This document shows, one piece after another, positions 1 to 64,000 of a DNA stretch of 64,000 nucleotides. The stretch lies in sequence record PP400781; one strand, 5' to 3'. Within the stretch, counting starts at the first letter, position 1; the number at the start of each line of letters is the position of its first letter. The DNA is from Escherichia phage FL20. The position numbers and the translations under genes were made by a program. The notes under the pieces are model-generated. The model did no database searches. It was not told where the DNA came from and saw nothing but the letters and a program-made list of their open reading frames with translations.

Positions 1-2165
<2,165 letters not shown>

Positions 2166-2196
2166 CGATAATGCATAAAAAGATGAGGAAATTCTA

Positions 2197-4197
2197 ATGA
2201 CTCTATTATCACCGGGTTTCGAAACGAAAGAAACTACTCTCTCCACTACCATTGTGCAATCTGCGACTGGTCGCGCTGCACTGGTAGGTAAATTCCAATG
2301 GGGTCCAGCTTTCCAGATTATTCAAGTAACTAATGAAGTTGAATTAGTTAATAAATTTGGTCAGCCGGATAATAACACCGCAGACTATTTCATGAGCGGG
2401 GCTAACTTCCTCCAGTATGGCAATGACCTGCGTGTTGTTCGTGTACTCAATAAAGAAAAAGCAAAAAACGCAACCGCACTGGCTGGTAACGTCGAGTTTG
2501 AAATCACAAACGAAGGTTCAAACTATGAAGTAGGCGATACCATCAAGATTAAACATAACCGTCAAGATATTGAAACGGCTGGTAAAGTAACTAAAGTTGA
2601 TGGTGATGGTAAAGTTAAGGGCGTATTTATCCCAACTGGTAAAATTATCGCTCACGCTAAAGCAATCGGTGTATATCCAGAACTTGATGGCGGTTGGACG
2701 GCAGAGTTCACTTCTTCGTCAGGTAACGGTAGTGCGGCGCTGTCAGTAACTAAAATTGTTACTGATTCCGGTCTTCTGTTAACGGATCTGGAAACTTCCC
2801 GCGCCAATATCACAAATCAGACTTTCTTGACTAAACTCCAGAAGTATGATATGCCAGCGGTAAGCGCGATCTATGCTGGTGAGATTGGCAACTCTCTGGA
2901 AGTGGAAATTCTGGCACGTAGCGCGTTTAAGAACACTGCACCGGATCTGACCATGTATCCTTATGGTGGCGAGCGCACCGCAGCACGCAACCTGATTCCA
3001 TATGCACCGCAGAATGATAATCAATATGCATTTATTGTTCGTCGCGATGGTGTTGTGGTAGAATCCTATGTACTGTCTACTCTGAAAGGGGATAAAGACG
3101 TATACGGCAATTCTATCTATATGGACGACTTCTTTGCTCGTGGTTCTAGCCAGTACATCTATGCAACCGCTCAAGGGTGGGTAGATGGTTTCAGTGGTAT
3201 TATCTCTCTTGCTGGTGGTGTTTCTGCTAACGAAGCAACGACTGCTGGTGTTGGTGCTGATCCGTTCATCGGTGCGATGATGCAAGGTTGGGATCTGTTT
3301 GCTGAACGAGAATCTATTCACGTAAACCTGTTGATCGCTGGTGCATGTGCTGGCGAAGGCGATGCGTTCTCTACCGTACAGAAACATGCTGTTTCCATCG
3401 GTGATGAGCGTCAGGATTGCTTAGTAATGGTTTCTCCGCCGCGTAGCACTGTTGTTAATATTCCGGTGACTACCGCAATTGATAACCTGATTGCATGGCG
3501 CGAAGGTTCAGGAAACTATAATGAAAACAACATGAACATTAATACCACTTACGCGGTTATTGATGGTAACTACAAATATCAGTATGACAAATACAACGAC
3601 GTAAACCGTTGGGTTCCGTTGGCTGCTGATATTGCTGGTTTGTGCGCTCGTACTGATGCTGTATCCCAGCCGTGGATGAGTCCGGCAGGTTATAACCGTG
3701 GTCAGATCATGAACGTGGTTAAACTGGCAATTGAGCCTCGCAAGGCGCACCGCGATCGTCTGTATCAGGCCGCAATTAACCCGGTAATCGGTGCTGGTGG
3801 TGAAGGTTTTATCCTGATGGGTGATAAAACCGCTACGACTGTTCCTAGCCCGTTTGACCGCATTAACGTTCGTCGTCTGTTTAACATGCTGAAAAAGAAT
3901 ATCGGCGATTCAAGCAAATACAAACTGTTTGAAAACAACGATAACTTTACTCGCGCTTCCTTCCGTATGGAGGTTTCGCAATATCTCAGCACGATTCGCT
4001 CTCTGGGTGGCATTTATGACTTCCGAGTACAATGCGACACCACGAATAACACGCCGGATGTAATTGATCGTAACGAATTTGTTGCTAGTATGTTCATCAA
4101 ACCAGCAAAATCGATCAACTATATCATGCTCAATTTCACTGCTGTTGCAACTGGTTCTGATTTTGACGAAATTATCGGTCCAGCCAACCAAGCATAA
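2197..4197 (+). CDS. 18: tail sheath protein gp18
   Basis: 666 aa; N-terminus MTLLSPGFETKE...QWGPAF and overall length match T4 gp18; synteny. Confidence 0.95.
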   Translation: MTLLSPGFETKETTLSTTIVQSATGRAALVGKFQWGPAFQIIQVTNEVELVNKFGQPDNNTADYFMSGANFLQYGNDLRVVRVLNKEKAKNATALAGNVEFEITNEGSNYEVGDTIKIKHNRQDIETAGKVTKVDGDGKVKGVFIPTGKIIAHAKAIGVYPELDGGWTAEFTSSSGNGSAALSVTKIVTDSGLLLTDLETSRANITNQTFLTKLQKYDMPAVSAIYAGEIGNSLEVEILARSAFKNTAPDLTMYPYGGERTAARNLIPYAPQNDNQYAFIVRRDGVVVESYVLSTLKGDKDVYGNSIYMDDFFARGSSQYIYATAQGWVDGFSGIISLAGGVSANEATTAGVGADPFIGAMMQGWDLFAERESIHVNLLIAGACAGEGDAFSTVQKHAVSIGDERQDCLVMVSPPRSTVVNIPVTTAIDNLIAWREGSGNYNENNMNINTTYAVIDGNYKYQYDKYNDVNRWVPLAADIAGLCARTDAVSQPWMSPAGYNRGQIMNVVKLAIEPRKAHRDRLYQAAINPVIGAGGEGFILMGDKTATTVPSPFDRINVRRLFNMLKKNIGDSSKYKLFENNDNFTRASFRMEVSQYLSTIRSLGGIYDFRVQCDTTNNTPDVIDRNEFVASMFIKPAKSINYIMLNFTAVATGSDFDEIIGPANQA

Positions 4198-4231
4198 TCA
4201 GTAAATTAGCATAGATTAAAAGTTAAATCAA

Positions 4232-4250
4232 GCGGGGAGAAAATCCCCGC
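4232..4250 (+). other. GC-rich hairpin gcggggaga-aaa-tccccgc between genes 18 and 19 (approximate)
   Basis: Perfect inverted repeat; a near-identical hairpin recurs between genes 19 and 20. Confidence 0.5.
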
Positions 4251-4270
4251 TCTATTAAGGAATATCAATT

Positions 4271-4765
4271 ATGGCACTCGATTTGAATGATATTACACGC
4301 GGTTTCGAGTCTGGCGATTTTGCTCGTCCTAACCTGTTTGAAGTTGAGATCCCGTATCTGGGGCAAAACTTTAAGCTGATGTGTAAGGCTGCGACTGTCC
4401 CGGCTGCTACCGTAGAAAAAATTGCTATAGGCTATCAAAACCGTAAAATTAACATCGCTGGCGACCGTGTATACGACGACTGGACCATCACTGTATTCAA
4501 CGATGACGCACACAAGATCCGTGATGCTATCGTTGCATGGAGCGATCAGACACACGGAACTGGTTCGGCGATCACGGGTGCAACTCCTGCACAATATAAG
4601 AAACAAGCTATTGTTCGTCAACTTAACCGTAACACCGAATCAACTAGCGAAAAAACATTGTACGGTATTTTCCCGACCAACGTTGGTGAAGTAACCCTCG
4701 ATTGGGAACAAAACAACGAAGTTGAAACGTTTGAAGTTACTTTTGCTATCGATTGGGTAGAATAA
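4271..4765 (+). CDS. 19: tail tube protein gp19
   Basis: 164 aa; position and size match T4 gp19; no motif-level check possible here. Confidence 0.9.
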   Translation: MALDLNDITRGFESGDFARPNLFEVEIPYLGQNFKLMCKAATVPAATVEKIAIGYQNRKINIAGDRVYDDWTITVFNDDAHKIRDAIVAWSDQTHGTGSAITGATPAQYKKQAIVRQLNRNTESTSEKTLYGIFPTNVGEVTLDWEQNNEVETFEVTFAIDWVE

Positions 4766-4777
4766 ATATATTATCAT

Positions 4778-4796
4778 GCGGGGAGAAGTTCCCCGC
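4778..4796 (+). other. GC-rich hairpin gcggggagaagttccccgc between genes 19 and 20 (approximate)
   Basis: Inverted repeat, paralogous to the hairpin at about 4232-4250. Confidence 0.5.
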
Positions 4797-4823
4797 CTAA
4801 TTTCTCCCAATTCGAGGTGAATA

Positions 4824-6389
4824 ATGTTTAGTAGATTAAAAATGCTTGCGCGTTGGGCTGATTTTGACAACGACAAATACGAAGAACAAATTAAAGATAA
4901 AGCAGAGTCTATCGCCGCACCTAAAAACAATGATGGTGCTACGGAAGTAGAAATTAATGATAATTTACCTGCTAGCGCGTGGAACTCTCTTACCCAGCAA
5001 TTTTACAGCACCGACCAGAAAATCAGCACAACTAAGCAATTAGTTAACACATATCGCGGTTTGATGAATAACCATGAAGTCGAAAACGCTGTACAAAATA
5101 TCGTTAACGATGCGATTGTATTTGAAGAAGGTCATGAAGTTGTTTCATTAAATCTTGAGGCGACTGGCTTTAGTGAATCTGTAAAAGAGCGCATTCATGA
5201 AGAATTTAAAGATCTTTTAAACACTATCCAGTTTGATAGGCGCGGTCAGGATATGTTCCGTCGCTGGTATGTCGATTCGCGTATTTTCTTCCATAAAATC
5301 ATCGGCAAAAATCCAAAAGATGGTATCGTAGAATTACGCCAGCTTGACCCACGTAATCTTGAATACGTTCGAGAGATCATTACAGAAGACACACCGGAAG
5401 GTAAAATTTATAAAGCAACGAAAGAATATTTCATTTACACTGTAGGCAATAGCTCTTATTGCGCAGGTGGTCAAGTATTCTCTCCTAATAGTCGCGTTAA
5501 AATCCCGCGTAGTGCTATTACATACGCTCACAGCGGCTTGATGGATTGCGATGATAAATATATCATTGGTTATTTGCATCGGGCTGTTAAGCCAGCAAAC
5601 CAGCTTAAATTGTTGGAAGACGCAATGGTCGTTTATCGTATCACGCGTGCACCGGAACGCCGAGTGTTCTTTATTGATACCGGAAACATGAACAACCGCA
5701 AGGCTGCACAGCACATGAACTCAGTGGCACAGTCTTTTAAAAACCGCGTTGTTTATGATGCATCGACTGGTAAACTTAAAAACCAGCAAGCAAATCTATC
5801 AATGACAGAGGACTACTGGTTACAGCGTCGAGATGGTAAAGCAATCACCGACGTTACTACTTTACCCGGTGCATCCGGTATGAGTGATATCGATGATATT
5901 CGCTACTTTAACCGTAAATTGTATGAAGCGTTGCGTGTACCATTGTCACGCAGTAATCTCTCCGATGCTAATATGGTGATCGGTGGTGACGGTTCAGAAA
6001 TTACTCGCGATGAGTTGGAATTTTCGAAATTCATTAGAACTCTGCAATCACAGTTTTCGGAAGTATTGCGCGATCCTCTGAAATATAATCTGATTCTCAA
6101 AAATGTAATTACGGAAGACGATTGGGATCGTGAAATAAATAATATCAAGGTGGTTTTCCATCGGGACTCTTATTATACAGAAGTTAAAGACGCGGAAATT
6201 TTAGAACGTCGAATCGGTCTAATCGAACGTATTACACCTTACATTGGTAAATATTTCTCTAACCAGACAGTGATGCGTGACATTCTGAAATATACCGATG
6301 ACCAGATGGACACCGAGAAGAAACAGATCGAAGAAGAAGCGAACGATCCGCGCTTTAAACAAACTCCCGATGAAATAGAGGATTTTTAA
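4824..6389 (+). CDS. 20: portal vertex protein gp20
   Basis: 521 aa; synteny after gene 19; length matches T4 gp20. Confidence 0.9.
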   Translation: MFSRLKMLARWADFDNDKYEEQIKDKAESIAAPKNNDGATEVEINDNLPASAWNSLTQQFYSTDQKISTTKQLVNTYRGLMNNHEVENAVQNIVNDAIVFEEGHEVVSLNLEATGFSESVKERIHEEFKDLLNTIQFDRRGQDMFRRWYVDSRIFFHKIIGKNPKDGIVELRQLDPRNLEYVREIITEDTPEGKIYKATKEYFIYTVGNSSYCAGGQVFSPNSRVKIPRSAITYAHSGLMDCDDKYIIGYLHRAVKPANQLKLLEDAMVVYRITRAPERRVFFIDTGNMNNRKAAQHMNSVAQSFKNRVVYDASTGKLKNQQANLSMTEDYWLQRRDGKAITDVTTLPGASGMSDIDDIRYFNRKLYEALRVPLSRSNLSDANMVIGGDGSEITRDELEFSKFIRTLQSQFSEVLRDPLKYNLILKNVITEDDWDREINNIKVVFHRDSYYTEVKDAEILERRIGLIERITPYIGKYFSNQTVMRDILKYTDDQMDTEKKQIEEEANDPRFKQTPDEIEDF

Positions 6390-6623
6390 ATGAAACAATT
6401 TATCGAAGCAATTAAAACTCGAGATCTAACGCTGATCGAAAAAGAATTTGATAAGATCATGGAGGCTAAAAAAGCCCAGATCATAGAATCCCAGCGTGTC
6501 GAAATCGCATCCAGTATCATGATCGAAGGTGAAGAAGAAAAAGACCGCGATGATGAAGATATGGAAGATGAGGACGACGAAGATCACAAAGACGATAAAA
6601 AAGACAAAGAAGACGACGAATAA
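6390..6623 (+). CDS. 67: prohead core protein gp67
   Basis: 77 aa, highly acidic C-terminus (EDEDDEDHKDDKKDKEDDE); position between 20 and 68. Confidence 0.8.
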   Translation: MKQFIEAIKTRDLTLIEKEFDKIMEAKKAQIIESQRVEIASSIMIEGEEEKDRDDEDMEDEDDEDHKDDKKDKEDDE

Positions 6624-6635
6624 TAGGAAGCCAAC

Positions 6636-7043
6636 ATGATTAAAGATTTTACTCCTAAAGCTGACTTAGAAACTTTTCTGCCGGAAGCACAGGAAAAATT
6701 GGACATGTTGGCTATGTTTGAGTCAGAAGAACTATTGAAAATCGTTGAAGGTATCTCCGAGGATGAGCCGGAACTGGCGGTAGCAATGCTGTCTATCATC
6801 GACGGAATTACTGTAAATGAAGCAATGGTTAAACATGTAAACGCACGCGGGGAAGTTGCACGTAAGAAAGATCGCAAAACCCGTGAGCGTAATGCTTACA
6901 TGACTACTGGCCTAAGCAAAGCTAAACGCCGTCAAATTGCCCGTCGTGCTGCAAAAACCAAACGTGCAAATCCATCTATCGAACGTCATGCGGAACGTAA
7001 GCGCAAAAAAGCAATGCGTAAACGTAAGGCGTTAGGATTATAA
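6636..7043 (+). CDS. 68: prohead core protein gp68
   Basis: 135 aa, basic C-terminus; synteny. Confidence 0.75.
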   Translation: MIKDFTPKADLETFLPEAQEKLDMLAMFESEELLKIVEGISEDEPELAVAMLSIIDGITVNEAMVKHVNARGEVARKKDRKTRERNAYMTTGLSKAKRRQIARRAAKTKRANPSIERHAERKRKKAMRKRKALGL

Positions 7044-7054
7044 CAGGAAACAAC

Positions 7055-7750
7055 ATGGAAAAGAACGAATTACTGATCGAACAATGGGGCGTTCCTTGTG
7101 CTCGCGGTAGTTCGTCATTGCTTGAATCATTTGATGATAAGGCTACAGGAAATCTCTATATTCAAGGGATTTTCCTGCAAGCCGAAACGGTAAACCGCAA
7201 TAAACGCTGGTATCCTCGCAGTGTTCTAGAAAATGCGGTTACTAAATACATACATGAACAAGTTGAGACACATCAAGCTCTAGGCGAACTTAATCACCCA
7301 GCAAGAGCAATGCCAGATCCATCCAATGCTTGCATCATAATTGAAAAATTATGGTGGGAAGGTAATAACGTGATGGGTAAAGCCCGTGTTATTGAAGGGG
7401 ATAAAGGCGCAGGTGATAAACTTGCTGCACTGATTCGCGCTGGCTGGATTCCTGGCGTTTCCTCCCGTGGGTTGGGTCGGTTGAAAGACTCTGGTCGCGG
7501 ATACAATATTGTACAGGAAGGTTTTGTGTTGACGGTTGGTGTTGATGTTGTATGGGGTCCGAGCGCACCAGATGCGTGGGTAACTCCGGTGGTTGAGTCA
7601 ACGGATAGCGATTCTAGCGCGTCAGACGCACCAGAAAGCGATAAAACCGAAAAGGTGACTAACCCTACAGCCTCACAACAAAACATCGTAGAATCGAATA
7701 ATAGCGCGTTTATGGCGCTCGCAGAAGCGTTATCTAAACGCTATAAATAA
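7055..7750 (+). CDS. 21: prohead core protease gp21
   Basis: 231 aa; blocks GELNHP, AGWIPGVSSRGLG, VWGPSAPDAWVTP match T4 gp21. Confidence 0.9.
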   Translation: MEKNELLIEQWGVPCARGSSSLLESFDDKATGNLYIQGIFLQAETVNRNKRWYPRSVLENAVTKYIHEQVETHQALGELNHPARAMPDPSNACIIIEKLWWEGNNVMGKARVIEGDKGAGDKLAALIRAGWIPGVSSRGLGRLKDSGRGYNIVQEGFVLTVGVDVVWGPSAPDAWVTPVVESTDSDSSASDAPESDKTEKVTNPTASQQNIVESNNSAFMALAEALSKRYK

Positions 7751-7781
7751 TAACGTCGTTATCAACAAGAAGGTTATAACC

Positions 7782-8576
7782 ATGCTTAAAGAAATGCTGC
7801 TCGAAGAAGCAAAACAGATCACCGTAGACGTTGCTCTCGATGACCTGTTTGAATCCGTCGAACTGTCGCCGGAAGTAAAAGAAAATTTTGGTACTATCTA
7901 CGCTCAGGCGGTAAAAGCTAATGCTGTTGCTCTGGCAGAAAGCCACATTGAAAAAATCGCCGCTAAAGCCGATGAACTGGTAGAATCAAAGGTCGAAGAA
8001 GCACGCACCGAGATTGAAACCAAACTGTACGAAGATGCAGATAAATTCCTGAATCACTTAGGCGCTAAATGGCTGGCAGAAAATAAAGAAGCCGTCACCC
8101 GTAATATTAAAGCGGATCTGTGCGAATCCCTGATTGGTTCTCTGAAAGATGTTTTCGTTACTCACAATGTTGTAGTACCGGAAGAATCTGTAGACGTTGT
8201 TGCTGAACTTGACGAAGCACTCAAAGAAGAAAAAGAAAAAACCTCTGAACTCTTTGATGCCAAACTGCAACTTGAAAGCGAAATTCGTGGCATGAAGCGC
8301 GAACAAGCGATCAATGAAAGCACTCGTGATCTTTCCGATACTCAGAAAGAAAAAGTAACCGCGCTGATTGAAGGTCTGGAATATAGCGAAACTTTCGATA
8401 AGAAATTAACTGCAATTGTCGAAATGGTTGCTAAGAAAGAAGACAAACCAGCGAAGATTGAAGAATCACTAAATACTGATGCCGACAAGCTGAATGTTAT
8501 TGCAGAAGCTGTCGAAGAATCAGAGAAAAAGGCAACTGTAGATTCCGGCGTATCCCGCTACCTGAATTTCATCTAA
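7782..8576 (+). CDS. 22: prohead core scaffold protein gp22
   Basis: 264 aa acidic coiled-coil protein; N-terminal block LFESVELSPEVK matches T4 gp22; synteny. Confidence 0.85.
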   Translation: MLKEMLLEEAKQITVDVALDDLFESVELSPEVKENFGTIYAQAVKANAVALAESHIEKIAAKADELVESKVEEARTEIETKLYEDADKFLNHLGAKWLAENKEAVTRNIKADLCESLIGSLKDVFVTHNVVVPEESVDVVAELDEALKEEKEKTSELFDAKLQLESEIRGMKREQAINESTRDLSDTQKEKVTALIEGLEYSETFDKKLTAIVEMVAKKEDKPAKIEESLNTDADKLNVIAEAVEESEKKATVDSGVSRYLNFI

Positions 8577-8594
8577 TGTAATTCAAATCTACTT

Positions 8595-8602
8595 TATAAA
8601 TA
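8595..8602 (+). promoter_or_regulatory. T4-type late promoter TATAAATA upstream of gene 23 (approximate)
   Basis: TATAAATA about 35 bp upstream of gene 23 ATG. Confidence 0.65.
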
Positions 8603-8635
8603 CTTTAGGTTAACAACAAACAAGGTTTAAAGAAC

Positions 8636-10234
8636 ATGAAAACTACCAAAGAACTGATGGAAAAATGGTCCCCGCTGCTGGAGAACGAAAAACTGCCGGA
8701 AATCGCAACTGCGTCTAAGCAGAAACTGGTTGCTAAAATTCTGGAATCTCAGGAAGCGGATTTTGCTGTAGACCCGATCTATAAGGATGAAAAAGTTGTT
8801 GAAGCATTCGGTGGCTTTATCGCAGAAGCCGAAGTTGCTGGCGACCACGGTTATGACGCATCTCAGATCGCGGCTGGTCAGACTACTGGTGCAATCACTA
8901 ACGTAGGTCCGGCTGTTATCGGTATGGTTCGCCGTGCTATTCCTAACCTGATCGCATTTGATATTTGTGGCGTTCAGCCGATGAGCACTCCGACTAGCCA
9001 GATCTTTGCAATCCGTTCTGTATACGGTCCAGATCCACTGGCAGGTGGCAATGCTCAGAATGTTCGTGAAGCATTCCATCCGATGTATGCGCCAGATGCT
9101 TTCCATAGCTCTCTTGCTGCTAAAGGTGCATCTGTAGGTTCTCCGACTGGGACTCCGTTTGCTAAACTAACTATCAATACTCAGATTGAAGCAGGTGATA
9201 TTGTACACCACACCTTCGCAGAAACTGGCATTGCATATCTGCAAAACGTTACCGCTGGCGCAGTAACCCCGGCCAAATCTGGCAGCGAGTCCGAAGATGA
9301 AGTTGTCATGAAGCTGATGGAAGAAGGTAAACTGGCTGAAATCGCTTTCGGTATGGCGACTTCCATTGCCGAAATTCAGGAAGGCTTTAACGGTTCCAGC
9401 AATAACCCGTGGGCTGAAATGTCAATGCGTATTGACAAACAGGTTGTTGAAGCGAAATCTCGCCAACTGAAAGCCCGTTACTCTATCGAAGTTGCGCAGG
9501 ATCTGCGTGCTGTACACGGTATGGATGCTGACGCTGAACTGAATGCTATCCTGGCTAACGAAGTTCTGCTGGAAATCAACCGTGAAATCGTTGACGTGAT
9601 CAACTTTACCGCTCAGGTTGGTAAGACTGGTATGACTCAGACCGTTGGTTCTAAAGCTGGTGTATTTGACCTGCAAGACCCGATCGATACTCGCGGTGCT
9701 CGTTGGGCTGGTGAATCCTTCAAATCTCTGATCTACCAGATCGACAAAGAAGCTGCTGAAATCGCTCGTCAGACTGGTCGCGGTGCTGGTAACTTTGTTA
9801 TCGCTTCCCGTAACGTTGTAAACATTCTGGCTTCTGCTGATCAGGGTATCAGTCTTGCTATGCAGGGTGCTGCAAAAGGTCTGAACACCGACACCACTAA
9901 AGCTGTTTTCGCTGGTGTTCTGGCTGGTAAGTACAAAGTGTTCATCGACCAGTATGCTCGTCAAGACTACTTCACCGTAGGTTACAAAGGCGACAACGAA
10001 ATGGATGCTGGTATCTACTATGCTCCGTATGTTGCTCTGACTCCGCTGCGTGCAACTGACCCGCAGTCTTTCCACCCGGTTCTGGGCTTCAAGACTCGCT
10101 ATGGCATCGGCATTAACCCGTTTGCAGACAGCAAATCCCAGGCACCGTCCGCTCGCATCACCTCCGGTATGTTGAGCAAAGACAGCGTAGGTAAAAACGC
10201 ATACTTCCGTCGTGTATGGGTTAAGGGTTGCTAA
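8636..10234 (+). CDS. 23: major capsid protein gp23
   Basis: 532 aa; extensive identity with T4 gp23 (GPAVIGMVRRAIPNLIAFDICGVQPM, IDKQV.EAKSRQLKA.YSIE.AQDLRAVHGMDADAEL, GIGINPFA). Confidence 0.97.
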   Translation: MKTTKELMEKWSPLLENEKLPEIATASKQKLVAKILESQEADFAVDPIYKDEKVVEAFGGFIAEAEVAGDHGYDASQIAAGQTTGAITNVGPAVIGMVRRAIPNLIAFDICGVQPMSTPTSQIFAIRSVYGPDPLAGGNAQNVREAFHPMYAPDAFHSSLAAKGASVGSPTGTPFAKLTINTQIEAGDIVHHTFAETGIAYLQNVTAGAVTPAKSGSESEDEVVMKLMEEGKLAEIAFGMATSIAEIQEGFNGSSNNPWAEMSMRIDKQVVEAKSRQLKARYSIEVAQDLRAVHGMDADAELNAILANEVLLEINREIVDVINFTAQVGKTGMTQTVGSKAGVFDLQDPIDTRGARWAGESFKSLIYQIDKEAAEIARQTGRGAGNFVIASRNVVNILASADQGISLAMQGAAKGLNTDTTKAVFAGVLAGKYKVFIDQYARQDYFTVGYKGDNEMDAGIYYAPYVALTPLRATDPQSFHPVLGFKTRYGIGINPFADSKSQAPSARITSGMLSKDSVGKNAYFRRVWVKGC

Positions 10235-10319
10235 TATAAGCCAATTCCTGAAAACTCCGGTCGGGTGCAATACCCGACTTATCATAAACCTTATGACAGT
10301 GTAAAGTGTTAATTCCAAA

Positions 10320-10348
10320 GGGAAGACTCGAAAGGGTCTTCCCTTTTT
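10320..10348 (+). terminator. rho-independent terminator after gene 23 (approximate)
   Basis: 8-bp GC-rich stem gggaagac/gtcttccc followed by TTTTT. Confidence 0.7.
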
Positions 10349-10364
10349 GCGTATTATAACCAGT

Positions 10365-10372
10365 TATAAATA
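10365..10372 (+). promoter_or_regulatory. candidate late promoter TATAAATA (approximate)
   Basis: Exact TATAAATA just after the gene 23 terminator. Confidence 0.4.
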
Positions 10373-10733
10373 AGGTTGCAAGCCTATATTCTATTGGGAG
10401 CGAAAATAGATACACACAACAAAGACAGGAAGATGCAGAACATCGGTGGGTTGCTAGCCTAAATCCGGTGGCTATGATATGTGATTGATTTTGATGCTGG
10501 ATTTATTAAAACACAACAAACAATTCCACCAATTTTCGTAGTAACTGCATGGCAAAGGGACCAATGAATGAAATGAGCGTTCATGTTGATATTGGGTCGG
10601 ATAGATTTGGTAGATATACAGATCTGGTGTATGCCGACCTTGTTATGACATTCCAGTGTGACGCTAGCGGTAATTTTTGGTTTTGGTACGCTGTTCCCCG
10701 AATTAACCCAAAATTCTCCATAAGGAGGAATGC

Positions 10734-10886
10734 ATGAGTAAGAAAGAAAACAGCTATGTTATGACTCGTAAGGAATACAACGAATTGATGTTAGCATTAG
10801 CTTATGCAATTATTCGTTCTGATCATGCAATTAATCTGGTAAACAAAGTTAACCGTAGCGTTGATAATGTTTCTAGGAAGAAGTAA
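10734..10886 (+). CDS. small hypothetical protein (50 aa)
   Basis: ATG preceded by strong RBS TAAGGAGG; not in the ORF track because below its length cut-off; start overlaps stop of ORF 10549-10737. Confidence 0.4.
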   Translation: MSKKENSYVMTRKEYNELMLALAYAIIRSDHAINLVNKVNRSVDNVSRKK

Positions 10887-10925
10887 GTTTATTTTTGGAA
10901 TCCTTTGGATTCCTTTTTCTTTTTG

Positions 10926-10933
10926 TATAAATA
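10926..10933 (+). promoter_or_regulatory. T4-type late promoter TATAAATA upstream of gene 24 (approximate)
   Basis: TATAAATA about 40 bp upstream of ATG at 10971. Confidence 0.6.
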
Positions 10934-10970
10934 TGATATATCCATTAAGGCAAATACAGGATTCATAAAC

Positions 10971-12212
10971 ATGACTCATATTTTTACTGAACTGTTGCGG
11001 GAATCTACTTCCTCAGTAGCTAACCAGACAGCGCGACCGCAACTATTATCATTAACTCGCGCGGTAAACAACCTGATTTTCTCTGATCTGGTAGCAATCC
11101 AGCCAACGGATCAACCAGTATCTGCATTGTACGGCCTACGTTATCTTAATCATGATGGTCAGATGACTTTCCGAACTGCTGCAACCTACGGTGGCGCGGT
11201 TGGTGATCGCACAGAGATTGAAGAGTTTTCAAAAGAAAAATCTTATGACGAAGGCGCACTATTCAAATCAGGCGATGTTGTATACGAAGTTGTGACCGCT
11301 GGTACAGTCGGTGAAGATGCCGCAACTCCAGAAGCTGCGATCTTTAAAGGCGTAATGACAAACAAAATTCGTTTCTATAGCGATTGTGCATCGGTAGAAT
11401 ACTTTGAAGATAAAAACACCGAAATTGCGTCTACCTCTATGCAGTTTGACAAGTGGCAAGTTAATGTAGGTTCTCGTAAACTGAAAACCTCATTCACGAC
11501 CGAATTGATGCAGGATCTTGAGGCAAGCCAAATCAACTCTGAAAACTCTGTAATTGATCTTCTGGCGACTGTTGCTTCCGAAGAGATCAACAAAGATATT
11601 ATTCAGAAGTTGATCACTGTATCATCTCGCTATAAAATTAAAGGGATCACCCCTGATGGCGTACTTTCTCTCGTTAGCGTTCAGGATGCACCAACACAAG
11701 CGCGTGAACTTTACCGCTACGCGTGCGAGATGAGCAATCAAATGTTGCGGACTTCCTCCTTTGCTGGTACATACGTTTTGGCGTCTTCTCGCGTGGTTGG
11801 CCTCCTGCAATCATCCGGTTGGATGGAAGAAACCGACAATGCTCTAAGCGAAGGTCGTCTACGTTGCGGTCTGGAAGTGTACGCAGACACGACAACACCT
11901 TTCGATTATATGCTCGTTGGTTGTAAGCACATGATCGGTGATATGGAGAGTGTAGGTTCTCTGTTCTACTCCCCATATACAGAAGCCGACGGCGCTGGCG
12001 CGTATAAGAGCGTAATTGACCCTAATAGCTTCCAGCATCATGTAGCTATTATGAATCGTTATTCACTATCTGTCAACCCATACACATCAAAAGTTGATCA
12101 GGAAGAACACCAGGTCATCAAGGGTGACGATTGGGGTAAAATGGCTGGACGTTCAGAAATGTCCTACATTTTAGGAATCGAACTGCCACCGCTTGAGATT
12201 GACAACGCTTAA
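10971..12212 (+). CDS. 24: capsid vertex protein gp24
   Basis: Track ORF 10905-12212 begins with an alternative start codon; first ATG at 10971 gives 413 aa starting MTHIFTELLRES, aligning with T4 gp24 N-terminus. Confidence 0.9.
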   Translation: MTHIFTELLRESTSSVANQTARPQLLSLTRAVNNLIFSDLVAIQPTDQPVSALYGLRYLNHDGQMTFRTAATYGGAVGDRTEIEEFSKEKSYDEGALFKSGDVVYEVVTAGTVGEDAATPEAAIFKGVMTNKIRFYSDCASVEYFEDKNTEIASTSMQFDKWQVNVGSRKLKTSFTTELMQDLEASQINSENSVIDLLATVASEEINKDIIQKLITVSSRYKIKGITPDGVLSLVSVQDAPTQARELYRYACEMSNQMLRTSSFAGTYVLASSRVVGLLQSSGWMEETDNALSEGRLRCGLEVYADTTTPFDYMLVGCKHMIGDMESVGSLFYSPYTEADGAGAYKSVIDPNSFQHHVAIMNRYSLSVNPYTSKVDQEEHQVIKGDDWGKMAGRSEMSYILGIELPPLEIDNA

Positions 12213-12800
12213 CTAAATATCTAACCAAGACAAGTCAGATCCGCCCAAGATTTTTTCGACGGCGGATCTATTTTCTTGATGATATAAGTTAAAACATGGT
12301 ATCCCATGTCTACGGGCAACATAAACAGCAATTCGAGTTCCTCCCGAAACGATTCCATTAACTTCTTTCGCCCAAAATAACACACAATCTACAGGATCAT
12401 CAAGTGTCTCACCTAAAACTTGAGCAACATTTCTAGAAAACAGATTTTGCATGTATAACGGTATAGAACGAGGATTATCATAAACTTGTTCTAATTCATC
12501 CATCGCCAGATTTTTTTGTTCTAAGGTTTGCCATGCAATCACATCATGACCGTTATGCTTGTGGTCATAAAACTTCCAATTTGGAATGAAAATTTTTCTA
12601 TAATCTGGATCGTAATATTTCATGAAAGCATTGTCCATACCGTAAGCCCCTCCAGAATGCGCTACAACGCGATTTTCTGACAATACCCTCCCAATGGTAC
12701 TAGCCATTATCAAAATGTCGCTAGGCGCTTTTCTAGAGCCTATTAAAGCACATCTACGAAGTGGTTTTACTCCAAATAGATCTTGTAACTGGTCAAACAT
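12213..12800 (-). CDS. DprA/Smf-like (SLOG-fold) protein
   Basis: 195 aa; motif HSGGAYGMD corresponds to the DprA Rossmann motif S-G-x-A-x-G-x-D; occupies the locus where T4 carries rnlB. Confidence 0.55.
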   Translation of the reverse strand: MFDQLQDLFGVKPLRRCALIGSRKAPSDILIMASTIGRVLSENRVVAHSGGAYGMDNAFMKYYDPDYRKIFIPNWKFYDHKHNGHDVIAWQTLEQKNLAMDELEQVYDNPRSIPLYMQNLFSRNVAQVLGETLDDPVDCVLFWAKEVNGIVSGGTRIAVYVARRHGIPCFNLYHQENRSAVEKILGGSDLSWLDI

Positions 12801-12953
12801 AATATTTCCTCCATAGAAAGCAATATCATACTACAAGTTAATAACAAATACAAGTATCCGCGTAGCGGAAGCGAGCACAGCGAGCAATAAAAACACTTCC
12901 AGTAATTGATTAATAAATGTTCGAAACAAATTTTTATTATTCTATAAGATAAG

Positions 12954-13128
12954 TCTTCGTTTTGATCATAATTTAATCACACATGTAAAAACTACACAAA
13001 AGGATATCGCTTCGCGAACTCCTACGGAGTATAACATTTGTGTTACAATATGTAGTGATTAATAATTAACCAAAGATACATTTTCTATGTTCTAAAGATC
13101 TTTCTTCGTTTTGATCATAATTTAATCA
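12954..13128. repeat. two copies of a 26-bp direct repeat (tcttcgttttgatcataatttaatca) about 150 bp apart in an AT-rich intergenic region (approximate)
   Basis: Perfect 26-bp repeat read directly; each copy is followed by a related cacatgtaaa element. Confidence 0.6.
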
Positions 13129-13181
13129 AACAGTATTAATATTGTGCACATGTAAACTAAAATTATGTTAATAACATATAC

Positions 13182-13206
13182 AAAAAAGCCGCCCCGAAGG
13201 ACGGCT
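13182..13206 (-). terminator. rho-independent terminator on minus strand (approximate)
   Basis: Hairpin agccgtcc-TTCG-gggcggct followed by T6 on the minus strand, immediately downstream of gene 13215-13652. Confidence 0.7.
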
Positions 13207-13214
13207 AATGTTAA

Positions 13215-13652
13215 TTATTTGTTGATAACGATCTGATTTCGGCGAATGGTAACATTACTCTTAGAGATGATCAGATCATCCGGCACTACGTTAGTTTTGT
13301 ATGGTTGGAAGCGAACAAGCATCTGATTGCGTTTAGACCCTTCCTTAATCTTGATTTCCATCTGGATATTGTTGCCTACGTGAGCAACCGCAATTTCACC
13401 TTTATTCTCATAGACCCACTTGCTGGTAACGTCTCCAGCAAAAGCCTTAATAACTTGCAATGCTTCGTCGTATGCGGTAGAGCTGTGAACTTTCAGAAGG
13501 CCAGCCGTAGAAAGACGGGAGCAGGTGATCGCCGGAGATTGCCAAACATCAACATTAATTTGCTCAATCAGAGTAACACCGCCCTGATCAACTGCTTTGA
13601 ATGCTTCGAACATTGCCTTTTTCATTGCTACGTGGTTTTTACGGAATTTCAT
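13215..13652 (-). CDS. hypothetical protein (145 aa)
   Basis: Clean ORF with RBS AGAGGTG; no recognisable motif. Confidence 0.6.
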   Translation of the reverse strand: MKFRKNHVAMKKAMFEAFKAVDQGGVTLIEQINVDVWQSPAITCSRLSTAGLLKVHSSTAYDEALQVIKAFAGDVTSKWVYENKGEIAVAHVGNNIQMEIKIKEGSKRNQMLVRFQPYKTNVVPDDLIISKSNVTIRRNQIVINK

Positions 13653-13698
13653 AATTAGTCACCTCTATTGATTAGTTATTCAGAATATTAATTACAAA

Positions 13699-13974
13699 TC
13701 AGGACATTGCCCGTTTGAATGCGTCCATTATAACAGTGTTATTTGGCATGTCAACACGTTTTTGAACTTTATTTTTAAATTTTTTGTTGATGTGGTGTTT
13801 ACGATAAACAACCTTTTCACGGTTGGCGTAAGCCTCTCGTGCATCTTTTACCATCAACCATGCCTTAGCCGCATCTTGTCCGCTGATCCCGCCAATCTTT
13901 TTAGCAATATCAACAAAATTAAGACCGTGGTCTTCGCGTAGCATGTAAACCATTAACGCTGTTTTCTTGTCCAT
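13699..13974 (-). CDS. small hypothetical protein, possible helix-turn-helix (91 aa from internal Met)
   Basis: Track ORF 13699-14082; start moved to Met37 (MDKKTALMVY...) because the upstream part overlaps ORF 13974-14171 and this ATG overlaps that ORF's stop. Confidence 0.45.
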   Translation of the reverse strand: MDKKTALMVYMLREDHGLNFVDIAKKIGGISGQDAAKAWLMVKDAREAYANREKVVYRKHHINKKFKNKVQKRVDMPNNTVIMDAFKRAMS

Positions 13975-14171
13975 CACTTCGCCCCATTGACGATTAACAG
14001 GATAGTGATCAGCACCGGAAACTGGATCATGATAGTGCCAATAAACCGGATAAACGCATTTTCTGACTTCCACACATGACATGCGACTAGCTGATATACC
14101 ATTGTTGCCACCAAAGCCAGAAAATACATCTCGATTGGTGTTTCTTTGATCAATCGTACAATCTCATTCAT
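13974..14171 (-). CDS. small hydrophobic (membrane) protein, 65 aa
   Basis: Two hydrophobic segments; translationally coupled to the downstream ORF. Confidence 0.4.
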   Translation of the reverse strand: MNEIVRLIKETPIEMYFLALVATMVYQLVACHVWKSENAFIRFIGTIMIQFPVLITILLIVNGAK

Positions 14172-14334
14172 ACTTCACCTCATACATTCATAAACACAAC
14201 AACGAATAATACAGTAACAGTTATCAACGCCATTTTCAACCCCACATTCATAATATTTTCTTCGCCTCACTATGACAGTAGCATGTCGATGCGTGCCATT
14301 ATAGGCATCTAAATCGCTCTGTCAAGCACAAAAA

Positions 14335-14361
14335 CAAAAAAAGCCACCCCGAAGGATGGCT
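14335..14361 (-). terminator. rho-independent terminator on minus strand after hoc (approximate)
   Basis: Hairpin agccatcc-TTCG-gggtggct plus T-tract; same architecture as the terminator near 13190. Confidence 0.7.
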
Positions 14362-14372
14362 GATAGATTTCA

Positions 14373-15587
14373 TTAAGCAGGATGCGTTTCACGAATGCGT
14401 AGAACTCGCTCTAACGTCTCTCGGTCCAGTTTATGTAACTCTTTGGACTGATACATGAAACCATTGCGAGATTCCATGCAAGTGCAATCACTATATTTTT
14501 CTTCCGCTGCCGCGATTGTCTCCAGATCTTTGGCGTACTTGCTGGTAGAATAAACTTCTCGGTCACGCCACTCTAACCCAGCCTCATTGAATTTAACAAT
14601 CTCGTCAAATACCCACCATCCAATGTAGATAAATGAAGTTTTGCGCCACGGGATCGGGTGTACGTAACGAAACATTTTAACAACTTCCATTGAACATTTT
14701 CTACTTGTACTTGTTGCAACTTCTACTGTTTCATCTTCGATCTGTTGATATAGTTTAGCAACACACCAGAATTTGGCTGTGTCATCGTAAGTAGCACTCT
14801 CTTTGAACAGATGACCGTCTGGAGTGATAGAAAATCCTTCCAGTGCTTCGCCAACCTCACTACCGATCAGAGTCGGTGGTATTTGCCCTTCGCGCTGCAA
14901 ATACCAGTTATATTTGATCGTCAAATTAGGCATACCGCTAGAATCGCCTACAATGTTCTCTGACACAACATAATTAAGTAAGATCTCATTACCTAGTGCC
15001 ACGGTCTTTGATTCCACCACATCCTGATCTACGTTCATTGTTGCCAGCATGATTTTAGTCGATGCGCTATTGGCTGAATTTTCCGACTCACCCCACACTT
15101 TTACAGTATACACGCCGTTTTTATCTGCTGTAAATTCTTTGATTGTAATATTCTGTTTTGTGTCTATAACTTCTTCGCCCTTACTCCAACTATAATGTAG
15201 TTCATAGTCGTCTGCTGGAGTCTTCCCACCAGAAAATTTTACTGTTGCATGTAATTCTACGTCTTTTTGTGATGATACGTAGAAATGCGGCGGTTCGGTG
15301 ATATTTACGATTAATTCCGCTTCTTCCATGAGGAAAACTTCAGATTCTACTGATTCCATCGTATCGGTATCCTGTACCGTTACTTTATAGCTACCCGCAT
15401 TTTCACTTGTTGCACCTACTACAGATAGCGTAGCTGTGCTATTTTCATGTGGTTGGTCGTCTTTTGTCCATGTATATGTCAAATTGCTGGGTAATGGTTC
15501 GTCACCCGCTACAGTCGCCGTTAAGGTGAAACCATCTCCAGCAAGAAAACATCTTTTGTCAGATTTAATTGATACTGTGAAAGTCAT
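14373..15587 (-). CDS. hoc: Hoc-like outer capsid decoration protein with Ig-like repeats
   Basis: 404 aa; repeated Ig-like segments (TYTW..., SYKVTV, YTVKV); T4-syntenic position between gene 24 region and inh. Confidence 0.75.
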   Translation of the reverse strand: MTFTVSIKSDKRCFLAGDGFTLTATVAGDEPLPSNLTYTWTKDDQPHENSTATLSVVGATSENAGSYKVTVQDTDTMESVESEVFLMEEAELIVNITEPPHFYVSSQKDVELHATVKFSGGKTPADDYELHYSWSKGEEVIDTKQNITIKEFTADKNGVYTVKVWGESENSANSASTKIMLATMNVDQDVVESKTVALGNEILLNYVVSENIVGDSSGMPNLTIKYNWYLQREGQIPPTLIGSEVGEALEGFSITPDGHLFKESATYDDTAKFWCVAKLYQQIEDETVEVATSTSRKCSMEVVKMFRYVHPIPWRKTSFIYIGWWVFDEIVKFNEAGLEWRDREVYSTSKYAKDLETIAAAEEKYSDCTCMESRNGFMYQSKELHKLDRETLERVLRIRETHPA

Positions 15588-15852
15588 ATAAAGCCACTCC
15601 CATAGAAAATCCGAATTTAATTAATTGAAATAGTTGATTGCCATCAACCAGATAACCATTGCGAGATTCCAATACATGAGTATTAGAATAGTGATGCAAC
15701 GAGGCCGAAATAGTATCGATCTCGTCTGGGTATTTGTTCTGTTTGATGTAATACATTGATTTTGTTAGACATGTAGTATCCTCTTTTTAATTGCATAACG
15801 GAACTACAATTAAAATTATAACAAATATTTCACAACTTTTATCACCCAAAAA

Positions 15853-16578
15853 TTACTTGAGTGTGTGGAATTGGCTGTGTTTAGTCTCTCGCACCTTGAC
15901 AGACCCATCGCGTTTGATATAATAGATCAGTGACTTGAGGGTGTCGTGTACATACGCGTGCGGGAAACGCTCTGGATACTTCTTCCAATCTGGAGTATTA
16001 ACGATCCAGTCGAAAATCCACCACGGGCAGGAGTAGTAACCACGACCGCCACCGATCAAGCAAATGGTCGGACGGAAGCCAGTAAGATCGCAAAATGAAT
16101 CAGTGTCATGTGCTGGGGAACGATGCTCTGCTTCGTTAGAGAAAATGTTGGCTACCGGAGATTCCACTTTAACTTCCGGTGCTTCTTCAACATCCGACTT
16201 AACTTCTTCGACCACTGGTTCAACTGCTGGAGATTCTTCTTTTGTTTCTTCAATGACGATCTCAGGTTCTTTCATTGCTTCAACCAGAGACGGATCAACT
16301 TCGTCGAATACCACTTTATCATCTGCGGTGTCTGCTGCCAGAATAAGATCGTTAATACTGGTTCCTTCTGCCGGAGTTTCTTCTTCCATTTCGGAAGCCA
16401 GTTTAGTTAATTCGGTTTCTACGAACTCGATCATGTTCTCTAACGAGAGCGTCTTTTTGACCTTAATATCAAATTGTTTTGCGTAGTCAGCTAATTCTGT
16501 TTTAGCTGTTTTCTGTGCTTCTTTGTCGTCGGACGCCGCAATAGCGCGGAGTTCTTCGAAATATTCTTTATCAAACAT
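15853..16578 (-). CDS. inh: Inh-like protein (prohead protease inhibitor position)
   Basis: 241 aa with acidic central region; assignment by synteny (between hoc and segE/uvsW) only. Confidence 0.5.
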   Translation of the reverse strand: MFDKEYFEELRAIAASDDKEAQKTAKTELADYAKQFDIKVKKTLSLENMIEFVETELTKLASEMEEETPAEGTSINDLILAADTADDKVVFDEVDPSLVEAMKEPEIVIEETKEESPAVEPVVEEVKSDVEEAPEVKVESPVANIFSNEAEHRSPAHDTDSFCDLTGFRPTICLIGGGRGYYSCPWWIFDWIVNTPDWKKYPERFPHAYVHDTLKSLIYYIKRDGSVKVRETKHSQFHTLK

Positions 16579-16603
16579 GTTATTCTCCTGATTGGGGTGT
16601 TTG

Positions 16604-16611
16604 TATAAATA
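16604..16611 (+). promoter_or_regulatory. candidate late promoter TATAAATA upstream of segE/uvsW (approximate)
   Basis: TATAAATA on plus strand about 40 bp upstream of segE ATG. Confidence 0.45.
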
Positions 16612-16649
16612 TTTGTATACTGTATTTATTGCATACGGAGATTTTTACT

Positions 16650-17381
16650 ATGGCTAAAAGATTTCATTATGTTTATGAGATAAAGAATCTTGTAAACGGC
16701 AAATTGTATATAGGTAAACATTCTACTAACAATATGCATGATGGATATATGGGGTCTGGTGACCTTCTTCGTGCTGCATTTGAAAAATATGGCATTGAGA
16801 ACTTCGAGAAGCGCATATTAAAAATGTTTGATACCGAGCAAGATGCTTACCTATACGAAAAAGAACTTGTCACTGTTGACATTGTAAAAGATCCCAATTA
16901 TTATAATGTAGTTACTGGCGGTCGTTATGACGGAGACCAGGTATACTCAGACTCTGTACGCGCTAAAATGTCTTCTTCTGCCAAAGAGCGCGTAGAACGT
17001 GATATGAAAACTGGAAAACTAAAAAAAGCAATAGTAGGTATGCGAGATAGTGTTTCCGGCAGCACATGGTACAGCGACGGTGTTAAATCTATACGAGTTC
17101 GAGATGGAGAAACTCCACCTGACGGATTCATCAAGGGTAATTTACATGTTGGGTGGGACCATATAGAATGGACGGAGGAACGCAAAGCCGCTAACAGGGA
17201 AATGTGTCTAAGACAAGTCCAAAAGGATCGTGAGTCCGGTGCTCTCGCCGAGCGTGTAGCAAGGCTTAACGATTTTCATACTGGTAGTAAGTGGTATAAC
17301 AACGGGGTAGTTAATAAGGTCGTGAAACGCGGTGACACCCCTCCTGATGGTTTTGTTCTTGGAAAACTTGTTAAAAGGTGA
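16650..17381 (+). CDS. segE: GIY-YIG homing endonuclease, SegE-like
   Basis: Track ORF 16629-17381 begins with an alternative start; ATG at 16650 gives MAKRFHYVYEIKNLVNGKLYIGKHS (GIY-YIG motif); same position as segE in T4. Confidence 0.8.
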   Translation: MAKRFHYVYEIKNLVNGKLYIGKHSTNNMHDGYMGSGDLLRAAFEKYGIENFEKRILKMFDTEQDAYLYEKELVTVDIVKDPNYYNVVTGGRYDGDQVYSDSVRAKMSSSAKERVERDMKTGKLKKAIVGMRDSVSGSTWYSDGVKSIRVRDGETPPDGFIKGNLHVGWDHIEWTEERKAANREMCLRQVQKDRESGALAERVARLNDFHTGSKWYNNGVVNKVVKRGDTPPDGFVLGKLVKR

Positions 17382-17385
17382 TGTG

Positions 17386-18888
17386 ATGCAAGATATTCAT
17401 GTGCATTTTATGAATTATAGTTTTGTTAAAATTGAATGCTCTGATTCAATATCTATGGAACTACGAGACTATTTTTCTTTTGAGATTGAAGGTGCAAGAT
17501 TTAATCCTCGTTATCGCTACGGGCAATGGGATGGGCGAATCCGGCTATTTACCTATGAAAACACTCTTCCTATCGGACTGATCAAAACTTTGGGTATCTT
17601 TGCTAAGAATATGAGCTATTCTGTTTGGATTGATCCCCGTCTTCTGGAAAAGGAGAAAATCACTAAAGAAGACATTGACAGTTGGATCGGTTCGTTGGCG
17701 ATATATTCTGGCGCTAATAAGATCACCCCTCACTGGTATCAAAGTGAAGCTGTATTTCAGGGTATACATAATCGTCGTAGAATGTTAGTTTTGCCTACTT
17801 CTGCTGGTAAAAGTTTGATTGCTTGTTTATTATCTCGATGGTATCTGGAAAACTACGAGGGAAAGGTGTTAATCATTGTTCCAACTACTTCTCTTGTTCT
17901 CCAGATGCGTGATGACTTCATTGATTATAGGCTATTCCCTTTTGAGGCTATCCATACAATGATGAGTGGTAGCCAAAAACATCCAGGGGAACGATTGATA
18001 ACTGTTTCAACTTGGCAATCTGCATGTAAGATGCCTAAAGAGTGGTTCCAGCAATACGGAATGGTTATTGTCGATGAATGTCACAAAGCAACCGCTAAAA
18101 ACCTTCAAAATATTGTAAATGATATGACTCATTGCCAATTTAAGATTGGTATGACTGGTTCACCTCGTGAGGGTAAGTGTAATGCTTTGCAATACGTTGG
18201 ATTGTTTGGAGATATATCTAGGATCGTAAGTATTGATCGTCTTATGGATGAAGGACAAGTTACAAAACTGAAAATCAACTGTCTATTCCTAAAATATGCT
18301 GATGATGAATGCGCGGCTATTAAGGGGAAAGAATACGCGGAAGAGATCAAATATATAACTTCACACGGCAGACGGAATAAGTTTGTGTGTAATTTGGCAC
18401 TAAAACTCGCTAAGAAGAACGAAAACGTCTTTTTAATGTTTCGCAACACTAAACACGGAAAAATGATGTATGAAGCCTTACAGAAGGTACATGATAAGGT
18501 TTACTACATTGATGGTGGGGTTAAGACTGCGGAACGAGACGAGTTCAAAAAATTAGCGGAAGGAGAGACCGGGATCATTTGCGTCGCCTCCTACGGCGTT
18601 TTCTCTACTGGCGTTTCTATCAAGAACTTACACCATGTAATTTTCGGTCATCCTGTCAAAGAGTCTACTATTGTTCGTCAAAGTATTGGTCGTGCATTGC
18701 GTAAGCATGGTTCTAAGGATATTGCTTATGTATGGGATATTATTGATTTGTTGGGTATAAAGACAAAGAGTAAGACCGCTAAGAAGCAATATAGTCATCT
18801 CAATTACGCAACTAAGCACGGCATAGAAAGGGTTCGAGTGTACAACGAAGATAAATTCGATTATTCAACCAAAACAATCGAAATTTAA
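17386..18888 (+). CDS. uvsW: UvsW DNA/RNA helicase
   Basis: Track ORF 17332-18888 begins with an alternative start; ATG at 17386 gives MQDIHVHFMNYSFVKIECSDS matching T4 UvsW N-terminus; LPTSAGKS Walker A, DECH box. Confidence 0.93.
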   Translation: MQDIHVHFMNYSFVKIECSDSISMELRDYFSFEIEGARFNPRYRYGQWDGRIRLFTYENTLPIGLIKTLGIFAKNMSYSVWIDPRLLEKEKITKEDIDSWIGSLAIYSGANKITPHWYQSEAVFQGIHNRRRMLVLPTSAGKSLIACLLSRWYLENYEGKVLIIVPTTSLVLQMRDDFIDYRLFPFEAIHTMMSGSQKHPGERLITVSTWQSACKMPKEWFQQYGMVIVDECHKATAKNLQNIVNDMTHCQFKIGMTGSPREGKCNALQYVGLFGDISRIVSIDRLMDEGQVTKLKINCLFLKYADDECAAIKGKEYAEEIKYITSHGRRNKFVCNLALKLAKKNENVFLMFRNTKHGKMMYEALQKVHDKVYYIDGGVKTAERDEFKKLAEGETGIICVASYGVFSTGVSIKNLHHVIFGHPVKESTIVRQSIGRALRKHGSKDIAYVWDIIDLLGIKTKSKTAKKQYSHLNYATKHGIERVRVYNEDKFDYSTKTIEI

Positions 18889-18893
18889 TAAAT

Positions 18894-18917
18894 AGGGGCT
18901 GTATGCCCCTTATTTTT
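18894..18917 (+). terminator. rho-independent terminator after uvsW (approximate)
   Basis: Hairpin aggggc-tgtat-gcccct followed by T-tract. Confidence 0.6.
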
Positions 18918-18930
18918 ACGGAGATTAAAA

Positions 18931-19167
18931 ATGATTAGTTTTAAACGATTCTTAGCCGAGGCGGTTATTGATGGTTTCATGAATAAAATCTATTCTTGTA
19001 ATACTATGGAAGGTTTGGACGAGCTTGAAAAATATTATGAAAAGCGCAAGAAAGAGACCGATCTCAAACCGTCAGATGATATCTCTATTCGTGATGCAAT
19101 CGCAGGTCGAAGAAAACAGTTAGAGAGTGAAAATGAGCCGGAAGAGGAGCCGGAAGAGGATTTTTAA
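18931..19167 (+). CDS. uvsW.1: UvsW.1 small protein
   Basis: 78 aa ORF immediately after uvsW, as in T4. Confidence 0.7.
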   Translation: MISFKRFLAEAVIDGFMNKIYSCNTMEGLDELEKYYEKRKKETDLKPSDDISIRDAIAGRRKQLESENEPEEEPEEDF

Positions 19168-19230
19168 GATATAAAAAAGCCCCATCATTGATGGGGCAAA
19201 ATAAACCAATTAAAATCGGTTATCAACAAA

Positions 19231-19407
19231 TTACATTAACAGCATTGTTTGCTCTACGAGTTGTTCTTGTTCTTCGCCGTTCGCATCTTCACTAATCGAA
19301 CGTTCTGTTACTAGCTGTAAGCAGTAGCCAGTGTGAACAACGCCGTTTTCTGTCTGGACGGATAACGCATCCTCGACAGGTTGTTTACAACAAATACAGA
19401 TTTTCAT
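19231..19407 (-). CDS. small Cys-rich hypothetical protein (58 aa; uvsY.-1/-2 position; approximate ends)
   Basis: ATG preceded by strong RBS GCAGGAGG; N-terminus MKICICCKQP; lies just downstream of uvsY. Confidence 0.4.
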   Translation of the reverse strand: MKICICCKQPVEDALSVQTENGVVHTGYCLQLVTERSISEDANGEEQEQLVEQTMLLM

Positions 19408-19428
19408 AAAAATTCCTCCTGCATGTAT

Positions 19429-19836
19429 TTAGCGACCAGATTCCAGCATACGCAATTCTATAGCATTCTTGATCGCAAAGCCACGAGATTTAACGATATC
19501 AAGTGCGCGACCAGCAAAATCCATTACCATCTGGTAATATGCAATTTTCGTATCAAGTGGTAAGATCTCGTCGTCTGCTGCCATGACAACTTTCAATTCT
19601 GATTTCTCATATTCAGCACGACACCAGTCATCACTACGGTTAGTGTAAAAATCAAGACGATTTTTCATAGCCTTTTTCTTTTTAGCCTCAAGAGCAATCG
19701 TCTCTCTTTTCGCCTCGCTGTAAATCCTTAACCACTTTGAGTATACTACCGGATTATTCAGCGCCTCCCATTGCAACTTAGTCGCATCGATCTTCATGTC
19801 AGCTTCTAATTGTTCTTTCAAATCGTTTAGGTCCAT
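19429..19836 (-). CDS. uvsY: UvsY recombination mediator
   Basis: 135 aa; blocks IDATKLQWEA, YSKWL, KSRGFAIK match T4 UvsY. Confidence 0.93.
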   Translation of the reverse strand: MDLNDLKEQLEADMKIDATKLQWEALNNPVVYSKWLRIYSEAKRETIALEAKKKKAMKNRLDFYTNRSDDWCRAEYEKSELKVVMAADDEILPLDTKIAYYQMVMDFAGRALDIVKSRGFAIKNAIELRMLESGR

Positions 19837-19883
19837 AATATCCCCTTATTCACACTAAGACCTATATCATATCACACACAAAA

Positions 19884-20282
19884 TCACTTTGCAAGTCTTA
19901 TGCGTAGTTGTTCAAGATCATCTGGGTTATCTATTACTGAAAAGTAGATTGATACTATGATTGAGTTATCGTCGTACTGCGGAGTTACTTCTACTGTCAG
20001 GTTTCGGACCCGTGGTTCATAGTTTCGGATCGCCTCATTGATGTTTTTTGATAAGGTGTCCACTGTCAGTGGGTTCATGTTCTCAAACAGTGATTTATTG
20101 AGATCGCATCCAAACAGTGGATCAAATGGACGAGATCCCTTGCGAGTAGTCACGATCAGTAGAATAGAATCCTTAACCGCTTTAATCCCTATGTTCTTTT
20201 TAACGTCGTTATTCCACGATCTGGATATATTGAGATCCAAATCAGTATACATCTGATTAATAGTTGCCATGTTATACCTCAA
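19884..20282 (-). CDS. 25: baseplate wedge subunit gp25
   Basis: 132 aa, same length as T4 gp25; synteny. Confidence 0.9.
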   Translation of the reverse strand: MRYNMATINQMYTDLDLNISRSWNNDVKKNIGIKAVKDSILLIVTTRKGSRPFDPLFGCDLNKSLFENMNPLTVDTLSKNINEAIRNYEPRVRNLTVEVTPQYDDNSIIVSIYFSVIDNPDDLEQLRIRLAK

Positions 20283-20908
20283 AGAATTTTAAGGAAACTG
20301 GATAGACCTGATAATGAATATACACCAGATTCCCCGCATTCGCACTTGATCGGTACTGCCAGCGTGATTTGATTTCTTGTTAGCTCGTCGATCACTTCTT
20401 CCACTTTATCCGTGGTAAGCATATCCAGCACGCGGTCAAAGTCCTGTGCGTTCAGGTCGTCTATATTGAATTGCTGATCTCCGATCACGATATATTCGAT
20501 ACATGCAATTACCATCTGCATAATATCAACATCTTCTGTAAACTTAGGTTGACGAAACTTGATTTTTACTTGTCCTAAGTCCAGAATATACGGTTCAACT
20601 TCTGGTATCTGTGTGCGTGAAACATCAAGAGAATATACTTTCTCTTTATTGCATACACCACATACCCAAGTAGCATCAATTTTCATCTTATTGAGGCTGT
20701 GACACCATAAGAGAAGAAAAATATATTCTGCTTCGCATTTCTCTAGCTCTAATGCATTGATCCCCGTACATTCATGTATGATCTCTATAACAACCTCTGA
20801 CAGCTTGCCAGTCTCTTTTGCTGCTACCAGTTTTTGAAATTCGCCGAAGGTGAAAGCACGGGCGTGTATCAACTTTTCGCCTAATTGGATCTTGAAAAAG
20901 TATTGCAT
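20279..20908 (-). CDS. 26: baseplate hub subunit gp26
   Basis: 209 aa; synteny and size match T4 gp26. Confidence 0.75.
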   Translation of the reverse strand: MQYFFKIQLGEKLIHARAFTFGEFQKLVAAKETGKLSEVVIEIIHECTGINALELEKCEAEYIFLLLWCHSLNKMKIDATWVCGVCNKEKVYSLDVSRTQIPEVEPYILDLGQVKIKFRQPKFTEDVDIMQMVIACIEYIVIGDQQFNIDDLNAQDFDRVLDMLTTDKVEEVIDELTRNQITLAVPIKCECGESGVYSLSGLSSFLKIL

Positions 20909-20950
20909 AATAAAACACCCTTTATAAACACATAGAATTATTTAGTATTT

Positions 20951-20958
20951 TATAAATA
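20951..20958 (+). promoter_or_regulatory. T4-type late promoter TATAAATA upstream of gene 51 (approximate)
   Basis: TATAAATA about 25 bp upstream of gene 51 ATG. Confidence 0.55.
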
Positions 20959-20978
20959 CCCGAAAGGGGGATTATACC

Positions 20979-21749
20979 ATGAATATTATCCGAATAAAAC
21001 TGCCGGAAGGTGTGCAGAGATTTAAACCATTCACGGTAAAAGATTATAGAGATTTCCTTCTGGTGTCAACTGAAATTAAGATGAATCCAGAAGAAGAACA
21101 AACGATTCTGGATGAGCTATTAGAAGAAATATATCCAGACGTAGATCCGGCATTTCGTGAATATATTTTCCTGAATGTCTTTACTAGTTCAATTGGTAAA
21201 ACTAAGATACCGCTTTGTTTTACTTGCCCGACTTGCAACAAAGAAAGAAAAATGTTGCTTAACTTACAGGTTGAAGCATTAAAACCAATCGTTCTAGAAG
21301 CCGCAGGGCTTAAAATAACTTTCCGGTATGTTAAACCATCAACCGACTATGCAAAAACGTTTCTGGATGCGATAGAGCGTGTATCCGATGGTATTAATGA
21401 TTATCTATGGACTGAATTACCGGAAGACGTTAGAGAACAGGTTATCGATTCAATCTCATTTGCTGAATTTGAAGAAGTTGTTAAGCAGATGCACACAATC
21501 AAGATCGAACAAAAGATATCTTGTTGTGAAAGTCATGACCTGAAATACATAGGTCTTCTTCCATTGTTCAAATTGTTGTTGAATCCAGATGAGTTATTCA
21601 TCTTTTATCGAATAAACCATCTATTGGCAAAATCAAATTATTCTATCAGTGATCTTATGGACATGTTACCCGTCGAGAGAAACATTGCACTGACACTGGT
21701 CGAGAAAGACGTAAAAGAGGCAAACAATGCAAAGAACGGGGTTTCCTAA
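20979..21749 (+). CDS. 51: baseplate hub assembly catalyst gp51
   Basis: 256 aa; divergent orientation from gp26 as in T4; size match. Confidence 0.75.
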   Translation: MNIIRIKLPEGVQRFKPFTVKDYRDFLLVSTEIKMNPEEEQTILDELLEEIYPDVDPAFREYIFLNVFTSSIGKTKIPLCFTCPTCNKERKMLLNLQVEALKPIVLEAAGLKITFRYVKPSTDYAKTFLDAIERVSDGINDYLWTELPEDVREQVIDSISFAEFEEVVKQMHTIKIEQKISCCESHDLKYIGLLPLFKLLLNPDELFIFYRINHLLAKSNYSISDLMDMLPVERNIALTLVEKDVKEANNAKNGVS

Positions 21750-22836
21750 TGTCTCAATAAAACTTTATCAGGATTATGAGGCATTTCTAAATCATCGCTT
21801 TATAGAATTGGGTGCTACCTTTGTTACAATGACTCTGCGTGATTCGATTCGTGGAGTGAACGAAGGATTGTTGCAATTCTATGATAATAAGGCGATGCAT
21901 ACAAAATTAAACGGGAGAGAGATCATTCAGATTTCGCTATCCACTGCTAATACAGATGAAGTGTTTAACCGAATCTATGGGATCTCTCATAGTAATGTAA
22001 CAATTGACCAAAAATCTGACAACATTTTAACATTCCAGTTAAAGAGCTATCACGAAACATTAAACCTTAAATTTTCTCGCTCATTGACAAATAACGCGGT
22101 TAATAACGTAACTAGCATGATTGATGCTATCTATAAGGAAGTTCCTTTATGGAAACCTACTATAAAGGGTGATAACGTTGTTATTCCTCGTTGTCCGTGG
22201 GTTAGTACCATAAATGACTATATGGATTTTGTGAGGGCATACGGGCAAAGCGTAGAAACCGAGTCTTTCGTGTATTGCTGGGAAGATTTTGATGGTATAA
22301 CGATCGCTGGACACGATACAATATTAAAAAATGAGCCAATACCAGCTATAATCTGTGAGCCTAGACTCATGGGGCAGTTTATTGATATGTCGCCTAATCT
22401 GATGGTTTTTAATTTCGAGTGGCAGACTAAGAGTAATGCTAAAGTTAAAAATTCATTTAGCAATGTGACATACACAACTATTGATTTTGTTACTAAGCAG
22501 TATAATAAAATTGTTGTTGGTAATGGGGATAATATTGCACACTTTGCTCATGGTGGCGCTTATGGTAATTTAACTTATAAGAATGCGTTTTTGGAAGGTT
22601 CTAAACTTGCCACAATAGAACAATATGATTCATATGCTACCGCCGTGTGTCACGGTAATTTTTCGTTGCGCCCCGGTATGGTTATTCGATTCTTTGATGA
22701 GAAGCAACAAGCACGCAATGATTTTATTGTTGACGAAGTTGTGCATGAAATTAGCCGAGAGCAATCATTAACTCACCTGTATATGATCGGTAACAGCGAA
22801 GAATTGCAGGAAGTCAAATTTGAAGGTAAGATATAA
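21727..22836 (+). CDS. 27: baseplate hub subunit gp27
   Basis: 369 aa; synteny and size. Confidence 0.8.
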   Translation: MQRTGFPNVSIKLYQDYEAFLNHRFIELGATFVTMTLRDSIRGVNEGLLQFYDNKAMHTKLNGREIIQISLSTANTDEVFNRIYGISHSNVTIDQKSDNILTFQLKSYHETLNLKFSRSLTNNAVNNVTSMIDAIYKEVPLWKPTIKGDNVVIPRCPWVSTINDYMDFVRAYGQSVETESFVYCWEDFDGITIAGHDTILKNEPIPAIICEPRLMGQFIDMSPNLMVFNFEWQTKSNAKVKNSFSNVTYTTIDFVTKQYNKIVVGNGDNIAHFAHGGAYGNLTYKNAFLEGSKLATIEQYDSYATAVCHGNFSLRPGMVIRFFDEKQQARNDFIVDEVVHEISREQSLTHLYMIGNSEELQEVKFEGKI

Positions 22837-23354
22837 TGACAGAAACTAAACCTATGTTAAAATTTGTTGTTCCTGTAAAAAAATTAGAGATAAACGGGAA
22901 ACATATCAAGATCCCAAAAATGGGGATTAAGCAACATCGATTATTAAAAGATGTTCGTAGCTGTGATGAAACATTAAAGATTCTTCTTGATTCAATCTGT
23001 CCTGGGTTAAACGCTGCCGAGTCTGAATTGGTTATGCTTAACCTTTGTGCGTTTAATGGTAAGTGTCTGGAAGAAAAAGATGGTCTTAAGCTGTCTGATG
23101 TGTATATTTGTACAGAGACTGAATTTACTTTAAATGGTAAAGTCTTTAAATTTAAAAATCCAATGTATACTTCTGACCCCATTATCGATGACGCTGATTT
23201 CTTGAGTCATCATTATCACGATCCTAGTGTAGACTTCCATGATTTCCCAGCTTTTATTATGGATTGGGCTACAGGATTAAGAAAAACTATTGCACTGGAT
23301 ACACCGGAAGGTACTATCTATGGTGGAATTAACATATTGGATCGCCTATCATGA
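22836..23354 (+). CDS. 28: baseplate hub distal subunit gp28
   Basis: 172 aa; synteny and size. Confidence 0.75.
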   Translation: MTETKPMLKFVVPVKKLEINGKHIKIPKMGIKQHRLLKDVRSCDETLKILLDSICPGLNAAESELVMLNLCAFNGKCLEEKDGLKLSDVYICTETEFTLNGKVFKFKNPMYTSDPIIDDADFLSHHYHDPSVDFHDFPAFIMDWATGLRKTIALDTPEGTIYGGINILDRLS

Positions 23355-25084
23355 ATGACGCATTAACATCATTTCGCGGGATGCGCAAGGAAGCGGAAGA
23401 AAACCCGATTGATAAACTTAACAAATTAGATAAACTTGATTCTATTGATAATTTGCAAGCCGCTACCGAATTGGTGGCGGAGACAGTAGAACAAAAATCT
23501 AATGAAGTTGTTGGTGCGGTAGAGGATAACACCGCAGCCAATGAATTGACGGCAGAGAATACCCAATCTACCGCTGGTAATACCCAAAAAACTTATGAAG
23601 AATTGCAAAAACTCAATAATTTCTCTTCTCAGATGAACGAGAAATTACGTGGTTTTGGTGTTATGATGGAACGTAGATTTGGTGTTGTCAGTAAAATGGC
23701 TAGCGGTATTGGTGCGATTGAAGAAGCACTGAAAAAACCGGAACAACCGCAAACAATGCCATCACCTCAGCCAGTTTTGCCTACTGTACCGGAACAGCCT
23801 AATAATGACAACTATCAAGGTCTTCCAAAGAAAAAACCAGATGTTGAGGAACGGAAGAAAAAGAACGCCACAGATAAGCGTAATGCCGATTCTATGGAAA
23901 ATCTTCTTAAAGTTGTTCGTGGAGGATTTAAAGAAACCATAGGTATCTCCAATAAGGTCTTAGGGATGTTATTTAAGATCACCTTGACCGCTATGGCAGA
24001 AGCCGCAAAATGGGGCGCTATTTTGATGGGTATTGTTTTTGCCATCGACACCCTTATGATTCATTTCAGATATTGGAGTGATTTATTCGAAACAAAATTC
24101 GATGAATTTATGGATAAGGCCGGAGAATGGGCTGGTCCTATTAGTGATATTTTAACTACTGTTCGTCAGGTTCGAGATTATTGGTCTAAAGGCGAATATG
24201 GAGAGTTAATTAAATCTCTTGTTATGGGTATTGGTGATGCATTCTATAAAACCTTTATCCAACTTGATCGAATTATCACTACTGGTATTGCTAAAATTCT
24301 TCGCATGATCCCCGGTATGGGTGATTATGCCGATAAGTTAGAATACGGTGCTTTAAAGTCTGCTGTCGCTAAAGGCTATAAGCCAAATGAAAGAGAACTT
24401 GAATTAATGGATAAGGTCGAGTCTGAACACGAAGAAGACAAATATGGAGAGCGCACAGGATGGACAGGAAAAGCCCGTGATATTGGCGAGGTCATAGGCG
24501 AATCTATTAAAGATAAATTTAATGAAGGTCTTGTTAGTCTGGGCTGGAGAGATCAAAAGGATGTTGACGCAGAGAAACGACAAGAAGAATTAAAACGCGG
24601 GGAATACAAGTCTGTTTCTGCTGAACAACGATCTGCTAGTCGTAAACTTAAAATTAAAAGTGAGGGAGCGATCAATAATATTAATGAAGTTATGGAGAAT
24701 TTGAGCGGTGACTATGACAAAGAAAGAATGGAAGAGTTGAAAAAGGATATTGATGTTTACCGTGAGCAAGTTCAAGATCCTACATTAGTTGAAAGTGATC
24801 GTTCTCAGTTAGAGCGTCTTATTGAAAAATTTGATGAGATGTATGCTGATAAAACTAAGGGTGTGGTTCCAACTAATCCTGTTCCTGCAACTGAAACGGA
24901 AACAGCAAAACAAGCGGAACGTACTGAACAAATGCAGAAACAAGCTGCAATCCAGCAACAAACGACAAATCAGACCTCAAACGTAAATAATACACAAATT
25001 GTAACAAACAATAGAACTATTAAACAGGGTGCACCAACAACTAGAATTGATGCTCCCGGTACAATTAATATGGGGAACTTTTAA
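23351..25084 (+). CDS. 29: baseplate hub subunit / tail length determinator gp29
   Basis: 577 aa, coiled-coil/charged central region; synteny and size. Confidence 0.85.
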   Translation: MNDALTSFRGMRKEAEENPIDKLNKLDKLDSIDNLQAATELVAETVEQKSNEVVGAVEDNTAANELTAENTQSTAGNTQKTYEELQKLNNFSSQMNEKLRGFGVMMERRFGVVSKMASGIGAIEEALKKPEQPQTMPSPQPVLPTVPEQPNNDNYQGLPKKKPDVEERKKKNATDKRNADSMENLLKVVRGGFKETIGISNKVLGMLFKITLTAMAEAAKWGAILMGIVFAIDTLMIHFRYWSDLFETKFDEFMDKAGEWAGPISDILTTVRQVRDYWSKGEYGELIKSLVMGIGDAFYKTFIQLDRIITTGIAKILRMIPGMGDYADKLEYGALKSAVAKGYKPNERELELMDKVESEHEEDKYGERTGWTGKARDIGEVIGESIKDKFNEGLVSLGWRDQKDVDAEKRQEELKRGEYKSVSAEQRSASRKLKIKSEGAINNINEVMENLSGDYDKERMEELKKDIDVYREQVQDPTLVESDRSQLERLIEKFDEMYADKTKGVVPTNPVPATETETAKQAERTEQMQKQAAIQQQTTNQTSNVNNTQIVTNNRTIKQGAPTTRIDAPGTINMGNF

Positions 25085-26142
25085 TGAAAATTAGTGTTAT
25101 CAATGATGCCGTTGATAGCTTTAAAGCGGGGGTTAAAACCTCCGCTGGTTTTACCTCAAAAAATAAAGGAAAAACATTAACCGCTCAATTCCCCGCTGAA
25201 CGTGCTAGCGGTAATGATGCTAGCGGTTATTATATCAACGACTTATATAATAATGGTCTGTTATTCACTGCATACGATTATACATCTCGTACTACTGGTT
25301 CGTTGCGTGATTTCAGGAAAAAGAAAAATGTTGCTAGCGGTTTTGGCGGTAGCGTTAATATCGCTGGTTTTGATTTAAATTTGGGTGGGAGAAATGCTGC
25401 ATTTGACCGAGAGGCAATTGCTAATATTCTTCTTCCTCGTAGTCAATCTGACGTTGACGCTGCTAGCCATAAGTTTAATGATGTTGGTGAATCTGTCATT
25501 TCTCGCGGTGGTGGTACTTTAGGCGGTGCTCTTTCTAATATGGCATCTACTGCCGTTTTTGGTGGTATCGAAAGTATTACTGGTGGATACCTTGCCGATC
25601 ACGGTGAACAGATTTATAATACTGCGCGAAGCATGTATGCTGGTGCTGACGCACGAACTAAAAACTACGTATGGCATCTAACCCCACGTAGTATTGAAGA
25701 CCTTCGCAATATTTTGATCATATACGAAACGTTTTTAGAGTTGTCTTATGGGTCTAGTGGTATTTCCAGCACCGCAAAAGAATTAAAAGCGGAAGTTGAT
25801 GCGTGGTATAAAAATACACTATTGAGAAAATCCACCCCAGAGGAAGCGAAGAGAAATGATACTCTGTTTGAAGGGATCACCGATTTTCTATCAAACGCAA
25901 TTACTGTATCTAACCCGACAATATGGATGATCTCTAACTTCGGCAAGCGTACATCGTTTGAAGGGCGTAGCGATGCATTTGGTCCCGCTCAGATCTCAAG
26001 TGTACGTCTGGACAAGTCGCCTGATGGTAAGTTTAATGGCCTTGCTATTTCTCCTAACTTGCCTAGTACATTTGTTCTGGAAGTATCATTTAGAGAGATC
26101 TTGACACTTTCCCGTGGTACTATATTTGGGAGTGTGGTATAA
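25084..26142 (+). CDS. 48: baseplate tail-tube junction protein gp48
   Basis: 352 aa; synteny and size. Confidence 0.85.
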   Translation: MKISVINDAVDSFKAGVKTSAGFTSKNKGKTLTAQFPAERASGNDASGYYINDLYNNGLLFTAYDYTSRTTGSLRDFRKKKNVASGFGGSVNIAGFDLNLGGRNAAFDREAIANILLPRSQSDVDAASHKFNDVGESVISRGGGTLGGALSNMASTAVFGGIESITGGYLADHGEQIYNTARSMYAGADARTKNYVWHLTPRSIEDLRNILIIYETFLELSYGSSGISSTAKELKAEVDAWYKNTLLRKSTPEEAKRNDTLFEGITDFLSNAITVSNPTIWMISNFGKRTSFEGRSDAFGPAQISSVRLDKSPDGKFNGLAISPNLPSTFVLEVSFREILTLSRGTIFGSVV

Positions 26143-27074
26143 TGTTTGATTTAAATGATTTTAACGAACAAGCCGCTAACCTTGACTTTCAGCGATCTAA
26201 CTTATTCAGCGTGGCATTTGCCACCACTCCAAGTAATAAGACACAAGCGATCCTAGAAAGTATGGGCGGTGCGGTATATGATATTATACCAAATGCATTA
26301 AATGACTATTTCGGGATTACTCGTGGTGATTATACTGACGCATTAACAAATCTTGCTGTACAGGGTGTTAGGCGTGCTGTTGATTCATCCGGTGTCAAAA
26401 AGTATCTTTTAGGTGCAATGTCATCCCGCGTAGTTCAATCTCTTCTGGGGCAATTTGATGTTGGTACATATGCGCTTGACTGGTTCAATATGGCATATAA
26501 GACAAGCGGTCTTCTGGTGTATGCTGTTAAGGTTCCAGAAAACAGATTGAATTATGAAATGGACCGTAACCACAATGCGCCAAACATTCGAATTACCGGA
26601 CGTGATTTTGATCCGCTTGTATTGAGCTTTAGAATGGACTCTAGCGCATCAAACTATAGAGCAATGCAGGATTGGGTTAACTCAGTAGAAGACCCCGTTA
26701 CAGGGCTTCGTGCGCTTCCTGTTGACGTTGAAGCAGATATTCAGGTTAACTTACATAACCGAATGGGAGTTCCTCACACGATCATGATGTTTAATGGTTG
26801 TGTTCCTGTTGGTGTGAGTGCACCGGAATTAACCTATGAAAATAACAACGAAATTACAACATTCGATGTTACTTTTGCGTATAGGACTATGCAAACTGGT
26901 GCTGTAGGAGAGCAAGCCGCGCGAGAATGGATTGAGGATAAGGCAATAAACGCAATAACAAACACTTTCGGCAATAATTTACTTGATAGTGGGTTATCTG
27001 CTGCTGGTAATGCTTTATCGCGTCTAAATGGCGTTGGTGGACGTGTGGTGAATACTGTCACTAACTGGTTCTGA
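26142..27074 (+). CDS. 54: baseplate tail-tube initiator gp54
   Basis: 310 aa; synteny and size. Confidence 0.85.
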   Translation: MFDLNDFNEQAANLDFQRSNLFSVAFATTPSNKTQAILESMGGAVYDIIPNALNDYFGITRGDYTDALTNLAVQGVRRAVDSSGVKKYLLGAMSSRVVQSLLGQFDVGTYALDWFNMAYKTSGLLVYAVKVPENRLNYEMDRNHNAPNIRITGRDFDPLVLSFRMDSSASNYRAMQDWVNSVEDPVTGLRALPVDVEADIQVNLHNRMGVPHTIMMFNGCVPVGVSAPELTYENNNEITTFDVTFAYRTMQTGAVGEQAAREWIEDKAINAITNTFGNNLLDSGLSAAGNALSRLNGVGGRVVNTVTNWF

Positions 27075-27082
27075 TAAACGAA

Positions 27083-27107
27083 AGGCGGGGATAATCCCCG
27101 CCTTTTT
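27083..27107. terminator. bidirectional rho-independent terminator between gene 54 and the minus-strand accessory block (approximate)
   Basis: Stem aggcgggg/ccccgcct with ATAAT loop, A-tract 5' and T-tract 3'. Confidence 0.7.
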
Positions 27108-27591
27108 ATTTTGCTAAATCATTGCAATATTTTAGTGCCTTAGTTTGAAATTCTGCGCTGTTAAGTTCTTCATAACGGTCATAATCACCGTTTAATGCTG
27201 CCTTTCTTGCTTCTTGCTCTATCTGCATGTCAGACATGATAATACAGCGATCCCGTGCTTTCATCTTCTCAAGTTGTATAGACTCTTCTTTCTGCTTGCG
27301 CAATTCTTCTTGACGCTTCTTTTCTTCTCGTGCTTTCTCTTCCCGCGCTTCTTTGATTGCATCCTTGAACATCTGCGTTTGTGGTGCTAAACCAACTTTA
27401 ACTCGATCTACGTCTCGACGTTCCATTTTAGAAATAAAGCATGATTCGATCTGATCATCACTTGCATATGCTGTTTTACATTCACGAAGCAAGAAAACCG
27501 GATCTGATTTAGCATTCATCATAGCTTCCATGTTGGCACAACCAGTAAGCATGAATGCAGCCGCAAGACCAATCAGTTTAATCATTTTCAT
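27106..27591 (-). CDS. putative lipoprotein
   Basis: N-terminal signal peptide with lipobox LTGC (MKMIKLIGLAAAFMLTGC); charged coiled-coil-like C-terminal half. Confidence 0.6.
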   Translation of the reverse strand: MKMIKLIGLAAAFMLTGCANMEAMMNAKSDPVFLLRECKTAYASDDQIESCFISKMERRDVDRVKVGLAPQTQMFKDAIKEAREEKAREEKKRQEELRKQKEESIQLEKMKARDRCIIMSDMQIEQEARKAALNGDYDRYEELNSAEFQTKALKYCNDLAK

Positions 27592-28412
27592 TTAGTCACC
27601 TCACCGAAAATTGTAAATTGTCTACGATTCTCATCGCCGAAAGATTCTACTACGTCGTTTACCTTGACGCAAGTCCCGCGCGGTAAAATTACTTCACATT
27701 CGCAAGGATTCCATGCAATTGACCCAACAACAAAACCTTTATGATCTTTTACGTCAATTACCCATGATACATTACAAGAATGTTGCATCTTTCCGGTCAT
27801 TGATTCATATCGATTCTCACAATAAAGGCTAGTGCTGTTTGATAGCCATCCTCCAAAGATGATCGGTGTCATGCTGGTAGATACAAAGTTTTTAAAGGTA
27901 AACTCCTTATATTCAATGATACGCTCTATTGTCTGAATGTCAAGATGTTGACCGCGATAAAGAGTACCGTTTAACTTTTCGGTTTTATCCATGACGCAAT
28001 CCATCAAATCGACAATCTCTGATATCTCATCGGTCATGTCTTCTTCCCCTAAGAGAGCACCATTTACCCATTCGTATTGTTCAGATACATAATCACAGAT
28101 TGCATTATATTCTGCTGGTGTTATGTTGTTATGTTTGTAATGTTTGAATACATTATCTCCAAAGTCTTCGGAGTGTACTTCATACATCACATTAATGATT
28201 TTCTTGACAAATCCATAATCTTGTGTCTCACGCTCAAGGAAGCGGATAACCTTCACATAATCATCAAAGTTAATCTGATCACTGATCATCTCAGTGATCA
28301 TGTAACCATTAATCCCCTCAATGTCATATGTTTCGATGTAATTATCCATACGTTCCATCATTGATTCGCGTGATTCTTCTGAAATACGAAAATCCTGTAA
28401 TTTCTTGAACAT
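27588..28412 (-). CDS. ADP-ribosyltransferase, Alt/Mod-family paralog (274 aa)
   Basis: R-S-ExE catalytic signature: LYRGQ ... FKNFVSTS ... CECEVILPRG, parallel to the Alt C-terminal domain encoded just upstream. Confidence 0.7.
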   Translation of the reverse strand: MFKKLQDFRISEESRESMMERMDNYIETYDIEGINGYMITEMISDQINFDDYVKVIRFLERETQDYGFVKKIINVMYEVHSEDFGDNVFKHYKHNNITPAEYNAICDYVSEQYEWVNGALLGEEDMTDEISEIVDLMDCVMDKTEKLNGTLYRGQHLDIQTIERIIEYKEFTFKNFVSTSMTPIIFGGWLSNSTSLYCENRYESMTGKMQHSCNVSWVIDVKDHKGFVVGSIAWNPCECEVILPRGTCVKVNDVVESFGDENRRQFTIFGEVTK

Positions 28413-28433
28413 TTTAAGCCTCCCATATAACAG

Positions 28434-28462
28434 AAAACGGGGCTAGTATAAAACTAGTCCCC
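28434..28462 (-). other. stem-loop between alt and the Alt-like gene (approximate)
   Basis: Imperfect inverted repeat ggggctag/ctag-t-cccc. Confidence 0.35.
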
Positions 28463-28490
28463 GTTTGAGTCAACCATTATTTCTTAAAAA

Positions 28491-30542
28491 TTACATTTTA
28501 AATTTATCTGGCATTGCGTCTACAGATACCAGATCAGCGATAAGCTGACGTAGAGTTGCCTTATCTGCTTTCTTACGTTCGGTTTTAGCTTCGGTAATAA
28601 AGCTGGAGAAAGACAGGTCAGAAGCAGGTTTAATAACACCTTCACGGATGAATGCATCACCGTCCGCGATCATCTCGCCAGATTCTTGTAATGCTGCCAG
28701 TTCATTTTTGTTCATAATATGTGCCTCAATGTAATAAGTTTCTTGTGAATCCGTCGATGCCGTAGCACGAGTTACCGTATCAAAGGATAACACAACACCG
28801 CGAGGAAGTAAAATCTCGCATTCTTTGTAAGCAAATGCTTTGTTACCTACTGGCAAGACAGGGATGTTTTCCGCGCCAGCAATGGAGAAAGCAACATTAG
28901 CGCCACCTTCACCACGAGAGCCAGCCATAGAATCAACACCAGCAACGGCACTAGCCACGTTTGCATTCCAGCCGCCAAAAATGTTAGGTGCAAGGGAAGT
29001 GCTCACATAGTTTTTAAAGTAAAACGCTTTTTGCTTACGTGCAGTTTCCCACATTTGCGACCGGAAGTCCATACCACGATACAGAATAGTACCCGGATCA
29101 AGTTTAACTCCATAGTTGGAGAAGGCATTATCCAGTGCATCACACATCTTGACCAATTCTTCTGGATCTGCGATGCCTTCAAACTCTTCCAGCTTACGGT
29201 CGGTTAGGAAGTTGTTCATATTGATGTATGCTGCATCGGCATATTCGCTCAACACAAAACCTTCCGCGCCCGGCAGATCAAGATCAATATCTGCCATCAT
29301 TTCACCCATGTTGCTAGCAATTGCTTCAAACATACCGGAAGCAACATTACGTAGGGCATCGGTTTTAATCTGGGTGATGTGACTACGCAGCATTTCAGCT
29401 TTTACATCTGCTGGCATAGACTGGTCTACTCGATCCATTGCCAGGGCGGTGATCTTGTTTTCGAATACTTCCTCGCTCATGATTTCTTTTAAGCGTTTGA
29501 TTGATGCTGCGATAACTTCCGCAGACAATGGATCATATTGATCCTGAACTTTTACCAGTTCGCTTACTGCGTATTTTGCATCGGCTTCGCTTTCAAAAAT
29601 AGTACGCATGAAACCATAGCGAGTGATAATATCACTTGTCCAGTCATTCAGAGAACGAGCGGTTGAACGTTCTAAGGCTTGACGGTCAATCAGAGTATTA
29701 AACTGTTTCTTAGGTTCTGCTTCGGTGATATCTTCTTCCGGTTTAAGATTAATTTTTTCTGGATGATTCACATAGTCGCTGTTATAGGTCGCTTGAGTTT
29801 TCAGCATTTCTTCTTTAGTCAAACGAGATTTAGCCGCTACGCGTTGTTCTGCTTCCGCGTTTCGTTCTTCTTCTGACACAAGACTAGCCGCATATGCCTC
29901 ATCTTTAGTCAGAGATTCACCAGTAGCCTTAGATACCCAGCGATCACCTAAATCACTTTCTACTTTAGTGAACAAGGATTCATCAAGTTTAATCCCTTTA
30001 ATCTTATCAATCGCCATCCCGCGACGCTTGACAACAACTAAAGCGATCTTTTTGCTGGTCATTACTTCCTGCTGGAATACTTCAAACTTCGGTGTACGAC
30101 GCACCAAACGCTCTATAACGCGCTTAACCAGTTCGGTCTTACCTTTCATGCGGGATACGTTAAAACGGAACATAACAGCGTCTAATTGCGCTTTACGGGC
30201 TGTTTCCATAACCACATCAAAAGCACTTGACATAACTGCAATCGGGTTATCGCCTAGACCATTTTTAAGCTGTACAATACGACCGCTTTTGTTCATTTCG
30301 CACAGTACAACATGTGCGGTCTTGTCACCCATACGAATGATTTTAGGTGTTTTGTTGGTGAAGTTACAAAGACGGACAATCACATCTTTATCGCGTGTCT
30401 GTACTGCAAAAAGCTGTTTAGGATTCTGCTTAGGCTTTAAGCACTGTACCGGGGCAATACTACCAAAGTTTTCTTCCTCTTCCGTCAACAGCCATTTCTC
30501 GAAAGATTCAATCATTAGATCGTCGATTTCTAAGTTAAACAT
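28491..30542 (-). CDS. alt: Alt ADP-ribosyltransferase (injected internal head protein)
   Basis: 683 aa, T4 Alt is about 682 aa; C-terminal ART motifs LYRGMDF ... FKNYVSTS ... ECEILLPRG; synteny (after gene 54). Confidence 0.85.
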   Translation of the reverse strand: MFNLEIDDLMIESFEKWLLTEEEENFGSIAPVQCLKPKQNPKQLFAVQTRDKDVIVRLCNFTNKTPKIIRMGDKTAHVVLCEMNKSGRIVQLKNGLGDNPIAVMSSAFDVVMETARKAQLDAVMFRFNVSRMKGKTELVKRVIERLVRRTPKFEVFQQEVMTSKKIALVVVKRRGMAIDKIKGIKLDESLFTKVESDLGDRWVSKATGESLTKDEAYAASLVSEEERNAEAEQRVAAKSRLTKEEMLKTQATYNSDYVNHPEKINLKPEEDITEAEPKKQFNTLIDRQALERSTARSLNDWTSDIITRYGFMRTIFESEADAKYAVSELVKVQDQYDPLSAEVIAASIKRLKEIMSEEVFENKITALAMDRVDQSMPADVKAEMLRSHITQIKTDALRNVASGMFEAIASNMGEMMADIDLDLPGAEGFVLSEYADAAYINMNNFLTDRKLEEFEGIADPEELVKMCDALDNAFSNYGVKLDPGTILYRGMDFRSQMWETARKQKAFYFKNYVSTSLAPNIFGGWNANVASAVAGVDSMAGSRGEGGANVAFSIAGAENIPVLPVGNKAFAYKECEILLPRGVVLSFDTVTRATASTDSQETYYIEAHIMNKNELAALQESGEMIADGDAFIREGVIKPASDLSFSSFITEAKTERKKADKATLRQLIADLVSVDAMPDKFKM

Positions 30543-30572
30543 TTTATATCCTCTAGTTGATAACCTATAAAC

Positions 30573-30609
30573 CTATATTTATGAAAACGGGGCTTAACGC
30601 CCCCTTTTT
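30573..30609. terminator. hairpin plus T-tract between 70-aa gene and alt (approximate)
   Basis: Stem ggggc/gcccc followed by T5. Confidence 0.5.
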
Positions 30610-30610
30610 A

Positions 30611-30823
30611 TTATAATGCACCATCGAGCAATTGCTCTAAGGTGTATCCTGAATAGTCTTTTTCAATCAGGATATATTTTCCTACTCGTTTAATACAACC
30701 GCGCATTTCAACGTATTCTGCGTAGTTGATGGTGCGAGTTGTTCCATCTTCCAGTAATGCAGTACCGATTTCGTTAATGCGGTCATAAGTTACGTCGGTA
30801 ATGATGATTTCGATGTTAGCCAT
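30611..30823 (-). CDS. hypothetical protein (70 aa), PeSL-driven
   Basis: ORF directly downstream of a PeSL cassette with GGAG RBS. Confidence 0.55.
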   Translation of the reverse strand: MANIEIIITDVTYDRINEIGTALLEDGTTRTINYAEYVEMRGCIKRVGKYILIEKDYSGYTLEQLLDGAL

Positions 30824-30894
30824 TTGATACTCCTTAGTAGTTCGTTTCGGTATGAGTGTATTATGATATACACCATCTGTTATGTCAACAACTT
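30824..30894 (-). promoter_or_regulatory. PeSL-type early promoter cassette copy 1 (-35 TTGACA, 17-bp spacer, -10 element, about 22-nt leader, GGAGNA RBS)
   Basis: Read on minus strand: TTGACA ...17 bp... CATAAT ... GGAGTATCAAATG; short palindrome overlaps the -10. Confidence 0.7.
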
Positions 30895-31074
30895 TTAGAA
30901 CATTTTTGAAATTAATTCTGCTTTGATTTCGCAGAGAACATCTAAAGATTTCTCGTCACCCGCTTTTGCTGCTTCTGCTTGCATTTTTGAAATGGCTTCA
31001 ATGTCAGTGCAATTATAAGCCGCTTGAACTTTAGCTATTGCGATGATTGCCGATTCGATGGTTAAGTGTTTCAT
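30895..31074 (-). CDS. small hypothetical protein (59 aa), PeSL-driven
   Basis: ATG at 31074 placed via the plus-strand track ORF frame; RBS GGAGAA; N-terminus MKHLTIESAI. Confidence 0.45.
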   Translation of the reverse strand: MKHLTIESAIIAIAKVQAAYNCTDIEAISKMQAEAAKAGDEKSLDVLCEIKAELISKMF

Positions 31075-31143
31075 GTTTGATTCTCCTTTCGTTTCGGTAT
31101 GTGTGCATTATAGGGGATCACCGATCCCCCTGTCAACAATTTT
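31075..31143 (-). promoter_or_regulatory. PeSL cassette copy 2 with GGGGATC-N3-GATCCCC palindrome in the promoter spacer
   Basis: Minus strand: TTGACA-aGGGGATCggtGATCCCC-TATAAT ... GGAGAA-N6-ATG. Confidence 0.75.
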
Positions 31144-31662
31144 TTAGTTATTTTTTAATTGCTCATCTTGCAATAGGGCAATCACATGCTGGCGATGTTC
31201 TTCCGATTGAGGCACACCGAAAAAGTTTGTTTTGTAGAAATACTCTAATCGGTCTTCTCGTGTGCTCTCTTCCATCATGATCGCGGGTAGTCCGAGATTT
31301 CGGAAACGTCGCTTTTCTGCTGGCGTAAAATCACTGTAATACAACATAGAATCATCATTACAAGCAATGCTAAACTCATCCTTCATAAAGGAGAATATTG
31401 CGTTTAAACGCTGTTTACCGTCCACGATTTCGATCTCATAGCGAGAGCCATCATCAATCTTAGCCATTGCGATAGCACCAACCGGAAAATCATTAATCAG
31501 GTTTTCGATAAACATACGTTTGTTTTCGGTGTCCCATACTAAAGGACGCTGATAATCTGGGTTCATGTTGATATAGCCATCTTCTAACCATGCATCATAA
31601 ACAGAGATGACAAAGTTTTTAGTATTGGTATAGTAACGGCGTTTAGGCGTTAAACGGTTCAT
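31144..31662 (-). CDS. DUF262 / ParB-like (GmrSD N-terminal domain-like) protein
   Basis: Track ORF 31144-31698; Met13 start (RBS AGGAG) gives 172 aa; motifs YQRPLVW...LI..FPVG and the DGQQR-type box IVDGKQRL. Confidence 0.7.
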   Translation of the reverse strand: MNRLTPKRRYYTNTKNFVISVYDAWLEDGYINMNPDYQRPLVWDTENKRMFIENLINDFPVGAIAMAKIDDGSRYEIEIVDGKQRLNAIFSFMKDEFSIACNDDSMLYYSDFTPAEKRRFRNLGLPAIMMEESTREDRLEYFYKTNFFGVPQSEEHRQHVIALLQDEQLKNN

Positions 31663-31663
31663 G

Positions 31664-31996
31664 TTATAGTCTCCTGAATGGATCATCACGTAAATCAATA
31701 TCTTTTAAGAACTCATCCCATGAATGCCGGATATTGTTCTTAATTCTCCAGATAAGCGCAGGGATTGAACGCTCTCCCATCTGGAAGTATGGATCATATG
31801 ATCCGTATGCCCAATATGCTACTACAATTCCACAATCAGCGCAATAGTATTCTATTTCACTTGCTGGCGACCAAAGTCCATCAATATGATCGGTGATCTT
31901 GCTTTCGATGTTATGGCTATGACAATCAGGGCAACGGATGCAATGACCTTGTTTATCGTAATTTGACGTTAGCGAATACTTAAACAATCTCATCAT
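31664..31996 (-). CDS. zinc-ribbon protein (two CxxC pairs)
   Basis: 110 aa; CIRCPDC ... CADCG; translationally coupled within the operon. Confidence 0.6.
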   Translation of the reverse strand: MMRLFKYSLTSNYDKQGHCIRCPDCHSHNIESKITDHIDGLWSPASEIEYYCADCGIVVAYWAYGSYDPYFQMGERSIPALIWRIKNNIRHSWDEFLKDIDLRDDPFRRL

Positions 31997-32709
31997 AGAT
32001 CCTTATTTGCTTCAAATACTGCCTTTGCGAATCCTCGCGGGGTAAGTGACCTGATAGTCTTTGTTTTCGTTCCTTTCCCGCCTAGCTTAGAATGCTGTTT
32101 ACTGTACCCTTTATTAATCTGCAAAGGTTTCTTTTCTGGCATTATAAAGCCTTGTCCGGTCCATAAGCAAGTCTTTTTTGGGTACATATCACGGGCGGCA
32201 ATATACTCAGGAAACGTAGGATGCTTATCATCTTCCGGCAAATAACCGCCATATTCCCACGGATGGAACATATAATCAGGCTTACGCCACATGCTAGAGA
32301 TAACGCTTACAGGATTCTCTATCATGTAGGGAACTCCTAGCCATTCACCCAAATAAGCGGTTATTTTAGCTGCCCTTACATCATGAACTTGAATCAATGG
32401 TCCTTGTTCTAGTTTCTTTCGTTCAAAGTGCGCAGCGCCACTAACAGCTAAATTGGTGCACGGTGGGAATGCAAAGATAATATCCGGTTTCCCCCATTCA
32501 AGGTCCATTGCTCTTTCCAGCCAATTCAAATCAATCCAGGTGTTTACATAGGTAATGTTTTGATGTTCAAATCGGGTATTATATTTTTTGTATGTACCGT
32601 GGTCGCCATCATCAGCATTAAAGCAGATCACCTTATGACCTGCTTTAGCCCATTCTAGCCCCATTATCCCCGATCCGTCAAAGTTGCAGAATATTAATTT
32701 TTGTTTCAT
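31993..32709 (-). CDS. C5-cytosine methyltransferase catalytic core lacking a target-recognition domain (238 aa)
   Basis: Motif I-like FCNFDGSGIMGLEWAKAG, motif IV FAFPPCTNLAVSG (Pro-Cys catalytic dipeptide), motif VI MIENP, motif IX-like TIRSLTPRGFAKAV; too short for a canonical enzyme with TRD. Confidence 0.6.
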   Translation of the reverse strand: MKQKLIFCNFDGSGIMGLEWAKAGHKVICFNADDGDHGTYKKYNTRFEHQNITYVNTWIDLNWLERAMDLEWGKPDIIFAFPPCTNLAVSGAAHFERKKLEQGPLIQVHDVRAAKITAYLGEWLGVPYMIENPVSVISSMWRKPDYMFHPWEYGGYLPEDDKHPTFPEYIAARDMYPKKTCLWTGQGFIMPEKKPLQINKGYSKQHSKLGGKGTKTKTIRSLTPRGFAKAVFEANKDL

Positions 32710-32951
32710 ATACGACCCTTTAACCCAGCACAGATTTTAGTCGGTTCTTTACCGTGCCACATTAAGTAAAGTCCGTTAATGCGACCTTGTTTTGTGTGTG
32801 ATTCTTTTCTGATCTTCTTATAGTGTCGTGCTTCCTCAACCGATTGTTTAGAATACCAATCATAAAGGAAGAGGAACAAAGGCCAGCCATTAGCGACCTT
32901 AATACAGTTATTCAAAAATTCCTTATTTCGTTTAATTAATTTTCTTTTCAC
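32706..32951 (-). CDS. hypothetical basic protein (81 aa)
   Basis: ORF with 4-bp overlaps to both neighbours in the operon. Confidence 0.5.
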   Translation of the reverse strand: MKRKLIKRNKEFLNNCIKVANGWPLFLFLYDWYSKQSVEEARHYKKIRKESHTKQGRINGLYLMWHGKEPTKICAGLKGRI

Positions 32952-33199
32952 GCTGCCCCCATTGGTTTGATAGTAACAGAATCTAAAAGACCTTTGTTAG
33001 CCAGTTCGCGGCAAGTTTTCAGATCCGCAACTTCCCAGCCAGCCGCAATCAGGTTATCAATCAGGCTGTTAGCAACTTCTTCGCTCATGAAAGAGCACTG
33101 TTTGCCGATGGTGTAGCGCACACGCTGTAATTTCAGTTTACGGAAGCCTTTAACGTTCAGGTCTTTAGCGATTTTCTTTGCGGTTTCGATGTTAGCCAT
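32948..33199 (-). CDS. hypothetical protein (83 aa), first gene of the PeSL-driven operon
   Basis: ORF immediately downstream of PeSL copy 3. Confidence 0.55.
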   Translation of the reverse strand: MANIETAKKIAKDLNVKGFRKLKLQRVRYTIGKQCSFMSEEVANSLIDNLIAAGWEVADLKTCRELANKGLLDSVTIKPMGAA

Positions 33200-33280
33200 T
33201 GTTTGATTCTCCTAAGTGGTATCTCGTCTTGATGGTTGTATTGTAGGGGAGTTATCCTCCCCTGTCAACACTTTTTATAA
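33200..33280 (-). promoter_or_regulatory. PeSL cassette copy 3 (palindrome ggggag-ttatc-ctcccc in spacer)
   Basis: Minus strand: TTGACA-GGGGAGgataaCTCCCC-TACAAT ... GGAGAA ... ATG. Confidence 0.75.
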
Positions 33281-33315
33281 AATTATTTGTTAATTTCTGG
33301 TGCGTTGCTAGGATA

Positions 33316-33450
33316 TTAACCTTCTTTAACTCCGAGGTATTTCGCAACCATCCCTACAATCTTCTGTGCTACTACAATGTCAAATTTCAGATAATCTTCG
33401 CCGTGGGTTTCAATGATATATGCTTCACATGCTGCTTTAGTCTCGAACAT
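33316..33450 (-). CDS. small protein (44 aa), nonsense-truncated paralog of ORF 36566-36733 (approximate ends)
   Basis: MFETKAACEAYIIETHGEDYLKFDIVVAQKIVGMVAKYLGVKEG; the paralog continues ...YYPSNAPEINK, and here that tail is still readable after a TAC to TAA change. Confidence 0.45.
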   Translation of the reverse strand: MFETKAACEAYIIETHGEDYLKFDIVVAQKIVGMVAKYLGVKEG

Positions 33451-33526
33451 TTTTATTCTCCTATTTCGTTTCGTTATGTGTGTATTATAGGGGATCTCCC
33501 GATCCCCGTCAACAACTTTTTTAAAA
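33451..33526 (-). promoter_or_regulatory. PeSL cassette copy 4 (GGGGATCtcccGATCCCC palindrome)
   Basis: As copy 2; -35 variant TTGACG. Confidence 0.7.
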
Positions 33527-33808
33527 TTATTCGTGATTAGTTTCGATGTTGTGCATTTTGCACCAGTTCAGCCAATCACCCAGATCCTGATAGTTAATTC
33601 TTTTATCTGCTGCCATCGTTTTTGTCTTGATACCCATATGTGCGTTATGAGTAAGCATTTTTACAGTGAACTCAATTTTATCACCTTTAGCTTTAACATC
33701 AACCAGTTTGGTCCACTGGCTACCAGCTCCGCGAATGTTCATACCAACGATGTTTCCGATGTATGCTTCTTTGTTTTTCAGGATTTCGGTTGCTTTGATG
33801 AATTTCAT
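33527..33808 (-). CDS. hypothetical protein (93 aa), PeSL-driven
   Basis: ORF directly after PeSL copy 5. Confidence 0.55.
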   Translation of the reverse strand: MKFIKATEILKNKEAYIGNIVGMNIRGAGSQWTKLVDVKAKGDKIEFTVKMLTHNAHMGIKTKTMAADKRINYQDLGDWLNWCKMHNIETNHE

Positions 33809-33878
33809 TTTTGATTCTCCAGTTCGTTTCGGTATGTGTGTATTATGCTATGTTCTTACTTTGGTGTCAACAACTTTT
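33809..33878 (-). promoter_or_regulatory. PeSL cassette copy 5
   Basis: Conserved -35/-10/leader/RBS layout on minus strand. Confidence 0.65.
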
Positions 33879-34148
33879 TTAGATATTTTCAGAAATAAAT
33901 TTTAAAACTTGACGTAAATGTTTCTCATCTTTGATAGTCGCCGGAAGTTCTTCTTTTACTTCCTGTGCAAGATAGATATTTCCGTTCCAAGTGAAAGATC
34001 CGTCTTCGTTTACGCGATAGCTGAACATCCACTCGCAATCATTTTCGATTTCATATACACACAGAAGGGTGTAATCGTTAAAGCTATTGATTTCAAGGTC
34101 GAAGCCGTGACGTTTTGCAAAGTTGGTAGTGGTTTTAGTCAGCGCCAT
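33879..34148 (-). CDS. hypothetical protein (89 aa), PeSL-driven
   Basis: ORF directly after PeSL copy 6. Confidence 0.55.
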   Translation of the reverse strand: MALTKTTTNFAKRHGFDLEINSFNDYTLLCVYEIENDCEWMFSYRVNEDGSFTWNGNIYLAQEVKEELPATIKDEKHLRQVLKFISENI

Positions 34149-34225
34149 TGTTTGATTCTCCTAAGTGGTATCTCGTTTCGATGGGTGTATTATGCTATAG
34201 GCGTGATCTGGTGTCAACAACTTTT
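34149..34225 (-). promoter_or_regulatory. PeSL cassette copy 6
   Basis: Conserved cassette layout. Confidence 0.65.
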
Positions 34226-34242
34226 TTAAAATTTTATGCAAT

Positions 34243-34267
34243 AAAAAAGCCGACACTAAGGTCGGCT
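34243..34267 (-). terminator. rho-independent terminator after gene 34275-34583 (approximate)
   Basis: Stem agccgac/gtcggct with T-tract on minus strand. Confidence 0.6.
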
Positions 34268-34274
34268 AATAAAA

Positions 34275-34583
34275 TCATTTAGACAAATAATCATTCAGTG
34301 CAATCCGGTTGGCGTATGCTGGTGTTACGTCAATCGCAATCACTTTAACGCGTGCTTTCTTGCGACCTGGGTTTTCTCGTAACCAGTGCTCATGACCGTG
34401 AACATTTTTATACTGCGATGCTTCTTCGAAGGTACGGATCGGACCTGGATAATCTGCGTAAAGGATCTCTAGGTCTTCGGTGATGTAAAAATATACATCA
34501 TAATTACTGTTCTCTAGTTTAAGCAGAGACTTTCGGAACATTGGGAGATTTTCGCGGGTAAATTCAAAGATATTATCTTTCAT
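34275..34583 (-). CDS. small early protein, HxHW-family member a (102 aa)
   Basis: C-terminal motif HGHEHW ... VKVIAIDV shared with five paralogs. Confidence 0.6.
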   Translation of the reverse strand: MKDNIFEFTRENLPMFRKSLLKLENSNYDVYFYITEDLEILYADYPGPIRTFEEASQYKNVHGHEHWLRENPGRKKARVKVIAIDVTPAYANRIALNDYLSK

Positions 34584-34636
34584 AGTATTATCCTCAATAG
34601 TTGGATGAAAAGGGGTGGGGCTTAACGCCCCGTATA

Positions 34637-34924
34637 TTAAAACAGTCCTTCCTGTACACCGTAGTAGAGTTCATCGCTGATAATTTCATTAATGCGACGG
34701 TGTGCATATTCCTGATTTGCGAAGTTATCAGCAAGTTCTACTTTAGTTTCGCCGTCATGAGTCCATTTAGTGATAACTTTACCATCTGCAAATTTGAAGT
34801 TGAACTCTTTAGCTACCGCATCGCGTACCAGACGTGCGAACTTGTTGTTACGGATTGCATTATCGGTTTCGTGTGCAGCGTGAGCGAATTTGTTAACTTT
34901 CAGAGTGATAGTAATGTATGCCAT
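34637..34924 (-). CDS. hypothetical protein (95 aa), PeSL-driven
   Basis: ORF directly after PeSL copy 7. Confidence 0.55.
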   Translation of the reverse strand: MAYITITLKVNKFAHAAHETDNAIRNNKFARLVRDAVAKEFNFKFADGKVITKWTHDGETKVELADNFANQEYAHRRINEIISDELYYGVQEGLF

Positions 34925-35005
34925 AATTTGATTCTCCTAGTTAGAAAGTGTATCTCGTTTCGATGGGGATATTATGCTATACACCCGATCTTATGTCAAC
35001 ACTTT
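34925..35005 (-). promoter_or_regulatory. PeSL cassette copy 7
   Basis: Conserved cassette layout. Confidence 0.65.
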
Positions 35006-35284
35006 TTATAAAATAATTTTTTGATATTTTTCTATGATGTTTGTGTAGGTCACGTCAACCGCTAGCACCGTTGCTTCGAATCCACCGTTTAACCAATGGC
35101 TATGATCATGATCGTGAAAGAAACCTAGACCAGTACGAAGACCTTCTTTATATTCGGCGCGTACATTTAGATCATCATCGATAAACAGATAAAACCATGA
35201 ATTTTTACTAGGATTGATGATACAACCTTTCAGATTAGGGAGAATATCACGACTAAGAATAAACTTATCACCTACTTTGAGCAT
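35006..35284 (-). CDS. small early protein, HxHW-family member b (92 aa from Met31)
   Basis: Track ORF 35006-35374; internal ATG with RBS GAGGAA; motif HDHDHSHW ... TVLAVDV. Confidence 0.55.
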   Translation of the reverse strand: MLKVGDKFILSRDILPNLKGCIINPSKNSWFYLFIDDDLNVRAEYKEGLRTGLGFFHDHDHSHWLNGGFEATVLAVDVTYTNIIEKYQKIIL

Positions 35285-35298
35285 AATATTTTCCTCAC

Positions 35299-35607
35299 TT
35301 ATAAAGTTTGACCGTTGTTTTTCGCGTAATGCTGAATGCGTGCTTGATCTGCTTCCGCTGGTGATAGATTCCATGCAACCACTACAACTTCTGACGCATC
35401 GTCATCCGTTTTTGATACCCAATGATTGTGATTCATACAGTTATTTGCTATCGAGTGAGAAAATGATTGCGTCACTGGAGACGTATAATCATAGTAACGG
35501 ATTTTCAGATTTTCATCAACGTACAAGTAGATCGTATACGGCTTATATTCAGTAACCAGTAACAGACAGTTACGCAATTCTGGGAAAATCTTTTTAGTTA
35601 ATTTCAT
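35299..35607 (-). CDS. small early protein, HxHW-family member c (about 102 aa from Met28)
   Basis: Track ORF 35299-35688; motif NHNHW ... VVVVAWN. Confidence 0.55.
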   Translation of the reverse strand: MKLTKKIFPELRNCLLLVTEYKPYTIYLYVDENLKIRYYDYTSPVTQSFSHSIANNCMNHNHWVSKTDDDASEVVVVAWNLSPAEADQARIQHYAKNNGQTL

Positions 35608-35608
35608 T

Positions 35609-35848
35609 TTATAATCCTCGGTCGCGGCTATAGTACACGGTACGCCATACAATTTCATGTTTCGTGTCGCTCCAGCACACGATCTCATTTACTCTTAAAT
35701 CTTTGTTATCAACAAAAGATGAACATTGTGACGCTTCTTTCATCATTTTATCTGCTGTTTTCTCATCAAATACAGCACAGATTTCTTTATACACTCGATA
35801 ATCTTTGAATTGACTCTGAATACCCATAATTAACACCATTCCAACCAA
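35609..35848 (-). CDS. hypothetical protein, member 1 of a two-gene paralog pair
   Basis: Shares block FK.YK.Y ... A.KMM.(E/D)AS.C.SF with ORF 35787-36050; start uncertain. Confidence 0.5.
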   Translation of the reverse strand: MVGMVLIMGIQSQFKDYRVYKEICAVFDEKTADKMMKEASQCSSFVDNKDLRVNEIVCWSDTKHEIVWRTVYYSRDRGL

Positions 35849-36050
35849 TTGTTTTTGAGAAAACGTTTATCCACTGTTGAGTGTAGCATGTTTCTTTCCA
35901 TGATACAATACGAGTAGAATAATGGTTTTTGTTTCCAGAAAAGGACGGGCATTTTGATGCATCTTCCATCATCTTTTCGGCGAACTCTGGTGCGTATACT
36001 CGCAGGATCTGTTGATATGCTTTGTATTCTTTAAATTTGCTCATAATCAT
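35787..36050 (-). CDS. hypothetical protein, member 2 of the paralog pair
   Basis: See ORF 35609-35848. Confidence 0.5.
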   Translation of the reverse strand: MIMSKFKEYKAYQQILRVYAPEFAEKMMEDASKCPSFSGNKNHYSTRIVSWKETCYTQQWINVFSKTIGWNGVNYGYSESIQRLSSV

Positions 36051-36309
36051 TCACTACCTTATCAGCTTCTTTTGTTGTTTTTACATCAACTGCGATAACT
36101 CGTAAAGGTTCGTCATGGTTCCACCAGTGGTCATGAATATCAGCTTGTGATTTATCACAAAAGGAATCACGAATATCATTTTTACATTTATAGCTAATGT
36201 GACCGTCATAGTCAACATAAAGGTAATTATCGAAAATCGGCGTTTTTAAGATCATACCGAAAAATCTTTCTTTGTGTGTCTTATCCAGTGTTGCAGTAAT
36301 TCGCATCAT
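36031..36309 (-). CDS. small early protein, HxHW-family member d (92 aa)
   Basis: Motif IHDHWW ... LRVIAVDV. Confidence 0.6.
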   Translation of the reverse strand: MMRITATLDKTHKERFFGMILKTPIFDNYLYVDYDGHISYKCKNDIRDSFCDKSQADIHDHWWNHDEPLRVIAVDVKTTKEADKVVNDYEQI

Positions 36310-36321
36310 AATATATTCCTC

Positions 36322-36501
36322 TTAGAAAGGGATGGTCATTTCTTGAGCTTGTACATTCTCGTTAGGATTAAACTTCATCCAGCCGATATTGTCTACCAGC
36401 ATATGCACATTTTTATCATATCCTACGTGGGTAGTCAATACTGTATGTGCTTTACCTTCAATGATGAGTTCCATGTACTTCTGAACTTCGATAGCTTTCA
36501 T
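36322..36501 (-). CDS. small hypothetical protein (59 aa), PeSL-driven
   Basis: Ends placed via the plus-strand track ORF frame; RBS GGAGAA; N-terminus MKAIEVQKYM. Confidence 0.45.
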   Translation of the reverse strand: MKAIEVQKYMELIIEGKAHTVLTTHVGYDKNVHMLVDNIGWMKFNPNENVQAQEMTIPF

Positions 36502-36565
36502 TTTGATTCTCCGTTTGTTGTCTTGATGGGAGTATCTTACTACTCCCTTTAATCATTGTCAACTA
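36502..36565 (-). promoter_or_regulatory. PeSL cassette copy 8 (palindrome gggagta-tcttac-tactccc spanning the -10)
   Basis: Conserved cassette layout. Confidence 0.7.
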
Positions 36566-36733
36566 TTATTTGTTAATTTCCGGTGCGTTGCTCGGATAGT
36601 AACCTTCTTTAACACCTAGATATTTTGCAACCATTCCGGTGATCTTCTGTGCTACTACGATATCGAATTTCAGGTAGTCTTCACCGTGGTTTGCTACAAT
36701 GTATGCTTCGCATTCTGCTTTAGTCTCGAACAT
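36566..36733 (-). CDS. small protein (55 aa), intact paralog of ORF 33316-33450
   Basis: Track ORF 36566-36769; true start is Met13 (MFETKAECEAY...); the upstream 12 codons are PeSL sequence read in frame. Confidence 0.55.
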   Translation of the reverse strand: MFETKAECEAYIVANHGEDYLKFDIVVAQKITGMVAKYLGVKEGYYPSNAPEINK

Positions 36734-36803
36734 TTTTGATTCTCCTATATCTCGTTGGTATGTGTGCATTATAGGGGATCACCGATCCCCTGTCAACAAC
36801 TTT
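36734..36803 (-). promoter_or_regulatory. PeSL cassette copy 9 (GGGGATCaccGATCCCC palindrome)
   Basis: As copy 2. Confidence 0.75.
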
Positions 36804-37106
36804 TTATTCTTCGTCTTTATCTTTATATGCGTATTTCATAAATTTGTCTGCTACTTCGTCCGCGTTTTCAGGTTCTACATCTGACGCTAGGACAACAGCT
36901 AGTTCGGTTTTGTCGTTTCCATCATACCAATGATTATGAGTGTCTTTTTCTTCGATATAAAACGAATCATTTGGAGTTGGGCGACAATATACGTCTAAAT
37001 TCCCATCGATATAAAAGATCCAATCCGAATACAAAATGATTGTTTTAGCCAGATTTTTATTGTCTCTTACAAAAGGTTCCGCGACAAATAGCTTAGTTTG
37101 TTCCAT
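36804..37106 (-). CDS. small early protein, HxHW-family member e (100 aa from Met20)
   Basis: Track ORF 36804-37163; motif THNHW ... LAVVLASDV. Confidence 0.55.
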   Translation of the reverse strand: MEQTKLFVAEPFVRDNKNLAKTIILYSDWIFYIDGNLDVYCRPTPNDSFYIEEKDTHNHWYDGNDKTELAVVLASDVEPENADEVADKFMKYAYKDKDEE

Positions 37107-37122
37107 AGTAATTTCCTCAAAA

Positions 37123-37314
37123 TTATACAGCTTCGTAAACTTCCCAATGTCCAACACCAGCACGCTTAACGAAAAGGTTTTCTTTGATGTTATTCATAAA
37201 CGTCTGGATGGATTTAATGCGGTTGGAAGGTTTCCAGTCTTCGTTGGCATTGCGGCGATACATCATAACATTACCAGTTCGCTTATATTCAGCAACCATT
37301 TTAAGACCACACAT
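37123..37314 (-). CDS. hypothetical protein (63 aa)
   Basis: ORF with RBS GAGGA 7 nt upstream of the start. Confidence 0.5.
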   Translation of the reverse strand: MCGLKMVAEYKRTGNVMMYRRNANEDWKPSNRIKSIQTFMNNIKENLFVKRAGVGHWEVYEAV

Positions 37315-37370
37315 AATATTATCCTCAATTTGTGGGAGAGTATTACCCTCCCGATTATTGTTATACTACA

Positions 37371-37691
37371 TTACGCAAAATGGCGTGTCAATGCTTCTTT
37401 TGCTGTTCCGCTAAGATTCTCGATCTCTCCTGGCATAACATCAACCGCAAGAACTTCTACAACATCCTCTGATCCTAACCAGTGAGTATGACCTTTGTAG
37501 AACTTGATAACCAGACTACCTTCCTCATCCCATTTAACGCTATCGCTAGCCCACCACACATCACCGTCGATAAAGTTGATGTAAAGCACACTACGCCACA
37601 TTGAATCGGTTACTTTCAATATTGCGCCTTTCATCTCTTCCACGGTGTGGTCTTCCATTTTGAAGACCTCGCCTACTTGAACTTTTGCCAT
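37371..37691 (-). CDS. small early protein, HxHW-family member f (106 aa from Met31)
   Basis: Track ORF 37371-37781; motif GHTHW ... VEVLAVDV. Confidence 0.55.
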   Translation of the reverse strand: MAKVQVGEVFKMEDHTVEEMKGAILKVTDSMWRSVLYINFIDGDVWWASDSVKWDEEGSLVIKFYKGHTHWLGSEDVVEVLAVDVMPGEIENLSGTAKEALTRHFA

Positions 37692-37692
37692 G

Positions 37693-37959
37693 TTACATGC
37701 TCCGAATATGTTTAGCTGCATCTTCCAGTTCGTCGATAGTGACACTGTGTGCCAGTAAGTGTACTGGTTGTGGTTCTTCACCTTCCATAGTATTGATCAG
37801 ATGACCGTTTCCTGGGTGGAATGTATCGTTGCCGTTCCAAATAGCATACACATCATCTTCTGTTACGTAGATAATAAGTCCAATCGGTGATTCTGGTAAT
37901 TGAAAAATTTTACCCACTGCATCTTTGCGATTGTCTACGATATCTTTTACTGTCTTCAT
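37693..37959 (-). CDS. hypothetical protein (88 aa)
   Basis: ORF tightly packed upstream of member f. Confidence 0.5.
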   Translation of the reverse strand: MKTVKDIVDNRKDAVGKIFQLPESPIGLIIYVTEDDVYAIWNGNDTFHPGNGHLINTMEGEEPQPVHLLAHSVTIDELEDAAKHIRSM

Positions 37960-37978
37960 TTAGTTACCTCTCGTTAAA

Positions 37979-38158
37979 TTACATCACAATCACGCCAGCC
38001 GTAGAAAGTTGATGTTTCAACTGAGCATTTTCTGCTACCGTCAAATCAATGATTTCTTGTGACGCTGCAATCATATAACCATTGGTGATATTGTTTTGCA
38101 TCAGTTCAATGGTTTCTTCGTTGTAGCGGATTTTAGCGATGATTTCGTTGAAGTTCAT
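37979..38158 (-). CDS. small hypothetical protein (59 aa from Met23), PeSL-driven
   Basis: Track ORF 37979-38224; the first 22 codons are PeSL sequence (same artefact as at 36769). Confidence 0.5.
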   Translation of the reverse strand: MNFNEIIAKIRYNEETIELMQNNITNGYMIAASQEIIDLTVAENAQLKHQLSTAGVIVM

Positions 38159-38234
38159 TTTTGATTCTCCTAGTTCGTTTCGGTATGTGTGTATTATAGG
38201 GGATCGGTGATCCCCTGTCAACAACTTTTCTGAA
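38159..38234 (-). promoter_or_regulatory. PeSL cassette copy 10 (GGGGATCggtGATCCCC palindrome)
   Basis: As copy 2. Confidence 0.75.
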
Positions 38235-38711
38235 TTATTTTTCTTGATGCTCGCGCTCGTACTTTTCGAAATAAAATTCTACTGGCTGGTCATGAATTGA
38301 CAGCAAGCCAAAGCGTTTAGCCGCTCGCAATCCCATATTGCGCTGAATGTACTTCTGGAAGTTCTCGCGTATACACTTACGCCAGTATTCTAAGCCCATA
38401 CAGCTTTTATAAAGATTGCATTGCACACACGCCGGATTCATGTTATCAAGTATATCATGCTCCGGTTTATGCATTCCTACAACCTTATACTTCCACGATC
38501 CATCATCATTACGGGCAATTCGTCCATTTTCATCATAGACTACCTTTGAGCGTCGCAATACTGGTTTGATGTGGTCTGCGTGCCAGCGATCCCCTAGTTC
38601 CTCGCCACAATAGGCGCAACGTCCACCATATTTCATTTTCAGGATCTGGCGTTGCTCTTTCTTTGACAATTTTTTAGGTTTAGGGGCTTTCGCCCCTTCA
38701 TTATCACACAT
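38235..38711 (-). CDS. HNH homing endonuclease
   Basis: 158 aa; CAYCGEEL ... HADHIKP ... N ... CVQCN (Cys-x2-Cys / His-Asp-His / Cys-x2-Cys HNH signature); inserted next to the ligase gene. Confidence 0.7.
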   Translation of the reverse strand: MCDNEGAKAPKPKKLSKKEQRQILKMKYGGRCAYCGEELGDRWHADHIKPVLRRSKVVYDENGRIARNDDGSWKYKVVGMHKPEHDILDNMNPACVQCNLYKSCMGLEYWRKCIRENFQKYIQRNMGLRAAKRFGLLSIHDQPVEFYFEKYEREHQEK

Positions 38712-40206
38712 CGAATACCTCTTTTACTGTATTTGCAGTGGTCTTGTCGTAGCGAATACGTTTGATGATTGGGAGAAATAAAGAGAACTCCGGTTCATCT
38801 TCTTTACGTGATTTGCTGCGGATATACCCGTTGCATGTCATCTCAATGACTTTTCCAATCAGGTTATGACGGTCAGACCATAACATTTCTCTGTCAAGTT
38901 CATTTCGACGGTCAAACGGAATCACACGTTCAATACCATCATCGCCTTTTTCGGTTGTGGTGTCGGTCAATCCCGATCCGGTGTTAGTCATCATTCGTCC
39001 GCACGCACTACGGACAGTAAAACCTCCTACCTTATTAGGATCTTTACTATGCGGATATACATCAACAATTTCCGCGTCGAAGTCAATCACTTCTTTAAAT
39101 TTAACCTGATCTTTACTGCGACGATCTTCAAATACACCATGTAAATTTTTAAGGATAATACCTTCTAAGCCCATGTTTACATAGCGATGATATACTTCGC
39201 GAGCTTCATCGATATTGTTAACTACAGTATTTTCGATTATCTGAACACGAGGATCGTTAAGTTCTTCAACAATCTGTTTTAGTTCTTCGAATCGATCTTT
39301 ATATTGCTTCGTTGCTTTCTCGTTTCCGTAATACACATCACGGTCGATAACATCCCAGACAGTGTAAACAATACATTGGGCTTCTTCTTTTGGAATAGTT
39401 CCTTTCAGTGATTTGTTGAGGATACCATTTCCGGTCTGACGGTCTGCAACAACGGATTCTTTTACTGCTTCCGCTACTGGCGTTAATGGCATTTCCTCTT
39501 CTTCAAATATCCATGACAGAGTACCATCATAAACGCTTTCAACGAAGTTCTGCGCTGGTGTTTGCGAAAGGGTAGGCATATATACCAATTCGCCATCTAG
39601 AACAATTCCACGGCCTCGTAGACGCTCTAAAACCGCAAACAAATCATCAAGTCCCTGATAGGTATTACCTGAGCGGGTATAGATTGCTAATGTTTCCCCG
39701 TCAATATCAGCCATACCACGAGCGCCATCGCTTTTAAGTTGTGCATACGCCGGATACTTGATATTAGCAATAGTCTTATCAGAACATGACGATGCAAGGT
39801 GACACGGTTGCTGGGGGATCAGTTTCTTCCATACCTTGTTTGCAGTGGTAGCGGAACAACCACATTCCAGATCACGATTCAGAACCATCATTGCAACTTT
39901 AGCATCATCTTCTGACAAGCAAGTCAGAGTATCGGTAACTAGCTGTAATGCTGCGTTACCAGTTACTTGACGCGTGGCAAGTTTATTTTTAAAGACCTGT
40001 AATGCACCGGATAAAGACAATACAGACGAATAGCGAGATGGTTTATCGTATTTCTTTACGCCAAACGTAACCTGTTTGCAATATGCCAGATAAAAGCATT
40101 CTTTCAGTGTTTCATTGCTTGCAGATTCTTTCAGGATCTTTTCTTTCAGCGATGTTTTGTCGGTCGCTGCAAGCTGGTTAATGATATTAAGAATTGACAT
40201 TTTCAC
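38704..40206 (-). CDS. 30: ATP-dependent DNA ligase gp30
   Basis: 500 aa; blocks LATRQVTGNAA, LKSDGARGMA (KxDG adenylation motif), VLDGELVY match T4 DNA ligase. Confidence 0.93.
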   Translation of the reverse strand: MKMSILNIINQLAATDKTSLKEKILKESASNETLKECFYLAYCKQVTFGVKKYDKPSRYSSVLSLSGALQVFKNKLATRQVTGNAALQLVTDTLTCLSEDDAKVAMMVLNRDLECGCSATTANKVWKKLIPQQPCHLASSCSDKTIANIKYPAYAQLKSDGARGMADIDGETLAIYTRSGNTYQGLDDLFAVLERLRGRGIVLDGELVYMPTLSQTPAQNFVESVYDGTLSWIFEEEEMPLTPVAEAVKESVVADRQTGNGILNKSLKGTIPKEEAQCIVYTVWDVIDRDVYYGNEKATKQYKDRFEELKQIVEELNDPRVQIIENTVVNNIDEAREVYHRYVNMGLEGIILKNLHGVFEDRRSKDQVKFKEVIDFDAEIVDVYPHSKDPNKVGGFTVRSACGRMMTNTGSGLTDTTTEKGDDGIERVIPFDRRNELDREMLWSDRHNLIGKVIEMTCNGYIRSKSRKEDEPEFSLFLPIIKRIRYDKTTANTVKEVFDV

Positions 40207-40666
40207 CTCGTTTTGTTAAACGTTCACGAATATCATTGAGGATACTACAAAATTCCGATTCAGTCAATATAGTCTTTAACGGATCAGTTCCACCTATGCT
40301 ATGACGCAATTTCTTATTTCCGGTAGAGAGTAATGCTTTACAAAATTCTGGGTTATTCCGTGCCATCGTAACAAATGCCAGATGTACCAGTCTGTAATAA
40401 TGCTCACTCATTCGATGAATAGGGCGACCCTGAAAATATAACATGTGATTCTCAATCTTTTCAGTTCTTCCGGTTCTTTTTGCTTTGCCACCGTGCATCA
40501 AAAAGATTTCTCTTTGTCTCTGAGGGTTCTTAAATCTTAGCCCCTGTAAAAATCCTTCTGTGCTGTTAATATCGCAACCAAATAGACGGAATGGTCTTTT
40601 ATTGAAGTTACTCAATTCACCCGATGGATAAGGTCCACCCGCATAGATATCAATTTCAGAAGTCAT
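40187..40666 (-). CDS. NADAR-like (YbiA/DUF1768 family) protein, candidate ADP-ribose hydrolase
   Basis: 159 aa; N-terminal LSNF and STEGFLQGLRF align with YbiA FSNF and TSEHYFQAQKF; C-terminal ALLSTG...GGTD; remembered-motif match only. Confidence 0.5.
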   Translation of the reverse strand: MTSEIDIYAGGPYPSGELSNFNKRPFRLFGCDINSTEGFLQGLRFKNPQRQREIFLMHGGKAKRTGRTEKIENHMLYFQGRPIHRMSEHYYRLVHLAFVTMARNNPEFCKALLSTGNKKLRHSIGGTDPLKTILTESEFCSILNDIRERLTKRGENVNS

Positions 40667-40820
40667 TGAAACTAATCTCGCTAATCATAGAGAACGGATC
40701 ATAATCGTCATGAGGAATATCGATAGTAATCGAATGAGGATTTACCCATACACCAAACTGGTCTTCTTCGGCGAATACTTCGGTATGGATTTCGTGGATG
40801 TTTACATTCATAGTTTTCAT
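40656..40820 (-). CDS. small hypothetical protein (about 54 aa; approximate)
   Basis: ATG with RBS AAGGA; stop overlaps the NADAR-like start. Confidence 0.3.
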   Translation of the reverse strand: MKTMNVNIHEIHTEVFAEEDQFGVWVNPHSITIDIPHDDYDPFSMISEISFNDF

Positions 40821-40902
40821 AATAAAATTCCTTAATAATCAATAACTTACAAAATCATATAGCCAAAATATAGGCGGGATTATTACCCGCCGTTTAAAAT
40901 CA

Positions 40903-41226
40903 TTAACCGTAAACTACCACAATATTCTGTTTGTGTGTTACAGTCCATTTCAGGTCGATCTCTTCTTCCTTCTTAACGCCGTTAATAACGTCTGGATGAG
41001 GAACTTTATTAAGTTTCCCATGAGGAAGCAACACAGTCTTGCCCAGCAATTCTTTATCAACGTTATCGCCGATATCAATAATCTTACCGACTAAAGGAAT
41101 CTCTCCCATAGTTCGTTTTTGCTCGATGATAATACCAAAATCGCTCTTTACTTCGGTCCCTGCGCTTTCCGCTTTAGCTTCAATGATCACATAGTCACCA
41201 AGTGCTTTAGGAGTTTTAACGGTCAT
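40903..41226 (-). CDS. 31: co-chaperonin gp31 (GroES-like)
   Basis: 107 aa; GroES-like size; synteny between ligase region and cd. Confidence 0.8.
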   Translation of the reverse strand: MTVKTPKALGDYVIIEAKAESAGTEVKSDFGIIIEQKRTMGEIPLVGKIIDIGDNVDKELLGKTVLLPHGKLNKVPHPDVINGVKKEEEIDLKWTVTHKQNIVVVYG

Positions 41227-41262
41227 AATTTTCTTACCTCTTCAATTCATCTCAATAATAAA

Positions 41263-41881
41263 TTATTTATATTTCGCGACCTTTGGATTTCGCCGCAGAC
41301 CGGAATGTATTTGCGCTATACAACAATAAGAAACATTAAACATATCAGCTATAATTTGCTTCTTAACTTTTCCTTTAAGCCGCATTATTTCTTCGACTTG
41401 CGCATTTGTCAGTTTTGCCCGTGAGTGGTTTTCACCGACATTGTTATTGAGTCCAGTTATAAATGAATGTCTCATATTTTCTAGTAAGGTTACTATTTCT
41501 AGATTCCACACAAAATTGCAGGTTTTTACACCATTGATGTGATTAACCTCAAGTCCGGTAAACGTCTCCTAGAAATGCATTTGCTACAAGTCGATGTATC
41601 TTTTCGGCTTTAACTGAGATTTTACCATTGTCTTTTTGTTTTGACAATGTTGAATAATAATATCCATATCGGTCTAAAATTGGTTTTATTATTTTACCAG
41701 CACGTTTTTGTTGTACGAGCTTAATATTACCGGGAGAAACTTCTCTATAAAATTCGATACTTCGGTCAATAGATCTCAATCTACCATAATTAGAGATTTC
41801 ATACCACGGATAACCTACAGCTTGTCTCCATTCTTCCGGCGCTGGTAATATGATATTATCATCTTTTGTTTCCATTGTCAA
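41263..41881 (-). pseudogene. HNH homing endonuclease (NUMOD4 + HNH_3 type) disrupted by a frameshift
   Basis: N-terminal ORF 41549-41881 carries the NUMOD4-like motif WRQAVGYPWYEISNYGRLRSI and ends ...HRLVANAFLGDVYRT*; the HNH motif LEVNHINGVKT...NLEIVT...ENMRH continues in another frame (track ORF 41263-41511 begins with an alternative start). Confidence 0.65.
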
Positions 41882-42204
41882 CTGCCACCGTACATTTCGA
41901 CGATCTGCGCTGGAGTCAGCCCGTCTACATTAATCAGACTATCAAGCCCAAAACTACGAAAACCTTCAACTGCAATTTCATATACTGGCAAAGATGTTTC
42001 TGATTCTTTACGCGGTTTTTCAACATTCGGAACTAACCACTTTTCGTATGTTTCGAAAGGCATCAGTGCCGGATCTCTCGTGGCGATCATCTCGCGGACA
42101 GTACCATCTTTCTTAGTAAACTGCAAAGAGTGAGTACCGACCGAAAACATTTTCTTTAGTGCTTCACGAAGTGCGATATTATCAATTTGTTCAGTCATTA
42201 TCAA
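41878..42204 (-). CDS. hypothetical protein (108 aa)
   Basis: ORF coupled to neighbours. Confidence 0.5.
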   Translation of the reverse strand: MIMTEQIDNIALREALKKMFSVGTHSLQFTKKDGTVREMIATRDPALMPFETYEKWLVPNVEKPRKESETSLPVYEIAVEGFRSFGLDSLINVDGLTPAQIVEMYGGS

Positions 42205-42697
42205 TACCCTTCAAATCAGTCAATAATGCTTTTGGAATACGCGTGATCGTAATATCTGCATTATTCAGAATATCAGCCCAATCACGCCCACCATTTCGAT
42301 CATATGTGTCGCAATAGTATAGATGTTTAATTCCACTGTTTGCAATTGCTTTAGCGCAATCTGGACATGGTGAAGCAGTACACCACATACTAGCCCCTTC
42401 AATCGATACACCGCTACGGGCAGCAAACAAAATAGCATTTAATTCAGCGTGGATCTCGTTTTTCTGTGACCATGCACTATGTTCTGGTCGTTTTTCTGGG
42501 ATCATTTTGCCGTCATCATCCAGCCAGCCGTTTTTATGTGCATGACAGCTACAATTTACTTGCCCTGCTGGAGTTCCGTTAAATCCAGTAGAAATGATTC
42601 GCCCGTCTTTTTCGATCAGTGCGCCTACCTTCCACGAAACACATTTAGAGTTCTTTGCGATCAGATAGGCGATCTGCATGTAAGTTTGTGACAACAT
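42191..42697 (-). CDS. cd: dCMP deaminase
   Basis: 168 aa; zinc-binding deaminase signature HAELNAI and PCPDC; synteny. Confidence 0.9.
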   Translation of the reverse strand: MLSQTYMQIAYLIAKNSKCVSWKVGALIEKDGRIISTGFNGTPAGQVNCSCHAHKNGWLDDDGKMIPEKRPEHSAWSQKNEIHAELNAILFAARSGVSIEGASMWCTASPCPDCAKAIANSGIKHLYYCDTYDRNGGRDWADILNNADITITRIPKALLTDLKGIDND

Positions 42698-42718
42698 AAT
42701 ATAATCCTCACATATTAA

Positions 42719-42922
42719 TTAACCGTATACGCGAAAGTATTCTACTGATCCGTCGCTATACTGTTTTACATTGAATGTATTCACACCACGGTCATTGCTC
42801 ATAATGACATACACACTTCGACGCTCGTCCACAAACGGGTTAACTGGTGCTGGTTCAATCTCAACATTAAAACCACGTTTAGCAAGTGCTTCGCCTAATT
42901 GCTTGAGTTTATCGGTAAACAT
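42719..42922 (-). CDS. hypothetical protein (67 aa)
   Basis: ORF between pseT and cd. Confidence 0.5.
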   Translation of the reverse strand: MFTDKLKQLGEALAKRGFNVEIEPAPVNPFVDERRSVYVIMSNDRGVNTFNVKQYSDGSVEYFRVYG

Positions 42923-43821
42923 TAAAAGTCTCCGTAGTTAACCTGAAAACATTCTACGCCAATTGAGCGGTACATGTCAACCACTTGATCACGGTCATCT
43001 ACCGCCAAAACAACATGATAACGTGGTGCAATTTCAGAGAAGAAAATCTCTTTCTTTACTTCATGGTCTGGACGTCGATCATTAGTTTCACGCTGGAAGT
43101 GATCGCTAGGTTCAATACCATGTTCACGCAGCCATTGCAGAGTATCTTCTTCGCAAACATCCTCACGCCCTGAGCATGTAATGATACGATAACCATTATC
43201 ACGATACAGTTTAAGCATTTCGATCACTTGCGGACGCGGTTTATCTTCTTTGACCTTTGTCCAGTCAAACGGATGACGACCGCCCTTATCCGCTAATGTC
43301 CCATCAATATCAAAGATCACTGCCTTTGGCAGCATGGTATTCGGTTTGTATACTTCTTGACCCATATATTCCTGCATCAGATAAAATTGGTTACGCAAAT
43401 GAGAAAGTGGAATTGCTTTCTCGCCTCGATAGAAATTACGTTTCTTTAGTGTCTCAAATGATTCATTGAACACTTGTTCAGTATACACCGCGTTAAATTC
43501 TTTTGCAAGTTCTTTGTAGAATACACGATGTTTTTCTTTCAGGTTAGTATCAGAGATAATGATACTCAATCCGCGTGATAGAGTCTCACGAGCAATCATT
43601 CTCTGAATAGACTCTACCAGCTTTTCTTTTTCCTTAGTATACTTGTATTTCAAATGTGAGTCAACACCAAACAACATAAGACGAAGATCATCGCGATTCA
43701 CATTACGATAATTACTAAACCGTTTACATGTTTCCATAGCCCATGTAGTTTTACCGGACCCAGAACAACCAACGGTTAAAATCACTTCACATTTCGGCAT
43801 TATTTCTCCTTCGGTTTGCAC
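42922..43821 (-). CDS. pseT: polynucleotide kinase / 3'-phosphatase
   Basis: 299 aa; P-loop VGCSGSGKTT, NRDD, HAD motif VIFDIDGTLA and C-terminal VDDR; colinear with T4 Pnk. Confidence 0.93.
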   Translation of the reverse strand: MQTEGEIMPKCEVILTVGCSGSGKTTWAMETCKRFSNYRNVNRDDLRLMLFGVDSHLKYKYTKEKEKLVESIQRMIARETLSRGLSIIISDTNLKEKHRVFYKELAKEFNAVYTEQVFNESFETLKKRNFYRGEKAIPLSHLRNQFYLMQEYMGQEVYKPNTMLPKAVIFDIDGTLADKGGRHPFDWTKVKEDKPRPQVIEMLKLYRDNGYRIITCSGREDVCEEDTLQWLREHGIEPSDHFQRETNDRRPDHEVKKEIFFSEIAPRYHVVLAVDDRDQVVDMYRSIGVECFQVNYGDF

Positions 43822-44252
43822 CGTTCCTCATTAAGTTCTTTTCGATAATAACACATGATCAACTTACTTTCAAGTGTATATCTCTTAATATCCGCAAGCC
43901 AGACTCTGAATTTTTGGGAGTCCTCCCACGACATAGAAACTCTAGGTTTACCGTCTATTGTATCCACTTTCAGGTCAATGTCAACTTTTTCTATTGGTGC
44001 TGGTAGTGGAGGATGTAATTTCGGTTCCTGTGAATAATGGTCCATTGTACACGAAGAAAGAGCAAATACAATAGGCACAGCGAAGACATGGATTATGGCG
44101 GTCTGAAAATTCTTATGTGCTTCCTTAAACAACCAGTGTATCACGAAAATTGAAAACACCATCAGGATAATAATGCTTGCACCTATCCCCAGATAATCAA
44201 CCAGATTAAAATTGCTTATCTGCTCTTGCGTAGGCAATATTTCTATGCTCAT
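43800..44252 (-). CDS. membrane/lipoprotein, candidate o-spanin (start uncertain)
   Basis: Hydrophobic segment then lipobox-like ALSSC and a Pro-rich linker; position matches T4 pseT.2. Confidence 0.35.
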   Translation of the reverse strand: MSIEILPTQEQISNFNLVDYLGIGASIIILMVFSIFVIHWLFKEAHKNFQTAIIHVFAVPIVFALSSCTMDHYSQEPKLHPPLPAPIEKVDIDLKVDTIDGKPRVSMSWEDSQKFRVWLADIKRYTLESKLIMCYYRKELNEERCKPKEK

Positions 44253-44572
44253 TTAGTAGCCTCCTTTAATTCTTCGGTAAACTCCTTAAATGAATCATTA
44301 AGCTGTTTCTCTACCAACTTGGGTTTTTGTGCTACTACATAGCCTCGTGTAGCGTCTTTCATTGCTTTGTTTTGTTCTTCTGCAAACTTAGTTCTTATTC
44401 CGTACATCTCCTTTTGTAGTGAGTCTACGACCTTCATCTTTTCATCTGTCTTTTTCTTATACTCTGTAAATTCCTGATTTAATCGGTCCACCTCCTTTTT
44501 ATTTTCCCACCACATATTGCCACCTACCCCCAGCAACACAGATATGATAACAATGTATATCAGCTTTGACAT
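44249..44572 (-). CDS. candidate i-spanin (N-terminal TM plus coiled-coil)
   Basis: Track ORF 44249-44623; from Met18 (MSKLIYIVIISVLLGVGG...) 107 aa; position matches T4 pseT.3. Confidence 0.45.
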   Translation of the reverse strand: MSKLIYIVIISVLLGVGGNMWWENKKEVDRLNQEFTEYKKKTDEKMKVVDSLQKEMYGIRTKFAEEQNKAMKDATRGYVVAQKPKLVEKQLNDSFKEFTEELKEATK

Positions 44573-44587
44573 ATTACCCCCAACGAC

Positions 44588-44612
44588 AAAAGGCGGGGAA
44601 CTAGCCCCGCTT
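44588..44612 (-). terminator. rho-independent terminator after rnlA (approximate)
   Basis: Stem gcggggctag/ccccgcc-like hairpin followed by T-tract on minus strand. Confidence 0.55.
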
Positions 44613-44616
44613 ATTA

Positions 44617-45786
44617 TTACCAATCAATCTTATCAGCCGGAATCAGTTTCTTATAATTCCGTAGATAGTAAGTTTTCATTGAAGCCAGAATACGGTCATA
44701 ATCAAGACCATCAAATGCAATCATCAGACACATGAAAATATATGATTGTGCATCACCATGTTTACGTGATTCGATAGTCGCATTGGATGCATATGTCTTT
44801 CTGTCTTCTCCCGCGTGTGCGTTATAAAATTCTGTTGCTGTCGTAAAGGCATTGCGAAGAATGGACCTGAATGCTTCCTCGAATAGCTCAATTCGTTCCA
44901 GTGCTTCCGGTTCTCCTTCATATGCAGCACGCAAATCATCGGTTTCGCTTTCTACGACATAGTAGATCAGGTTATTAGGAAACATAGATGTGTTTTTAAT
45001 GTTATGCACACCAATATACCATTCACTCTTCACCTTGAACATTTGACCGTCTTTAGTGCGTGCAACAATTCCTTCGATACCTTCTGCGGTCCGAACTTCA
45101 TCAAGAATATTGCTAAAACGCGCTGAATCAACCTGTAACGCATTTACCAGATGAGGACGTAGGATTGCGTCAGCAAATAGCATTTGATGCGGTACGTACT
45201 CTCCTGTGACGTTATGGCGTACATTCAGAAGTGTTAGCGACGGTTCAGAATATTCTACAACAATTCGGTTGCTGGGTGCTGTATATTCAAAGTTGAAAGT
45301 ATAATCAGACCCAATATCAGCAATCTTAGCGCGTAGATCCGCATACTTCTCTGAATACAGAAGACCGTTTGCTCTCTCTGCCTGGCTTGAGTACAAGGCC
45401 GCTTTAGACTTCAACTGAACATAGCCGTTATCAATGTAGGTGCTTACTAGACTACCGTCCATTTTGTCCATGACCATTTCCACATCTTCCGACTTAAAGC
45501 GAGCGCGATCATTCTCGCCTAAATTAAAAAACTTCTCCATAGGACGAGATGCAATGCGGACCGGACGACCTTTATCGTCAATTTCAAACATGATCCCGCG
45601 ACACTCTAACGCATCTGGTTTATTCCACATTTCCGGTTTGCTCAAGTACAGATAACTAAAAATGCGCATACGGGTTTGCATCGCCGTAATTTCATCTTTG
45701 TAATAGAACGTATCAGATCCGTCACATAGTGCCATCAGATTTTTGAACAATGCTAAAACTTTTTTGTTGTTTTCTTTTGTTGACAT
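44617..45786 (-). CDS. rnlA: RNA ligase 1
   Basis: 389 aa; blocks ALECRGIMFE, RIASRPMEKFFNL, KMDGSLVS (nucleotidyl-lysine motif), GKDRKTYA match T4 Rnl1. Confidence 0.93.
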   Translation of the reverse strand: MSTKENNKKVLALFKNLMALCDGSDTFYYKDEITAMQTRMRIFSYLYLSKPEMWNKPDALECRGIMFEIDDKGRPVRIASRPMEKFFNLGENDRARFKSEDVEMVMDKMDGSLVSTYIDNGYVQLKSKAALYSSQAERANGLLYSEKYADLRAKIADIGSDYTFNFEYTAPSNRIVVEYSEPSLTLLNVRHNVTGEYVPHQMLFADAILRPHLVNALQVDSARFSNILDEVRTAEGIEGIVARTKDGQMFKVKSEWYIGVHNIKNTSMFPNNLIYYVVESETDDLRAAYEGEPEALERIELFEEAFRSILRNAFTTATEFYNAHAGEDRKTYASNATIESRKHGDAQSYIFMCLMIAFDGLDYDRILASMKTYYLRNYKKLIPADKIDW

Positions 45787-46183
45787 AATTTGTGTTCCAT
45801 TCTGGTTTAAATTTGGTGATCAAAACAGGTTCTTCGATATCGGCAGTGCTTATAATATCCTTACCCGTTGGATTCTCGATGTACAACTCAAAGCACTGTC
45901 GGTAATAGAATGTTACTGTCTTACCTTCCTCTAGCGCCTTATGAATATTCTTACTCTTGCGAGTATCCGCTGTTGGTGTTTGTCTGTTAATGCTAGTCCG
46001 GTAATAATTGATCCGCTTTCTGAGATTGACAGTCTGACCAATGTATACCAGTTCATCATCAACAACAATAGCGTAAAGAACATTTAAACGGTTCTTCTGA
46101 GGCGGCAGAATCACATCACCATCTTTACACTCTAAACATGAATATTTAACGAATCCATAGTTTTCTATTAGCTCATTAATCAT
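45722..46183 (-). CDS. denA: endonuclease II (GIY-YIG family)
   Basis: 153 aa; NVLYAIVVDDELVYIGQTVNLRKRINYYRT aligns with T4 DenA; 3' end overlaps rnlA start by about 65 nt. Confidence 0.88.
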   Translation of the reverse strand: MINELIENYGFVKYSCLECKDGDVILPPQKNRLNVLYAIVVDDELVYIGQTVNLRKRINYYRTSINRQTPTADTRKSKNIHKALEEGKTVTFYYRQCFELYIENPTGKDIISTADIEEPVLITKFKPEWNTNYVNKRKQQKSFSIVQKSDGTM

Positions 46184-46233
46184 TATCCTTTCCTCACGTC
46201 ACAACAAAGGCGGGATTTCTCCCGCCCACCTTA

Positions 46234-46632
46234 TTAACTTTCCAGAATATCGCGAGCTTCGTTACGCTCCTTGATGATTTTCAGGACAAATTCCAGTTTT
46301 TCTTTGTTCAGTGTTCCGTTTTCCATTGCTTCTTTGACGGTAAACACTCCGCCACCTTGCCCGTATACAGTGACAGTGATTTCACCTAACATCGTGGTAT
46401 GAAAACCGCCAATTTTCGGTGATTCGAAAGAAACAATTACCTCGCGAACAGTATTACCGTCGTTGATTTCTGAGAGGGTAATGTCGTTTTTGTAGGCGGT
46501 TGCTTTAACCATACGGATCAGCATAGTCTGATCTGGGGAGATGGTCATTTTGTCCATTGCATGTTGCAATGCAGCGTAACCGAAAACTTTAACGAAGTCC
46601 AGAACATCTTTGCGAGTTTGAAATTTAATCAT
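46234..46632 (-). CDS. hypothetical protein (132 aa), PeSL-driven
   Basis: ORF directly after PeSL copy 11. Confidence 0.55.
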   Translation of the reverse strand: MIKFQTRKDVLDFVKVFGYAALQHAMDKMTISPDQTMLIRMVKATAYKNDITLSEINDGNTVREVIVSFESPKIGGFHTTMLGEITVTVYGQGGGVFTVKEAMENGTLNKEKLEFVLKIIKERNEARDILES

Positions 46633-46702
46633 CTTGGTACTCCTTAGTTGTTTTGGTGTGGGAGTATCTTACTACTCCCGTGATATGCTGTCAACTGCTT
46701 TT
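46633..46702 (-). promoter_or_regulatory. PeSL cassette copy 11
   Basis: Conserved layout; palindrome gggagta...tactccc. Confidence 0.7.
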
Positions 46703-46852
46703 TTATGCAACCGCAAACATCAACATTTGAACATTCTTGGCTGTCTGGCTTTCAAAGTTCTGACATTCTTTGATAATGTCCTCTACTTTCTCGCCGGAGA
46801 TCTCCGCGTAAGTTTCGATTGCCATTTTCAGTACCGAGTCAAAGTTGTTCAT
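46703..46852 (-). CDS. small hypothetical protein (49 aa), PeSL-driven
   Basis: Ends placed via the plus-strand track ORF 46634-46897 frame; RBS GGAGAA; N-terminus MNNFDSVLKM. Confidence 0.45.
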   Translation of the reverse strand: MNNFDSVLKMAIETYAEISGEKVEDIIKECQNFESQTAKNVQMLMFAVA

Positions 46853-46919
46853 TTGATTCTCCTTAAAGTTTATTTCGTTTCGATGGGGGTATATTAATAC
46901 CCCCGTTATTCAGTGTCAA
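46853..46919 (-). promoter_or_regulatory. PeSL cassette copy 12 (palindrome gggggtatat-taataccccc)
   Basis: Conserved layout. Confidence 0.7.
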
Positions 46920-47138
46920 CTACTTTTTAATGACAATTTCGAATTTTGCTACCTTGCGTCCTCGTTTATTGAAAGCAACCCACGGACGGTTTTCAATATA
47001 GAACAATTCTTCGCCAATAATGAATACTGGCTGATTGTAAAGGCGACCCATCAGGTCACGCTGGCGAATGGTAGTAGATTCGTATACTTCGCCTACTACA
47101 AAGTGTTTGCTGATAGAGTCGGTGCAAGTAAATTTCAT
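46920..47138 (-). CDS. hypothetical protein (72 aa), PeSL-driven
   Basis: ORF directly after PeSL copy 13. Confidence 0.55.
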   Translation of the reverse strand: MKFTCTDSISKHFVVGEVYESTTIRQRDLMGRLYNQPVFIIGEELFYIENRPWVAFNKRGRKVAKFEIVIKK

Positions 47139-47207
47139 TTTGATTCTCCTTTGTTTCGTTTCGATGGGAGTATCTTACTACCCCCGTTATTCAGTGTCAA
47201 CTACTTT
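47139..47207 (-). promoter_or_regulatory. PeSL cassette copy 13
   Basis: Conserved layout. Confidence 0.7.
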
Positions 47208-47426
47208 TTACTTGTTGTATTCATTCCACCATTTGGTGAGCTTATCAATTATTTTTGTGTTTCTATCCAACTTCTCCCACCGTTTTCTAGGGTTTATCAA
47301 CCGGAATAGGTAAGGTGTACTTGTTAAGTGAACTCGGTCAATGTAGTGATTGATGTACTGTTTTTCGATTCTAAGTTTCATCTTTTTACGATGAAAATAT
47401 GCAATGACTTGTTCTTCTGTTTCCAT
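47208..47426 (-). CDS. hypothetical protein (72 aa from Met19), PeSL-driven
   Basis: Track ORF 47208-47480; upstream codons are PeSL sequence; RBS GGAGGAACAT before the ATG. Confidence 0.5.
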   Translation of the reverse strand: METEEQVIAYFHRKKMKLRIEKQYINHYIDRVHLTSTPYLFRLINPRKRWEKLDRNTKIIDKLTKWWNEYNK

Positions 47427-47490
47427 ATGTTCCTCCGTTTCGATGTGTATTATGCTATGGCAAGATCCTATTGTCAACACCCAATAACAA
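47427..47490 (-). promoter_or_regulatory. PeSL cassette copy 14
   Basis: Conserved layout. Confidence 0.65.
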
Positions 47491-47513
47491 AAAAGTCGCC
47501 ACTATGGGCGACT
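47488..47513 (-). terminator. rho-independent terminator after the HAD phosphatase gene (approximate)
   Basis: Stem agtcgcc/ggcgact with T-tract on minus strand. Confidence 0.6.
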
Positions 47514-47524
47514 TTGAACAAACA

Positions 47525-48001
47525 TTAATCATGACCGTGATTTGCAATATCCGCTCGCGTCTTATCTTTGTGATTTCCTACGTCAAAGACACGATAACCA
47601 TTTTCACGCAAAACTTTAATCACTTCTGGGTTATCCTCAAAGACTCCGACAACTTCATCTTTATCAAAGGATTTAATTACCTCTAATTTGATGTGATAGT
47701 CTTTACGGGAATCGGTACGGCCTCTCATAAAGATTTTATCAAAACACACCCCGTTAGAAATTAACCAATCAATTGTTTCCATGTAAGCATGTGAACTTCG
47801 TCCGGTGAGGATGTAAATCAAATGCCCGTTGTCGGAAAGAGCATTAATAACACGAATTACATCGTAAATGGGGGAATCTCCCCCACATGCCTTGTTATAT
47901 TCGATCCATGACTCGACTTTATCAAGATTTTCGGTTGGCATCTTTGCTAGTCGATGTGTTGGATCTGTGATCGTAAAATCTAAATCGACAAAATATATCA
48001 T
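47525..48001 (-). CDS. HAD-superfamily phosphatase (related to the Pnk 3'-phosphatase domain)
   Basis: 158 aa; HAD motif I FVDLDFTIT, LTGR, C-terminal acidic motif; coupled to nrdB. Confidence 0.6.
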   Translation of the reverse strand: MIYFVDLDFTITDPTHRLAKMPTENLDKVESWIEYNKACGGDSPIYDVIRVINALSDNGHLIYILTGRSSHAYMETIDWLISNGVCFDKIFMRGRTDSRKDYHIKLEVIKSFDKDEVVGVFEDNPEVIKVLRENGYRVFDVGNHKDKTRADIANHGHD

Positions 48002-49158
48002 AGATATTTCCCGAATCGGTTGTAGTCATCGTCTGTTAAATCGGTATTAACCTGAGATACCAGATACATAATCTCTACTTCCTGCGCTGCATTCTGTACT
48101 TCGTCAGAGTTCAACCATTTACGCATCCACGGTAACGGATGACGACGAACACTAAACGGGCTTTTCAGTCCGGCAGCACGCATACGGGAATCTGCCAGGT
48201 ATTCTACATAGGTTTTCAGAATTTCCGGTGACAGGTTAGGAATTGCCCCCATTGCGAATAGGTGGTCTACCCATTCTTTTTCTTGCTCGACAACATCCAG
48301 AAAGATTTTCGTTGCTTCGCCTTCAAGTTCTTCCGCAATCTGTTTCCACTCATCACCATCAACCCCCGTTTGCCATTGACGAATAATGTATTGTGTGCCT
48401 TTTAAGTGAAGTTGTTCATCACGCGCAATAAATTTCATGATCTTCGCGTTACCTTCCAGTAAACCACGTTCGGCAAAGCTGAAAGTACATGCAAAGGACA
48501 CATAAAAACGAATTGCTTCCAGTGCATTGACGCAGTGTGCACACAGATAAATCGAAGCCATCAGATCTCGTTTTGTATCTTCAAAAAATCTTCTTGCATC
48601 ATCTAATGCTGTCTGGTCGTCTCGTTCTTCCCAATAGCGGAGATCTTCTTTTGCATTCTCATACTTACGAATCCAATAAAGAACATCATCATAATATTTC
48701 CCGATAGATTCCGCTCGCTTCATGATAGCAGGGTTATCGATGATCTGGTCGAACTCACTAGCCGGATCAATGAAACAGTTACGCATAATGTGTGTATAGC
48801 TTCGGCTATGAATCGTTTCGCTGAATGTCCATGTTTGCAACCATGTATCGAGAGTTGGATCAGATACAATTGGACCAAATGCTGCGGACGGTGCGCGACC
48901 TTGAATAGAATCAAGTAATGTCTGATACTTCAAGTTTTCAGTAAAGAAACGTTTTTCAACATCGCCCATATTCAGATACTGAATGCGGTCGGTTGCAAGT
49001 GAAATTTCTTCGGGGCGCCAAAAAAATGACAATTGCTTTTCGATCAGTTCTTCAAATACTTGATGACGCTGAATATCATAGCGAGCGATACCCAACCCAC
49101 TACCCAGAAACATTGGTTCGTTCATAATATCAACATGTTCGCGGTTAAATACGCTCAT
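47998..49158 (-). CDS. nrdB: ribonucleotide reductase small (beta) subunit
   Basis: 386 aa; class I R2 size and iron-binding ExxH context; synteny with nrdA. Confidence 0.9.
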   Translation of the reverse strand: MSVFNREHVDIMNEPMFLGSGLGIARYDIQRHQVFEELIEKQLSFFWRPEEISLATDRIQYLNMGDVEKRFFTENLKYQTLLDSIQGRAPSAAFGPIVSDPTLDTWLQTWTFSETIHSRSYTHIMRNCFIDPASEFDQIIDNPAIMKRAESIGKYYDDVLYWIRKYENAKEDLRYWEERDDQTALDDARRFFEDTKRDLMASIYLCAHCVNALEAIRFYVSFACTFSFAERGLLEGNAKIMKFIARDEQLHLKGTQYIIRQWQTGVDGDEWKQIAEELEGEATKIFLDVVEQEKEWVDHLFAMGAIPNLSPEILKTYVEYLADSRMRAAGLKSPFSVRRHPLPWMRKWLNSDEVQNAAQEVEIMYLVSQVNTDLTDDDYNRFGKYL

Positions 49159-49173
49159 TAATTCACCTCACTA

Positions 49174-49341
49174 TCACTTTTTAACACAAAAGATCTTAGT
49201 ATTTCTGTTTACTTCGCTATCCTGCTGCAATTCCTGCACAGCTTCAAAACAATTTTGATGTGATGAAAACTCTACGCTGGTAACAGTTCCTTTATTATAT
49301 GATCCTACGCTAACGGAAAGCAATAACCATACAGTAGCCAT
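49174..49341 (-). CDS. small protein with signal-peptide-like N-terminus (55 aa; approximate)
   Basis: MATVWLLLSVSVGSY...; lies between nrdA and nrdB. Confidence 0.3.
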   Translation of the reverse strand: MATVWLLLSVSVGSYNKGTVTSVEFSSHQNCFEAVQELQQDSEVNRNTKIFCVKK

Positions 49342-49506
49342 TATCCGACAACCTCAAAACATTTATCATCAGGAAGAATCGCCCATTCTACACCATATTC
49401 ATCCTCGACGTAGTCAAGTCCCATCATGTCGAGCATCATATTCATCACCAACAACAAAGCTATCAGCTAGTTCAAAATCTACAGCAACACATTTTAATTT
49501 GGTCAT

Positions 49507-49574
49507 AATAAAATCCTCACTTGTTTTTGATGGTTGTATTATAGCGGGGATTTCTCCCCGCGTCAACACTTATT
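49507..49574 (-). promoter_or_regulatory. PeSL cassette copy 15 (palindrome gcgggga-tttc-tccccgc)
   Basis: Conserved layout immediately downstream of nrdA. Confidence 0.65.
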
Positions 49575-51818
49575 TTACAGCTTGCAAGATGAGCACTCGC
49601 TAGCGTCTTCCGTACCATCTGCACCGTCGCGAACGTTCGCATAATACAGGGTTTTCAGACCGTAATGTTGAGCGAACAACATATCATCTAACACATCAGC
49701 AATATCGACTTTACCAGTCTTATAAGTGCTTGGATCATAGGATGTATTGGAACTAATCGCCTGATCTACAAACTTCTGCATGATCGCTGCCAGTGTCAGA
49801 TAGGGCTTGTTACCTTTCTTGATCAGTGTCCAAAGCAGGTCAATAACATCAGCATTATTCTCTACGTTCGGAATAACCTGATTAAATTGCCCTTCTTTCG
49901 ATCCTTTAACCGATACAATCCCGCGAGGTGGTTCAATACCGTTTGTGCTGTTAGACACCTGAGAAGATGACTCACAAGGCATCAGCGCCGAAAGCGTACT
50001 GTTACGAATGCCATATTTTTTCAGGTCTTCGCGCAGTTCTTCCCAATCCATCTCATACACCGGATCAACCAGTTCATCTACTGTCTTTTTGTACCAGTCG
50101 ATAGGCAGTTCACCGCGACCATAACGTGTTTCATGCATCAGTTCGCAAGCACCCTTCTCTTTAGCCAGTTGCACACTAGCCTTAATCAGAGCATATTGCA
50201 AGCGTTCAAACGTTTTATGCGTAAACTCGCTAGCGTCTTCATATGTGAAGAAATTATCTGCTAGATATGATGCAAAGTTAGTCACACCAACACCCAGAGA
50301 GCGACGTTTTTTGGCTGTCAGAGCTTGTTCTACAGGATAATCCTGATAATCTAACAGGTTGTCCAGTGCACGCACCATAACCATAGCAATGCGTTCTACT
50401 TCTTCCATATTTTCGATATCAAAGTTTCCTAAAACATATGCTGCCAAAGTACATAGGCTGATCTCTGAATCATCACGACCCATCGGTTTTGTAGGCAGAG
50501 CAATTTCACAACACAGGTTAGATTGTTTAATCGGTGCTACATTACGAATAAACGCCCCGTGATTGTTCATGTTGTCTGTGAACGTTGGGTAGATTCGACC
50601 AGTGTTAAAACGTTCAATTGCCACCGCTAAAAACAGGTCTTCGGCTTTAACACGAGTTTTACGAACACTCGGATCTTTTTCCAGTTTTTCGTAAAGTTGG
50701 CGGAAACCTTCCTCGTCTCGGAAGTACAGATCCCACAACAAGCCACCCGCAACATCTGGACTAAACAGAGTAATGTAATCCCGTTTAAGGAATCGCTCTA
50801 CCATCAGGTTATTAATCTGTACGCCGTAGTCAAGATGGCGAATGCGGTTATCTTCCACGCCCTTATTGTTCTTTAACACAATCAGACTTTCAAACTCTAA
50901 ATGCCACATTGGGTAATAGAGTGTCGCTGCCCCGCCACGAATACCGCCTTGTGAGCATGACTTAACGGCAGTCTGAAAATGTTTCCAGAATGGGATAACT
51001 CCAGTATGACGAACTTCACCATGCCCGATCTTAGATCCTTCCGCGCGAATCATGCCAGCGTTGATACCGATACCAGCACGCTTGCTAATATACTTGATGA
51101 TTGCATTTGCGGTTTCATTAATACCCTGCAATGAGTCATCACTTTCAATCACCACACACGAACTAAATTGGCGTGTTGGGGTACGCACACCTGCCATAAT
51201 CGGAGTAGGCAGAGAGATTTGCTTATTCGCAACCGCATTATAAAAATCAATCACATGTTCAAGTCGATTTTCTGTCTCTTCTTGATGCAAGCACATACCG
51301 ATCAGCATATACGCAAATTGCGGTGTTTCGATGATTTTCTTAGTGCTGCGATCTTGAACAAGATATTTCTCTTTTAACTGCATCGCACCAGCATAGGTCA
51401 TTTTAAAATCAAGTTTATGGTCGATGAATTTCTCCAGATATTCCACTTCTTCACGGGAATACTTTTGCAGAATTTCGCGATCATATTTTCCGGTTGCAAT
51501 ATTACGCTCAATATGGCTGTAAAAATCAATCGGTTGGAATTGACCGTATACTGATTTGCGAAGCGCGAACATTGCAAGGTTACTTGCTACATATTGATAA
51601 TCGGGTGTTTCTACAGTAATGTTATCTGCTGCGACCTTAATCAATACTTTCTGGATATCGTTGGTAGACATACCTTCTGTCAGAAGTGGTTCAACCATAT
51701 CAAACAATTCATATGGATCAACGTTATGACCTTCGGCTGCCGCTTCCAGAATTTTCATTACTTTTTCTTTTTCAAAAGGAACAGTCAGACCGGAAGACTT
51801 AACAACATTTTTAATCAT
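49575..51818 (-). CDS. nrdA: ribonucleotide reductase large (alpha) subunit
   Basis: 747 aa; ATP-cone N-terminus, catalytic Cys context, C-terminal CSSCKL-type tail; synteny. Confidence 0.93.
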   Translation of the reverse strand: MIKNVVKSSGLTVPFEKEKVMKILEAAAEGHNVDPYELFDMVEPLLTEGMSTNDIQKVLIKVAADNITVETPDYQYVASNLAMFALRKSVYGQFQPIDFYSHIERNIATGKYDREILQKYSREEVEYLEKFIDHKLDFKMTYAGAMQLKEKYLVQDRSTKKIIETPQFAYMLIGMCLHQEETENRLEHVIDFYNAVANKQISLPTPIMAGVRTPTRQFSSCVVIESDDSLQGINETANAIIKYISKRAGIGINAGMIRAEGSKIGHGEVRHTGVIPFWKHFQTAVKSCSQGGIRGGAATLYYPMWHLEFESLIVLKNNKGVEDNRIRHLDYGVQINNLMVERFLKRDYITLFSPDVAGGLLWDLYFRDEEGFRQLYEKLEKDPSVRKTRVKAEDLFLAVAIERFNTGRIYPTFTDNMNNHGAFIRNVAPIKQSNLCCEIALPTKPMGRDDSEISLCTLAAYVLGNFDIENMEEVERIAMVMVRALDNLLDYQDYPVEQALTAKKRRSLGVGVTNFASYLADNFFTYEDASEFTHKTFERLQYALIKASVQLAKEKGACELMHETRYGRGELPIDWYKKTVDELVDPVYEMDWEELREDLKKYGIRNSTLSALMPCESSSQVSNSTNGIEPPRGIVSVKGSKEGQFNQVIPNVENNADVIDLLWTLIKKGNKPYLTLAAIMQKFVDQAISSNTSYDPSTYKTGKVDIADVLDDMLFAQHYGLKTLYYANVRDGADGTEDASECSSCKL

Positions 51819-51886
51819 ATTACCTCACTTCATATTTTAGCAGGAACAAGTTTATCCTCCATATTGGGGGCTTTCGCCCCCTTTGT

Positions 51887-53119
51887 TTATACTGCCATTT
51901 GAGCGGTGATTGCTGGATGGCTTTGATAGTTGTGAATTTTAAAGTCTTTCGGAGTCTTTGTCAATACCTCATCTAAAGATTTAAATTCCGGCAACTCAAT
52001 CGTTGGTTTATCAAACGGAACACGGCTTAACTGTTCCATAACTTGATCAAAATGGTTTTTGTAAATGTGAGTATCTCCACCAGAGAAAATCAGTTCTCCT
52101 ACCTCAAGATCACACATTTTCGCTATGATGTGAGTTAACAGCGCATAGCTGGCGACGTTAAAGGGCAAGCCTAAAAAGCTGTCTACGCTTCTCTGAAACC
52201 ACATACAAGACAGTTTACCTTCATTGACGTAGAATTGCACGAAAGGATGACATACACCCAATACAGCATTATGTGTTCCTTGTACGTTCCATGAGTCAAT
52301 AATGATCCGGCGATCCGTTGGATTGTTTTTAATTTGTTCAATCACGTTTTGTAACTGGTCTTCCCAAATCTTCTGGCGATAGACATATTCTTCATCGTCT
52401 TTAGTGCTCGATGTGTCTACGTCCATACTAGCAAAGATCGTGGTATCTGGTGCTAAAATATCCCCACCCAGATAATCACTATCAAGCAGATAACCGAAAT
52501 AACCATCATCTACCCATTCCTGGAATCCCCACAAGCAATATGCATCATTAACAAAATTAGATTGAGTCTTCCAGTGGTCTGCTACTAAGAATAGATTATA
52601 CTCAGAATCAAACTCTTCATAACGCATACCACGCCAGATAGCACATAAACGGTCTTCTGTTTCATTGGTTGGCGTAAAGTCTTCTACCCACGGGTGCTTA
52701 AATGTATGTGCATATTTGCTCTTAACGCGCTTAATTTTGATTTCACCGTGTGGATGAATCGGTTTGCGTCGCCATGCCATACCATACATATTGCCGACAT
52801 TATAACCATTGAATCGCAAAGGATTCTTTTCTTTCATATCAAGACAGTTGCCGCGCCAAATGTCGAAGGCTTCTTCGTCAAACTTACCGCGTGTAATTTC
52901 CTGTAAGCGACGGCGGTCAAGTGATCCCTCCATAAACCATAGCAATTCACCAATTACAGAGGCTGTAGCCATCTTTTTAGTGGTCAGTAAGGGGAAACCC
53001 TTGCTTAAGTCAATTCGCATTTCTGCACCGAATTTAGAGAGCGTACCTATCCCCGTTCGGTCTTCACGAGGCCAGCCATTATCAAGAACATCACGCAACA
53101 GTTTCAAATATTCTTTCAT
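51887..53119 (-). CDS. td: thymidylate synthase with a ~135-aa in-frame insertion
   Basis: 410 aa; ThyA blocks DRTGIGT, RRIIIDSWNV, CHPFVQFYV, LGLPFNVASYALLTHI, C-terminus HNYQSHPAITAQMAV; extra segment between residues about 119 and 253. Confidence 0.9.
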   Translation of the reverse strand: MKEYLKLLRDVLDNGWPREDRTGIGTLSKFGAEMRIDLSKGFPLLTTKKMATASVIGELLWFMEGSLDRRRLQEITRGKFDEEAFDIWRGNCLDMKEKNPLRFNGYNVGNMYGMAWRRKPIHPHGEIKIKRVKSKYAHTFKHPWVEDFTPTNETEDRLCAIWRGMRYEEFDSEYNLFLVADHWKTQSNFVNDAYCLWGFQEWVDDGYFGYLLDSDYLGGDILAPDTTIFASMDVDTSSTKDDEEYVYRQKIWEDQLQNVIEQIKNNPTDRRIIIDSWNVQGTHNAVLGVCHPFVQFYVNEGKLSCMWFQRSVDSFLGLPFNVASYALLTHIIAKMCDLEVGELIFSGGDTHIYKNHFDQVMEQLSRVPFDKPTIELPEFKSLDEVLTKTPKDFKIHNYQSHPAITAQMAV

Positions 53120-53387
53120 CCCACATCACCTTTTTCTTATTGATTGCTTTCTTACGCAGTTTTGCTACTGTCTCGTCAATATCGATAAAGACAACGCCAC
53201 GGTCGAATACAGTAGCAGGTCTTGAGATATCGCTATTTTCTTGCACAGGAAGCCATGATGCGCTCGCTTCATCATAGAGATATTGTAAACCGTAATAATC
53301 TACGGCTACTGCGTAGTTTTCACTGGTAGCCGTCCATAATTGAATAATACCGACTTTCATTATTGTTCCCGTCCGCAATGTAAGCAC
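53091..53387 (-). CDS. hypothetical protein (98 aa or shorter)
   Basis: ORF between frd and td; start uncertain. Confidence 0.45.
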   Translation of the reverse strand: MLTLRTGTIMKVGIIQLWTATSENYAVAVDYYGLQYLYDEASASWLPVQENSDISRPATVFDRGVVFIDIDETVAKLRKKAINKKKVMWDERIFETVA

Positions 53388-53453
53388 CGACTACCAGCAA
53401 ACATTAAAGATTCACCACAATGTTTGCACTCATAATCTGTCAGAATTTTCATG

Positions 53454-54035
53454 TTACGCCTTCTTACGTTCTAAAATTTGTTCGCTGATCAGGTAATTAT
53501 CAAGGAAGTAATTATGTTCTTCTTTGGTTACAAAGTCAAAATACAATTCCTGAATCATTTCCTTAGATATACCAACATCATATTCAAATGGATCGTTGAT
53601 CCCTGAACGTTGAACATACGTTAACACAATACGGTCCGCAAAGTCAACTGCTTTTTCAATCAGGGAAGGTCCACCAATAACGCTTACCAAACCTTGCAAT
53701 TTCTCTATGACTTCTAATAATTCCTTCAATCCACCATCATTAGTAATCGCGGTATACACATCAGGTTGTTCGCCGTTTTTTGCTGTCGGTGCTGGCTTAC
53801 TGGTATCGGTACTAACAACCACATTCACACGACCTTCCAGTGCTTTAGGAAGACTTTCAAAGGTATTGCGTCCCATTACAACCGCCGCAAGATCAACATC
53901 TCCCATAGTGCGCATTTTAAAGTTTTCCATGTCCTTTTTGATTGGACGACCCCACGGTAAACCGCCTTTAAAACCAAAAGACCAATTTTCATCCGACATT
54001 TTAGTGTCACCAATCGCAAATACACATTGAATCAT
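53454..54035 (-). CDS. frd: dihydrofolate reductase
   Basis: 193 aa; DHFR signature GGLPW and NAD(P)H-binding context; synteny with td. Confidence 0.88.
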   Translation of the reverse strand: MIQCVFAIGDTKMSDENWSFGFKGGLPWGRPIKKDMENFKMRTMGDVDLAAVVMGRNTFESLPKALEGRVNVVVSTDTSKPAPTAKNGEQPDVYTAITNDGGLKELLEVIEKLQGLVSVIGGPSLIEKAVDFADRIVLTYVQRSGINDPFEYDVGISKEMIQELYFDFVTKEEHNYFLDNYLISEQILERKKA

Positions 54036-54050
54036 AATATAAATCTCCTA

Positions 54051-54380
54051 TCAAACCAGCTTGAGATAGTTTTCGTTAACGTTTTCTTCTGTGATCTCGG
54101 TTTTAAACTCATTACCAACATCAGGAGAAACATAATAGCGTTCGGAATAATCACGCCACATTTTCAGTAGGCTGACACCAACATTAACACCATTTTCCCA
54201 GAAACGGAAGATAATTTTATTTGCGGTGTAGCGGTAATCGCTTTGAATCAAGCTGCCATCACCGCGACGTGATTCATAAACCGTAATACATTCACGGTTA
54301 GCGGCTTTAAGACATTCTTCAATAGTGCCGCATGAGATAATTTCGGTTGAGTCGTTTACGATTTGTTCTACAGTCCACAT
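54051..54380 (-). CDS. hypothetical protein (109 aa), PeSL-driven
   Basis: ORF directly after PeSL copy 16. Confidence 0.55.
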   Translation of the reverse strand: MWTVEQIVNDSTEIISCGTIEECLKAANRECITVYESRRGDGSLIQSDYRYTANKIIFRFWENGVNVGVSLLKMWRDYSERYYVSPDVGNEFKTEITEENVNENYLKLV

Positions 54381-54450
54381 AATATAATCCTCTCTTTGTT
54401 TCGATGTGTGTATTATACATTACCACATCAGCATGTCAACACCTTTTTCA
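54381..54450 (-). promoter_or_regulatory. PeSL cassette copy 16
   Basis: Conserved layout. Confidence 0.65.
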
Positions 54451-54465
54451 TAAAATTTTAGTCAA

Positions 54466-54491
54466 TAAAAAAGCCTCCCCGAAGGAAGGCT
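54466..54491 (-). terminator. rho-independent terminator after gene 32 (approximate)
   Basis: Hairpin agccttcc-TTCG-gggaggct plus T6 on minus strand; third member of the same terminator family. Confidence 0.7.
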
Positions 54492-54501
54492 TTAAAATTC
54501 A

Positions 54502-55503
54502 TTACATCCCTAACAGAGCGTCAAGATCATCCAGATCAGAAGCGGAGGAAGTACCGCCACCCAGATCCAGCGATGCCATCAGGTCATCAGCGGAAGAATC
54601 TAACGCCGTGCTAGCTGCGTTAATACCAACTACAGTGCTAGCTGCGTTAATACCAACTACAGTGCTAGCTGCGTTAATACCAGAATCGAATGCATTCATC
54701 TGTGCGTCAAAATCGTCAAGCTGGCTGTTAATCGCTGCCGCAGCACTGGAAGCCGCAGCACCAGCTACCATAGAAACGCCCATAGTTTTCTTAAATTTTG
54801 TTTCCAGTTCATCGAACGGTTTAAACTGGCTAGGCGCTACAATCTCACTCAGATCAACCATGTTTTCCATCAGATATTTCTGATATGCTTCGTCTTCAAT
54901 TTTCGGAAGCTGTGATTGCTGCATGAAACGAGAATCATCATAGTTCTGGTGTTTATCAACCTTCTTAGCTTTCAGGAGGAAGTTAGCACCAGAGAACACA
55001 CAAGTTACATCGACCGGAACTTCGCCCATATCGGTATTCACGTTCACCATTGCAACGATCTTATCATAAATTTTCTGACCGAAGCGGAATTTGAATACCT
55101 TACCTTCATTTTCTGGTGCTTGAGGATCTTTCAGTACCAGAATATTTGCGTAGTAAGACGCTTTACGCTTAATCAGTTGCCATTCGGTTTTATCGGTATT
55201 GTACAGGTCTTTTTCGTTAATATATTTGCACACAGGGCAAGAATCAAAATCACCGTGGGTGCTGGAGCAGTTTTCCCAATACCATTTGCCATTAACTTTG
55301 AAGGAATGGTTTACCAGTTTCACAATCGGCAGACCGTCTTCTGTCTTAGACGGCAGGAAGCGAATCAGGGCTTCACCGTTACCTGCTGCATCAGTCTTAA
55401 TCTTCCACTCTTTTGGATCTTCTTTGGAGAAACCGTTGCCACCTTTCAGTGCGGCCAGTTGAGCTTGCAGTTTGGAGCTATCTTGACGACGAAACATGTT
55501 CAT
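54502..55503 (-). CDS. 32: single-stranded DNA-binding protein gp32
   Basis: 333 aa; blocks [20 protein letters not shown] (zinc site), [31 protein letters not shown] match T4 gp32. Confidence 0.95.
54601..54681. repeat. in-frame tandem 27-bp repeat (3 copies) inside gene 32 encoding GINAASTVV x3
   Basis: Three consecutive 9-residue units at residues 275-301 of gp32; nucleotide units near-identical. Confidence 0.8.
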
Positions 55504-55563
55504 AATTATACCTCTTTATACATTAACTATTGATTAATTTACGTTTTATACTATATCAGATAC

Positions 55564-56160
55564 TTAATTGCTTGTCAATACTTTATCAATTATATCTAAC
55601 AGTTTTGGCTTTCTATTTTCAAATTCTAACATCTCTTCGGGAGAAATGTCAACTACTTCTGTTTTGTTGAAAAAGTTTGGGTCTATAGCATCAGCAACAA
55701 AGTTTCTCGCAAGTGCTGCCGCTTTCTCATGAACATATATTCCCAAATATATCAACTTCTTTCTTTCGACCTGAATATTGGCAACATATTTACCATCTCG
55801 TTTATAAAGACTAACACCGATATATTCAGACGATCGACCTTTCTGTTTACCCATATTTCTTGAGTTTTGTTGCTCGTTCGCATCTCTCAAGTTTTCAATC
55901 CGATTATCTGTTATAATTCGGTTAACATGGTCAACGTATTTTGGCATGTATCCATGATGCATAAAGAAAATTATTCTATGCTCTTTATGATGTTTACCAT
56001 CGATACACACCAATCTGTATCCATGACTAGGATTAACTCCACCCGCTCTAGATCCGACTTTATGCTTTCTGTTTGTCGATATCTTGCGAATCAGCTTACC
56101 GTTATCATATTTAAAGAGTTCATGACAACGAGCATACAATTCAGGATCATATGTTTTCAC
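55564..56160 (-). CDS. HNH-AP2 homing endonuclease
   Basis: 198 aa; HNH_3-type motif HRIIFFMHHG...VDHVNRIITDNRIENLRDANEQQNS followed by AP2 domain YIGVSLYKRDGKYVANIQVERKKLIYLGIY; occupies the segG locus of T4. Confidence 0.7.
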   Translation of the reverse strand: MKTYDPELYARCHELFKYDNGKLIRKISTNRKHKVGSRAGGVNPSHGYRLVCIDGKHHKEHRIIFFMHHGYMPKYVDHVNRIITDNRIENLRDANEQQNSRNMGKQKGRSSEYIGVSLYKRDGKYVANIQVERKKLIYLGIYVHEKAAALARNFVADAIDPNFFNKTEVVDISPEEMLEFENRKPKLLDIIDKVLTSN

Positions 56161-56824
56161 CTTTTAACCTCGATATTTCTTTACACTCTTTAACTACTTT
56201 AACAAATAATGCTCTTGCTTTTGCGGCGTCAATAACAAGTAGTTTCTTGTACGCCTTCATTTTAACACTATAAGTTTGCCAAATCAAGTCTTTGGCTACC
56301 TTGTCGTGTTCGTCGATTATATTTAGAAAGCTATCTAACAACATAAACGACTCAAACGATATAATCCGATTTTGCAGTAGTTTAAAGATACCGCTAGTTT
56401 CGGTTGCGGGATTATATGTAATTAGCTCTTTAAGAGTAACCCCGCGTTTCTCTGAGAAGTATACAAGACTTTTAATGTCATCGTCAAATCTTGTTGCTGC
56501 ATCTGTTATCTTTCCTATGTATTCCATATAAAAGCCGTATGCGTCAACATCAGTGATTTCACCTACCCATGCATCGGTATTAGCTACCAGATTGCTTAGG
56601 AATAGGAAGTATAATTCTCTTAGATTGTACTTTTCCGCTAATTTTGCGAAATAATACTTATCTCTGCGTTTATTGAATGCGGCATCAGATAACCGCATCC
56701 TCCAATTATATTTTACGCAATCATAACGCCCGTTCATATGAGCTTTCATCATGCAATATAACATATACACAGATTTAGCATTAATTCGCATATCTGGATC
56801 TGGAGGAAGACGGTTTCTGATCAT
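56147..56824 (-). CDS. 59: helicase loader gp59
   Basis: 225 aa; blocks GKSVY.LY.M..HMNG.YD..KYNW.MR.SDAA..KRRDKY.F.KL.EKY.L.EL, NLVAN.DAW.G, FKLLQ..IISFE.F.LLDSFLNIID.HD match T4 gp59. Confidence 0.93.
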   Translation of the reverse strand: MIRNRLPPDPDMRINAKSVYMLYCMMKAHMNGRYDCVKYNWRMRLSDAAFNKRRDKYYFAKLAEKYNLRELYFLFLSNLVANTDAWVGEITDVDAYGFYMEYIGKITDAATRFDDDIKSLVYFSEKRGVTLKELITYNPATETSGIFKLLQNRIISFESFMLLDSFLNIIDEHDKVAKDLIWQTYSVKMKAYKKLLVIDAAKARALFVKVVKECKEISRLKGENI

Positions 56825-56833
56825 ACATACCCC

Positions 56834-57103
56834 TTAAATATCGAGAGTGTTGGTCGGTTCGTCGATCACTCCCTTCCTGAGCGTTCTATTTACTATACAT
56901 TCTTGTGTGATCTTGTCAATAATGGACACCGGAATATATTTCTGATAGTGACCATATTCTATAGAGTTTTCCTCTACAAACTGAGTTGTCGCTTCAAGAT
57001 AAGTCAATCCCTCTTCAACAACCAGTTTTTCGATTGCAAGACCGTTTGCTGTTTTATTCGCGGCTTTTACCGCATGTTCATTAAGCATTGAACACCCGAT
57101 CAT
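56834..57103 (-). CDS. 33: late promoter transcription accessory protein gp33
   Basis: 89 aa; block YLEATT.F.EENSI matches T4 gp33; synteny. Confidence 0.8.
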   Translation of the reverse strand: MIGCSMLNEHAVKAANKTANGLAIEKLVVEEGLTYLEATTQFVEENSIEYGHYQKYIPVSIIDKITQECIVNRTLRKGVIDEPTNTLDI

Positions 57104-57356
57104 AGAGTTCTACTGCTTCATCGCGTTCTGCTTCGAAGGTTTCGCGCTGTTGCTGGTGATACAGTTTAAACAGAATGCCCCACATTTTACCATCTACGCC
57201 TAATTCTTCTTTAGCACGCTGTTTGATCTCTTTGATCTTATCGCCATATGCTTCTTGAATGGTTTTCTGATCACTGGCTTCTTTAATCAGTTGTGCCAGG
57301 GTATTTCCGTGCACTGCTTCGTCAAATACTACTTTTTCTTTTTTCTGTTCAGTCAT
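57081..57356 (-). CDS. dsbA: DsbA-like double-stranded DNA-binding protein
   Basis: 91 aa; synteny between 33 and rnh. Confidence 0.65.
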   Translation of the reverse strand: MTEQKKEKVVFDEAVHGNTLAQLIKEASDQKTIQEAYGDKIKEIKQRAKEELGVDGKMWGILFKLYHQQQRETFEAERDEAVELYDRVFNA

Positions 57357-57360
57357 AATA

Positions 57361-57957
57361 TTAACCCTCTTTCGTCATTAATTGAAAACCACGTTCAGCT
57401 TTTGAAATTTCGCTAGGACTTAAATCGTCACCAACATATTCTAGCATCATTTCTCGGATAATGTCAAGTGCTTTTTCATCACCTGATTTTAACTCGAACT
57501 CAAGTTCATAGTGAGCATCTCCCATGACTTCGCCGACTTTGCAATAATAGAAAGTGTCTTTGCACATTTCCACTATAGCACCCTCAAGGTCAAGTGTCAA
57601 TGACTTGAGGTATGTCATTACTTGCAACAAAGGAACTATAAGGTCGGAGTTTACGCCTAGACTATCAACATAGTGATAGAAATCATCCATTGTTGAAAAA
57701 GTAATTTCTTCTCGGTTGAATAGTCCAGATTCACCATCACCTATTTTGATCATGATCAATGATCTATTAACGTCAAGTCGAGCATAAATTCCTTTTCGAC
57801 GCAGTGCATGATCTTCGGTATCATAATAAAATTCGTGTTTTAGAGTGTTAGCATGATCTACGATATTGTACCCGTCATACATTGCCGCCCACAAATCACA
57901 GATGGTTTCGACGCCAATTTGTGAGTGTACATAGTATTTTAATTCAAGTTCTTTCAT
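57361..57957 (-). CDS. CYTH-domain (triphosphate tunnel metalloenzyme) protein
   Basis: 198 aa; N-terminal ExExK (MKELELKYYV), YYDTEDHALRRKG...AR (YFDTPD...LR.R-type block), C-terminal ExExE (YELEFEL). Confidence 0.7.
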   Translation of the reverse strand: MKELELKYYVHSQIGVETICDLWAAMYDGYNIVDHANTLKHEFYYDTEDHALRRKGIYARLDVNRSLIMIKIGDGESGLFNREEITFSTMDDFYHYVDSLGVNSDLIVPLLQVMTYLKSLTLDLEGAIVEMCKDTFYYCKVGEVMGDAHYELEFELKSGDEKALDIIREMMLEYVGDDLSPSEISKAERGFQLMTKEG

Positions 57958-57967
57958 GTGTCAACCC

Positions 57968-58915
57968 TTAGAACTCACCAATTTTCTGTAACATTTTAAC
58001 TAACGCATTTGTTACAAAATAGTTATAAATTTTACCGCGTGGTGCTGGTTTAGATTTTTCCCATGCTAACAAAATTTCATATTCGATGTTATCGGGAATA
58101 AATTCAAAATCAATAAGTTCGCGGTTTTCGTCAAAGCGTCGTGCTTCTTCCTCTGTCATCAAAGACTTTGGATCTTCGGCATCGAAAATTTGCTCTAACC
58201 ATTTGGTTGCAATTGGTTTAGCTCGTTCTCCTTCCAGTCGTGAGATAATGAAATCACTACGGCACTTGATCGAAGCTACACCGTCTTTTGCGTCACCCTT
58301 AACACATTTTACCATAAGGTCTTTGTAAGGGCTACCATATTTGCATTTCTTCCATGCTTTCTGTACTGGCGCCCACTGTTTCACATTTTTGTATTTGTGC
58401 AACTGTGTGTAGTCACCATCGCCGGAGTTGATTAGCACCTGGCGACCTTCTACAGAAAACTTTTTAGTTAATACAGCGATTATGTCATCTGCTTCAACTT
58501 TGTCAACCTTAATAACGTGATAAGGCATGTTCTCTTTAAACTCTTCGGTGATCTTATTGATCGCAGCAAAGATCATCTCCCAATCACGCGGATCTGCGTC
58601 TCGTTTTTCCTTACGGTTGCGTTTATAGTAAGGGGCGATATCACGTCGCCAGTAACCTTTGCTTGAATCAAAAGCAAGTACCGTAATAGGGTATTGCTCT
58701 TTGAATTTTGTCATATTATAACGCATGGTGTCAAGAATAAGATGACGGATCATGCCTTCATTAATAGGATCTTCCGGTTTAAAGGTATGCGAGATAGTGG
58801 CAATCATAAGCTGCGACATATCAATCAAATGCACACCTTCCGGTAGTTTATCTTCTGGATCATCGAAGAAATCATTAAGTGTAGCGGTCGTTTTTGTAAA
58901 CGGGTTATACGTCAT
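57968..58915 (-). CDS. rnh: RNase H (FEN-family 5'-3' exonuclease)
   Basis: 315 aa; blocks MIRHLIL, GYWRRD, YHVIKVDKVEADDIIAVL, SGDGDYTQLHKY.NVKQW.P, PRGKIY.YFV match T4 RNase H. Confidence 0.93.
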   Translation of the reverse strand: MTYNPFTKTTATLNDFFDDPEDKLPEGVHLIDMSQLMIATISHTFKPEDPINEGMIRHLILDTMRYNMTKFKEQYPITVLAFDSSKGYWRRDIAPYYKRNRKEKRDADPRDWEMIFAAINKITEEFKENMPYHVIKVDKVEADDIIAVLTKKFSVEGRQVLINSGDGDYTQLHKYKNVKQWAPVQKAWKKCKYGSPYKDLMVKCVKGDAKDGVASIKCRSDFIISRLEGERAKPIATKWLEQIFDAEDPKSLMTEEEARRFDENRELIDFEFIPDNIEYEILLAWEKSKPAPRGKIYNYFVTNALVKMLQKIGEF

Positions 58916-58917
58916 AA

Positions 58918-59103
58918 TTAAGTTCTCTCCACTCTCACAACAACATATTCTTCAAACGAGTTAGATACTTCACGGTCATACCCGTATTTCTCCATAACTC
59001 GCAGAATTGCATTGTTTAATTCGGCACGGAAATAATTGTAATCCTTATCAGGGATTCTGTCAACTACCCATTTTGCACCTTCTGACAAATCAACTTTAAC
59101 CAT
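58918..59103 (-). CDS. small hypothetical protein (61 aa)
   Basis: ORF between the HNH remnant and rnh. Confidence 0.4.
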   Translation of the reverse strand: MVKVDLSEGAKWVVDRIPDKDYNYFRAELNNAILRVMEKYGYDREVSNSFEEYVVVRVERT

Positions 59104-59109
59104 AATATA

Positions 59110-59675
59110 TCATCCTCTTTTTGGAAAATTTAAATAAGCATACTCGCCAACTCTTTCATGTGCTGCACGGTCATAAGCCTTAGCCGCCTCAACTTCTGTC
59201 TCAAAGTATCCTAGATGTATATTCTTTCGATTGATAACAATATACGCCTTCCACGGCTTTTTCTTGCTTGTTGATAATGATACACCTTTATATTTGCTAT
59301 GACAAGCCTTTTTCTTTGAGACGTTAAACTGATTTTGCTGTTCTGTTGCTTCTCTCATGTTTGACGGTCTATTGTTAGTTTTGTCTTGGTCTATGTGATC
59401 TATTAGTTCAACCTGAGTACCATACTCTAAAAACCAGACAACTCTATGTACAAATAGATTAAGTTTATGACCATTGTTATAAAATGTAAAGTATAAATAT
59501 CCTTCTTTATGGAGACGTTACCCTTACCACATCACCTTTTTTGTATCTGGACCCTTCTTTTCGGAATCCAGCAGCTACAGAATCCTTTAAATGGTATAAT
59601 ATTCCATCAACATGATAAAATCTACCTTTTATCGCTTTCTGTGTCTCGATATCCCAAAATTTTGTTTTTGCCACA
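59110..59675 (-). pseudogene. decayed HNH-AP2 homing endonuclease (approximate upstream limit)
   Basis: Track ORF 59110-59358 is an AP2 domain (YKGVS...KPWKAYI...GYFETEVEAAKAYDRAA); the same frame upstream, with no start codon, reads HRVVWFLEYGTQVELIDHIDQDKTNNRPSN (HNH_3 motif) and is closed by stop codons; an N-terminal fragment lies in another frame. Confidence 0.6.
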
Positions 59676-59725
59676 ACAACACCTCACACAATAAATAATT
59701 TCATATTATAACAGGAGACCCAATA

Positions 59726-62700
59726 ATGGCAGATTTTTCTCAACATTTCAAGGCCACATTTGGCTTTGACGCTGGTAATGAAAAGGTCGTCAATGTAGCA
59801 TACGCAGATAAAAACACATCAACGGATGCGGTCAACGTTGAATTTTTCAATTACCATAATGGTATTACTCAGTATGACACAACTCGCGGTTATGATCAAT
59901 ACGGAACTACAATCTATCAAAACCGTCCATATTATGCAAAAGAAGATATCACAAAGCCAGCAGGTGATTTTGACCCGACTAAATGGCAAGCACTGCGCAC
60001 GGACCCACGTTGGGATTATGTTGCAGCCACTTCCGGTGATACTCCTTTAAAGTCTGGTGATTATATCGCAGCAGATGGTCAATTTGCAAACTTGACTTTC
60101 TCTATGCCAACTAAACCAGCAGAGGGAGACACTATAACAGTAAAAGATATCGGTGGCAAGTGTGGTGTTAACGAATTATCGTTCTTGAGTTCAGGACACG
60201 AGTTTTACCATAACGGTAATGTGTATAACCGAAAATGGTATTGCACTACCCCGTATGCAATGAACTATTTCATCTTTGTTCGGAATCGTTGGCATGTTTA
60301 TCAGACGGGAACAGAGCCGCGCGGTGTGTACGCACAGCCAGCGATTGATGCTATTCAAATGCAGAATGGTGATCAGGTATTTCGTCGTAGTTCGTTGGGT
60401 AATATTACCTTAGTGCTTCCTAAGTTTGCCAACAATGGCGACATGATCCAGACTACAGACCTTGACGGATTAACCGCAACCAACCACGTTACGGTTAAAG
60501 TTCATGAGCACGCAGAAGAACAATCAATTGGCACGTCCGGTCTAAAAGAGATTATCGGTAAGCGTAGCGGTCATGGTGTATTCATCTTTGACAAGACGGA
60601 AAACTTATGGCGTTTGTGGGATGATGATCAGTCTGTTCGTCTTAACCCGATCATCAATGACACTCGCTTGCAACCTAATAGCTATGTTGCTGTATTTGGT
60701 GGTCGTGATGTTACTCTGACGCTGCCGACCAATGTCGAGCCGGGTGATCGTATTCAAGTTTCTATGCAGTATATGCACGGAAACCAGACTTGCCGAATCA
60801 TTACCTCAGAAGAGGATACAAAAATCCTTATGCAGAAAAACATGGTTCAGTTTCCTAAGCGTAGCGAGTACCCATTCAATGGGACCGATACATGGACTGG
60901 AGTGTCTGAATTGTCTTTCAACGCTGCAAATGATTATGTACCTTATCTGGAGTTCTCTTATTCAGAAGGTGATGATGGTAAGAAATACTGGTTGGTGGCA
61001 CATGCTCACCCGATTGTAGAACGAGTAGATCCGACTCGTAAAGATCGTGTTGGTGTAATTGCACTGGCTACCCAGGATGAAACAAACAAAAACCATGAAG
61101 ATAATCCTAGCGACGAAGTTGCGGTGACTCCAAAGGTTCTGGCTAACAAAACAGCCAACGAAACTCGACGCGGTATTGCTCGCATTGCGACTCAAGCGGA
61201 AACGCATCAAGATACTGGTTCCAACTTCCTGGATGATGTTATCGTTACGCCTAAAAAGTTAAATGACTGTGTTGCTACCGAAGCCCGTCGTGGTGTGATG
61301 GAAATTGCAACCCAGCACGAAACCAATGAAGGTTTAGACGATACCCGCGCTATTACTCCTAAGAAATTAGAAGAACGTCGCGCTTCCGAAGATCTCGCTG
61401 GTATTGCTGAAATTGTTCAGGTTGGCGGTAGTGCTGCCGCTCGACGTGGCGAAGCTGGTACAGGGATCTATAACATCAACGACCATGCTAAAATTGTTAC
61501 GCCACAAAACATCAACGAAGTCAAGGCGACCGAAACTTCCCGTGGTGTTGGCTATCTGGCAACTGACGCGGAAGTGCAAGGGGCTACAGAATCAACCCCG
61601 CAAGATGCTTTACTAATCACGACTCGCACGCTAACGAAACGTACTGCTACCGAATCTCGCACTGGTATCGCTGAAATTGCAACTCAGGAAGAAACAAACT
61701 TAGGTCAAAGTGATAACCATATCATCACGCCTAAAAAGCTGCATACTCGCCGCGCAACGGAAACTTTACACGGTTTAGCAGAAATTGCAACTCAGTCGGA
61801 ATTTGACGCAGGTCTTGACGATGCTCGCATTTCTACCCCATTGAAGATTAAAACCTTCTTTGAGAATGCACAGCGTTTGAAAGTAGATCCGACTCAGGGG
61901 CTTAACCTTACTGGTGATTTGTGGCAAGGTATCATGATCAGCGGTCTGGATGCAACCGAAGACACAAAAGGTGTCTCTAAAGTTGCTACTACTCAGCTTA
62001 CGGATGCTGGTCAAGATGATACTACAATCATCACTCCTAAAAAGCTGCAAGGCAAAAAGGCCACCGAAGGTAAAGAAGGTATTATCCGAGTTGGTACTCA
62101 AGCCGAAACCGTGGCTGGTATTATGGACAATGTAGCAATTTCTCCGAAGAACTTCAAATATGTTGTTCAGACAGAGGATACATGGAAAGCAACCGAAGCG
62201 CGTCGTGGATTCTTGAAAGTTGCTACTCAGGAAAACTGTTTTGTTGGTGATAATCTGCAAGGTTCTACTCAAGAACTAGGAAACTACCAGCATGACGGAA
62301 TTGCTGTTACCCCTAAAGGATTAAACTACGCACTTGCTAATTTCTTACCTAAGATGGCAACCGCTCAGAATAGTTTGAAATTGGGTAACGTAGAGGCCGC
62401 TAAATGGGCGCGTAGAGACGTTGACCAGACCATTGAGAGCAATTACACGTTTAATAAAAAAGTTAACGTGAAGGGCGATTTAGAGTGCTTAAAATCTGGT
62501 TCCTTTGAAACTCTGTCTGTGACTAAGAACTCAACCGATGATCCGAGTAATGGTCATCTGGTGTTGGGTGAGCGTGGAGTTGACGGTCACACCGGAATTA
62601 CTCTGCATGGCACAACCGCATCGGAAGGCATGGAAAACTCATGGTCTATTATCGTTGGTGGCACTGGAACATCTCAAGTTGTTGATAGTAATGCTATCGC

Positions 62701-63466
62701 TTTCGGTAAAATCAATGATGGTGGAGTCGTCGAGCATTACGCCTTTGCTATGGAACACAATGGCGACGCGACAGCATATAGAGACTTTATTGCAGGTCGT
62801 AACCTGTATGCGAAACAAGGCGGTTTATACATTGTTGACCAGTCTAATCCGGCAATGACTCGTTCCCCAGATGGTATGCTGAATATCGGTCACGGTGGAA
62901 GTGTTAACATCAAGGCAGGTCATCAAACGTTAACTACAGAGATCGCCGGACAGAAATATCAGATCGTCCACGCAGGAAACGCAGACGAAGTTCTTAACCG
63001 TCAGTTTGTTAAGAATGCTGGCGATACAATGGTCGGTAAGCTGACTATGGATAATGCGCCTATTGTTTCTGTTAAGCATGAAGCTAGCGCGGCAACCGCT
63101 CCGGCAATCAGCAACATCGGTTTCTGGAATATGCGCGTTACTACCCAGAACATCAAAGAAACTTATCCAGAGAAGAAAAACGGTACTCTGATGCAATGGG
63201 GTACTGACGCGGACGGGCTTACCCAGCTTTGGTCCCCCGATGGTACTCATAAACATTATATCCGTTCCGGTACTGGTGGTCAATGGACCGCATGGGGTGA
63301 AATTTACACCAAACAGAATAAGCCTACCGCTCAGGAAATCGGGGCAGTAGTTGCAGAAGGTGGTTTAATGAACTCTATGACGGTTCGTGACTGGATCAAA
63401 GTTGGTAATGTTAAAATCATCGCCAATAATCTGACTCGTACCGTAGACTTTATCTGGGAAGACTAA
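59726..63466 (+). CDS. 34: long tail fiber proximal subunit gp34
   Basis: 1246 aa; synteny after rnh; C-terminus ...RDWIKVGNVKII...FIWED and repeated ...TPKKL...TE.R.G.A.IATQ.E units as in T4 gp34. Confidence 0.9.
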   Translation: MADFSQHFKATFGFDAGNEKVVNVAYADKNTSTDAVNVEFFNYHNGITQYDTTRGYDQYGTTIYQNRPYYAKEDITKPAGDFDPTKWQALRTDPRWDYVAATSGDTPLKSGDYIAADGQFANLTFSMPTKPAEGDTITVKDIGGKCGVNELSFLSSGHEFYHNGNVYNRKWYCTTPYAMNYFIFVRNRWHVYQTGTEPRGVYAQPAIDAIQMQNGDQVFRRSSLGNITLVLPKFANNGDMIQTTDLDGLTATNHVTVKVHEHAEEQSIGTSGLKEIIGKRSGHGVFIFDKTENLWRLWDDDQSVRLNPIINDTRLQPNSYVAVFGGRDVTLTLPTNVEPGDRIQVSMQYMHGNQTCRIITSEEDTKILMQKNMVQFPKRSEYPFNGTDTWTGVSELSFNAANDYVPYLEFSYSEGDDGKKYWLVAHAHPIVERVDPTRKDRVGVIALATQDETNKNHEDNPSDEVAVTPKVLANKTANETRRGIARIATQAETHQDTGSNFLDDVIVTPKKLNDCVATEARRGVMEIATQHETNEGLDDTRAITPKKLEERRASEDLAGIAEIVQVGGSAAARRGEAGTGIYNINDHAKIVTPQNINEVKATETSRGVGYLATDAEVQGATESTPQDALLITTRTLTKRTATESRTGIAEIATQEETNLGQSDNHIITPKKLHTRRATETLHGLAEIATQSEFDAGLDDARISTPLKIKTFFENAQRLKVDPTQGLNLTGDLWQGIMISGLDATEDTKGVSKVATTQLTDAGQDDTTIITPKKLQGKKATEGKEGIIRVGTQAETVAGIMDNVAISPKNFKYVVQTEDTWKATEARRGFLKVATQENCFVGDNLQGSTQELGNYQHDGIAVTPKGLNYALANFLPKMATAQNSLKLGNVEAAKWARRDVDQTIESNYTFNKKVNVKGDLECLKSGSFETLSVTKNSTDDPSNGHLVLGERGVDGHTGITLHGTTASEGMENSWSIIVGGTGTSQVVDSNAIAFGKINDGGVVEHYAFAMEHNGDATAYRDFIAGRNLYAKQGGLYIVDQSNPAMTRSPDGMLNIGHGGSVNIKAGHQTLTTEIAGQKYQIVHAGNADEVLNRQFVKNAGDTMVGKLTMDNAPIVSVKHEASAATAPAISNIGFWNMRVTTQNIKETYPEKKNGTLMQWGTDADGLTQLWSPDGTHKHYIRSGTGGQWTAWGEIYTKQNKPTAQEIGAVVAEGGLMNSMTVRDWIKVGNVKIIANNLTRTVDFIWED

Positions 63467-63470
63467 TTAA

Positions 63471-63488
63471 AGGGGGCGAAAGCCCCCC
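63471..63488 (+). other. GC hairpin between genes 34 and 35 (approximate)
   Basis: gggggc-gaaa-gccccc inverted repeat; no clear T-tract. Confidence 0.4.
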
Positions 63489-63500
63489 TATGGGGTTATT

Positions 63501-64000
63501 ATGACACAAGAGATAGAATTACGCAACACTGGAATTAGGTTTGCGCATTTCGACGAAGACTCTGCGACATTTACCAACATTTCAGAAAATAACTCTGTGA
63601 TGTATAAGCTGGAAGTGCGCGGATCTAATGCGGATTCTACCAAACCAGCAAGAATTAGATTTAATGGAGTGGAGATCGTCGGGACTGGCTATGAGACTGG
63701 CCTAAACTTTAAAGTTTTTACTCCAACTGGACAATTGCACGAAGAAAAGGTATTCTATGGTCGTGGTGCTGTATTGGGAATGCGTGATTATCTTTATTTG
63801 CTAAAAGGCGACTATATCATTGCGATGGCAACGCATGGAGAATTGTTTGCAGATCCGATAAGTGATGATATATTTTCTAAGCTGGGATCTGTATCATTCC
63901 CGAATCACATTTTGTTACAGCAAATGCCTCGTGTATCCTATGCAGCAATTTATTCGACTAAAATGGGCAAAATTGTGTGCGAAGGGATGCAAGCAACGCA
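63501..64000 (+). CDS. 35: long tail fiber hinge protein gp35, N-terminal part (3' end outside window)
   Basis: ATG after gene 34 with reading frame open to the window end; assignment by synteny and loose N-terminal resemblance. Confidence 0.6.
   Translation, partial: MTQEIELRNTGIRFAHFDEDSATFTNISENNSVMYKLEVRGSNADSTKPARIRFNGVEIVGTGYETGLNFKVFTPTGQLHEEKVFYGRGAVLGMRDYLYLLKGDYIIAMATHGELFADPISDDIFSKLGSVSFPNHILLQQMPRVSYAAIYSTKMGKIVCEGMQAT

What the first reader, a model, noticed from the sequence alone, without database searches (positions are those of the whole stretch)
52361..52765. Thymidylate synthase with a ~135-aa in-frame insertion
The td product is 410 aa, versus about 264 aa for E. coli ThyA and 286 aa for T4 Td. 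Conserved ThyA blocks flank an extra segment (about residues 119-253, KPIHPHGEIKIK ... YRQKIWED) with no stop codons. It is not a group I intron (the frame is continuous) and has no intein termini. It is either a new inserted domain or translated remnant DNA kept in frame.
Basis: partly seen in the sequence, partly recalled or inferred. Interest (0 to 1): 0.55.

Follow-up and report, generated by a model that had tools for sequence, protein, structure and literature searches.

The report
Endonuclease relic inside phage thymidylate synthase
This phage's thymidylate synthase carries, in one surface loop, a folded 135-residue remnant of a homing-endonuclease-type module that is translated as part of the enzyme; many phage thymidylate synthases share the trait, and I found no description of it.

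Summary
The td ORF (51887..53119, minus strand) encodes 410 aa, and residues 119-253 (52361-52765) interrupt an otherwise complete ThyA. The window is an RB49-like Krischvirus, and 58 phage records carry the same gene.

The segment is not an intron, not an intein and not junk.
- It is a trimmed, diverged copy of a ~245-aa module found at exactly this loop in at least 76 distinct phage ThyA clusters.
- That module is homologous to a very large family of small free-standing phage proteins. PHROGs label them "HNH endonuclease"; Pfam, NCBIfam and the PDB do not contain them.
- AlphaFold2 predicts the Krischvirus version with high confidence as a globular head on a two-stranded beta stalk.
- It is under purifying selection (omega about 0.15-0.35; 56% identity at a divergence where the whole protein is 62%).
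- It has lost the family's N-terminal beta subdomain, its C-terminal tail and every signature residue. Its head is strongly acidic (net charge -18).

Most likely it is a non-catalytic fossil of an in-frame, unspliced endonuclease-type insertion. It has been inherited vertically with td and is kept because it must fold for the enzyme to work. An acquired protein-binding role is not excluded.

The parts
51887..53119 (-). td gene, 410-aa thymidylate synthase (ThyA type), stop codon included
   Evidence: ORF. PF00303 E 1e-84. E. coli ThyA chains E 1e-68. AF2 model mean pLDDT 93.6, pTM 0.91.
52766..53119 (-). ThyA N-terminal core, residues 1-118, ending in the YGMAWRR motif
   Evidence: Aligns to E. 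coli 1-82 plus the small domain. R21, E58 and W88 are invariant in alignment A1.
52361..52765 (-). Inserted segment, residues 119-253, which replaces E. coli loop 101-109
   Evidence: Unmatched by every ThyA model. Same ThyA-HMM position (127) as all 76 large inserts examined. Insert-only AF2 model pLDDT 91.9.
52730..52765 (-). Stalk strand 1, residues 119-130 (KPIHPHGEIKIK), with the conserved P..PHG motif found only in embedded copies
   Evidence: DSSP strand 119-130. Motif conserved across insert-bearing ThyA.
52388..52729 (-). Globular head, residues 131-244: helices 153-169, 181-193 and 199-204, plus a beta-hairpin at 210-213/228-231. Net charge -18.
   Evidence: Secondary structure; charge and pI 4.05.
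52370..52669 (-). Region homologous to the free-standing phage 'HNH endonuclease'-labelled module, residues 151-250
52595..52606 (-). SEYN (residues 172-175), a 4-codon in-frame indel that is polymorphic among Krischvirus, in the least confident loop of the model
   Evidence: Alignment of ten td genes. The pLDDT dips to 72 for residues 171-180.
52472..52486 (-). LDSDY (residues 212-216), the degenerate counterpart of the family's nearly invariant LDKD(Y) motif
   Evidence: Consensus comparison of free-standing, embedded and window sequences. D-K-D is nearly invariant in A3.
52361..52387 (-). Stalk strand 2, residues 245-253 (YVYRQKIWE). The window has Q248 where the nine other Krischvirus sequences compared have P.
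   Evidence: DSSP strand 245-253; alignment.
51890..52360 (-). ThyA C-terminal core, residues 254-410, with catalytic C290 (E. coli C146), R270/R271, R310, S311, D313, N321, H351 and Y353
   Evidence: Aligned to E. coli 110-264. All of these are invariant or nearly invariant columns of A1.

Best explanation
Residues 119-253 are a degenerate, in-frame, unspliced remnant of a homing-endonuclease-type module. The module belongs to an uncharacterised phage family with the signature G.GY.G ... W..M..RCY ... YkGV.VC.RWH.F.NF..D ... LDKD ... YS..TC.F ... N, which PHROGs label 'HNH endonuclease'.

Shown:
- A roughly 245-aa version of this module sits at exactly the same loop, just after the YG.xWR motif, in many phage ThyA proteins.
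- The module and the ThyA core diverge together.
- The Krischvirus copy lacks the N-terminal beta subdomain (about 90 aa), the C-terminal tail (about 60 aa), the helix that carries the conserved Asn, and every signature Cys/His/Lys/Asn residue.
- What remains is predicted to fold confidently as an acidic head on a two-stranded beta stalk, and it is under purifying selection.
- All ThyA catalytic residues are intact.

Inferred:
- The protein is made as one 410-aa chain and works as an ordinary thymidylate synthase, with the insert held away from the core.
- The remnant no longer binds or cuts DNA.
- It is retained because it must fold for the enzyme to fold, and because clean deletion from inside an essential gene is rare.
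- It may also persist because an occupied site cannot be cut by related endonucleases that recognise the uninterrupted site.
For: Homology:
- Long ThyA inserts match phrog_2081, 953, 374 and 3377 at E 1e-40 to 1e-9.
- The phiKp_21 insert finds 1435 phage records by tblastn. These include free-standing ORFs lying between replication genes, and also the Krischvirus td insert itself at E 8e-12.
- A profile built only from 52 free-standing proteins hits window residues 151-250 at 29.7 bits, against 7.2 bits for the next ORF and 5.9 bits for the best decoy.
- BFVD structure matches are other insert-bearing ThyA proteins and free-standing phage 'HNH homing endonuclease' or 'DNA binding' proteins.

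Scale:
- The insert profile finds 11341 cluster representatives at E<=1e-3. Of the top 150, 67 are ThyA with the module at the same site.
- All 76 large inserts lie at a single ThyA-HMM position.

Fold: pLDDT is 93.6 for the full protein and 91.9 for the insert alone.

Constraint:
- Omega is 0.15-0.35 in the insert and 0.02-0.15 in the cores.
- The insert is 56% identical to P0003 where the whole protein is 62% identical.

Vertical inheritance:
- Insert distance rises with core distance: 0.25, 0.40 and 0.57 for core p-distances of 0.1-0.2, 0.2-0.3 and 0.3-0.4.
- Embedded modules cluster apart from free-standing ones, with 8 state changes against 39 for permuted labels.
- The search of 5.8 billion proteins returned no insert-free ThyA above ~57% identity, and that over only 38-39% of the query (the C-terminal core).

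Loss of function:
- Signature residues kept in at least 80% of both free-standing and embedded sets are all replaced in the window.
- Head net charge is -18, against about +1 to +2 in the family.

No splicing: no Rfam hit, no Hint-domain or intein match, and no alternative-frame ORF.
Against: - Purifying selection and a rigid, confident fold are equally what an acquired function would produce.
- The Krischvirus substitution counts are small (about 7 synonymous and 8 non-synonymous per pair), so omega in the insert is imprecise.
- The ThyA-core NJ tree does not resolve insert-bearing enzymes as one clade (6 state changes, no support values). A single capture is therefore not proven.
Confidence: 0.62

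Rival explanations
1. Acquired domain. The remnant has gained a new job in Krischvirus, most plausibly as an acidic protein-binding surface. It might dock Td to other enzymes of the nucleotide-synthesis or replication machinery, or mimic nucleic acid.
For: - High-confidence rigid fold with pTM 0.91 for the whole chain.
- Purifying selection.
- Conserved across 58 phage records, and across relatives only 52-61% identical overall, P0003-P0006.
- An unusual net charge of -18 on the head.
Against: - The acidity is not conserved in the nearest short-insert relatives. Whole-insert charge is -4, 0, -1 and -4 in P0003-P0006, and +5 and +6 in P0010 and P0013.
- Residues invariant across the short-insert group are mostly Trp, Phe, Tyr, Leu, Pro and Gly, typical of a fold core rather than an interface.
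- No partner is known.
Confidence: 0.25
2. Live mobile element. The Krischvirus insert is still an active endonuclease that is translated as part of Td. It cuts insert-free td alleles at the loop site and spreads by gene conversion.
For: - The parent family behaves like free-standing homing endonuclease genes: small ORFs wedged between replication genes.
- One free-standing member, P0142, lies immediately downstream of a td gene.
- Long embedded copies keep the family's signature residues.
- The ShiLan element shows that unspliced insertion elements exist in phage genes (PMC11855218).
Against: - The window copy has lost every signature residue, the N-terminal and C-terminal subdomains and the helix with the conserved Asn.
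- Its head is strongly acidic.
- The insert is fixed in all 58 Krischvirus records.
- No insert-free close allele exists.
- Inserts co-diverge with their host genes.
Confidence: 0.04
3. A spliced element: either an intein removed from the protein, or a group I intron that happens to be open in frame.
For: T4 td famously carries a group I intron, and phage nucleotide-metabolism genes often carry inteins (general knowledge).
Against: - No Rfam family at E<=1 across 51500-53600.
- The first insert residue is Lys and the last residues are IWE followed by Asp, so the Cys/Ser/Thr and His-Asn/Cys-Ser-Thr junctions are missing.
- No Hint-domain or intein Pfam match in short or long inserts.
- The predicted fold is a helical head on a beta stalk that runs on directly from the ThyA core, not a Hint fold.
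- 135 aa of which about 100 are the endonuclease-type module leaves no room for splicing blocks.
Confidence: 0.02
4. Not a discrete feature: the extra residues are spread over ordinary variable loops, or come from an assembly or annotation artefact.
For: About 18 of the extra residues relative to E. coli do lie in the ordinary variable small domain (residues 83-115).
Against: - 135 contiguous residues fall between two adjacent conserved motifs (WRR and DQL).
- The same ORF is present in 58 independently sequenced phages.
- The segment has its own significant homologues.
Confidence: 0.01

Closest known systems
ShiLan domain of mycobacteriophage DNA methylases (Arsenault, Gosselin & Gogarten 2025, PMC11855218)
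   Same: An insertion inside a phage enzyme gene that reads through in frame with its host gene, has no detectable intron or intein features, is predicted to project from the host protein on connecting strands, and is linked to an HNH-type endonuclease.
   Different: - In ShiLan the endonuclease is encoded in a different, overlapping frame and the in-frame product is a simple hairpin. Here the endonuclease-type module is itself the in-frame product, and no alternative-frame ORF exists.
- ShiLan has a patchy distribution that suggests active homing. The Krischvirus insert is fixed and degenerate.
Free-standing phage homing endonuclease genes of the HNH class (e.g. T4 mobE, SPO1 I-HmuI)
   Same: - The parent module family consists of small ORFs wedged between conserved replication or nucleotide-metabolism genes.
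- Some members carry I-HmuI NUMOD-like, NUMOD1, AP2 or I-TevI DNA-binding modules.
- PHROGs label them HNH endonuclease.
- The motif Y.LDKD..G...YS..TC.F.....N has the spacing of the HNH beta-beta-alpha element (inference from memory of I-HmuI and Cas9 HNH sequences).
   Different: - No Pfam HNH model matches.
- Lys occupies the place of the catalytic His.
- No member of the module family matches any solved structure, and I found no paper describing it.
- The window copy is an internal domain of another enzyme rather than a separate gene, and it lacks the motif residues.
Inteins carrying a homing-endonuclease domain, and their decayed forms
   Same: An endonuclease-type module translated in frame inside a conserved enzyme of nucleotide metabolism, with progressive decay of the endonuclease in some lineages.
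   Different: There is no Hint splicing domain and no splice-junction residues, so the insert stays in the mature protein.
Lineage-specific ThyA inserts: the L. casei 50-residue small-domain insert and eukaryotic insert 1
   Same: Surface insertions tolerated by the ThyA fold. From my memory of the human sequence ([23 protein letters not shown]), the Krischvirus site between WR and DQ coincides with eukaryotic insert 1. P0025 has a 27-residue loop at the same place.
   Different: - Those inserts are 12-50 residues of loop and helix with no independent homologues. This one is a 135-residue autonomous domain with thousands of homologues outside ThyA.
- The L. casei insert lies earlier, before the YG.QWR motif (from memory; L. 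casei chains match).

Membership tests
Thymidylate synthase ThyA (PF00303 / TIGR03284) | Significant match to the family profile over the whole fold | tested here: met
   PF00303 scores 284 bits (cut-off 24.3) in two blocks. TIGR03284 scores 284 bits (cut-off 108).
Thymidylate synthase ThyA (PF00303 / TIGR03284) | Catalytic Cys (E. coli C146) and the dUMP/folate-binding residues R21, E58, R126/R127, R166, S167, D169, N177, H207 and Y209 | tested here: met
   The equivalents C290, R21, E58, R270/R271, R310, S311, D313, N321, H351 and Y353 are all present, and are invariant or nearly invariant in A1.
Thymidylate synthase ThyA (PF00303 / TIGR03284) | Obligate homodimer with enzymatic activity | not testable with these tools
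No assay was possible.
Intein | Cys/Ser/Thr as first residue; His-Asn at the end, followed by Cys/Ser/Thr | tested here: not met
   The insert starts with K119 and ends ...IWE253, followed by D254.
Intein | Hint splicing domain (blocks A, B, F, G) | tested here: not met
   No Hint-domain or intein Pfam match at E<=10 in short or long inserts. The predicted fold is a helical head on a beta stalk.
Group I intron | Conserved ribozyme core detectable by covariance model; host reading frame interrupted | tested here: not met
   No Rfam match at E<=1 in 51500-53600. The frame is continuous and the translation has protein homologues.
Phage module family labelled 'HNH endonuclease' in PHROGs (phrog_2081/953/374/3377); not in Pfam or NCBIfam | Significant profile similarity to free-standing members | tested here: met
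Phage module family labelled 'HNH endonuclease' in PHROGs (phrog_2081/953/374/3377); not in Pfam or NCBIfam | Signature residues RCY, YkGV, VC.RWH, LDKD, YS, TC and the helix Asn (each in at least 80% of members) | tested here: not met
   The window has YEE, no YkGV, VADHWK, LDSD, LA, TT and D/V at these positions.
Phage module family labelled 'HNH endonuclease' in PHROGs (phrog_2081/953/374/3377); not in Pfam or NCBIfam | Full architecture: N-terminal beta subdomain (G.Y.V.GK...I.F..TG...KD.Y.P.V.GVGY.G) plus core, with or without a C-terminal helix-turn-helix-like tail | tested here: not met
   The window insert aligns only to profile positions 79-181 of 239, plus the two stalk ends.
Canonical HNH (beta-beta-alpha-metal) nucleases | Match to an HNH profile or structure, with catalytic His and metal-binding Asn/His | tested here: inconclusive

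The most novel reading that the evidence does not exclude
The ~245-aa versions of this module embedded in phage ThyA may represent a third lifestyle of homing endonucleases, alongside introns and inteins. These versions keep all family signature residues and occur in jumbo phages, T4-like phages and Herelleviridae. In this lifestyle the nuclease would be translated as a permanent internal domain of an essential enzyme, need no splicing, and protect its own allele by occupying the target site. The Krischvirus insert would be the fossil end-state of such an element. The free-standing copy found directly downstream of a td gene (P0142) would be the ancestral arrangement, before the gene moved into its own target site.
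Probability: 0.15. Interest if true: 0.75.

Novelty: new variant of a known kind. Interest (0 to 1): 0.5.

Why it matters
- Thymidylate synthase is one of the most studied enzymes, and the T4 td gene is the classic home of a mobile intron. Many phage ThyA proteins permanently carry an endonuclease-type domain in one surface hairpin. This shows that a selfish-element module can be absorbed into an essential enzyme without any splicing machinery.
- It gives a graded natural series: free-standing gene, full embedded module, then trimmed fossil. That series can be used to study how such insertions decay or are put to new use.
- It identifies a very large phage protein family (over 11,000 cluster representatives) that has no Pfam model, no NCBIfam model and no solved structure.
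- In practice, these 400-600-aa 'thymidylate synthases' (some annotated only as hypothetical proteins) can now be annotated correctly.
- The loop is shown to be a permissive site for domain insertion in ThyA.

Tried and rejected
- **Word-indexed protein search with the insert alone:** nothing found. The full-length query was needed.
- **Family scans of the window insert:** Pfam and NCBIfam gave nothing. PHROGs gave only E 0.49.
- **PDB sequence searches:** profiles of embedded (A2) and free-standing (A3) modules found no significant hit.
- **NCBIfam on 83 non-ThyA members:** nothing.
- **The small ORF upstream of td (53091..53360, RB49ORF236c):** it gave a 7.2-bit match to the module profile. 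I considered whether it was a detached piece of the module. I rejected this because the match is not significant and the ORFs upstream of td in three other insert-bearing phages are unrelated.
- **Whether free-standing members that cluster with embedded ones sit next to td in general:** P0142 does, but P0173 and P0225 do not.
- **A ShiLan-style hidden ORF in another frame of the insert:** none found.
- **Literature searches:** searches for the RB49 td insert, for ThyA insertion domains and for in-frame HNH insertions in td found no description of this feature. The only close precedent is the ShiLan paper.

Full report
**1.
The minus-strand ORF 51887..53119 encodes 410 aa. Pfam PF00303, NCBIfam ThyA models and PDB ThyA chains all match it in two blocks: residues 1 to about 118, and 254-410. 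By the E. coli alignment, W116-R117 correspond to W98-R99 and D254 to D110. Residues 119-253 (window 52361-52765) therefore replace the nine-residue loop W101-I109. About 18 further extra residues lie in the ordinary variable small domain, residues 83-115. The insert frame is open for 135 codons, while the other five frames carry 4-19 stops. G+C content does not differ from the flanks. The window is an RB49-like Krischvirus with gene order gp32, frd, small ORF, td, nrdA. The same td, at 90-99% nucleotide identity, is present in 58 phage records.

**2. It is not an intron, an intein or an artefact.**
- Rfam finds nothing at E<=1 over 51500-53600.
- The insert starts with Lys and ends ...IWE followed by Asp, and no Hint-domain or intein model matches.
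- No alternative-frame ORF hides in it; the longest open run is 44 codons. This rules out the arrangement described for the ShiLan element (PMC11855218).

**3. What it is.**
A search with the full protein found a series of long phage ThyA proteins of 401-613 aa with inserts at the same place (alignment A1).

*The long inserts are homologous to a free-standing phage family.*
- The ~245-aa inserts (for example P0012, from Klebsiella phage phiKp_21/KP13-7) match PHROG families 2081, 953, 374 and 3377 at E 1e-40 to 1e-9. PHROGs label all of these 'HNH endonuclease'. They match no Pfam family.
- tblastn of the phiKp_21 insert finds 1435 phage records. Among them are small free-standing ORFs between replication genes: one between primase and DNA polymerase in Vibrio phage D432, and one between DNA polymerase I and a nucleotidyltransferase in phage PD06.
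- The same search hits the Krischvirus td insert directly, at E 8e-12 and 34% identity.

*The window insert itself belongs to the family.*
- A profile built only from 52 free-standing, ThyA-negative proteins hits window residues 151-250 at 29.7 bits (E 2e-5 for a nominal database of one million). The next ORF scores 7.2 bits and the best reversed decoy 5.9 bits.
- Structure search of viral models returns other insert-bearing ThyA proteins and free-standing phage proteins named 'HNH homing endonuclease', 'homing endonuclease' or 'DNA binding protein'.

*Scale of the family.*
- The insert profile finds 11341 cluster representatives at E<=1e-3, and 3504 at E<=1e-10, among 1.84 billion representatives.
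- Of the best 150, 67 are ThyA with the module at the same site. The rest are single-module proteins of 174-300 aa or tandem two-module proteins.
- All 76 large ThyA inserts examined lie at one ThyA-HMM position.
- Every genomic context inspected is a phage: Krischvirus; the jumbo phages KP13-7, UE-S1 and ph0011; a 308-kb metagenomic contig; a T4-like contig deposited under a bacterial MAG name; and Enterococcus phage 163, a member of Herelleviridae.

**4. The Krischvirus copy is trimmed and degenerate, but folded and constrained.**

*What has been lost.*
- Relative to the long form it lacks the N-terminal beta subdomain (about 90 aa) and the C-terminal tail (about 60 aa). It aligns only to profile positions 79-181 plus the two stalk ends.
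- The family's signature residues are RCY, YkGV, VC.RWH, LDKD, YS, TC and a helix Asn. Each is kept in at least 80% of both the free-standing and the embedded sets. All are replaced in the window, by YEE, VADHWK, LDSD, LA, TT and D/V.
- The conserved Cys/Cys/His/Cys positions look like a zinc site, and D-K-D...N looks like the beta-beta-alpha active-site element of HNH enzymes with Lys in place of His. Both readings are my inference, not something tested here.

*What remains.*
- AlphaFold2 predicts the full protein at mean pLDDT 93.6 and pTM 0.91, and the insert alone at pLDDT 91.9.
- The predicted shape is a two-stranded stalk (residues 119-130 and 245-253) carrying a head made of three helical segments and a beta-hairpin.
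- The head has net charge -18 and pI 4.05. The equivalent region in the family averages +1 to +2. This argues against DNA binding.

*Selection.*
- Among ten Krischvirus td genes the insert has omega 0.15-0.35, against 0.02-0.15 in the cores. The only length change is a 4-codon indel in the least confident loop.
- At greater depth the insert is 56%, 51%, 49% and 42% identical to P0003-P0006, where the whole proteins are 62%, 61%, 60% and 56% identical.
- Residues invariant in this short-insert group are mainly Trp, Phe, Tyr, Leu, Pro, Gly and Asp. That pattern fits maintenance of a fold.

**5. History.**
- Insert and ThyA core diverge together. Insert p-distances are 0.25, 0.40 and 0.57 for core distances of 0.1-0.2, 0.2-0.3 and 0.3-0.4. 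There are no cases of similar inserts in distant cores.
- Embedded modules cluster apart from free-standing ones, with 8 state changes against about 39 for permuted labels.
- Most insert-bearing ThyA share core peculiarities such as NAVLGVCHP in place of MALPPCH.
- The search of 5.8 billion proteins returned no insert-free ThyA above ~57% identity, and that over only 38-39% of the query (the C-terminal core).

These results point to an old capture, or a few captures, followed by vertical descent. They do not suggest ongoing homing. Two caveats apply.
- The ThyA-core neighbour-joining tree does not make insert-bearing enzymes one clade (6 changes, no support values). P0106, which has a canonical-looking core and the most 'free-standing-like' module, may be a separate event.
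- One free-standing member that groups with the embedded modules, and even has stalk-like ends (P0142), lies immediately downstream of a td gene. That is the classic position of a free-standing homing endonuclease gene next to its target. Two other such members are not next to td.

**6. Mechanism.**

*Shown:* ThyA catalytic residues are intact. The insert is translated in frame, folds, and is constrained.

*Inferred:*
- Td is made as a single ~48-kDa chain and works as a normal thymidylate synthase.
- The insert is a non-catalytic fossil. It persists because its folding is coupled to that of an essential enzyme, and possibly because an occupied site is immune to related endonucleases.
- I put this at about 0.6. 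A newly acquired protein-binding role gets about 0.25, residual endonuclease activity about 0.04, and splicing or artefact a few percent together.

**7. Comparison with what is known.**
- The closest precedent is the ShiLan domain, an unspliced insertion in phage methylase genes linked to an HNH endonuclease. There the nuclease is read in another frame and the element appears to be actively homing (PMC11855218).
- Endonuclease-bearing inteins share the in-frame nesting but have splicing domains.
- Known ThyA inserts (L. casei, eukaryotic) are short and have no independent homologues.
- I found no paper describing the RB49 td insert or ThyA-embedded endonuclease-type modules.
- The parent module family has no Pfam or NCBIfam model and no solved structure.

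**8. Verdict.**
It is best described as a new variant of a known kind: an endonuclease-derived domain nested in a host enzyme without any splicing. Interest is moderate at 0.5. The window's own copy is a fossil. The family-wide pattern it exposes is unannotated, and it makes the idea of unspliced, in-frame endonuclease elements directly testable.

Noticed in passing
window 51890-52350 (td residues ~258-350), compared with L010, L011 and L012: In phages KFS-EC, JSE and ELT3 the C-terminal ThyA core is a mosaic patch. dS is about 0.9 and dN about 0.13 against the window, while the N-terminal core, the insert and the last 60 codons differ by dS of 0.25 or less. The patch residues (DNKLSCLFFMRSNDLFLGNPFN) resemble the more distant relatives P0003-P0005. 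This suggests recombination with a divergent td allele.
   Followed up: partly
window 52373-52375 (td codon 248): The window has Gln in YRQKIW, in the second stalk strand. The nine other Krischvirus td genes compared, and nearly all insert-bearing ThyA, have Pro (YRPKIW / V.RP.I).
   Followed up: no
downstream of td: L006:1370-1433 and L008:1376-1433, against window 51819-51886: The td-nrdA junction varies among Krischvirus. Ec_Makalu_002 has an extra hypothetical gene there and vB_EcoM_011D4 has a DNA methylase. In the window and in RB49, nrdA follows td directly.
   Followed up: no
window 54608-54682, within ORF 54502..55503 (-): A perfect 27-bp tandem repeat (2.8 copies) encodes GINAASTVV repeats. 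It lies in the C-terminal region of a 333-aa protein that looks like the gp32 single-stranded DNA-binding protein (it has the zinc-finger-like motif [14 protein letters not shown]).
   Followed up: no
L015:1-893 (Logan contig SRR24204718_139519): P0142 is a free-standing 264-aa member of the module family. It groups with the ThyA-embedded copies and has stalk-like ends. It starts 26 bases after the stop codon of a thymidylate synthase gene (C-terminus DFLLQNYEHHGTIKAPLSVG*), has its own GGAGG ribosome-binding site, and is followed by an ORF (894-1559) with a DFDIETNGL motif resembling the 3'-5' exonuclease domain of a DNA polymerase (my reading of the sequence; no domain search was run).
   Followed up: partly
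proteins P0165, P0177, P0200, P0209, P0218, P0224, P0228, P0229, P0265: Some insert-bearing ThyA proteins (566-676 aa) have a second gap of about 20-75 residues in the ThyA match, near ThyA-HMM position 183. They therefore appear to carry a second insertion in addition to the endonuclease-type module.
   Followed up: no
H131 (LC768484.1, 86 kb) and H132 (OP617745.1, 358 kb); L014 (GCA_051660865.1 contig): The ThyA of Klebsiella phage phiKp_21 (an 86-kb record, annotated 'hypothetical protein') is 99.8% identical to that of the 358-kb jumbo phage KP13-7. The shorter record may therefore be part of a jumbo genome. Separately, a contig deposited as a Culicoidibacterales bacterium MAG carries T4-type Rnl1, Rnl2, DHFR and td, and looks like a T4-like phage.
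   Followed up: no
alignment A1, columns around the catalytic Cys (window td residues 284-292): Most insert-bearing ThyA proteins have NAVLG(V/M)CHP in place of the canonical MALPPCH around the catalytic cysteine. This is a subfamily peculiarity of unknown consequence. P0106 keeps a more canonical ALPACH.
   Followed up: no

Follow-up and report, generated by a model that had tools for sequence, protein, structure and literature searches.

An in-frame 27-nt tandem repeat of variable copy number in gene 32 of Escherichia phage FL20

In-frame VNTRs that arise by slipped-strand mispairing are known in bacterial and phage genes. Among E. coli SSB-type proteins, linker length differs widely between species, and it has been reported to affect cooperativity in SSB. 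The arrangement there is of a DNA-binding core, a flexible low-complexity linker, and an acidic tip that contacts partner proteins (PMC5892887, PMC4872115). The gp32 protein of phage T4, which is essential (PMC535899), has a C-terminal domain (residues 254–301; limits from PMC5892887) that contacts other replication and recombination proteins, and that folds back on the core to impose a kinetic block on duplex melting (PMC5892887, PMC12424635). This domain is described as disordered, acidic, and prone to divergence (PMC12424635, PMC5892887, PMC535899). T4 and RB69 gp32 differ by five residues in a serine cluster, T4 having the longer version, and an in-frame deletion within the C-domain, 32PR201, is viable (PMC535899).

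The genome of Escherichia phage FL20 was sequenced on a MiSeq instrument (2 × 250 bp) and assembled de novo with CLC, in a paper that does not discuss gene 32 (PMC12032242). Its DNA is 94–97% identical to that of the Krischvirus (RB49-like) coliphages. In the 64-kb stretch of this genome analyzed here (“the window”), gene 32 carries three head-to-tail 27-nt units within the part coding for the C-terminal domain. Like its T4 counterpart, this domain follows an OB-fold and zinc core, has a strongly acidic make-up that lacks basic residues, is predicted to be disordered, as that of T4 is known to be, and ends in a D-L-D-D-L-L-type tip; unlike it, it is some 30 residues longer and includes an exact, uncharged nine-residue repeat with which nothing in T4 aligns. 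As between T4 and RB69, the domain varies naturally in length, in frame and within a low-complexity part, and 32PR201 shows that such changes can be tolerated; the T4/RB69 difference, however, is fixed between species and retains no nucleotide repeat (PMC535899), while in Krischvirus there is a live series of one, two, and three units among isolates that are ~99% identical in the gene. The resemblance to E. coli SSB lies in the succession of core, flexible linker, and acidic tip; the sequences are unrelated, and gp32 does not form a homotetramer. With slippage VNTRs the locus shares identical head-to-tail units, a unit length that is a multiple of three, copy number differences between close relatives, and a layout expected from a slip of one unit. 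It differs from them in its range of only one to three copies, its long unit, and the lack of any on/off switching of gene 32; because the copies are few and the unit is long, the slip rate is probably low. In a literature search, no account of such an array in gene 32 came to light. The array is a fresh instance of a well-known type of variation, in a sequence that is itself already in GenBank.

Gene 32 and its 27-nt array

The repeat lies in a 333-aa ORF on the minus strand (54502..55503). In a Pfam search it matched the gp32 family PF08804 at 176.3 bits (cut-off 26.8; 1.1e-51) over profile positions 1–206 of 208, and it matched full-length T4 gp32 (PDB 8gme) at E = 6.8e-106 and RB69 gp32 (2a1k/2atq) at ~1e-102; over PDB entries 8gme, 2atq, and 1gpc, the T4 core among them, E values ran from 1e-94 to 7e-106. 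By homology it is clearly a T4-type gp32, as an earlier note on this DNA, made from the letters alone, had proposed. Its product matches XAO15410.1 of Escherichia phage FL20, the single exact record, at every residue; in a look-up of assembly contigs, none was found to encode the exact 333-aa form. Its third residue, Met3, aligns with the T4 start methionine, and the start codon of gene 32 may therefore be at 55497.

The ssDNA-binding core extends over residues 41–239 (54787..55383, minus), as delimited by the Pfam match, an alignment of 45 sequences, and AlphaFold2 confidence (pLDDT 86–94). Four zinc ligands, H66, C79, C89, and C92, do not vary across the 45 sequences aligned and correspond, with an offset of +2, to T4 His64, Cys77, Cys87, and Cys90. 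Upstream is gene 59, encoding the helicase loader (ORF 56147..56824, with T4_Gp59_N and T4_Gp59_C matches); the same order of genes 59 and 32 is annotated in RB49 and JSE. Directly 3′ of the gene 32 stop codon is an intrinsic-terminator-like hairpin (54470..54493, minus), a 10-bp stem followed by a run of T, and a terminator is annotated at the equivalent position in Ec_Makalu_001. In RB49 there is no indication of an mRNA pseudoknot operator of the T4 type (PMC535899).

Tandem Repeats Finder reported a perfect tract of period 27 at 54608..54682 (75 nt, 2.8 copies, 100% matches, no indels), whose score of 150 is the highest in the window, the next array scoring 59. In 64 kb, chance is not a plausible source of a perfect 48-nt self-match displaced by 27 nt. 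Placed in the gp32 reading frame, the 81-nt array occupies 54601..54681 (minus), exactly the span proposed in the earlier note, and codes for residues 275–301 as GINAASTVV, GINAASTVV, and GINAASTAL. In order of translation these are unit 1 (54655–54681), unit 2 (54628–54654), and unit 3 (54601–54627), all on the minus strand; the limits follow from the sequence, its translation, and alignment to relatives with one or two copies. Read on the minus strand, the codons for …FDS are followed by two copies of GGTATTAACGCAGCTAGCACTGTAGTT, then by GGTATTAACGCAGCTAGCACGGCGTTA, and then by GATTCT…. Units 1 and 2 agree at 27 of 27 positions, so that the repeat does exist at the nucleotide level, the point on which the earlier note had considered itself open to refutation; unit 3 shares its first 20 nt with them and differs in the last seven. 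This layout can be written U1-U1-U2′, two identical units followed by one with a different 7-nt tail.

The acidic C-terminal domain of FL20 gp32 (residues 243–333; 54505..54777, minus), recognized by composition and pLDDT, has 12 Asp + Glu and no Lys or Arg. The repeat falls beyond the core, which ends at about residue 240, and aligns beside T4 residues ~259–275, inside the T4 C-domain. AlphaFold2, run with a 45-sequence alignment, gave pLDDT below 50 at residues 244–258 and 277–324, with values of 31–36 in the region of the repeat (given for residues 281–310) as against 86–94 in the core. The units contain no residues other than G, I, N, A, S, T, V, and L, and are uncharged; copy number alters the length of the tail, and not its count of acidic residues. 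In FL20, the third unit adds nine residues (GINAASTVV) between an 11-residue upstream segment and an acidic tip beginning DSSADD. The model suggests that the repeat is a disordered, low-complexity spacer between acidic segments, and neither its composition nor its predicted structure makes it an obvious contact motif. The earlier note had placed it in the part of gp32 that mediates protein–protein contacts in T4, which holds for the domain as a whole; for the repeat itself, a spacer role seems the better description.

Beyond the spacer, the extreme C terminus is conserved. Residues 325–332 (54508..54531, minus) are predicted to form a short helix, and L327, D328, L330, and L331 show little or no variation among the 45 homologues aligned. 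Since this tip is encoded downstream of the repeat, all length changes in the repeat must keep the frame; each unit being nine codons, the frame is indeed maintained through to the tip at each of the three copy numbers. Counting from a conserved MG anchor, FL20 has a C-domain of 91 aa, two-unit alleles one of 82 aa, and one-unit alleles one of 73 aa. Among 100 gp32 homologues, with one annotation fusion set aside, the range is 52–91 aa with a median of 73, and that of FL20 is the longest. The one set aside (P0119, from phage phiC600P9) is a 392-aa “gp32” with an extra C-terminal PF05798 domain; probably it was fused to the downstream gene by annotation or by a frameshift, and its tail is not truly long.

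Copy number among Krischvirus isolates

The earlier note had expected that copy number might differ between isolates, and comparison of gene 32 across Krischvirus found one, two, and three copies. By nucleotide alignment of the repeat region, SAP, phiS, Ec_Makalu_001, and ECD7 have one unit; RB49, JSE, G2494, Cognac, and one IMG/VR contig have two; and FL20 alone has three. In JSE and G2494, the units have the same sequence as those of FL20. A wider count was made with a 261-nt query centered on the array: among 58 GenBank Krischvirus records (including six RefSeq/GenBank duplicate pairs), 46 had the two-unit length of 234 nt, 12 the one-unit length (~207 nt or equivalent), and none the full 261 nt, copy number being read from the sequence itself in 14 isolates and taken from the aligned span elsewhere. 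Two copies is the usual state, and FL20 has the only three-copy allele found.

From gene nt 706 to the stop codon, a distance of 297 nt, G5211 and W115 have no mismatches to FL20 other than the absence of one 27-nt unit (234/261, or 89.7%, against the 261-nt query). Exact look-up in public assemblies gave a corresponding result for the whole protein: FL20 gp32 less one unit (324 aa, P0135) is on record in 12 contigs, and FL20 gp32 less two units (315 aa, P0136) in one contig, each otherwise identical to the FL20 protein. The genes encoding these differ from that of FL20 by 9–11 substitutions (~1% of nucleotides), none of which changes the protein. On the sequences compared, this amounts to a series of one, two, and three units on a single protein background, in relatives ~99% identical in the gene; these are close relatives rather than demonstrated direct parents. 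Neither a four-unit gp32 nor versions starting at Met3 are on record by exact look-up.

Pattern scans extended the search for longer arrays. An exact 48-nt pattern spanning two junctions had no match in IMG/VR or the JGI metagenomes. With the pattern relaxed to two ACTGTAGTTGGT junctions at a spacing of 27 nt, there was no match in IMG/VR, one in GTDB genomes, and seven in metagenomes; by tblastn none of these matches encodes gp32, and they were rejected as chance periodicities in unrelated genes. No further gp32 allele with three or more units was thus found in IMG/VR, the JGI metagenomes, or GTDB genomes. The Logan assemblies, whose two-unit contigs come from SRA runs such as SRR18652161-167 and ERR13985834, use k = 31. 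At this k an array of three units contains repeated 31-mers and one of two units contains none; the lack of three-unit alleles in Logan is therefore uninformative, while its one- and two-unit contigs can be trusted for the same reason. Among 135 gp32 proteins, the tails showed only trivial near-repeats of five to six residues (MGTAA-MGTAA, for example), and the 27-nt repeat is therefore peculiar to Krischvirus.

A second duplication is found at the same position of gene 32. In KFS-EC, pEJ01, and a protein encoded by 38 assembly contigs (P0130; the three loci are L031, L032, and L022), the sequence here is GTTSAIAAS-VSTAAIAAS, whose two 27-nt units are 22/27 identical to each other and distinct in sequence from the FL20 unit; 011D4 (L033) has the matching one-unit allele. 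The junctions of the NAAST type (as in FL20) and of the AIAAS type both include a GTT codon that is missing from one-unit alleles, and this common codon slightly favors a shared origin of the two. Units are more alike within an allele (22/27, or at least 20/27) than between alleles, which would fit equally well with independent duplications and with a single old duplication followed by concerted evolution. Under either origin, the site is an indel hot spot.

Origin and possible consequences of the third unit

We think it highly probable that the array is a polymorphic in-frame VNTR in gene 32 that has recently gained a unit, by slippage or unequal recombination, in a disordered linker where the change is close to neutral. 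In the mechanism that we infer, the starting point would be the common two-unit allele, whose units have a perfect 21-nt core in common. Mispairing of the units by one register, during replication or recombination-dependent replication, would then yield one exact extra copy of unit 1, through either slipped-strand mispairing or unequal homologous exchange, giving U1-U1-U2′; the same process in reverse would give one-unit alleles. The protein would acquire a longer flexible tether with its charge and its conserved tip unchanged, and the third unit is probably near neutral in function. A recent slippage expansion was also the reading of the earlier note, and it is favored by the complete identity of the first two units, by G5211 and W115, identical to FL20 save for one unit, and by the U1-U1-U2′ layout, which fits a slip of one unit. 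Against this reading, the three-copy state is known from a single assembly. The 7-nt junction TGTAGTT is also without counterpart in one-unit alleles, so that the reading does not account for the first duplication. A phase-variable contingency repeat was also considered and rejected, the unit being 27 nt long and within a coding region, with all observed alleles in frame.

Of the other readings, the one with most in its favor, though still improbable, is that copy number is selected: spacer length could tune the fold-back of the acidic tail on the DNA-binding cleft, its reach to partners (gp59, gp43, UvsX/Y), or recognition by a host defense that senses SSB. In T4 the C-domain does govern both the kinetic block to duplex melting and partner contacts (PMC5892887), the FL20 C-domain is at the top of the length range, and the sequence-distinct AIAAS-type duplication at the same site suggests recurrence, although both types could stem from one old duplication, in which case the recurrence argument is lost. 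[quoted passage not shown] The low complexity, lack of charge, and predicted disorder of the repeat residues also count against selection, as does the finding of one-, two-, and three-unit forms on one protein background, as drift would produce. It is doubtful that the gp32 spacer is a tunable element in which nine-residue steps arose more than once (the NAAST and AIAAS types) and were kept for their effects on tether length; were it so, FL20 would be a natural long-tether variant.

Less likely still is an assembly or sequencing artefact in a phage that truly has two units. A single record has the three-copy allele, which was not found in the 58 GenBank records, IMG/VR, the JGI metagenomes, or GTDB genomes; assemblers, however, tend to collapse tandem repeats and seldom expand them. 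Copy number change at this site has been seen independently in other isolates, and the 81-nt array is short enough to be spanned, unique flanks included, by single reads of the 2 × 250-bp run (PMC12032242). Least credible of all is that the repeat acts as a DNA or RNA element or as antisense code, its effect on gp32 being incidental. The palindrome GCTAGC is present in every unit, and the mRNA segment has a predicted fold of −34.2 kcal/mol, but this is not significantly better than shuffled sequences (z = −1.82; 9 of 200 shuffles as good), and the only two matches in Rfam fell below threshold and lay at the terminator, with none at the repeat. On the plus strand a 159-codon ORF (54404..54883), which reads VLAALIPTT three times, stays open in each of 14 relatives examined, with lengths of 113–172 codons. 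It has no Pfam match and its ends vary; it extends across both the terminator of gene 32 and a promoter on the minus strand; and the ratio of synonymous to non-synonymous substitutions is 18:16 in its frame as against 23:11 in that of gp32, a weak test given that the two frames share their third codon positions. The homology of gp32, moreover, runs through the repeat to the conserved C-terminal tip. With no family match, variable ends, and weaker constraint than the gp32 frame, the antisense ORF was rejected as a gene; it is probably non-coding, and most likely a by-product of the Ala/Ser/Asp-rich codons of gp32.

Taken alone, a recent one-unit expansion of this kind is a small, ordinary polymorphism. 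As the longest natural gp32 C-domain found, that of FL20 may nonetheless differ in function, and the Krischvirus alleles provide a natural series of 73-, 82-, and 91-residue tails, on a gp32 otherwise identical, in which effects of linker length on auto-inhibition, cooperativity, and partner recruitment could be studied. The literature searched held no study of linker length in gp32; the question has already been studied for E. coli SSB. The repeat could also serve as a strain marker, a short PCR product being sufficient to tell one-, two-, and three-unit Krischvirus isolates apart. Finally, assemblies made with short k-mers could collapse or break gene 32 at the array, a point to bear in mind where gp32 serves as a phylogenetic marker.

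Neighboring loci

Between genes 59 and 32 of FL20 is a 198-aa endonuclease ORF (55564..56160, minus) with an HNH_3 domain and a weak AP2-domain match, overlapping the end of gene 59 by 14 nt. In T4 this slot is occupied by the GIY-YIG homing endonuclease SegG (PMC2988022); the nuclease in FL20 is therefore of a different family. FL20, G2494, Cognac, and many assembly contigs have the HNH ORF; RB49, JSE, G5211, and W115 lack it. The 5′ end of gene 32 itself (55477..55503, minus; codons 1–9) occurs in two forms, MNMFRRQ… and MFKRQ…. Among nine GenBank and IMG/VR relatives, all those without the HNH gene, and only those, have differences at gene nt 13–27; one HNH-carrying assembly contig (L026) differs at gene nt 25–27. 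Judging by these alignments, gene 32 of FL20 looks like a mosaic, its 5′ end resembling G2494 and Cognac and its 3′ third identical to G5211 and W115, and the 5′ end could be a co-conversion tract from the endonuclease.

Further along is a thymidylate synthase ORF of 410 aa (51887..53119, minus), residues 1–82 and 254–410 of which align to E. coli ThyA 1–82 and 110–264. At the position of the small domain it has ~170 residues in place of ~27, and the inserted stretch has no Pfam match. The enzyme is 406–411 aa long in relatives, and the insertion is therefore conserved in the genus.

The slot just downstream of gene 32 (54381..54501; in relatives, loci L022 2593–3030 and L024 4093–4530) is variable: some relatives have an extra 145-aa ORF with a Phage_pRha domain here, and others a 120-aa ORF, while in FL20 the next ORF follows directly (54051..54380, 109 aa, no family match). 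Immediately after the gene 32 terminator is a perfect sigma-70 promoter sequence (54412..54439, minus), with TTGACA and TATAAT separated by a 16-nt spacer (12 of 12 matches); it presumably serves frd and the ORF downstream as an early promoter.

Follow-up and report, generated by a model that had tools for sequence, protein, structure and literature searches.

In Escherichia phage FL20, a gene for a 198-aa protein lies between rnh and dsbA, and the question raised by this locus is which reaction, if any, the protein catalyzes and what it contributes to infection. The sequence analyzed, called the window in the following, is a stretch of 64,000 nucleotides of this phage (PP400781). The gene product is a stand-alone CYTH / triphosphate-tunnel metalloenzyme (TTM), most likely a two-metal (Mg2+/Mn2+) phosphohydrolase and not a cAMP-forming cyclase, and its gene is an accessory gene of Krischvirus-like phages. 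The analysis shows the family, the fold, the conservation of residues, the selection, the distribution and the synteny. What we infer below concerns the chemistry, the substrate class, the effect of the amino acid exchange R117L in FL20 and the biological role.

Gene context and existing annotation

The window derives from an RB49-like Krischvirus, and the product of the ORF is identical to the FL20 protein XAO15415.1 (Table 1). According to Pfam matches, the neighbours on the minus strand are the genes for gp32, an HNH-AP2 homing endonuclease, gp59, gp33 and dsbA, followed by the CYTH ORF and then rnh. The gene is separated from rnh by a gap of 10 nt and its stop codon from dsbA by 4 nt. Due to these short gaps, and because a search of the coding strand at the locus revealed no terminator-like site, co-transcription within the rnh-dsbA-33-59 block would fit the sequence. 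A promoter of its own was considered and rejected, as the coding strand at the locus contains no T4-type late promoter motif and a σ70-like match at the rnh/CYTH junction would begin transcripts within the ORF.

The N-terminus reads M-K-E-L-E-L-K, and a longer N-terminus is impossible because of an in-frame TGA two codons 5′ of the ATG. The features named in the original prediction were all found as described, i.e., the 198-aa ORF between dsbA and rnh with ELELK (residues 3-7), the mid-protein block YYDTEDHALRRKG (residues 44-56, including YYDTED) and YELEFEL (residues 150-156).

The CYTH assignment is already known and has been flagged in databases and in the literature since 2003–2006. The orthologue of phage RB49, which is 96% identical, is located in the same slot and has Arg117 where FL20 has Leu117, was listed as RB49ORF244c with a 'CYTH domain' at E 0.0026 (Nolan et al., 2006; PMC1524935, Table 3), and the GenBank note for RB49 reads 'similar to P45267, P30871, HI1598, ygiF'. 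In NCBI and UniProt the homologues are named 'CYTH domain-containing protein'. Other records carry the label 'inorganic triphosphatase' or, in PHB13 and AV108, 'adenylate cyclase', and in PHROG 14893, to which the RB49 orthologue belongs, the function field is given as unknown function.

Table 1. Features of the CYTH locus in the window, with residue correspondences based on alignments
Feature	Position	Strand	Remarks
dsbA (dsDNA-binding late-transcription protein)	57081..57356	minus	downstream neighbour; PF11126
CYTH/TTM gene, 198 aa	57361..57957	minus	XAO15415.1; orthologue RB49p245 / RB49ORF244c; PHROG 14893
Predicted C-terminal plug helix, codons 185-195	57373..57405	minus	conserved S185, K186, R189
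E-L-E-F-E on predicted β8, codons 151-155	57493..57507	minus	E153 = YgiF E160 (metal 1), E155 = YgiF E162 (metal 2)
Divergence island, last ~240 nt of rnh and CYTH codons 1-148	57514..58200	minus	from comparison with phage Skers
Codon 117, CTC (Leu)	57607..57609	minus	conserved β6 Arg (YgiF R126, SaTTM R112)
Conserved β4/β5 tunnel residues, codons 71-84	57706..57747	minus	K71, R82, E84 = YgiF K69, R81, E83
β3 motif Y58-A-R60-L-D62, codons 58-62	57772..57786	minus	R60 = YgiF R56, invariant catalytic Arg
ExExK (E3, E5, K7), codons 3-7, strand β1	57937..57951	minus	E3/E5 = YgiF E4/E6; invariant in all homologues
rnh (T4-type RNase H / 5′-3′ exonuclease)	57968..58915	minus	upstream neighbour; PF09293/PF02739

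Fold and tunnel residues

The protein matches the Pfam CYTH profile PF01928 with an E-value of 2.5e-5 and a score of 24.6 bits, which is just 1.4 bits over the gathering cut-off of 23.2, and the alignment runs from end to end (residues 1-190 on profile positions 1-178 of 179). A scan of NCBIfam with the protein gave no match. The comparison of a profile of the phage family with one of the cellular CYTH proteins by hhalign resulted in a probability of 99.8% and an E-value of 2.6e-28. An AlphaFold (AF2) model with a pLDDT of 91.7 and a pTM of 0.85 consists of eight long β-strands and a C-terminal helix at residues 186-195, which corresponds in prediction to the eight-stranded antiparallel β-barrel tunnel with a C-terminal plug helix that serves as the structural criterion. 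A Foldseek search of the PDB with this model returned E. coli YgiF in complex with tripolyphosphate and Mg2+ (5a60) as the top match (E 6.6e-13, TM 0.79). The remaining strong matches are all TTMs, namely HpAC1, BH2851, AtTTM3, SaTTM, ThTPase and YpAC-IV, and capping triphosphatases follow lower in the list with E-values of 1e-4 to 1e-6. By sequence, YgiF was the sole PDB match, and a weak one (E 0.13 with the single sequence, 0.0049 with a profile). Taken by profile, profile-profile comparison and predicted fold, the gene product is to be regarded as a genuine CYTH / triphosphate-tunnel metalloenzyme; the original prediction had called the domain from motifs, and the significant PF01928 match, hhalign and the fold search agree with it.

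Conservation follows the predicted barrel geometry. Within the eight predicted strands, conservation is higher at tunnel-phase than at outward-phase positions (0.81 vs 0.58, Mann-Whitney p = 4e-6), and charged residues occupy 20 of the 45 tunnel-phase but 6 of the 47 outward-phase positions. On the predicted barrel, selection keeps a charged interior while the exterior drifts.

In sequence and in fold, the closest known protein is YgiF of E. coli (5a60/5a61), a CYTH-CHAD inorganic triphosphatase. The residues were mapped onto it by HMMER alignments and hhalign. Common to both are ExExK, R60, K71, R82/E84, R117 of the family and E153/E155 (R56, K69, R81/E83, R126 and E160/E162 in YgiF) as well as an SKxxRG plug helix. 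Unlike YgiF, with which it is 23% identical, the phage protein has no CHAD domain, its β3-β4 hairpin is two residues shorter, a Tyr stands at a small-residue position, YgiF R58 is replaced by Asp62, and the gene is phage-borne and lineage-restricted. Down to 22-28% identity, E3, E5, K7, Y44, D46, R60, K71, R82, E84, E153, E155, S185 and K186 are invariant.

For YgiF, the metal-1 ligand was shown to be E160, and E4, E6 and E162 are the ligands of metal 2, through which the attacking water is activated, while R56 is catalytic and K69 binds the substrate (Martinez et al., 2015; PMC4641920). By analogy, the triphosphate would be held in the tunnel of the phage enzyme by R60, K71 and R82, joined in the family by R117. 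Metal 1 would be bound by E153 and metal 2 by E3, E5 and E155, and a water activated by metal 2 would attack the terminal (γ) phosphate, so that Pi would be released.

Strand β3 requires a closer look. In an alignment with intermediates (MAFFT) as well as in hhalign, the invariant catalytic Arg is matched by R60 and the second Arg of RxR by D62, whereas HMMER with YgiF alone results in a different register (Y58/R60). The spacing 'G-x-x-x-R-x-R' in the relatives favours the R60/D62 register, and in either register the single Arg of β3 has a conserved Tyr and a conserved Asp beside it on the same face. More than 90% of the cellular relatives have the second β3 Arg, and the phage clade has D62 at this position (N in the homologue P0045). 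The position of Y58 is occupied by a small residue in TTMs, by Trp or Tyr in ThTPases (Trp53) and by V or I in the most divergent homologues from phages. As judged from the alignments, Y-x-R-x-D in place of small-x-R-x-R is a real deviation. It is no argument against catalysis, because the second RxR Arg is dispensable for the PPPase activity of AtTTM3. In analogy to SaTTM and ThTPase, D62 would place a negative charge at the tunnel end near the plug helix that faces the organic part of the substrate.

In summary of the mapping, the protein has the conserved acidic and basic residues of the tunnel, with the exceptions of D62 for the second Arg and of Leu117 in FL20. These two replacements, at the second RxR position and on β6, make the activity of the FL20 protein itself uncertain.

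Age, mosaicism and lesions of the gene

In the phage collection, 58 records contain the CYTH gene, all of them Krischvirus, compared to about 1,420 records with dsbA. Among 1.84 billion cluster representatives, three matched below 1e-30 and six below 1e-10, and the weak tail of this search consists of ordinary CYTH proteins of about 200 aa and YgiF-sized proteins of about 500 aa. A scan of IMG/VR yielded three loci, too few for a population survey. The gene is a non-core accessory gene that is restricted to Krischvirus-like phages.

In T2, KIT01 (Dhakavirus), KPV15 (Jiaodavirus) and Ah1 (Cinqassovirus), rnh directly adjoins dsbA, which by proxy bears out the original statement that T4 has no gene here. 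Metagenomic homologues with 44%, 36% and 28% identity were found in the corresponding slot, followed by dsbA and gp33; a single contig extends far enough upstream to reveal the preceding gene, which is rnh. Since homologues with as little as 28% identity hold the same slot, the CYTH gene is an old lineage-specific gene. A recent horizontal insertion, as suggested by the earlier wording that the gene was 'inserted' between its neighbours, is ruled out by this synteny in the rnh-CYTH-dsbA slot and by the unremarkable GC content of the gene. Beyond the homologues in the slot, the relatives are cellular, e.g., P0046, whose neighbourhood is of archaeal type and includes an adjacent PRK-family kinase.

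Compared to phage Skers, the window is 97-100% identical in the rest of rnh and in dsbA-33-59-HNH-32. Inside the divergence island, the tail of rnh is 82-88% identical and the CYTH gene, over its first ~450 nt, 54-57%. A milder dip, to 74-86%, is found at the CYTH locus of ECD7-type phages. The C-terminal ~50 residues are almost invariant even between alleles that are 56% identical overall. Extreme functional constraint was ruled out as the reason, since synonymous divergence is near zero there as well: between the window and Skers, pS amounts to 0.78 for codons 1-148 and to 0.03 for codons 149-198, and for this reason the C-terminal invariance is attributed to recombination. On this sequence evidence, a recombination breakpoint lies near CYTH codon 149, and the gene represents a local divergence island that carries old alleles swapped by recombination. 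The catalytic residues are conserved in every allele class, and pairwise dN/dS values (Nei-Gojobori) of 0.18-0.34 indicate purifying selection on the family.

The exchange R117L in FL20 is unique among more than 75 sequences, comprising the family alignment (45 other sequences), 13 additional members of the cluster and the other intact isolate and metagenome alleles, all of which have Arg (CGC or AGA). Residue 117 aligns with the invariant β6 Arg of the cellular CYTH proteins (R122 in A4, R126 in YgiF). In SaTTM, the corresponding R112 is a listed triphosphate ligand, and R125 of ThTPase holds the released γ-phosphate (PMC4641920), to which R117 of the phage family is probably equivalent. Because Leu117 replaces this conserved triphosphate-ligand Arg, the FL20 enzyme is probably weakened. 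Two further isolates carry private lesions of the catalytic machinery, namely E153K at the metal-1 Glu in pEJ01 and, in G2494, a 1-nt deletion at codons 59-60 beside the catalytic Arg, which leads to a stop after residue 66 and to an annotation as two ORFs. Such lesions in three of the 18 sampled isolates are suggestive of a gene that is dispensable on laboratory hosts, but they could equally be due to chance or sequencing error.

These lesions raise the alternative that the FL20 copy is a weakened or dead allele heading for loss and that, in general, the protein may act non-catalytically, like the TTM-like Mediator subunits. We consider this somewhat unlikely. R117L affects a conserved triphosphate ligand and is found in FL20 alone, and both E153K and the frameshift hit the active site of other isolates. 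On the other hand, the catalytic residues are conserved family-wide down to 28% identity at a dN/dS of about 0.2-0.3, and the FL20 ORF is intact. With four non-synonymous and four synonymous private changes, the terminal branch of FL20 is not obviously relaxed. Furthermore, most basic tunnel residues of AtTTM3, except the catalytic Arg, tolerate mutation with partial loss only.

Substrate, enzyme type and role in infection

For the hydrolase, the residues lean weakly toward a triphosphate ester (NTP, dNTP or a thiamine-triphosphate-like compound) over free PPPi as the substrate. This lean is based on D62, which replaces the second Arg, together with the aromatic Y58 at the stacking position of ThTPase, and on the host background, since the E. 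coli pyrophosphatase supplies most of the PPPase activity and a ygiF knockout caused no measurable change (Kohn, 2012). The abundant PPPase activity of the host also counts against the hydrolase model itself, as the benefit for the phage is left unexplained. With mammalian thiamine triphosphatase (5a64, 3bhd) the phage protein shares the aromatic residue that precedes the catalytic Arg by two positions (W53, Y58 in the phage protein) and the expected binding of the organic moiety near the plug helix. The W/Y-x-R-x-R motif of thiamine triphosphatases is incomplete, however: the aromatic residue and the first Arg are there, but the second is Asp, whereas the mammalian enzyme has both β3 Args, and the fold match is much weaker (E about 1e-6). 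The stand-alone enzymes NeuTTM, CthTTM and SaTTM (7ns9/7nsf) are likewise single-domain proteins of ~150-200 aa with a two-metal mechanism and ExE on β8. They have R-x-R and a β6 K-x-R in contrast to R-x-D and T-x-R (L in FL20) in the phage family, and the identity is 15-16%.

The closeness to YgiF allows for a second reading of the substrate, in which the protein is a YgiF-like, PPPi-specific inorganic triphosphatase that serves housekeeping during replication, i.e., the phosphate/PPi economy or the removal of a Mg2+/Ca2+ chelator. YgiF is the sole PDB match by sequence and the top match by fold, both YgiF and NeuTTM are specific PPPases, and some records already bear the name 'inorganic triphosphatase'. 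Nevertheless, this reading is unlikely: the 198-aa phage protein ends directly after the plug helix and has no match to the CHAD domain of YgiF, the negative D62 stands where PPPi-specific enzymes carry Arg, and the dominant pyrophosphatase and the silent ygiF knockout of the host argue against a need for a further PPPase.

With respect to the role in infection, the original prediction proposed that the enzyme manipulates second messengers of the host or degrades immune signalling nucleotides. Direct support for this was not found. PADLOC-DB, with its profiles for defence and candidate defence systems, gave no match to the protein at E <= 1, a literature search revealed neither a link between TTMs and phage anti-defence nor a functional study of a TTM from a phage, and no partner gene is linked to the locus. 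A counter-defence or host-takeover function, in which the enzyme hydrolyses a signalling or alarm nucleotide with a triphosphate group (pppA-oligoadenylates, (p)ppGpp/pppApp or a dNTP-derived signal) or clears the PPPi that dNTP triphosphohydrolases of the host release, is decidedly improbable for these reasons. The gene is lineage-restricted (58 records against about 1,420 with dsbA), forms a divergence island amid otherwise 97-100% identical genomes with a diverging exterior and a conserved tunnel, has the non-canonical Y-x-R-x-D motif and carries catalytic lesions in three of 18 isolates, which would fit a function needed on some hosts only. Yet the island shows saturated synonymous divergence with a pN/pS of about 0.5, as for an old allele imported by recombination and not for demonstrated positive selection. 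The three lesions could stem from chance or sequencing error, and relaxation of the FL20 branch is not obvious. The accessory distribution, the divergence island and the sporadic inactivating lesions are indirect hints for a role in conflict. This reading concerns the role of the enzyme and is compatible with hydrolase chemistry.

A related proposal of low probability is that the Krischvirus CYTH clade represents a new TTM subtype with a remodelled substrate end, which hydrolyses a specific organic triphosphate of the phage-host conflict, for instance an immune signal bearing a triphosphate or the precursor of one. The remodelled end comprises Y58, D62 and M69 in place of a small residue, Arg and Thr. 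If true, this would explain the divergence island with its conserved tunnel and variable surface as well as the recurring catalytic-site lesions in isolates grown on permissive laboratory hosts. A dCTP-clearing role tied to DNA modification was also considered. Cytosine modification was described for one Krischvirus and is absent from a 99.96% identical relative (2026 paper); nothing connects this modification to the CYTH gene.

It is very unlikely that the protein acts as an RNA 5′-triphosphatase on the 5′-ppp ends of the pentaribonucleotide primers of the primase, which are removed by RNase H, or of phage or host transcripts. The TTM superfamily includes Cet1-type enzymes, viral capping triphosphatases are among the weaker fold matches, and the gene is located directly downstream of rnh in one transcription unit. 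However, the Pfam match is to CYTH, with no match to the Cet1-like mRNA_triPase profile (PF02940) at E <= 1, the capping enzymes (E 1e-4 to 1e-6) lie far behind the CYTH matches, and one end of the tunnel is closed by the conserved plug helix in the model. The same replication block exists without the CYTH gene in T2, KIT01, KPV15 and Ah1, and T4-like gene order mirrors ancestry more than function.

Three sequence determinants of class IV cyclases have been published (Vogt et al., 2021; PMC8233210), namely HFxxxxExExK, ExA on β8 and the substitution of the first β3 Arg by a small residue. The HFxxxxExExK extension is absent from the phage protein, and there is no room for it because ExExK begins at residue 3 behind the in-frame stop; β8 has E153-x-E155 instead of ExA, and R60 is retained. 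Apart from these differences, the superfamily fold and ExExK are common to the phage protein and the class IV cyclases (CyaB, YpAC-IV 2fjt/3n0y). That the protein is a CyaB-type class IV adenylate cyclase, producing cAMP to rewire the CRP regulation of the host, is therefore extremely unlikely in spite of the common fold and the labels in PHB13 and AV108, as all three determinants fail and the fold search places YpAC-IV far behind YgiF. For the same reason, the GenBank label 'adenylate cyclase' is unsupported. From the list of activities in the original prediction, the class IV cyclase is thus excluded by the published determinants, and the configuration of a CYTH triphosphatase is what is left in agreement with the residues. 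Small amounts of cAMP have been reported for some plant TTMs despite a triphosphatase-type sequence.

For the most part, the result is a correct and already recorded annotation, and its use consists in fixing those phage records that are labelled 'adenylate cyclase'. Modestly new are the Y-x-R-x-D motif, the divergence island and the breakpoint within the gene, the age derived from synteny and the R117L, E153K and frameshift alleles. A stand-alone phage TTM under purifying selection also provides a simple genetic system for asking which triphosphate compound counts in infection; that it is a single accessory gene with these three natural alleles is of help, and a specific substrate, if found, would raise the significance of the gene. 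Unrelated CYTH proteins are present in other phages and in giant viruses.

Sequence variation at the rnh-CYTH junction and in CYTH alleles

Over its last ~240 nt, rnh is 82-88% identical to the Skers sequence, compared with 97-100% in the remainder of the gene. The divergence island is therefore not confined to the CYTH gene but continues upstream into the C-terminus of RNase H. A perfect TTGACA -35 hexamer lies in the short spacer between the two genes (GGGTTGACAC) and is followed after 17 nt by TAAAAT within the CYTH ORF, so that the pair matches the consensus at 11 of 12 positions. A transcript from this putative site would begin 3' of the CYTH start codon.

Damaged CYTH alleles were found in two other isolates, and both changes are private to the respective phage. 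In pEJ01 the predicted metal-1 glutamate is hit (E153K), and in G2494 a single nucleotide is deleted at codons 59-60, with the result that the gene is annotated as two ORFs.

Regarding nucleotide chemistry in Krischvirus, a 2026 paper (PMC13390438) describes modified cytosines in phage SAP and canonical cytosines in its relative TB34, which is 99.96% identical.

Coordinates of the features at the CYTH locus, in its surroundings and in other isolates (positions refer to the window unless a record is named)
Feature	Position	Strand	Remark
gp32 with additional unit	54502-55503		unit around residues 275-301
HNH_3 + AP2 homing endonuclease, 198 aa	55564-56160	minus	between gp32 and gp59
rnh-CYTH intergenic spacer, 10 nt	57958-57967		GGGTTGACAC
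rnh 3' end, diverged stretch	57958-58200		identity vs Skers
Frameshifted HNH-AP2 homing-endonuclease gene	59114-59675	minus	matches intact pEJ01 ORF in two frames
ORFs of the frameshifted gene	59110-59358 and 59507-59674	minus	
pEJ01 CYTH gene	L003 (locus of vB_ESM-pEJ01, OP114734) 3001-3597		E153K
G2494 CYTH gene	L022 (locus of vB_EcoM_G2494, MK327935) 61-656		1-nt deletion

Homing endonuclease genes and gp32 length

The ORF of the HNH_3 + AP2 homing endonuclease shares 14 nt with the 3' end of gp59. The endonuclease gene occurs in the window as well as in Skers and pEJ01 and is missing from RB49 and ECD7-like phages; due to this distribution, it is a presence/absence mobile element.

The second HNH-AP2 homing-endonuclease gene is frameshifted. 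Its pEJ01 homologue is an intact ORF of 187 aa, of which residues 1-53 and 54-187 are matched at 96-98%, each in a different frame, with the frame change located near position 59516. The entire segment is missing from RB49, Skers and one ECD7-like phage.

Furthermore, gp32 carries an additional in-frame unit of 9 aa in its C-terminal region and comprises 333 aa, versus 322 aa in RB49 and 324 aa in Skers.
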